Source of the DNA: an uncultured Thermodesulfobacteriota bacterium
GTDB lineage: Bacteria > Desulfobacterota > Desulfarculia > JACQYL01
Length of the DNA: 16,855 nt
Assembly: GCA_964597345.1 (NCBI GenBank)
Contig: CAZQXK010000077.1
Coordinates: 668 to 17,522, forward strand
Direction of reading: 5' to 3'
In this document: positions 1 to 16,855 of the stretch, one piece after another
How positions within the stretch are numbered: position 1 is the stretch's first letter
How the letters are laid out: each line of letters begins with the position of its first letter
Notes under the pieces: model-generated
What the model saw: only the letters and a program-made list of their open reading frames with translations
Databases searched by the model: none
What the model was told of the DNA's origin: nothing
Position numbers and translations under genes: made by a program

Positions 1-127
1 CGTGTACCCGGCGCTCGGTTTCCTTCAAATCCATCTCATTGCCTCCGGAAAGTACGCGTATTGAGTTGCCGGGATCTTCCCCGAAGCCTCCTATGAATCA
101 GTGTATGGAGCCATGGTCCTCGCGTCA

Positions 128-156
128 AGGAGATCCGTCGGGGAGATCCGTCGGGA
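128..156. repeat. Tandem direct repeat GGAGATCCGTCGG x2 immediately 3' of the 170..1438 gene
   Basis: aaGGAGATCCGTCGGGGAGATCCGTCGGGagg read directly at 129-156. Two adjacent 13-bp copies. Confidence 0.5.
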
Positions 157-169
157 GGCGAAGACGACG

Positions 170-1438
170 TCACAGTCCCTTCCCCAACCGGAGGGAGGCC
201 AGGGGAAGCCCCGCCAGGCTTTCCGCGTGGTACAAGTCCCTCCCCACGGGCTCGAAGGGGATGAACAGCAGCGCGGTGTTCGTGGTCTTTATTTGCATGT
301 CGGGCAGGAGGGGAAAGACGGTTCTTTTGGCCACCGCCATGGAGGCCAGGATGATCTTCAAGGATTCCACCGCCTCCGAAAGGGGCAACGTCACGGGCTT
401 GGGAGGAGAGGCGGGCCATGTGTTCTCAGGACCGGGTTCGGGCTGAAACGCGGTGAGGCGCCGGGACAATCGCAGGAATACGTGAGGGGGTGCTTTGAAC
501 GCCGGAACGTAAAAGCAGACCGGTTGTTCGTCCCACAAGGCTTCCACCCTGCGCGTCAGGTTCAGCCGACGAACCAGGTCCCCCTGGGTCCGGACTTCCG
601 GGTTCCGGATGTCCGCTTCGATTCTCCAGAAAGGCAACGCGGCGCCCCGGGAAGCGCCCCCGGGAGAAGCACCCACGGAGATTGGAAGCAGGTTTTCGCG
701 GTGGGCTTCCCAGGCGGATCGGCAATGGCTGCACAGAAGCACGCAACTATCGGATGCTCCTTGCAGGTCGCCCCCGCACCGGGGGCAGAGGGCCGGCAAA
801 AAGCGGATATCCCACCGGCTCCGGTCTTCGGCGGATGCCTGCGTCTCCTCGAGTTCGGACGGGGATGCCCCTATGGGAGTGTCCGTGACGGCGTCGAACA
901 CACGATTCTGCTTGAGCGTGAACGGCGCATAAATGAGACTCAAGGTTTCGCCTACCAGCACGCTGCACAGCAAGGGATCCAAGATGTCCGAATCCGGCGA
1001 AGGTTGGGCGTAGACGTCGAGAGCCTCCCGAAACGACTGCTCTGGTTTCAGAAAATGTCCGGGCGTCTGCGGCGTGGCGAAGGTGAGTTTCAAGGTCCCG
1101 GGTCGTAATCCCAGAGAAGAGGGAAAGCCCCCCAAAGGTCCGGCGTATCGGCTGGTGTCCACGATTCGGTGGGTGACGCCGCTGCGCGTTCGGGCGTCGA
1201 ATCGAACTCCTTTGAACCGCCAGTAGGGAACGTAGACAGGCGCTTCTTTAAGGGACGGGGCCGGGGAAAGGTGCATGCGGAAGAAACTCTTGGAAGTCAC
1301 CACCAGCGTCACCCGGCAGTAGGCGCACGAAAGCACCCGGTCCGTTTCCCGGAGGACGATGGGGGCGCCGCACTGGCGGCACCGCCCGTGGATGCGCCAG
1401 CTAGAGCTTTTCACCGCAATGATTGCAGTATACGGCAT
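170..1438 (-). CDS. Multi-zinc-ribbon protein (422 aa), function unknown. Co-transcribed partner of the SPFH protein, possibly analogous to B. subtilis YdjG.
   Basis: Long minus-strand ORF. N-terminal CRQCG...CAYCR and central CPRCGG...CSHCR Cys pairs fit zinc ribbons. Its ATG overlaps the upstream SPFH gene stop by 38 bp (both minus strand), suggesting translational coupling. The plus-strand ORF on the same DNA (101..1108) is R/G-rich and looks like an antisense artefact. Confidence 0.6.
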   Translation of the reverse strand: MPYTAIIAVKSSSWRIHGRCRQCGAPIVLRETDRVLSCAYCRVTLVVTSKSFFRMHLSPAPSLKEAPVYVPYWRFKGVRFDARTRSGVTHRIVDTSRYAGPLGGFPSSLGLRPGTLKLTFATPQTPGHFLKPEQSFREALDVYAQPSPDSDILDPLLCSVLVGETLSLIYAPFTLKQNRVFDAVTDTPIGASPSELEETQASAEDRSRWDIRFLPALCPRCGGDLQGASDSCVLLCSHCRSAWEAHRENLLPISVGASPGGASRGAALPFWRIEADIRNPEVRTQGDLVRRLNLTRRVEALWDEQPVCFYVPAFKAPPHVFLRLSRRLTAFQPEPGPENTWPASPPKPVTLPLSEAVESLKIILASMAVAKRTVFPLLPDMQIKTTNTALLFIPFEPVGRDLYHAESLAGLPLASLRLGKGL

Positions 1439-2516
1439 CGAACAGATTTTCGACGCCGCATGCGGCGCACCTCTTGGCCGGGGGAACTTCCTCCACCCGA
1501 AGACCGCATCGGGAGCAGAACCGGGCGTTGGGGGGCAGGTTTTTCCCGCATTGGAGGCACTGGCTGAATACGATCAATTGGTGGCCGCATTGAGGACAAA
1601 ACGTGTCGTCTCGGGAAACGGTCCCGCCGCATTCCGGGCATTTCAAGGAGTCGGGAGCCGAAGCCCGGTCCGGTTTGAAATAGTCCGCAAACAGTGCGGG
1701 CATCATGAAGCCGAGTCCCATACCCAGGGCGGACCCCGCTCCGTCGGGGCTTTCAGAACTCTTCTCCAGGGCCATGGCCGCCTTCATCTTGAGCAGGCGG
1801 TTCAGGTCGTCGAATACGCTCATCCGGCTCTTGTCGTCAATGGCTTTCTGGACTTCGGGGGGAGGGGTGACGGCATTGATGTACAGGCCGGTAAGGGCCA
1901 GGCCGAAATGGGAGAAGTCCTGCTGGAGTCGTGTTTGAAGTCCCCGGGAAAGATCGTCGTACCGGCCGGGGAGGTTTGTCAACGTGTCCAGATGTTCGCC
2001 CATATGGTCATTGAACCGGGATACGATGACCTGGCTCAGGTATTCTTCGATCTCATCCGTGGTGAACATACCCTGGGTGCCCACCAGACGGTTGATCAGC
2101 AGCAGGGGTTGCACGATGCGGATATTGAAGACTCCGAAAGCCCGCAGCCGCAAGAGGCCCAGTTCCTGATCCCTGAACGCCACAGGGTCCCGGGTTCCCC
2201 ATTTCAGGTTGGTAAAGGTCTTCAGGTTGGCGAACCAGGTTTCCGCCCGGAGGGGGCTGGTGGCTCCCCACGGAATGGCGAGGATCTTGGTGAGAATCGG
2301 AATGTTCGCCGTGATCAGGGTGTGTCGGCCCGGCCGGAAGGCATGAATGGCCTTGCCGTTGTAAAAGAAGACGGCCGCCTGACTTTCCCGCACGATGAGC
2401 TGGGCGCCGAACTTGATTTCTCCGGAACCTTCTTCCGGAATACGATGTACGATTTCCCGGCCCGACTCGTCGAACCATTCGATGACTTCCAGGAATACCA
2501 CGTTGTTTGTACCCAT
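1401..2516 (-). CDS. SPFH/band-7 (stomatin-prohibitin-flotillin) domain protein with C-terminal double zinc ribbon (COG4260, 'virion core protein-like', B. subtilis YdjI-like)
   Basis: The translation VVFLEVIEWFDESGREIV...GKAIHAFRPGRHTL... matches the conserved N-terminus of YdjI-type SPFH proteins. The C-terminus carries CPECGG...CPQCGH, CLQCGK...CSRCG and CAACG...CNHCG ribbons. The ORF is open from 2585, but the ATG at 2516 (MGTNNVVF...) places the start ~9 aa before the conserved VIEW motif as in homologues. The start is uncertain between 2516 and 2585. Confidence 0.75.
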   Translation of the reverse strand: MGTNNVVFLEVIEWFDESGREIVHRIPEEGSGEIKFGAQLIVRESQAAVFFYNGKAIHAFRPGRHTLITANIPILTKILAIPWGATSPLRAETWFANLKTFTNLKWGTRDPVAFRDQELGLLRLRAFGVFNIRIVQPLLLINRLVGTQGMFTTDEIEEYLSQVIVSRFNDHMGEHLDTLTNLPGRYDDLSRGLQTRLQQDFSHFGLALTGLYINAVTPPPEVQKAIDDKSRMSVFDDLNRLLKMKAAMALEKSSESPDGAGSALGMGLGFMMPALFADYFKPDRASAPDSLKCPECGGTVSRDDTFCPQCGHQLIVFSQCLQCGKNLPPNARFCSRCGLRVEEVPPAKRCAACGVENLFDAVYCNHCGEKL

Positions 2517-2881
2517 GGGCGCTGCGTGTTCCTTTCCGGGATCCGGTCGTGTGAAGTCGCGGGCGGGTCCCTTCCGGCGATTCATGTCGAGGGTTAACGA
2601 TGTAAAGCCCGATTCAAATGCGGAAACACCTTCGTTTTTTATCGGTCGGTGGGTCGAATGGCTTAATATTTAGATTTTCCCTGTCTTCGGGACTGCGTAC
2701 CCGGTCCATCCTGAATGACGCGGCGCTCGGCGCCGGCAAGAACCGCCGGGAGGATATTTCGTTGGAGTTCCCGCAGAGTTGCGGTACATTGGATACGAGA
2801 AGAGCGGTTGCGGCCCGTCGGCCATGGCGCGCGGGGTTTCGTGTCTTCTGTATACTCCTCGGGAAATAGGTCCGGTTCCGT

Positions 2882-4240
2882 ATGAGACGCCTGCATGCCC
2901 GTTTGAAACCCACTACCTGGACGATCCTGGCGTTCGCTGTCCTGATTTCGGTGGGTACGGGCCTTCTGATGCTGCCCGCGGCGTCCGGGGGCCGCCCGCT
3001 GGGGTTTGCGGACGCTCTGTTCACGTCCACTTCCGCTTCCTGCGTCACGGGTCTCGTGGTGGTGGACACGGGAACGGATCTCAGCCGGTTCGGTCAATGG
3101 GTGGTCTTATGCCTCATTCAAGCGGGCGGTTTAGGGATCATGACCCTATCCACGGTGTTCTTACTCCTGACCGGGCGGCGGCTGAGCATGTCCGGCCGGT
3201 ACGTTCTTCTGGACACGTTCACGCACAGCGGAGAAACCGGGCTCCGGGAATTGCTGCTGGACATCGTACGATTCACGTTCCTGCTGGAAGCTTTGGGCGC
3301 CTGCCTGCTGTTTGCGGCGTTTCTGCCCGGGCGTACCGTTGGAGAAGCGGCGTACTATTCCGTGTTCCATTCCGTGAGCGCCTTCTGCAATGCCGGGTTC
3401 AGCCTGTTTTCAACGAGTTTCGAGCAATTCCGCGGGAACTGGATCGTGAATCTGGTTTCGGCCCTGCTGATTGTAGCGGGGGGGTTGGGCTTTCTGGTTC
3501 TTTCGGAACTGCGCCGAAAGAAGCCCTTGGACCGGAGGGCCTGGTCCCGGCTCAGCCTGCATTCCCGGTTGGTGCTCACCACCACGGCCATTCTCCTGTT
3601 GGGGGGAACCGCGTTGATCCTCCTGATGGAATGGCGGAACACCCTGGTTTCCATGCGTTGGCCCGAACGGATCCTGGCCGCCTTCTATCAATCCATGACG
3701 GCGCGGACGGCGGGATTCAACACCCTGCCCACGGGTTCACTGACGGACGAAACGCTTTTCCTGCTGATTCTGCTCATGTTCATCGGTGCTTCACCCGGAT
3801 CCTGCGGTGGAGGAATCAAGACCACCACCTTTGCGACGCTTTTTGTGTTGGGGCGTTCCCGATACCTCGGGTTTCGACGGGCCCAGGTGTTCGCCCGATC
3901 CATTCCGGATGAAAACGTGGGGCGTGCGGCGGGCGTGGTCATGATGAGTTTCGTCCTCGTGGCGGCGGCCACCCTGGGTTTGCTCATGTCCGAATTCGAA
4001 GGAATTCCGCACCCGCAGAACGCCGGGCGTTTCCTGGAGACGCTGTTCGAGGTGGTGAGCGCCTACTGCACCGTGGGGCTGTCCACGGGCATGACGGGGG
4101 ACCTGACCCCCATGGGGAAGTTCCTGCTCAGCGGCGTCATGTTCGTGGGCCGCCTGGGTCCTCTTATGGTGGCCGTGGCCCTGATGCACGACAAGGCGGA
4201 AGACTTCTACTATGCGGAAGAGAGCATCATGATCGGATGA
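2882..4240 (+). CDS. trkH: TrkH/KtrB-family potassium uptake transporter (membrane subunit)
   Basis: 452-aa polytopic membrane protein with TrkH-type repeated pore-loop segments (SCVTGLVVVDTG, FCNAGFSL, GFNTLPTGSLTDET, SPGSCGGGIKTTTF). It is immediately followed by a trkA-type gene. Confidence 0.9.
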   Translation: MRRLHARLKPTTWTILAFAVLISVGTGLLMLPAASGGRPLGFADALFTSTSASCVTGLVVVDTGTDLSRFGQWVVLCLIQAGGLGIMTLSTVFLLLTGRRLSMSGRYVLLDTFTHSGETGLRELLLDIVRFTFLLEALGACLLFAAFLPGRTVGEAAYYSVFHSVSAFCNAGFSLFSTSFEQFRGNWIVNLVSALLIVAGGLGFLVLSELRRKKPLDRRAWSRLSLHSRLVLTTTAILLLGGTALILLMEWRNTLVSMRWPERILAAFYQSMTARTAGFNTLPTGSLTDETLFLLILLMFIGASPGSCGGGIKTTTFATLFVLGRSRYLGFRRAQVFARSIPDENVGRAAGVVMMSFVLVAAATLGLLMSEFEGIPHPQNAGRFLETLFEVVSAYCTVGLSTGMTGDLTPMGKFLLSGVMFVGRLGPLMVAVALMHDKAEDFYYAEESIMIG

Positions 4241-4247
4241 GGGATGT

Positions 4248-4907
4248 ATGAAACAGTTTGCCGTAGTGGGCGTGGGGTTGTTCGGTGCTTATCTGGCCAC
4301 CCACCTGTACGAAAAAGGTCATGAGGTTCTGGCCGTGGATTCCAATCCGGCTCGGGTGCAGGCCGTCAAAGATCGGGTCACCCGGGCCGCCGTGGCCGAC
4401 GGGACGGACCGGGCCGTGCTGGAAGCTCTCGGCGCGGGCGGGATGGATGCCGCGGTGGTGTGTATCGGCGCCGATATGGGCCACTCCATTCTCACCACGC
4501 TCAATCTCAAGGAGATCGGTGTAAAGCGGGTCCTGGCTCGGGCCACCACGGAAGCACACGGCCGCATTCTGAAAAGGATCGGGGCCGACGAGGTCTTCTT
4601 TCCGGAAAAGGACCTGGCGTTGTCGCTGGGAGAGCGGCTTCACAACCCGAATCTGCTGGATTATCTGCCCTTGATCACCGGCTATGGTATTGTGGAGATC
4701 ACACCTCCTGAGGAATTCGCGGGTAAGACCTTGCGGGAACTGGATTTGACCAATCGGTACGGGATCCAGGTCATCGCCGTCAAGAAGACCGTCCCGGAAG
4801 ATGTCCTCATGGCGCCCAAGGCCCAATACCGGGTGGAATCCGGGGACCTGTTGATTCTCTTTGGGCCCGACGACAGCCTGGGCGAGTTACGGGCGCGGGA
4901 GACCTGA
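4248..4907 (+). CDS. trkA: TrkA/KtrA-type K+ transport regulatory protein (NAD-binding TrkA-N plus TrkA-C domains)
   Basis: MKQFAVVGVGLFGAYLATHL Rossmann GxGxxG N-terminus and a C-terminal TrkA-C-like segment (GKTLRELDL...VIAVKK). RBS GAGGGA lies 7 nt upstream and the gene starts 8 nt after the trkH stop. The 219-aa size fits the single N+C KtrA-type rather than the double-length E. coli TrkA. Confidence 0.9.
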   Translation: MKQFAVVGVGLFGAYLATHLYEKGHEVLAVDSNPARVQAVKDRVTRAAVADGTDRAVLEALGAGGMDAAVVCIGADMGHSILTTLNLKEIGVKRVLARATTEAHGRILKRIGADEVFFPEKDLALSLGERLHNPNLLDYLPLITGYGIVEITPPEEFAGKTLRELDLTNRYGIQVIAVKKTVPEDVLMAPKAQYRVESGDLLILFGPDDSLGELRARET

Positions 4908-5257
4908 TGCGCCGTTCGTTTCATCCGGTCTTCCGGAGCGGGATCCGGAACCATGCCTTACGTCCGGGGTCGGTGAGGTCTATCCACTGCAGGATTTCTT
5001 CCTCGGCCTTTCCTCGCTTTCGGTTTCCCGGCGTTCCGGACCGCCTGCCGGCAAGAGCGGGCTTTTTCGCGTCGGCGCAGCGGAGGGACGGGAATCAACG
5101 TTGACGGTGGGAGGAGCCACCGGCTATTCTGGAAAGAGGCGTGCAGGAAGAGGGTTCCGCGCCGTCTCGACTTTTTTGCAGGGCCGGGACCCCGGCGGGT
5201 AATGGCCGTGTTGGCGGGAAACCATGAACCATCACACCACCGAAGGGGGAATCCGTC

Positions 5258-7072
5258 ATGCGGAAACACGGTATCCTTGCGGCGTTGATGGGGCTCCTGG
5301 CGTTCTGGTGTTTTTCGATACCGGGGGCCCGGGGCATGGATGGTCTATTTTTCTACGATAACGTTTTCAGCCTGTCCGGCGGAAACGCCACTCCAATGAA
5401 CGGCCTCTTGGATTCCGGAGCCGTGGACGGCATCTGGAAGGACGCCGGTCCCACCATGAATTTTTATGTGCAGACCTATGCGCCGGGATCGGTTCTGGTG
5501 ATCGCCACGCCGGATCTGGGGACGTTCTACGTATTTCTGGACGACGATGTCTCGGACGGGATAGACGCGTTCGACCTGGCGGGCCGGGGGCATCATTTGA
5601 CCATGACGTTCCTTTCGGAGACCCAGGCTTCGGCCGTCATGACCCCGGCGGGGCTTCCCGCCCAGGAATACTCCATTACCCAGGAATTCGGCATATGGAC
5701 CGAAGTTCTGTATGACGGCATCTGGAAGTCGCCCTCGTGCGAATTTCCCGCGATGAATTACTACGTGCAGACGTACGGCACCGGTTCCGCCATCGCCATC
5801 GTCACCGAAAATCTGGAGGAGATCCGGGTGTTCCTGGAATCCGACATGGCTTCCGGATTCGATGCACCAGAGCTTTCCGGCAAGCCGTACCGCCTGATGT
5901 TGGGTTTCGACGCGCTACCTCCTCCCGACGCCCAGCCCATGGCCCGGTGTTTTGCCGCGCCCTATGGTACGACGGCCGGCGGTCTGACGGGATACGCTTC
6001 CCTGGTCTCCTGGACACCTGATGCATGCGATGTGGATGCCGACACGGTCGAACAATGGCTCGAAAGCATAGGGGGGCCGTTAGACGTGTTGACGGGTATG
6101 CCGAACAGCGTGTTGGACATCATGCTGGCGGTTGTTCAGGGTCTCCTGGGCGGTGGGGAAGAGACCTCCTGCCCTCTGATGACCGTTGCTCCCCCCTTCG
6201 ATCTGTCGTGGTTGCTCTTTCCTCCGTCCGTCATCGATGTTTCGGTGGACTTCGGGTCGGGATGCACGTTCCAGGACGAAACCTATTCCGGTTCCATGAT
6301 CCTTCAGATAACGGGATTCGGCATCGCGTTTGAACCCACCGTCGAAATGACCGGCGCTTTTTCGGCCGCGTTCACCGACTTGAAAGGGGAATCCGCGACC
6401 CATGCGCTTAATGGGACCGTGTCCGGGAATCTTCAGATGGGGCTGGAGGAACTGAGCGAATCCGGGGTCGGAGGGGTCACGGCCCTCATCGACATTACAT
6501 CCTCGGACGTGACTTTAGGCAACCACACCCTCACGGGAGGCAGCACGATTTCGTTTTCTCTGTCCTCCCTGACCGGAGCGGGGCAGGTTTCGGCGCTAAT
6601 AACCTCTTCTTCGTTGGTTTTTGACGGCAAGCCGGTTTCGGGCAGCCTCGGCCTCGACGGTTCGATCGAGGAGATTTCGGAGGAAGAGAGTTACATCGAC
6701 CTGGACCTGACGTTCGACCACTTCGGATCCCCGGATTTGATGTTGAACGGAACGGGAACCGTCCAGGGAACGTTAGGATCCACGAGCACTCTGGATCTAG
6801 CGATGGAAGCCACCGGCACGGATGCCGCCGGATCCAGGCCCATCCAGGTGTACATGACGCTGTTGCAGTCGCCGACTGAGGCGATTCTGAACACCACTCC
6901 CGGTCCGACCAGCATCTGGGGCAATGCCGTCGTGACCATGGAGGACGTTATCCTGGCGACCGCGGAGGTGTGCGATTATCCTACGAGTGGGCTGATTCTG
7001 TTTCAGTGCCCGGGATTGCCGCCGACGTCCGTGACTTTCCAGGGCTGCCATACCCCTCCCGTAATCCAGTAA
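5258..7072 (+). CDS. Secreted protein of unknown function (604 aa) with an N-terminal signal peptide, an internal tandem duplicated ~85-aa domain and a Ser/Thr/Gly-rich C-terminal region
   Basis: RBS AAGGGGGA precedes the ATG. The signal peptide is MRKHGILAALMGLLAFWCFSIPGARG. The two repeat units are DGIWKDAGPTMNFYVQTYAPGSVLVIATPDLGTFYVFLDDDVSDGIDAFDLAG... and DGIWKSPSCEFPAMNYYVQTYGTGSAIAIVTENLEEIRVFLESDMASGFDAPELSG.... I recognise no known family. Confidence 0.7.
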   Translation: MRKHGILAALMGLLAFWCFSIPGARGMDGLFFYDNVFSLSGGNATPMNGLLDSGAVDGIWKDAGPTMNFYVQTYAPGSVLVIATPDLGTFYVFLDDDVSDGIDAFDLAGRGHHLTMTFLSETQASAVMTPAGLPAQEYSITQEFGIWTEVLYDGIWKSPSCEFPAMNYYVQTYGTGSAIAIVTENLEEIRVFLESDMASGFDAPELSGKPYRLMLGFDALPPPDAQPMARCFAAPYGTTAGGLTGYASLVSWTPDACDVDADTVEQWLESIGGPLDVLTGMPNSVLDIMLAVVQGLLGGGEETSCPLMTVAPPFDLSWLLFPPSVIDVSVDFGSGCTFQDETYSGSMILQITGFGIAFEPTVEMTGAFSAAFTDLKGESATHALNGTVSGNLQMGLEELSESGVGGVTALIDITSSDVTLGNHTLTGGSTISFSLSSLTGAGQVSALITSSSLVFDGKPVSGSLGLDGSIEEISEEESYIDLDLTFDHFGSPDLMLNGTGTVQGTLGSTSTLDLAMEATGTDAAGSRPIQVYMTLLQSPTEAILNTTPGPTSIWGNAVVTMEDVILATAEVCDYPTSGLILFQCPGLPPTSVTFQGCHTPPVIQ

Positions 7073-7077
7073 CGCGT

Positions 7078-7103
7078 TGGGGACCCTTCTTCCGAAGGGT
7101 CCC
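7078..7103. terminator. Perfect 11-bp-stem GC-rich hairpin between convergent genes (candidate bidirectional terminator, no U-tract)
   Basis: GGGGACCCTTC-TTCC-GAAGGGTCCCC lies 6 nt after the stop of the 5258..7072 gene and 45 nt from the stop of the convergent 7149..8531 gene. No T-run follows on either strand. Confidence 0.45.
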
Positions 7104-7148
7104 CGATCTACCCGCGCCATCAGCCCCTGGAATGGTTAAACGCCGGAA

Positions 7149-8531
7149 TCATTTCACCTTGAGTTCGTCTATCTCGTATTTCTTGAGTTTACGCCAGAGG
7201 CTGGTCCGGGGAATGCCCAAGATCTTGGCGGCGCGAACCTTGTTGTAATTAGTGGCCTCCAGCACCCTGATGATATGCGCTTTTTCCTGCTCCGCCATAC
7301 TGCTCAGGGTATCCTGCGAAATGGAGTCCACCTCCAGTAATCTCAGGTCATCGGGCAGATCGTCCGCTCCAATATGCTTCTTTTCACCCATGGCGACGGC
7401 GCTGCAGATCATGTGGTCCAACTCTCGAACATTGCCCGGAAAGGGATAGCGCATCAGGATGTCCATGGCCTGCCGGGTAAAACCTTCGAAGGCTTTATGA
7501 TACAACTGATTGTAAAAGCGCAGGAAATGCTCGGCCAACAGAGGGATGTCCTGTCTGCGTTCGCGCAACGGCGGGGTGCGGATCACCACCACCTTGAGTC
7601 GAAAAAACAGGTCCTCACGGAAGCGGCCGGCGCGCACCTCATGTTCCAGGTCTTTGTTGGTGGCTGAGATTAGCCGGATATCCAGGGGTACCGGCTTGTT
7701 CCCGCCCACGCGCAGCAGTTTTCTTTCCTGGAGCACGCGAAGTAACTTGACCTGTGTGGCGAGGGCCATTTCGCCGATTTCATCCAGGAAAACCGTGCCG
7801 CCTTGAGCCACCTCCAGCAGCCCGGGCTTGAAGCCGTCGGCGCCGGTAAAGGCCCCTTTCTCGTGTCCGAACAGCTCGTTGGCGATGAGATCTTCCGCAA
7901 AGCCGCCGCAGTTGAATCCTACGAACGGGCTGTTTTTCCGGGGGCTTCCATTATGAATGGCCCGGGCCACCAGTTCCTTGCCTGTACCGCTCTCACCGTG
8001 AATCAGCACGTTGCAATCGATTTTCGCCACCTTATTGATGGCTTTGATCAGTTCCCGAATGTGGGGACTGATGCCCAGAATTTCCCGGGTGTGATCCTTT
8101 TTGAGCAGTTCCTGTTTAAGCTGCTTGTTTTCGGTGAGCAGGGCGATTTTCTCCGCGACCCGTTGCAGGGTGGACAGGATCTTTTCGGGGGTAAGCGGCT
8201 TTTCGATATAATCAAAGGCCCCGAGTTTGATGGCGTTAACCGCATCGTCTATCGCCGCGTAGCCGGTGAACAAAATGACCTCGGTTTCGGGAAAGCGCGA
8301 CTTGATGCGTTCCAGCAGCTCCATACCGGTCAATTGAGGCATGCGGATGTCGCTCATCACGATGTTGAAAGCGCCCGCGGCCATACGCTGGAGCACCTGA
8401 GCGGGATTTTCGAACAGTTCCACGCGGTATCCATGGCGATTCAGGATTCGGCCGATTTGCCGGAGTGCGACGGATTCGTCGTCGACGACGGCTACCTTCA
8501 AGGCGGTGGCGGGCGCCGGGATGGATTTCAC
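7149..8531 (-). CDS. Sigma-54-dependent response regulator / enhancer-binding protein (NtrC family: REC + AAA+ sigma54-activation + Fis-type HTH)
   Basis: A receiver N-terminus (VAVVDDE, D pocket, KP) is followed by GESGTGKELVARAIH (Walker A), the GAFTGA motif, the conserved ...RELDHMICSAVAM segment and a C-terminal HTH (NYNKVRAAKILGIPRTSLWRKLKKY). The GTG start overlaps the upstream kinase stop (GTGA) and has a GGGGGA RBS. Confidence 0.9.
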   Translation of the reverse strand: MKSIPAPATALKVAVVDDESVALRQIGRILNRHGYRVELFENPAQVLQRMAAGAFNIVMSDIRMPQLTGMELLERIKSRFPETEVILFTGYAAIDDAVNAIKLGAFDYIEKPLTPEKILSTLQRVAEKIALLTENKQLKQELLKKDHTREILGISPHIRELIKAINKVAKIDCNVLIHGESGTGKELVARAIHNGSPRKNSPFVGFNCGGFAEDLIANELFGHEKGAFTGADGFKPGLLEVAQGGTVFLDEIGEMALATQVKLLRVLQERKLLRVGGNKPVPLDIRLISATNKDLEHEVRAGRFREDLFFRLKVVVIRTPPLRERRQDIPLLAEHFLRFYNQLYHKAFEGFTRQAMDILMRYPFPGNVRELDHMICSAVAMGEKKHIGADDLPDDLRLLEVDSISQDTLSSMAEQEKAHIIRVLEATNYNKVRAAKILGIPRTSLWRKLKKYEIDELKVK

Positions 8532-10060
8532 GGGCGGTTTTCCCCCATCCAGCGATTATGGTTCGAGTTCGGCGAGGGGTCGTCCACGGCGCCCCGGGGC
8601 AAGGTGACGGTGAATACGCTGCCTTTTCCCGGCCGGCTGGCTACTTCGATGCGTCCGCCGTGATTTCGGATGATTCCGTGAGAAACCGAGAGTCCCAGTC
8701 CGGTTCCTTTGCCTACCGATTTCGTTGTGAAAAAGGGGTCGAATATATGGGGCATGACGTCGGGGGGGATGCCGCAACCGTTGTCTTCGATATGCACCGA
8801 AACCCAACCGTGATCGGCGCTTCTTGCCTTCACCGCTATCCGGCCTCCCTTTTCCACGGCATCCAGCGCGTTCAGCACCAGGTTCAAGAAAACCTGTTTT
8901 AATTGCTGCCGGTCTCCAACAATACGGGGCAGTTGGGGTTCAATGTGCAGTTCAATGGGTACCCCGCGAACCCGTGCCTGGTTGAAGGCCAGTTTGGTGG
9001 TTTCTTCCAGAAGTCGGCCGAGATCCAGGGAATGCATTATGGATTTGTTTTCCCGCGTGAAATCGAGAAGATTGTGGACAATAGCCCGTGAGCGGTCCGT
9101 TTCCTGGATGATGTCCTGGATCATCTGTGTATGTTCTTCCGGAGGCAGATGATCGTATTCCTCGAGCAGCGAATGGGCGGTCAGCATGATGTTGTTCAGT
9201 GGATTGTTCAGTTCGTGAGCCACGCCGGCGGTTAAGATGCCCACGGCCCTGAGTTTGTGGGATTCGATGAGGGACATCTGGCGTCTTTCGAGTTCCTTCA
9301 GCATGCGGTTGATGGCCACCTCCACCGTGGTGAATTCATCCCTGTACTTGCGCACCGGTTTGAGCGGCGTGAAGTCGCCTTTGGCGATGCGCCGGGTCTG
9401 TTGCACGAAGTCTTTCAGCGGCTGCATGAACCGGGTGGACAAGAAGCGGGCCATATACAGCATCAGAAAAAAGAGAAAGACCAGACAGTAAAGGGGCACT
9501 CTCTGTACCAGATCCAACCACCTGGAGACCAGTTCATGCTCTTTGGCGGCCAGAGCCGCCGCGTCCGACACCATTTTCGATCCATAACGCCGCAGGTCCA
9601 CCTCGATTTCGCCCTGAACCCCTGGTGGATTGTCCTCATGTTCAACGAGCCGCTCCAGCTTTTTCAGGCCGGCATGGTAGAGCTCCATGTTGCGGATGGT
9701 TTCTTCCTTTTGCCAGGGCATGGATATCACTTGCAAATCCGCGGCGTTCTCGCTCAGGATCGTTCGGGCTTTCTCCGTACTTTGAAGCGCGTCCTGCAAG
9801 TTGGTTCCATATAGAAAGTAATTTTTCTCCCAGCGACGGGCCTGTTCGATGTTGAACAGGAACTGCTCCCATGCCTGGATGGAACTGATCTTCTTTTCGA
9901 TTCGGTTGATGGCGAACATGGCGGCAGCGGTGATCAGAACGGATAGAATAAAGAAAGTGAAGAAGCCGAGAATGATCTGAAGGCGGAAATTGAAAATGGG
10001 CCTGCCGAGAAGTTCTTCTTCAGGCCCTGTGCGGGATGTTTCGACGGTTGCAAACCACAC
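8528..10060 (-). CDS. Transmembrane sensor histidine kinase (two TM segments with a periplasmic loop, HAMP-like linker, HisKA H-box, HATPase_c)
   Basis: H-box AHELNNPLNNI and N, G1 and G2 boxes (LNLVLNALDA, DNGCGIP, GKGTGLGLS) are present. Hydrophobic segments IILGFFTFFILSVLITAAAMFAI and LYCLVFLFFLMLYMARFL flank a ~150-aa loop. The ORF is open from an ATG at 10216, which would overlap the upstream receiver gene by 150 bp. I place the start at the GTG at 10060, 8 nt after the receiver stop. The start is low confidence. Confidence 0.8.
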   Translation of the reverse strand: MWFATVETSRTGPEEELLGRPIFNFRLQIILGFFTFFILSVLITAAAMFAINRIEKKISSIQAWEQFLFNIEQARRWEKNYFLYGTNLQDALQSTEKARTILSENAADLQVISMPWQKEETIRNMELYHAGLKKLERLVEHEDNPPGVQGEIEVDLRRYGSKMVSDAAALAAKEHELVSRWLDLVQRVPLYCLVFLFFLMLYMARFLSTRFMQPLKDFVQQTRRIAKGDFTPLKPVRKYRDEFTTVEVAINRMLKELERRQMSLIESHKLRAVGILTAGVAHELNNPLNNIMLTAHSLLEEYDHLPPEEHTQMIQDIIQETDRSRAIVHNLLDFTRENKSIMHSLDLGRLLEETTKLAFNQARVRGVPIELHIEPQLPRIVGDRQQLKQVFLNLVLNALDAVEKGGRIAVKARSADHGWVSVHIEDNGCGIPPDVMPHIFDPFFTTKSVGKGTGLGLSVSHGIIRNHGGRIEVASRPGKGSVFTVTLPRGAVDDPSPNSNHNRWMGENRP

Positions 10061-10065
10061 GATCG

Positions 10066-10491
10066 TCAGTGTTCCACTTCGGCGTTGCGCTGATCGCCCG
10101 GCTCGCCCTTTAGCGACGTAAACCCCATATCGTGGGCGGCGTTGGCCACCAGCGATCGGAGATCGCTGGGCCTGAAAGGCTTGGCGATCATATCGAAGGC
10201 GCCTTTTTCCATGCATTCCCTGGCCAGTGCAGCGGTGGCAAAGCCGGTGATGATGATCACCCGAGTGTCCGGACGGGCGGCTTTGGACGCTTCCAGCACC
10301 TGAATGCCGCTTACCTCGGGCATCATAACATCCGTGATGATGATATCAAAGTTCTTTTCCTTGATTCGGTCCAGAGCCTTCAGCGGGTCCTGGTATACCT
10401 CCACGCGGCATCCCAGCTTTTCCAGCCCGCCTTTAAGACGTTGCCCTACAATGGGCTCGTCATCGATCAATAGTATTTCGGGATAGATCAT
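10066..10491 (-). CDS. Single-domain response regulator (CheY-like receiver only)
   Basis: MIYPEILLIDDEP...IIITDVMMPEVSG...IIITG...AKPF has all canonical receiver residues. The ATG at 10491 is preceded by GGGGGACGGAA. The ORF-track start at 10578 lacks an RBS and adds 29 non-conserved aa. Confidence 0.85.
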   Translation of the reverse strand: MIYPEILLIDDEPIVGQRLKGGLEKLGCRVEVYQDPLKALDRIKEKNFDIIITDVMMPEVSGIQVLEASKAARPDTRVIIITGFATAALARECMEKGAFDMIAKPFRPSDLRSLVANAAHDMGFTSLKGEPGDQRNAEVEH

Positions 10492-10544
10492 TTCCGTCCC
10501 CCTATCTGCGTGACCGAATGGTTTCGTACAAGCCACAGTAATAC

Positions 10545-11318
10545 TTACACGCTGTTGAAATGAGTTCTGTCTTCGCACACCTCGACATAGTCGACGCCCT
10601 CCATCCGCATAACCGATTCCTTGAGGGCCAAAGCCTTTTTCTGTTGGCTCTTTTTGAGCGCCCGCGAATACAGATAAACCAGACCGTCATGGGCTTTTAT
10701 CTCCACGTCCGGTACGTCGTCCACCAGGGCGGTCTTAATCCTGGAGGCCAATTCCAGGTTGCTCATGGAGTTCACGGAATAGGTCATGGGTTTGAACCGT
10801 TTCTGCTGCAATGTGCTCCGAATAATGTCGGATCCTTCTTTGGTATCCATGTGGGCCAGATTCAGTGTCAGATCATACAGGTTGGGATCCTCCATTCCCG
10901 CATGGTACACTTGCTTGAACCACTTGAGAACCTGATTGCCGGACCGGGTTGGAGAAGGAGGCTCGGCGCCGTACCCGTGATGGAGCAAAACCAGGACCTT
11001 TAAGACATGAGATATTTCATGGAAAATAGGATAGCCCAAATATCCGCAGAATACAAGTTCATTGCCCTTCATGAGTTCACAGAGCTTCTGCTCCAACAAG
11101 GCAATGTGTTTCATCTTCTCCTTCGGAAAGAGCCGGTGCCTCAGTGTGCGATCCTGCAGCGCACGAGACAAATCCGACTTAGACGTGTTAAACGTATCCG
11201 CGGTGGCTTTCACCAAGTCGTCCATAAGTACCAGGCGATATCCCAGCTGGTTCGCCGTGTGTTCGGCTATGACTTCGCTTTCCTTGCTATGTTGTGATAA
11301 TATGGCAACAATTGACAT
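10545..11318 (-). CDS. Cytidylate-kinase-like family (PF13189-type, degenerate P-loop) protein with a C-terminal BON domain. Function unknown.
   Basis: The N-terminus MSIVAILSQHSKESEVIAEHTANQLGYRLV follows the CMK-like pattern (I-S-x-x-x-S-x-x-x-I-A-x-x-L-A-x-x-L-G-Y) but lacks an intact GxxxxGK. The C-terminus (LELASRIKTALVDDVPDVEIKAHDGLVYLYSRALKKSQ...ESVMRMEGVDYVEV) looks like a BON domain. RBS AGAGAGGT lies 8 nt upstream. The family assignment is from memory of the motif, not a search. Confidence 0.5.
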   Translation of the reverse strand: MSIVAILSQHSKESEVIAEHTANQLGYRLVLMDDLVKATADTFNTSKSDLSRALQDRTLRHRLFPKEKMKHIALLEQKLCELMKGNELVFCGYLGYPIFHEISHVLKVLVLLHHGYGAEPPSPTRSGNQVLKWFKQVYHAGMEDPNLYDLTLNLAHMDTKEGSDIIRSTLQQKRFKPMTYSVNSMSNLELASRIKTALVDDVPDVEIKAHDGLVYLYSRALKKSQQKKALALKESVMRMEGVDYVEVCEDRTHFNSV

Positions 11319-11342
11319 GGATATACCTCTCTTGTCTTGGAC

Positions 11343-13151
11343 TCATATTCCATAAAATAGTACCAGCATTGCTATAAGTATCACGATAAAGATGACGGAC
11401 ATCAATCCCCCGGCCTTCATGAAATCAATGCTTCGGTAGCGGCCTGGTCCCATGTATAAAGCGTTCACTTGGTGGGTGGGCAATATGAACGAGTTGGACG
11501 TCGCCAGACCGACGACCAGCGCGGCCATGCGGGGGTCCGTTCCGCTGGCCAGAGCCATGTTGACCACTAGGGGGACGAGCAGAACGGTGGCTCCCACATT
11601 GGATATGACCAGAGTAAAAAATGTGGCCAGAAGGGCGACGGCCGTCAGAAGACCCACGGGGGACACCTGGCCGATCATGCCGAGGATCGTCTGGGCGATC
11701 CAGCCGGCGGCTCCTGATTTTTGCGTGGCGATACCTAAGGGAATCAGGCCGGCGAGCAGGAAAACCGTCCTCCAGTCCACGGCCTGGTACGCTTCGTCGA
11801 TGGTGAGGACCCGGAACAGGATCATGCCGAAGGCCCCGGTCATGAGGCTTACGGACAGTTGAATCTTGAATACAATGATCATGATCAGCGCCACTCCGAA
11901 CCAGAGACCCGCCGCCATGGCTTTTTCAGGCTTCATCACTTCTCCCACGGGAGTGGTGAAGATGAAATTGTGCTTTTCTTCCAGGATCTTGAATCGATCC
12001 CAGCCGCCCTCGAGCACCAGCGAGTCGCCGGAGCGCAACACCATACTGGACAAGCCGCTCAGGAACACCTGGTCGGCTCGGTACAGGGCCACCGGGTTGA
12101 CTTGATACTGCTCCCAAAAATGGACTTCCCTCAGCGTTTTACCGATCAGTTCCGAACGCGGCGCCACCACGGCTTCCAGGATCCCAAAACGCTCCTGAGC
12201 AAAATCGTCTTTGAATATTTTTAATGCCTCCTTGATTTCCATACCGTAGTCGGTCGCCAGGGCTTCGACATTTTCTTTCTTGCCGAAAACCGCCAGGTCG
12301 GCGTTGTCGCGAATTTCGAAATCCGGCGGCAGCGTCATCATTTTCAAATGGTCCCTGCCGCAGAAGGCCACCACGTTGACATGATACGTGTCCCGCAAAT
12401 GTTTGACCGAGATGGGATCACGGAAGGCGCTGAAATCGGGCGGCGTGCGTAATTCGTAGACCTCTCCCAGGTCCTCATAGGCGGTTGCGGCGGTGGGCTG
12501 GGGTGCTTTCTGATCCCCGGCGGCGGCTTTAGGGAGGACCAGACGGCCGAAAACAATGAAAGAGGCGATGCCCCCAATGACCAGCGCCGCGCCGATAGGA
12601 GTGACGTCGAACAGGCCGAAGGGTTTCAGGTTAAAGGGAATCAACAGGTCATTGAGCAGGATCAGCGGGCTGGAGCCCACGAGGGTGAGGGTTCCTCCCA
12701 GAATGGCGCAGAATCCGATGGGCATCAGCATCTGGGGCAGCGGCAGCCTCATGGAACTGCTGACCCGCCGGATGGCGGGGAGGAACAAAGCGGCCGCGCC
12801 GATATTCTGCATGAAACTCGAAATTCCCGCCACGGTGGCTCCCATGGCGATGATCACCCGGGAAGCGCTGTTGCCGGCAATCCGCACGACCGGTGTCACT
12901 ACACGATTGATGAGGCCGGTCTTGTCCAAACCGGCGCCGATAATGATCACGGCGATAATGGAAATCACCGCGTTACTGCTGAATCCCGAAAAGGCTTCCT
13001 TGGGGGTCACCAGGCTCAGGACGGGCAGGAGCACGGTCATTAGGATAGCCACCATGTCCACACGAATCCATTCCACAATGAACAGGAAAACAGCCAGCCC
13101 GATAATTCCTAAAACCATGAGAATCTCAGTGTTCAGCTCGATAGGTTCCAT
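11343..13151 (-). CDS. SLC13/DASS-family anion permease with two central cytoplasmic TrkA-C (RCK_C) domains (E. coli YfbS-like architecture)
   Basis: 602 aa. N- and C-terminal polytopic halves carry SN-type hairpin motifs (GATVAGISSFMQNIGAA; ATSNSFILPTHQVNA). Between them are two ~80-aa TrkA-C-like beta-rich segments (…GKTLREVHFWEQYQVNPVALYRADQVF…LRSGDSLVLEG…). The start overlaps the upstream usp stop by 19 bp. Confidence 0.85.
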   Translation of the reverse strand: MEPIELNTEILMVLGIIGLAVFLFIVEWIRVDMVAILMTVLLPVLSLVTPKEAFSGFSSNAVISIIAVIIIGAGLDKTGLINRVVTPVVRIAGNSASRVIIAMGATVAGISSFMQNIGAAALFLPAIRRVSSSMRLPLPQMLMPIGFCAILGGTLTLVGSSPLILLNDLLIPFNLKPFGLFDVTPIGAALVIGGIASFIVFGRLVLPKAAAGDQKAPQPTAATAYEDLGEVYELRTPPDFSAFRDPISVKHLRDTYHVNVVAFCGRDHLKMMTLPPDFEIRDNADLAVFGKKENVEALATDYGMEIKEALKIFKDDFAQERFGILEAVVAPRSELIGKTLREVHFWEQYQVNPVALYRADQVFLSGLSSMVLRSGDSLVLEGGWDRFKILEEKHNFIFTTPVGEVMKPEKAMAAGLWFGVALIMIIVFKIQLSVSLMTGAFGMILFRVLTIDEAYQAVDWRTVFLLAGLIPLGIATQKSGAAGWIAQTILGMIGQVSPVGLLTAVALLATFFTLVISNVGATVLLVPLVVNMALASGTDPRMAALVVGLATSNSFILPTHQVNALYMGPGRYRSIDFMKAGGLMSVIFIVILIAMLVLFYGI

Positions 13152-13615
13152 AGCGGGTCATGTTCCTTTGCTTTGGGTTTGACGGCCAAGATGCGACAAT
13201 GGGTCAACTGAAGCAGCAGCTTTGCATCCTGAAGAGTCTTTGCATGGGCGGTGTCGTCAGAGTCATCGGAAACCCCGAGGATAATCTGGTCGATGTGGTA
13301 TTCCCGGACAAACTGCCGGACTTCTTGAATAAAATCACCACTCCGGCAGTCCGTGTGAATGTGCAGTCCGGCCGTCGTCCCTGCTTGGGCAATCTGGGAT
13401 TCGACGATTTGCCGGATGGTTGCCTGCAACGACGGATTCTCCGTTTCCGCCTGTTCGCTGAAATCGGCGGATTCAGCGGCAGGAGCAACCGTCGGATCTT
13501 GCACAAAAAGGAAGAAGAAACTGCCTCCGTTACGCTTGCCGAATTCCAGGGCGAAGCGAACGGCCGCCAAAGCGGTTCTCGTCAATTCTTTGATGGGTAT
13601 CAGAAAACCCGCCAC
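13133..13615 (-). CDS. Universal stress protein (UspA) family protein
   Basis: The Usp-like fold signature is FLIPIKELTRTALAAVRFALEFG...GDFIQEVRQFVREYHIDQIILGVSDD. The ORF-track start at 13633 is a TTG with no RBS. The GTG at 13615 is preceded by AGGAGA (AGGAGATAATGTG). No ATG is present in the frame. Confidence 0.65.
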   Translation of the reverse strand: MAGFLIPIKELTRTALAAVRFALEFGKRNGGSFFFLFVQDPTVAPAAESADFSEQAETENPSLQATIRQIVESQIAQAGTTAGLHIHTDCRSGDFIQEVRQFVREYHIDQIILGVSDDSDDTAHAKTLQDAKLLLQLTHCRILAVKPKAKEHDPLWNLSS

Positions 13616-13678
13616 ATTATCTCCTGAATGCAATCACTGAACGTACTTACCGGTCACGTCCATCGACGGAAATTGCAG

Positions 13679-13698
13679 CTTACAAGAAGCGTTCCATT
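13679..13698 (-). promoter_or_regulatory. Weak sigma54-like -24/-12 candidate (TGGAACG-N4-TTGTA) ~75 bp upstream of usp
   Basis: The minus-strand reading AATGGAACGCTTCTTGTAAG has the GG and the spacing of TGGCACG-N4-TTGCW, but GT replaces the conserved GC at -12. A sigma54 activator is encoded in the same gene string. Confidence 0.2.
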
Positions 13699-13703
13699 CA
13701 TTA

Positions 13704-13806
13704 TTTTTCCTTAGCCGTTGAAAAACGCGATCTGCTGTCACGCCAACGGCGTGACGCTTGCGCCTTCGTCATTGCGGCGTACTGGTTGTACGCCTCATTC
13801 CTCAGG
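13704..13806. repeat. Copy 1 of a duplicated intergenic element (core GCCGTTGAAAAACGCGATCTGC...TTGCGGCGTAC-TGGTT-GTACGCCTCATTCCTCAGGATTCGCGCGC), upstream of usp and downstream of the orphan receiver
   Basis: Near-identical to 14470..14560 over both ends. Copy 1 carries an extra perfectly palindromic insertion, GTCACGCC-AACG-GCGTGAC. Weaker similarity continues ~60 bp further, to about 13860. Confidence 0.7.
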
Positions 13807-14004
13807 ATTCGCGCGCTTTGTATGTCGTTTTGCATCGGCCTGCCCGCAATACGGCGTATCAACGGCTGTTGGATGGGGGGTCTTAGCGGCGGGCGGGAAT
13901 GCGGCGGATGGAGTGATGTTTCAATATGATACTGAACGTTCTCGGAGCGTCATTGTTTCGTTTCGGAAGGAAACGGAAGGGGCGCGCCATGGGGAACGGC
14001 TTTC

Positions 14005-14433
14005 TCATTTGAGATGTTTCGAAGGTCTCGAACGGGAGTCTTTGGGCTCAGGGTGTTCCGTTTTGAAACGCCTTTGCTCGAGCGCGTCATGCATACAGAC
14101 CATCAGGGTGTCCAAGTGGATCGGTTTCAGCAAAAAGTGCACGGCCCCGAGCTGAATTCCTTCCAGGCCGGTGTTCACGGAAGTGGCGCCGGTGAGGATG
14201 ATGACCTCCGTCAGCGGTTTGCGTTTCTTGATCTCTTTCAGCACCGAAATACCGTCTATGCCGGGCATGAGAACATCCAATAACACGATGTCGAAATCCA
14301 TTTGTTCCAGCAATTCAAGAGCCGCCAAGCCGTCCGCCGCCGTCGAAACCCGGTAGCCTCGCTTTTCCAGCAGTCGGGTCAGGTACTTGCGGACGTACTC
14401 TTCATCGTCGACGACCATGACTACGGGGTGCAT
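14005..14433 (-). CDS. Orphan single-domain response regulator (CheY-like receiver)
   Basis: MHPVVMVVDDEEYVRKYL...IVLLDVLMPGIDG...ILTG...LKP has a complete receiver signature. RBS AAGGAG lies 6 nt upstream of the ATG. Confidence 0.85.
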   Translation of the reverse strand: MHPVVMVVDDEEYVRKYLTRLLEKRGYRVSTAADGLAALELLEQMDFDIVLLDVLMPGIDGISVLKEIKKRKPLTEVIILTGATSVNTGLEGIQLGAVHFLLKPIHLDTLMVCMHDALEQRRFKTEHPEPKDSRSRPSKHLK

Positions 14434-14469
14434 AGGGACTCCTTGTCGTTGGGCGTTCTTTCATGGCAG

Positions 14470-14560
14470 GCCGTTGAAAAACGCGATCTGCGTCGTTGCG
14501 CTTCATCCTTCGTCCTTGCGGCGTACGGGTTGTACGCCTCATTCCTCAGGATTCGCGCGC
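14470..14560. repeat. Copy 2 of the duplicated intergenic element, 35-125 bp upstream of the orphan receiver start
   Basis: Shares GCCGTTGAAAAACGCGATCTGC and TTGCGGCGTAC-GGGTT-GTACGCCTCATTCCTCAGGATTCGCGCGC with copy 1. The 7-bp inverted repeat GGCGTAC/GTACGCC is preserved with a different loop base. Confidence 0.7.
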
Positions 14561-14782
14561 CTGGCATCTCATCGTTTTTCACCATCCTGCCCGGATAGCT
14601 GTTTCTCAACGGGCTGACAGCGGGCTGATGAAACACTCGATCCGCGGTCGGGCCAACGTCGTGGCTTGAACCACGTTGTCTTGTAGCAGCCGCCCGCAAT
14701 GCTGTCTGACCACGGGCGCCAAGGCCGGTCCCCAGGAGCACGGGAGCGCAGAGCCGAGTGGTGTCGGCCCATGGATGGAAGC

Positions 14783-14876
14783 AGTTTCATACTGAAACAG
14801 ACTTTTCCTCTTCTTACCCGATCTGTTTGAAACAATGCGTGGATATCGTCCCCGGGCTGTGTTTCATACTGAAACA
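14783..14876. promoter_or_regulatory. Array of three palindromic sites (TGTTTCA-TAC-TGAAACA, TGTTT-G-AAACA, TGTTTCA-TAC-TGAAACA) with centres ~39 bp apart. Candidate operator/UAS array.
   Basis: AGTTTCATACTGAAACA lies at 14783-14799, TGTTTGAAACA at 14825-14835 and TGTTTCATACTGAAACA at 14860-14876. The outer two are identical 16-mers and the middle is a deletion variant. They sit in a 790-bp ORF-poor region. Confidence 0.4.
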
Positions 14877-14916
14877 AGAAGTCTCAGCCCTTCTCCGTAT
14901 CGGGTGTTTCGCGGCC

Positions 14917-15245
14917 TATAATAGGTTGTTTGGGTCGCCGAAACAACGCACAATGAATCCTGCCTTCGGTCAAGCAAATATGATGCCGGAATCCGCAAGG
15001 GGGGAGAACTGGACCGAAGGATGGTGAATTTGGGCTCGTGGGCGTAAGTCCGCGGGGGGGACGGAGACGGCCAAAGGAACGGAGTTCGACGACGTAAACG
15101 GATACACTTGGCGGATAAAGAAGAGGGCCGAGAGCGGACCGTCGAAAAGCAGTGAGATGCAGAGCACCCGAATTCCTAATAATAAGGTGTAGATACGGTA
15201 TGTCGAATTGGGTCAAAAAGAGCGGCCACGCCGCAGGCGTGGCCT
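14917..15245 (+). ncRNA. Speculative small RNA: consensus -10 TATAAT at 14917-14922 downstream of the palindrome array, ending at the 15224-15245 hairpin
   Basis: There is no credible ORF in 14434-15267. A perfect TATAAT sits ~40 bp after the last palindrome. Paired segments include TTCGACG (15087-15093) with CGTCGAA (15146-15152), and GTTTCGCGGC...GGTCGCCGAAAC. The hairpin GGCCACGCC-GCAG-GCGTGGCC lies at the 3' end. Strand and ends are uncertain. Confidence 0.2.
15211..15245 (-). terminator. Rho-independent terminator of the small secreted protein gene (hairpin GGCCACGCC-NNNN-GGCGTGGCC followed on the minus strand by GCTCTTTTTG)
   Basis: A perfect 9-bp GC stem sits 24 nt past the TGA of the 15268..15636 gene. 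A T5 tract follows on the minus strand. Confidence 0.6.
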
Positions 15246-15926
15246 GGGTCACGTTCTTTGCCAGCTGTCAGGGGACTCTTTGTACTGTTGCTTTACATGT
15301 TGAGGGTTCTTCTGGAATATGATTTATCACAAATATTTTCTTACCCTTGATCATACCATAGGAGAACGTGCCATCGTCGCATGTTATAGAAATATTAGTT
15401 CCATCTATTACGCCTTGACATATTTGACCAGGATTCGGCTTAATATTTAAGGCTCTTATAAAGTACCCTCTTTGTTCGATTTCTACCATAAAATATTCAC
15501 CATCTTCAGGTGGGTCAGCAAAAGCATAGTGACTGCAATACATGGTACCTTCCCATGTACCGGTAAGATCGAATGCGGAAACACTTGCCGAAGTTAGGAA
15601 GATACAAAATACCAGTGAAAAGTACGCTCTTTTCATTGTGCCTACCTCCTTCTTTGGGTTCTTGTATACTGCACTCCGCAGTGGCGAAGTAGCTGAGACA
15701 AACCAATCAGGTTATGCACCTCACTTTTATTGTAGGCTGTCGAATGAAGAAGTACTTATACTGTTAGTAACTCAGCTGAAAGAATTCATGCAATAACCGC
15801 GGTGAGATATGGTGAAGGTGAGAAATCCGCATAATCCATACGGAATGCTGTATCATACTTGGGATATAGATAGAATAAAAATCAGATAACTATAACATCT
15901 CTAGTCTACTCCCGAGAACGAACTAA
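15226..15926. mobile_element. Low-GC (~40%) ~700-bp islet bounded by imperfect direct repeats GGTCAAAAAGAGC (15211-15223) and GGTCAAGAAAAAAGAGC (15927-15943). Candidate horizontally acquired single-gene cassette.
   Basis: There is an abrupt composition change at both ends. The islet carries one gene with its own strong SD and terminator. The 13/17-nt flanking direct repeats share GGTCAA and AAAAGAGC. No integrase or transposase is present. Confidence 0.35.
15268..15636 (-). CDS. Small secreted protein (122 aa; signal peptide, 4 Cys in the mature part), function unknown. It sits in a low-GC islet.
   Basis: A strong RBS (AAGGAGGT) lies 7 nt upstream of the ATG. The signal peptide is MKRAYFSLVFCIFLTSASVSA. 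Mature sequence: DLTGTWEGTMYCSHYAF...ICQG...ITCDD...STCKA. Codon usage and GC (~40%) differ sharply from neighbouring genes (~63%). Confidence 0.7.
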   Translation of the reverse strand: MKRAYFSLVFCIFLTSASVSAFDLTGTWEGTMYCSHYAFADPPEDGEYFMVEIEQRGYFIRALNIKPNPGQICQGVIDGTNISITCDDGTFSYGMIKGKKIFVINHIPEEPSTCKATVQRVP

Positions 15927-16125
15927 GGTCAAGAAAAAAGAGCAGAAGCGTTTTCAGGTCCCTTTTTCGGGCCAGTGAAGAGATGCGATGTGCGGGGTCG
16001 CGCTTTACTTTTCGTCACTGCGGCGCATCGTGTCTACGCCGCATTCCCCAGGAATTGGGCACGTTGCAGTTCATCGCTTTTTAGCAACCTGCCGGCTGCC
16101 CAGTTTTTCAACCACGGACCGCAAA

Positions 16126-16855
16126 TCATTTCCCGCCCGGTCCCCGGAAGTACTTGGACAGGAAAGCCAGGAGTTTATCTTTGGGCAGTTCGGTTTCCTC
16201 CAGGATCGGCGCCGCTTCTTCGAGAACCCGGGCGGCGTCGCCGTAGCCCAGATAGCGGGAAAGGACGTCGTCGTGGCGAATCCCCAACGACCTTCCCAGG
16301 AGCGACAGAATGGACACGATGCGGAAGGGAGCGTTGGGGCCTTCCGGGGCGAATACGGATTGGCATCCGGGACAATACAGGCCCATGTACTCGGCGCCGG
16401 ATTCCCGGACTTCCTGAAGCCGGACGCCGCGAAAGTCCGCCCCGGGTTTCCCCACGGCGGCCATGGCGGAGCCCCCGCAGCACAGCGCGTTTTCCCGGGA
16501 GTGGCTCAACTCGACGATCTGGATGCCGGGGACCGCTTGGAGCAGCGTGCGGGGGGAATCGGACTCGGGGTGTTCTCCCCGGACCAGATGACACGCGTCA
16601 TGCAGGGCCACGGTGGCCCGCACTTCCGAAAAGGGTCCCAGTTCGTCCACACGATCCGCCAGATACCGGGTGACAAAGCTCCAGGACCAGGAGGTTTCCG
16701 GCTCGTGCATATCAAAAAACGCGTTGCAGGTGGGGCACAGGAACACCACGTGTTCCGGCTGGAAGGCGTTCAGTCCCGTGACCAGGGGCTGGAAATGAGG
16801 CGCGACGCCCTTCGGATTTCCGGCCCGGGGGTTCGTGTCTCCGCAACAAGAAGCC
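16126..16855 (-). CDS. CCG-domain (Cys-rich) Fe-S oxidoreductase subunit, HdrD/HdrB/GlpC/LutA-like. It is 5'-truncated by the window edge.
   Basis: The reading frame stays open to position 16855 (…ASCCGDTNPRAGNPKG…FLCPTCNAFF…). A second CCG motif is present (CHLVRGEHPES…ALCCGGSAMAAVGKP…YCPGCQSVF). Two CX(n)CCGX(m)CXXC modules are diagnostic of this family. The stop lies at 16126. Confidence 0.75.
   Translation of the reverse strand, partial: ASCCGDTNPRAGNPKGVAPHFQPLVTGLNAFQPEHVVFLCPTCNAFFDMHEPETSWSWSFVTRYLADRVDELGPFSEVRATVALHDACHLVRGEHPESDSPRTLLQAVPGIQIVELSHSRENALCCGGSAMAAVGKPGADFRGVRLQEVRESGAEYMGLYCPGCQSVFAPEGPNAPFRIVSILSLLGRSLGIRHDDVLSRYLGYGDAARVLEEAAPILEETELPKDKLLAFLSKYFRGPGGK

Follow-up and report, generated by a model that had tools for sequence, protein, structure and literature searches.

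Correia elements, which are MITEs of Neisseria, measure ~104-157 bp, carry arms of ~25-26 bp and insert at TA-containing targets (PMC3184786, PMC10969869; in part general background), and Chunjie, a MITE found in Geobacter uraniireducens Rf4, is an A+T-rich element of 178-235 bp that has inverted repeats of 21 bp and direct repeats of 9 bp (PMC3184786). The ERIC/IRU sequences of Enterobacteriaceae measure ~127 bp. The repeat described here comes from a stretch of 16,855 nt (the window, meaning the whole stretch of DNA that was analysed), and it is like the Correia elements in its size, arm length, TA-containing target, intergenic position near gene starts and long hairpins, as well as in its internal deletion variants and in the co-transcription that is often seen for Correia elements. 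However, we saw no sequence relationship between the two, their host phyla differ, and the target duplication is TA in Correia elements but 4 bp (NTAN) or 6 bp in the present element; the promoter, IHF-site and RNase III roles are ones shown for Correia elements. With ERIC/IRU the present element shares a long imperfect palindrome, a place in intergenic transcribed regions, conservation across genera and size classes that arise through insertions at fixed internal sites (here a 12-nt hairpin module and nested hairpins), though sequence and taxa are unrelated and the present element has clear duplications and two arm subfamilies. Chunjie is found in a related phylum (Desulfobacterota, broadly taken) and is likewise intergenic, with many full-length and partial copies, and it can sit inside operons. 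That the two are the same element was ruled out, by description only, on the 150-bp length, the G+C-rich core and the 4-/6-bp duplications of the present one.

Insertion sequences of the IS5 family offer a further point of comparison. The IS5 target is YTAR, and the 4-bp TA-centred duplication of the present element recalls the IS5 group. Its arm GGCTGTTGAAAAACG is loosely like the IS903B end GGCTTTGTTGAATAAATCG, a weak match of 10/18 positions ungapped and ~13/17 with a 2-nt gap, whereas the duplications made by IS903 are 9 bp, unlike those seen here. Parentage in the IS5 family (IS5 and IS903 groups) is thus loosely suggested by sequence, as a lead and with no claim of membership.

A preliminary description of the window had drawn attention to two intergenic copies of an element with a conserved GGCGTAC-N5-GTACGCC palindrome, upstream of an orphan receiver gene and of a usp-led unit, and had offered as candidate roles a shared cis-regulatory module, a REP/MITE-like small repeat, or an sRNA or terminator module. 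We conclude that the duplicated elements are very probably copies of a ~150-bp non-coding MITE, an ordinary genomic passenger and no switch for these units.

The repeat and its copies in the window

The genes near the repeats all lie on the minus strand. Read along that strand, a CCG-domain gene (16749-16126) is followed by copy 3 of the element and then by an AT-rich island that bears a strong terminator and a 122-aa ORF; after the island come two GTTTCATACTGAAACA palindromes, copies 2b and 2, the receiver gene (14433-14005, with its ATG at 14433), copy 1 and usp. Downstream of usp lie genes for a CitMHS/SLC13 transporter, a cytidylate-kinase-like protein, a second receiver and a histidine kinase, and the operon ends with the gene for an NtrC-type sigma-54 activator with an HTH_8 domain (7149-8531, minus strand).

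Both copies with GGCGTAC-N5-GTACGCC are present where the preliminary description had placed them, though their size had been underestimated: in place of a unit of ~100 bp, alignment gave one of ~150-155 bp, which runs on rightward beyond the core, where the left arm recurs twice in inverted form. Good copies lie on the plus strand at 13714..13868 (copy 1) and 14467..14616 (copy 2). Copy 2 is a full-length member of subfamily B1, 150 bp long and 92% identical to the B1 consensus. Copy 1, between the receiver stop codon and the usp promoter region, is an extra-hairpin variant of the same subfamily with 78% identity to the consensus; 60 nt of its core match the consensus at 100%, the remainder of its frame has decayed, and its left terminus, which reads TTAG instead of CAGG, is truncated or diverged. 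These two real copies are joined in the window by two more that the preliminary description had missed. The 17-base core pattern TACGCCNCATTCCNCAGGA matches the window three times against 0.04 matches expected, and the third match revealed copy 3 (15968..16119, plus strand), which is old and diverged (68% identity to the B1 consensus) and starts 6 nt past the stop codon of the CCG-domain gene. The other, copy 2b (14618..14719, plus strand; repeat families D2 and D3), is a degenerate copy with its core deleted that begins one base from copy 2 and has modest support, its local alignment with copy 1 scoring 42 against a maximum of 36 for shuffles compared with copy 2. All of the window copies, three with a core and one remnant, are intergenic and surround the receiver and usp units. 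Clean NTAN duplications are seen at none of the four, where copy 1 is truncated at its left end, copy 2 nearly abuts 2b and copy 3 is old.

The element is laid out as a left arm (CAGGCYGTTGAAAAACGCGATCTGC), a core and an inverted copy of the arm, R1, after which a variable spacer (~12 nt) leads to R2, another inverted arm copy, which closes the unit. The core, of ~80 nt, contains the GGCGTAC-loop-GTACGCC hairpin followed by TCATTCCTCAGGA, and its fuller sequence is CATCCTTCGTCAYT-GCGGCGTAC-loop-GTACGCC-TCATTCCTCAGGA-TTYGCGCGCC. Copies 1 and 2 are identical at 22/22 positions of GCCGTTGAAAAACGCGATCTGC (13714-13735 and 14470-14491), and across the 45-nt core TTGCGGCGTAC-N-GGTTGTACGCCTCATTCCTCAGGATTCGCGCGC they differ solely at one base in the loop of the palindrome, which reads GGCGTAC-TGGTT-GTACGCC in copy 1 (13776..13794) and GGCGTAC-GGGTT-GTACGCC in copy 2 (14520..14538). 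The earlier observation of preserved arms around a T or G loop base is therefore correct, and it is the look of two near-consensus copies in one repeat family, GGCGTAC-N5-GTACGCC being the consensus central hairpin throughout that family. Likewise, the 19-nt palindrome reported for copy 1 exists, as a hairpin of 8-bp arms and a 3-nt loop (GTCACGCC-AAC-GGCGTGAC, 13737..13755), but it is not a private insertion of that copy, as had been supposed; it is a common variant module that recurs in many sister copies (L005, L045, L113, L148, L176 and others). The distances to the gene starts also proved to be about as claimed: the left arm of copy 2 ends ~35-36 bp upstream of the receiver ATG, and copy 1 lies 80-98 bp from the usp start (13633 or 13615). 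Given the ~35 nt between copy 2 and the ATG, the receiver mRNA probably reads through the element.

A dispersed family and its insertion sites

A degenerate form of the core pattern gave at least 110 matches in at least 103 genome loci, where ~1 would be expected by chance from the information content of the pattern. Among the matches listed, the hosts are mostly Desulfobacterota MAGs (Syntrophales, Syntrophobacterales, Desulfobacterales and Desulfobulbales), others being Nitrospirota and Rokubacteria, and the one cultured carrier is Desulfosarcina cetonica JCM 12296. Two further matches, in an archaeon (L030) and in a member of the Verrucomicrobiia (L069), lie in coding sequence with dissimilar flanks and were treated as chance. 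Several genomes hold multiple copies, with up to six separate loci on single contigs of 266-330 kb. For the 20-mer of the window-type left arm there were at least 120 loci in metagenomes, chiefly a few from sediment, and the 254-kb contig of the window itself is among them; about a dozen of these metagenome matches are a conserved membrane-protein coding motif and no MITEs. From these loci we obtained 107 distinct copies of full length; their modal length is 150 bp, and pairs of them share 84% identity on average. More than 100 copies of the element are present in the lineage of the window. The preliminary description had itself held that tens of copies without regard to gene context would mark a generic repeat, and this is the distribution that the genome-wide check returned, in support of the small-repeat option among its candidate roles.

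The copies fall into two main arm types, subfamily A with arm GAYGGCTTCGTAAAAAGTCC and subfamily B, to which the window copies belong, with arm CAGGCYGTTGAAAAACGC. ORFs that overlap the window copies had no Pfam match, and a conserved reading frame is ruled out by the varying length of the loop. No prior description emerged from Rfam, from plasmid BLAST or from a full-text literature search with the core sequence, and in the plasmid BLAST neither window copy 2 nor the subfamily-A consensus found a match. The MITE family that the element represents thus appears to be undescribed; uncultured sulfate-reducing and syntrophic bacteria carry it in abundance, and it is now defined by a consensus, by its boundaries and by insertion-site rules. 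Such a definition is of use for repeat masking in metagenome assembly and binning, for reducing spurious calls of ORFs and of "conserved motifs", and as a source of strain-level markers. Across phyla, conservation is higher in the core than in the arms, whereas MITEs usually show the opposite.

Evidence for mobility comes from the termini and their flanks. The left arm pairs with R1 over ~25 bp (1821 complementary against 472 non-complementary positions in 70 distinct copies), and R2 is the actual right terminus. In subfamily B1 the target-site duplication is 4 bp and both flanks read NTAN: the two 4-bp flanks are identical in 31/107 listed copies compared to 3.8% of mismatched pairs, and the outer flank bases, which target preference does not set, agree in 71% and 58% of cases compared to 29% and 26%. 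A duplication of 5 bp was seen in none of the 107 listed B1 copies. Subfamily A has an AT-rich duplication of 6 bp, perfect in 19/43 copies against 0.5% expected. The same arms also enclose different interiors, or no core at all, and are still accompanied by duplications (L077, L029, L049, L095, L171, L208/L220). The element adjoins unrelated genes in no fixed orientation, and all four arrangements of flanking genes were found by a crude ORF caller, in 29, 16, 15 and 11 copies.

The insertion-site signature is an observed one; for the mechanism, we propose that a DDE transposase encoded elsewhere would act in trans, recognizing the arms and inserting the element at NTAN sites with duplication of 4 bp. 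An autonomous partner of the element would be expected as an ORF of 0.9-2 kb bounded by inverted CAGGCYGTTGAAAAACG and by NTAN duplications. Among arm pairs 0.7-3.5 kb apart in ~1.8 Mb of loci, none flanked a transposase, and the ORFs between them encode a histidine kinase, an MBL-fold hydrolase, a RarA-like ATPase and similar ordinary products. An element of the IS200/IS605 or bridge-RNA type was considered and rejected on the inverted arms and the variable target duplications.

Orthologous loci and rival explanations

Orthologous loci were taken as the contigs that carry homologs of the transporter. Two of them, L105 and L106, are close relatives: their coding DNA is 94-97% identical to that of the window, with 4-10% of third codon positions differing, and in both loci copies 1 and 2 sit where they do in the window. 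Copy 2 differs at ~6% of positions in these loci, and the L105 version has GGCTTAC as the left arm of its stem, with no compensating change. Copy 1 of L105 departs from that of the window by ~24% in its core, where neither the central palindrome nor the 19-nt hairpin survives, yet its outer part is nearly unchanged. Among 86 sister copies, 55 stem pairs of the central hairpin have changed and none of the changes is compensated. Single copies thus decay after insertion, as the state of copy 1 in L105 and the uncompensated stem changes show. In the window itself, the core of copy 1 was probably gene-converted by another copy, an event that would also explain its striking identity to copy 2; the near-identity of the two also reflects shared descent from the family consensus, with no local selection. 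The more distant loci L107-L110, with 85% protein identity in the transporter, keep the order receiver, usp, transporter, kinase and activator, and lack the element; their receiver-usp spacer measures 221 and 296 nt compared to 372 nt in the window, and is thus ~75-150 nt shorter. Filled and empty orthologous sites can therefore be set side by side, L107-L110 being without any copy, as judged by absence of the element and by spacer length because the intergenic DNA has diverged to the point where exact junctions are unalignable, and copy 3 being missing in L105. There, ~200 nt of other sequence take the place of copy 3 and the AT-rich island. These ~200 nt resemble a decayed copy of the element in the opposite orientation.

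The idea of a shared cis-regulatory module, in which the palindrome would bind a transcription factor such as the NtrC-type activator and co-regulate receiver and usp, has some appeal, since two neighbouring units each have a copy upstream, in the same orientation, a sigma-54 activator with an HTH_8 domain is encoded in the operon, and the core is highly conserved across the family. However, the orthologous operons that lack the element keep both the gene order and the other upstream motifs, the motif conserved among orthologs being a different one (GTTTCA-N3-TGAAAC), the palindrome of copy 1 is lost in L105, and hundreds of copies stand beside unrelated genes in any orientation; we consider such a module very unlikely, and the selection on the palindrome that the preliminary description had suspected finds no support in the 55 changed stem pairs or in L105. 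A structured RNA, that is, a riboswitch, leader, sRNA or terminator made from one strand with functional hairpins, appears equally improbable. The copies do fold more stably than shuffled sequence (z of -1.5 to -4.0), the minus-strand folds of subfamily A are on average 5 kcal/mol more stable, and copy 2, at ~35 nt from the ATG, would lie in the 5' UTR of the receiver unless it supplies the promoter. Yet stable folding on both strands is expected of any long inverted repeat, and the 5 kcal/mol advantage is drawn from related sequences and is not decisive. Rfam returned no match for the whole window at gathering thresholds or for 13500-16300 at E<=10, apart from one spurious lncRNA, and no terminator or promoter was called in the copies, which leaves the sRNA or terminator option of the preliminary description without backing. 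Orientation relative to genes is not fixed, G:U counts are equal between the strands (60 versus 61), and mismatches in the arms show no preference for G:T (72, against 88 A:C) and thus no sign of strand-specific RNA constraint; the lack of compensation in the central hairpin points the same way.

Two other explanations accept a dispersed repeat and differ over what it is. REP/BIME units are palindromes of 20-40 nt without terminal inverted repeats or target duplications, are associated with RAYTs (REP-associated tyrosine transposases) and are usually species-specific. Spread by a RAYT in place of cut-and-paste transposition would fit the intergenic position, the palindromic form, the GC-rich core and the many copies per genome, but a 150-bp unit, terminal inverted arms of ~25 bp and variable duplications of fixed length are all foreign to REPs, the element has no conserved head of the GTAG type, and the family spans several phyla, which makes this the least probable of the explanations weighed here. 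Better placed, though still unlikely, is an exapted or cargo-carrying MITE whose ~80-nt core would be a selected protein-binding DNA or RNA motif borne on MITE arms. The core hardly varies among Desulfobacterota, Nitrospirota and Rokubacteria, in contrast to the arms and the length of the duplication (4 versus 6 bp), which have diverged, and among sister copies it diverges by ~5-8% compared to ~28-30% for loop and spacer. Moreover, copies that have no core or a different interior still duplicate their target (L077, L220, L171, L095), so that the core seems dispensable for movement and a requirement of transposition cannot explain its conservation. Against this, copy 1 of L105 and copy 3 of the window have decayed, stem changes go uncompensated, no tool indicates a function, and the search pattern required parts of the core and so biases its apparent conservation. 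Source (master) copies or gene conversion, either of which could yield low divergence in the core, may account for the cross-phylum conservation of a core that is apparently dispensable for movement.

Candidate control motifs beside the insertions

Reading the repeats as MITE copies removes a false lead, in that the palindrome does not serve the receiver and usp units as a dedicated operator, and shifts attention to GTTTCA-N3-TGAAAC palindromes and a sigma-54-like promoter that are common to orthologs with and without the MITE. The predicted promoter, TGGAACGCTTCTTGTA (13681..13696, minus strand), stands upstream of usp and outside the MITE, with 18 bp between it and copy 1's left arm. In the window, as in L105, L107 and L109, TGGAACG-N4-TTG recurs 66-111 nt upstream of usp. 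Palindromes of the GTTTCA-N3-TGAAAC type lie upstream of both receiver and usp in the same four loci, the element-free L107 and L109 included. In the window the two perfect GTTTCATACTGAAACA palindromes (14784-14799 and 14861-14876; repeat family D4) are candidate activator sites upstream of the receiver, and two degenerate GTTTCA-N3-TGAAAC-like motifs (13918-13932 and 13960-13974) lie upstream of usp, with copy 1 between them and the promoter. Because the operon ends with a sigma-54 activator, we regard the GTTTCA-N3-TGAAAC palindromes as likely activator sites and TGGAACG-N4-TTG as the likely promoter.

Within the copies themselves, a promoter and terminator scan gave nothing convincing, and inspection of both strands by eye found no GG-N10-GC at the spacing of a sigma-54 promoter inside the element. 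The sequence TGGTCAGACAGCATTGC (14692-14715) was considered as a sigma-54 promoter and rejected, as it is 2 nt too long; it is the right end of copy 2b.

The MITEs sit between the GTTTCA-N3-TGAAAC palindromes and the sigma-54-like promoter or the gene starts. At most, their putative effect would be to lengthen the distance from activator to promoter or to join the 5' UTR. On the usp side, palindrome and promoter stand ~155 nt further apart in the window and L105 than in L107 and L109, a difference that equals the length of the MITE, and on the receiver side the palindromes are displaced by ~220-300 nt, approximately what copies 2 and 2b measure together.

Apparently modular architecture of the element family

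The arms of the MITE, an approximately 150-bp non-coding dispersed repeat, were also found to enclose unrelated interiors at five of the fetched loci (L208 at ~5534 on the minus strand, L220 8711-8900, L077 2827-2950, L029 3150-3320 and L049 from 6390), and target duplications were present at these elements too, so the arm chassis appears to be modular. One alternative interior is a hairpin module, CCCTCTCCC...GGGAGAGGG...GGGTGAGGGTG, and another is the module GTCATTCCGCC...GGAATCCAG. Imperfect 10-nt direct repeats (TCCTTCGTCA / TCATTCCTCA) border the central hairpin of the usual core in the family consensus, and exactly the segment between them is missing in some copies (L183 1294-1420, L205), suggesting that this segment was deleted by recombination or, alternatively, that the central hairpin was itself once a nested insertion. 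Several genomes carry copies with extra nested hairpins of ~25-70 nt at two recurring positions within the element, after CATCC (L013, L018, L037, L067, L073, L086) and after CAGGA (L034, L056, L073, L101), and these additions give rise to size classes, as is known for ERIC elements. A Desulfobulbaceae MAG (L071 5530-5810) carries two units resembling subfamily A, the other main arm type, in head-to-tail order with 122 nt between them, which shows that short tandem arrays of the element can form. In L114, L121, L150, L201, L211, L215, L217 and L223, by contrast, the 20-mer GGCTGTTGAAAAACGCGATC falls within a conserved stretch of membrane-protein coding sequence (…CCACAGGCTGTTGAAAAACGCGATCAGGAA…); these were rejected as MITEs and represent chance coding matches.

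Divergence of the window from its close relative

In copy 1, between the receiver gene and usp, the core (13760-13826) agrees perfectly with the consensus although the surrounding frame is decayed, whereas in its ortholog in the close relative L105 (L105 3730-3800) the core is decayed. The two cores differ ~2-6 times as much as third codon positions, a pattern that suggests gene conversion between MITE copies. An AT-rich island, a strong terminator (15224-15244, minus strand) and the diverged copy 3 lie within ~14997-16123, a stretch replaced in L105 by ~200 nt of unrelated sequence, and thus a strain-level structural variant. The island includes a 122-aa ORF (15268-15636, minus strand) with a signal-peptide-like N-terminus and no Pfam match.

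Probable control elements near the receiver and usp genes

Upstream of the receiver and usp units, GTTTCA-N3-TGAAAC palindromes (13918-13932, 13960-13974, 14784-14799 and 14861-14876) and a sigma-54-like promoter, TGGAACG-N4-TTG (13681-13696, minus strand), are kept in MITE-carrying and MITE-free orthologs alike, the MITE-free comparison covering the upstream regions of the orthologous loci L107 and L109. The palindromes and promoter are probably the genuine control elements for the NtrC-type activator, whose gene lies at 7149-8531. The -12 element of this promoter departs from the canonical TTGC, with TTGT/TTGA in its place.

Follow-up and report, generated by a model that had tools for sequence, protein, structure and literature searches.

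Control region of a two-component-system operon in an uncultured Thermodesulfobacteriota bacterium: a conserved, predicted sigma-54 promoter with candidate activator sites in the leader

Positions 14434-15267 of the DNA analysed here (a stretch of 16,855 nucleotides, referred to as the window) are the control region of a minus-strand two-component-system operon, made up of a terminator, a sigma-54 promoter, three palindromes as candidate activator sites, and an inserted repeat (Table 1). The reading we favor, to which we give a probability of roughly 70%, takes it as promoter and leader of an operon of seven genes that is activated by its own NtrC-type protein via sites located downstream of the promoter. 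The system is of an ordinary kind with an uncommon layout, and its functional strand is the minus strand, not the plus strand. A concrete, testable regulatory map, consisting of a promoter, the motif TGTTTCA-N3-TGAAACA and a candidate regulator, replaces the speculative non-coding RNA locus of the preliminary description, and the operon mapped is uncharacterised and widely conserved in Desulfobacterales-like sulfate reducers.

Table 1. Features of the control region and of the operon, with positions in the window.
Feature	Position	Strand	Sequence	Remarks
Intrinsic terminator of gene 15268-15636	15214..15244	-		Terminator scan
Non-conserved spacer	14989..15213			Pyrimidine-rich on the minus strand
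Sigma-54 (-24/-12) promoter	14973..14988	-	CGGCATcatatTTGCT, CGGCAT-N5-TTGCT	Points at receiver gene 14005-14433
TATAAT	14917..14922	+	CCTATAATAGG	Centre of 11-bp palindrome (14915-14925), inside the leader
Candidate activator site 1	14860..14876		TGTTTCAtacTGAAACA, TGTTTCA-N3-TGAAACA	Perfect; centre about +95 from predicted start
Candidate activator site 2	14824..14834		TGTTTGAAACA	Weak or half site, short variant; centre about +134
Candidate activator site 3	14783..14799		AGTTTCAtacTGAAACA, AGTTTCA-N3-TGAAACA	One mismatch; centre about +172
Repeat copy A	14455..14605	-		About 130-150 nt, inserted in the 5' leader; long imperfect hairpin
Single-domain receiver gene	14005..14433	-		First of operon; Pfam Response_reg, E = 6e-32; orthologues found
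Second-cluster site	13917..13933		TGTTTCAatatGATACT	Two mismatches; between receiver gene and Usp gene
Conserved -24/-12-type element	13681..13696	-	TGGAACgcttcTTGTA	Ahead of Usp/CitMHS genes
Histidine kinase gene	8528-10216			Adjoins activator gene 7149-8531
NtrC-type enhancer-binding protein gene	7149..8531	-		REC-AAA+-HTH_8, last of operon; Sigma54_activat E = 4e-68

On one side the region ends at the receiver gene's ATG (14433, minus strand), on the other at the stop codon of gene 15268-15636. It had been described as free of open reading frames, and we agree: none of the ORFs in six frames had a significant Pfam match, and tblastn searches of 14434-15267 with neighbour proteins of relatives (TetR, receiver, TauE and others) gave no match, so that neither approach recovered a frameshifted pseudogene. 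Of the ORF-free length, about 150 bp is an inserted dispersed repeat. Two further copies are found in the window in the same orientation (copy B at 13714-13846, and another at 15970-16093); the three copies share 72-77% identity, the repeat folds at -62 kcal/mol (z = -6.0), and it is specific to this genome, being absent from every other genome compared. With similar intergenic copies and a stable hairpin it belongs to the dispersed intergenic hairpin repeats; like REP/BIME- or MITE-like repeats, the element is multicopy, intergenic, co-oriented with genes and forms a long hairpin, and it differs from them in lacking a match to any described family (Rfam negative), with three copies in the window. 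The locus illustrates how the insertion of a repeat, combined with a rearrangement nearby, can expand intergenic DNA until it resembles a gene-sized "dark" locus. The spacer between terminator and promoter resembles only the identical contigs L001 and L095 among all loci compared, and contains no TetR remnant, no Pfam match and no Rfam match. It is probably a rearrangement scar, marking where the divergent TetR...PPDK operon of the relatives was replaced.

At the far end of the region, the minus strand carries the stem-loop GGCCACGCC-TGC-GGCGTGGCC (15244..15224), followed by the T-run GCTCTTTTTG. The stem is 9 bp long with 8 GC pairs, is followed by T5 and lies 24 nt past the stop codon of 15268-15636 (a 122-aa ORF), as is usual for an intrinsic terminator, in which a GC-rich stem-loop and a U-tract closely follow the end of a coding sequence. 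The GC hairpin noted at this place is real, but it ends the upstream gene (its T-run lies on the minus strand) and does not end a plus-strand RNA.

The promoter element retains GG at -24 and GC at -12 at the canonical spacing, faces the receiver gene, and has two mismatches to TGGCAC-N5-TTGCW, both outside of GG/GC; the start predicted from it lies near 14962. Sigma-54-like matches occur at a background rate of 0.17 per kb per strand. A single match in the window is not significant alone, and the case for a promoter is its conservation in orthologous control regions. A GAFTGA-containing activator is available in the same operon. Each of the seven distinct close relatives has, like the window, an element of this type in this place and orientation, at a distance of 104-115 bp from the first palindrome, which follows it. 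The window promoter aligns in register with that of L002, the rest of the spacer having diverged, and the exact 14-mer core GGCATCATATTTGC recurs in L082, L084, L090-L092 and L096/L097, and was found only at this promoter position in all DNA compared. A distant, low-GC clade has AGCAT (A at -25) in its receiver-strand element, a weaker sigma-54 match. The sigma-54 gene (rpoN) itself is absent from the window, and a search of clade 1 for a second sigma-54 promoter between the palindromes and the receiver ATG found none.

The three-palindrome array of the preliminary description is present, with centres 38 and 39 bp apart, and its weak middle site aligns with the middle site of L002. The four motif matches in the window were reached in none of 200 shuffles, and only two matches with up to two mismatches occurred in 593 kb of unrelated loci. 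Orthologous loci totalling 211 kb contain 44 copies of the core GTTTCR-N3-YGAAAC, as compared to none in the 593 kb of unrelated loci. Its spacer is strictly 3 nt: copies with spacers of 0-2 or 4-8 nt were absent from the orthologous loci. Nearly all matches in the orthologous loci (up to two mismatches) lie either upstream of the receiver gene or within the receiver-Usp spacer. The 76-77 bp between the outer sites is kept in five of seven lineages, with one more lineage having only a weak match there.

In most lineages, including the window and clade 1, the sites lie approximately 95-172 nt downstream of the predicted start, and the window has no palindrome upstream of its sigma-54 promoter. 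Clade 2 (L090-L092, L096/L097) has one site 160-162 bp ahead of the identical promoter core, which is the textbook position of an enhancer. In the low-GC clade the sites are found upstream of a divergent promoter, in the classic position for that promoter, and may primarily serve it there. An upstream activating sequence typically has at least two dyad sites some 80-200 bp from the promoter, and the window has three, centred 95-172 bp from the predicted start; in the window, as in clade 1, they follow the promoter and do not precede it, as the clade 2 site does. Inspection by eye of the stretch between promoter and sites gave no convincing match to the IHF consensus.

The operon comprises genes for a receiver, Usp, a CitMHS/TrkA_C transporter, a cytidylate-kinase-like protein, a second receiver, a HAMP histidine kinase and the NtrC-type activator, and its first gene is preceded by a GGAG ribosome-binding site (14442..14439). 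The motif is found at this operon in every lineage checked, and wherever the sequence reaches that far (the window and two other loci, covering both clades) its last two genes encode a histidine kinase and an NtrC-type activator. An alignment of three activator proteins shows the GAFTGA motif and an HTH region with hardly any differences. On the basis of this co-occurrence and of the conserved HTH, the activator is the best candidate for the protein binding the palindromes, which fits the earlier suggestions of a locus-encoded regulator and of an operator or enhancer cluster. The array is about 100-160 bp from a conserved -24/-12 promoter. We know of no characterised activator with the half-site GTTTCA. 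A literature search for the motif returned only work on parS and unrelated papers, and the motif is not mentioned in the report on the Desulfovibrio sigma-54 regulome (PMC4641369).

Sites of NtrC have a 7-N3-7 dyad architecture. The arrangement described here is similar to NtrC-family upstream activating sequences (glnAp2/NtrC, dctA/DctD) in its -24/-12 promoter, in having several 17-bp 7-N3-7 dyads at about 100-170 bp from that promoter, and in a REC-AAA+(GAFTGA)-HTH_8 activator whose gene shares the regulated operon with that of its kinase, which would result in autoregulation (predicted here). It differs in that the sites, here and in most relatives, are located downstream of the predicted start and within the leader, the usual enhancer position being 100-150 bp upstream (PMC7057263). 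Judging from titles cited in PMC3096577, flagellar sigma-54 promoters of Caulobacter crescentus are activated from 3' or downstream ftr enhancers, and the FlbD/ftr system (flaN-flbG, fljK) is comparable to the present one both in a sigma-54 activator acting from such sites and in a divergent control region common to two units. The Caulobacter system differs in serving a flagellar regulon rather than transporter, Usp and two-component genes and in the sequence of its sites, and the divergent partner unit is missing in the window. If our prediction is correct, the operon adds a natural and evolutionarily conserved example of a sigma-54 enhancer downstream of its promoter, of which few have been documented.

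The analysis shows the elements themselves, how they are conserved and placed, and that they co-occur with the activator; the identity of the binding protein, the start of transcription and activation from downstream are inferred. We propose that transcription of the upstream gene would stop at the terminator, and that RNA polymerase with sigma-54 would form a closed complex on CGGCAT-N5-TTGCT (14988..14973). The adjacent kinase would phosphorylate the activator, dimers of which would occupy the three palindromes, oligomerise, loop back over about 100-180 bp and spend ATP for promoter opening; the polymerase would then pass the sites and a 529-nt leader with the inserted hairpin repeat into the operon. 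The outcome would be positive autoregulation. The downstream position of the sites was probably inherited from a bidirectional control region, as these sites precede, in relatives, a divergent promoter or operon (with a PPDK-like gene) that has been lost at this place in the present genome. Sites within a transcribed leader are atypical, and a role as a roadblock could be equally possible. The layout with candidate sites in the leader is found in at least three lineages, with receiver proteins only ~50% identical. More tentatively, and in our view rather improbably, a leader-embedded sigma-54 enhancer may represent a conserved ancestral layout, where the activator would open the promoter from downstream and then hinder the released polymerase, producing an activation-then-roadblock circuit (a pulse or a ceiling), and where one enhancer would serve two divergent sigma-54 promoters in relatives.

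The preliminary description had instead read the region on the plus strand, as a regulated small RNA of about 300 nt running from after the TATAAT to the GC hairpin at 15224-15244, with the palindromes as upstream operators. The TATAAT does exist, some 40 bp beyond the last palindrome, the hairpin being at the far end, and sigma-54-dependent non-coding RNAs beside activator genes, reported in Desulfovibrio (PMC4641369), offer a parallel. It is, however, not conserved in relatives, no -35 element accompanies it, the promoter scan called no sigma-70-type promoter on the plus strand, and the T-run of the hairpin is on the opposite strand. No relative has the sequence 14925-15220, unlike the palindromes and the promoter on the minus strand, which show conservation. 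The long-range complementary segments proposed as RNA structure are 7-12-mers of a kind that the repeat search lists by the dozen, and the fold of 14925-15250 (plus strand) is unremarkable (z = -1.75). No credible Rfam match was obtained at gathering thresholds over the whole window or at E values up to 5 over 14300-15400. With neither a covariance-model match nor a conserved structure having its own promoter and terminator, the region is not a small-RNA gene, and we regard a small RNA of this kind as highly improbable.

Among other readings of the palindromes, the one deserving most attention, though we consider it unlikely, is that they are negative elements, at which the activator or another dimeric repressor blocks elongation in the leader, resulting in negative autoregulation with activation from elsewhere. 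This would suit the location of the sites in the transcribed region in most lineages, and the lack of an upstream palindrome in the window, but the clade 2 motif, upstream of the same promoter core, cannot block elongation there, a second cluster lies upstream of another -24/-12 element (see below), and a sigma-54 promoter requires an enhancer-bound activator, for which no other candidate site is conserved. The sites could also be operators of a TetR-family repressor, as operators of this family are typically palindromes of 15-17 bp and a TetR_N gene is encoded divergently from the receiver gene in close relatives (L002, L082-L088, L093). We find this very unlikely, since the motif persists where TetR is missing: in the window neither a TetR gene nor a remnant of one lies near the sites, and in clade 2, in L089 and in the low-GC clade (as checked at L105) no TetR gene adjoins that of the receiver. 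Copies of the motif are found, too, within the receiver-Usp spacer and, in L094, after the activator gene.

If the sigma-54 promoter is used, the palindromes are transcribed, and as RNA they might fold into hairpins of the 5' leader that bind a regulator or signal processing; L091 has one of its sites within a perfect extended hairpin of 13 bp. The pattern of substitution makes this most improbable: the non-consensus stem positions include 112 that are broken and 7 that are doubly compensated, and among lineages with receiver proteins ~50% identical it is the half-site sequence, not pairing, that is conserved. Moreover, the spacer is invariant in length, the clade 2 site ahead of the receiver gene precedes even the promoter, and the middle site of the window is unable to form a stable hairpin loop. 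Because mismatches in the half-sites are not compensated, the palindromes are, on this comparative evidence, DNA sites rather than RNA hairpins. The remaining reading, under which ParB or a ParB-like protein would use them as centromere sites resembling parS, appears to be the least probable of all. The parS consensus TGTTNCACGTGAAACA has half-sites TGTTTCA/TGAAACA identical to those found here, but parS, a palindrome TGTTNCA-CG-TGAAACA, is 16 nt long and centred on the dinucleotide CG, whereas all 44 motif copies have a variable, A/T-rich centre of 3 nt and none has 2 nt. In addition, the window has no parS match with up to three mismatches, and in many genomes the sites group at a single operon and do not follow the origin region. 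Identity with parS was rejected on spacing.

A second cluster of sites lies in the receiver-Usp spacer. Sites at the place equivalent to 13917-13933 are present in 9 of 10 orthologous loci scanned. The cluster lies ~80-110 bp upstream of another -24/-12 element, TGGAACgcttcTTGTA, and in the window copy B of the repeat is located between that element and the second-cluster site. A divergent sigma-54 promoter in clade 1 was represented by a marginal match in L086 only. Separately, we observed that an element TATATTGCCAC near the TetR start is conserved in clade 1.

The region at 14434-15267 is flanked on both sides by minus-strand genes, and we conclude that it is the predicted sigma-54 promoter and enhancer of an autoregulated two-component operon. 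The three palindromes it contains would be operators for the sigma-54 activator encoded at the same locus. The preliminary description had noted the palindrome array (14783-14876) and the lack of a plausible ORF, and both observations hold, and its interpretation proved right in part: the palindrome match count of the window was not reached in any of 200 dinucleotide shuffles, and six-frame ORFs from the region gave no significant Pfam match. The palindromes are spaced 38 and 39 bp centre to centre.

Features of the window and of related loci (window coordinates unless a locus is named)
Feature	Position	Strand	Evidence or remark
Single-domain receiver gene, 142 aa	14005-14433	-	Pfam Response_reg, E = 6e-32
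Palindrome AGTTTCAtacTGAAACA	14783-14799		
Palindrome TGTTTGAAACA	14824-14834		
Palindrome TGTTTCAtacTGAAACA	14860-14876		
Cluster B site	13917-13933		receiver-Usp spacer
Cluster B -24/-12-type element (TGGAAC-N5-TTG(A/T)A in clade 1)	13696..13681	-	
9-bp GC stem, then GCTCTTTTTG	15224-15244	-	terminator scan; 24 nt past stop of 15268-15636
Repeat, three co-oriented copies	13714-13846, 14470-14593, 15970-16093	-	self-comparison, 72-77% identity
Low-GC ORF, 122 aa	15268-15636	-	no Pfam match
TGGCAY-N5-TTGAT element	L105 2383-2398	-	also L107, L108, L109, L112, L119, L124
(T)ATATTGCCAC motif	L002 ~2382-2392, L084 ~4655-4667, L086 ~4709-4719, L087 ~4728-4740		

The receiver protein occurs in identical copies on an ENA contig (L001) and a 253-kb JGI contig (L095), and the nearest genome locus belongs to a Desulfatitalea MAG (L002, 66% identity). 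A protein search identified about 35 receiver orthologues (60-78% identity), whose loci were fetched; some 40 further loci came from a metagenome scan with a transporter alignment. All receiver-orthologue loci share the order receiver, Usp, CitMHS/TrkA_C transporter, cytidylate-kinase-like, receiver and HAMP histidine kinase, and an NtrC-type activator (REC, AAA+, HTH_8) comes next wherever the sequence extends far enough. In the window every gene of this operon is on the minus strand, and the operon closes with the kinase at 8528-10216 and the activator at 7149-8531. An ORF at 5258-7072 converges on the operon end, and upstream of it the plus strand carries potassium-uptake genes for TrkH (452 aa) and TrkA (219 aa) at 2882-4907, which have no bearing on the regulatory finding.

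In 211 kb of orthologous loci there are 44 copies of the motif GTTTCR-N3-YGAAAC, against none in 593 kb of unrelated loci; with any other spacer of 0-8 nt, the same half-sites have no copies in the orthologous loci. Nearly all matches with up to two mismatches belong to one of two groups, cluster A ahead of the first receiver gene and cluster B in the receiver-Usp spacer. When the minus strand of the window is aligned with L002, the sigma-54-type element cGGCATcatatTTGCt stands in register against aGGCACcatccTTGCt, as do the three palindromes, while the remaining spacer has diverged. In the window and seven distinct close relatives, the first palindrome is preceded at a distance of 104-115 bp by a sigma-54-like element on the receiver strand, and in most of them it is followed 76-77 bp on by a second strong palindrome; sigma-54-like matches of equal quality have a background of 0.17 per kb per strand in the unrelated 593 kb. 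The exact promoter core GGCATCATATTTGC is confined to this promoter position in all fetched DNA. From the G and C at -13/-12 the start is predicted near 14962; counted from there, the site centres lie near +95, +134 and +172, and the ATG is at +530.

This downstream enhancer layout is uncommon. In clade 2 (L090-L092, L096/L097) there is a single palindrome, which precedes the identical promoter core by 160-162 bp and so matches the textbook placement of sigma-54 upstream activating sequences (about 100-150 bp upstream; PMC7057263). An activator acting by looping predicts this picture, in which an unchanged promoter has its motif at enhancer distance on one side or the other. Of the DNA-binding proteins, only the NtrC-type activator is regularly encoded alongside the motif; it has an intact GAFTGA, and its HTH region hardly varies among three orthologues (window and both clades). 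The 7-N3-7 dyad has the architecture common to NtrC-family sites. We infer from these patterns that the activator binds, where transcription starts and which way regulation runs. Systems of this kind are known; the specific motif and its regulon appear to be undescribed.

The palindromes may also act as roadblock or repressor sites, alongside activation, but a pure roadblock, like an RNA element, is hard to reconcile with predicted sites on both sides of the promoter. The palindromes also appear to behave as DNA sites rather than RNA stems, since among 83 distinct site instances, picked by consensus similarity and thus limited in the double changes observable, non-consensus stem positions were broken in 112 cases, G-U-type in 25 and doubly compensated in only 7. 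A TetR operator was rejected, since loci without a TetR gene close by retain the motif. The window half-sites (TGTTTCA/TGAAACA at 14783-14876) are those of the parS consensus, so that gapped motif scans could produce false parS calls; parS was rejected because its centre is a 2-nt CG and that of all motif copies is 3 nt, and no parS match was found in the window.

The suggestion of a regulated small RNA of about 300 nt was reasonable, since Desulfovibrio has sigma-54-dependent ncRNAs adjacent to activator genes (PMC4641369). The evidence points to the other (minus) strand and the operon instead, and the reading as a novel ncRNA locus is rejected. The TATAAT is present (14917-14922, the centre of an 11-bp palindrome within the leader), but a promoter scan found no plus-strand sigma-70-type promoter there. 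The plus-strand fold of 14925-15250 has z = -1.75 even with the terminator hairpin included, and no other fetched genome holds anything related to this stretch, whereas the adjoining promoter and sites are conserved. The proposed Rfam covariance scan gave no match at gathering thresholds across the window and, with E raised to 5, no credible match in 14300-15400. The terminal GC hairpin likewise exists, but not as a plus-strand end: no T-run follows it on that strand, and its minus-strand stem and GCTCTTTTTG indicate that it is the intrinsic terminator of the 122-aa gene.

This terminator, the scar of a rearrangement and the insertion of a hairpin repeat all add to the length of the region. 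The intergenic repeat (about 130-150 nt) forms a long imperfect hairpin over 14455-14605 (-62 kcal/mol, z = -6.0), so that some 150 bp of the seemingly empty region is an inserted REP/MITE-like element. Among about 135 fetched loci it is confined to the window's own genome (identical contigs L001 and L095), with copies in the receiver-gene leader, upstream of the 122-aa gene, and between cluster B and its -24/-12-type element. Positions 14629-14668 may hold part of a fourth copy.

Clade 1 relatives carry a TetR - receiver - TauE - hypothetical - PPDK-like operon that diverges from the receiver operon. In the window this unit is gone, no TetR remnant was found, and a low-GC island (15200-16000, GC 0.41-0.43 vs about 0.55-0.60 nearby) with the 122-aa gene, together with a non-conserved spacer (14989-15213), stands in its place, which points to local replacement or rearrangement. 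The 122-aa product has a hydrophobic, signal-peptide-like N-terminal segment. In a low-GC clade (receiver about 50% identical) the divergent gene is the PPDK-like gene itself (PPDK_N and PEP-utilizers). It carries a conserved TGGCAY-N5-TTGAT element on the opposite strand, and relative to this element the palindromes occupy the classic upstream position; the receiver strand carries AGCAT-N5-TTGCA, with the first palindrome about 103 bp further on. This suggests one enhancer serving two divergent sigma-54-type promoters. In L118/L137, GGGCAT-N5-TTGCA lies 166 bp before a lone palindrome, and together these layouts argue that the order promoter, sites, receiver gene is old. The downstream sites are probably one enhancer common to divergent units, for which Caulobacter flagellar promoters, judging by titles on 3'/downstream ftr enhancers cited in PMC3096577, are a known precedent. 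Clade 1 relatives conserve the motif (T)ATATTGCCAC in the interval that separates the TetR start from the sigma-54 promoter, and the window lacks it; the low-GC clade has a related ATATTGCA.

A second regulatory module lies within the operon ahead of the Usp/transporter genes, consisting of one or two palindromes (cluster B) and then a conserved -24/-12-type element, and it recurs at equivalent places in L002, L082-L089 and L101-L124. Its -12 part is TTGA/TTGT, vs canonical TTGC; in the low-GC clade the element is mostly TGGCAT-N5-TTGAT. In L091 (clade 2, ~5413-5443) the post-receiver site sits inside a perfect 13-bp extended inverted repeat, AGTAAAGTGTTTC-gattt-GAAACACTTTACT, with no -24/-12 element after it, and its role may differ in clade 2. 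In L094 the activator gene is directly followed by a motif copy, CGTTTCAtatTGAAACA (16892-16908), itself followed 13 nt on by a GGGCATaatatTGC-like element. A second Na_sulph_symp/CitMHS transporter gene lies about 230 bp downstream of this copy and may be an extra member of the clade 2 regulon.
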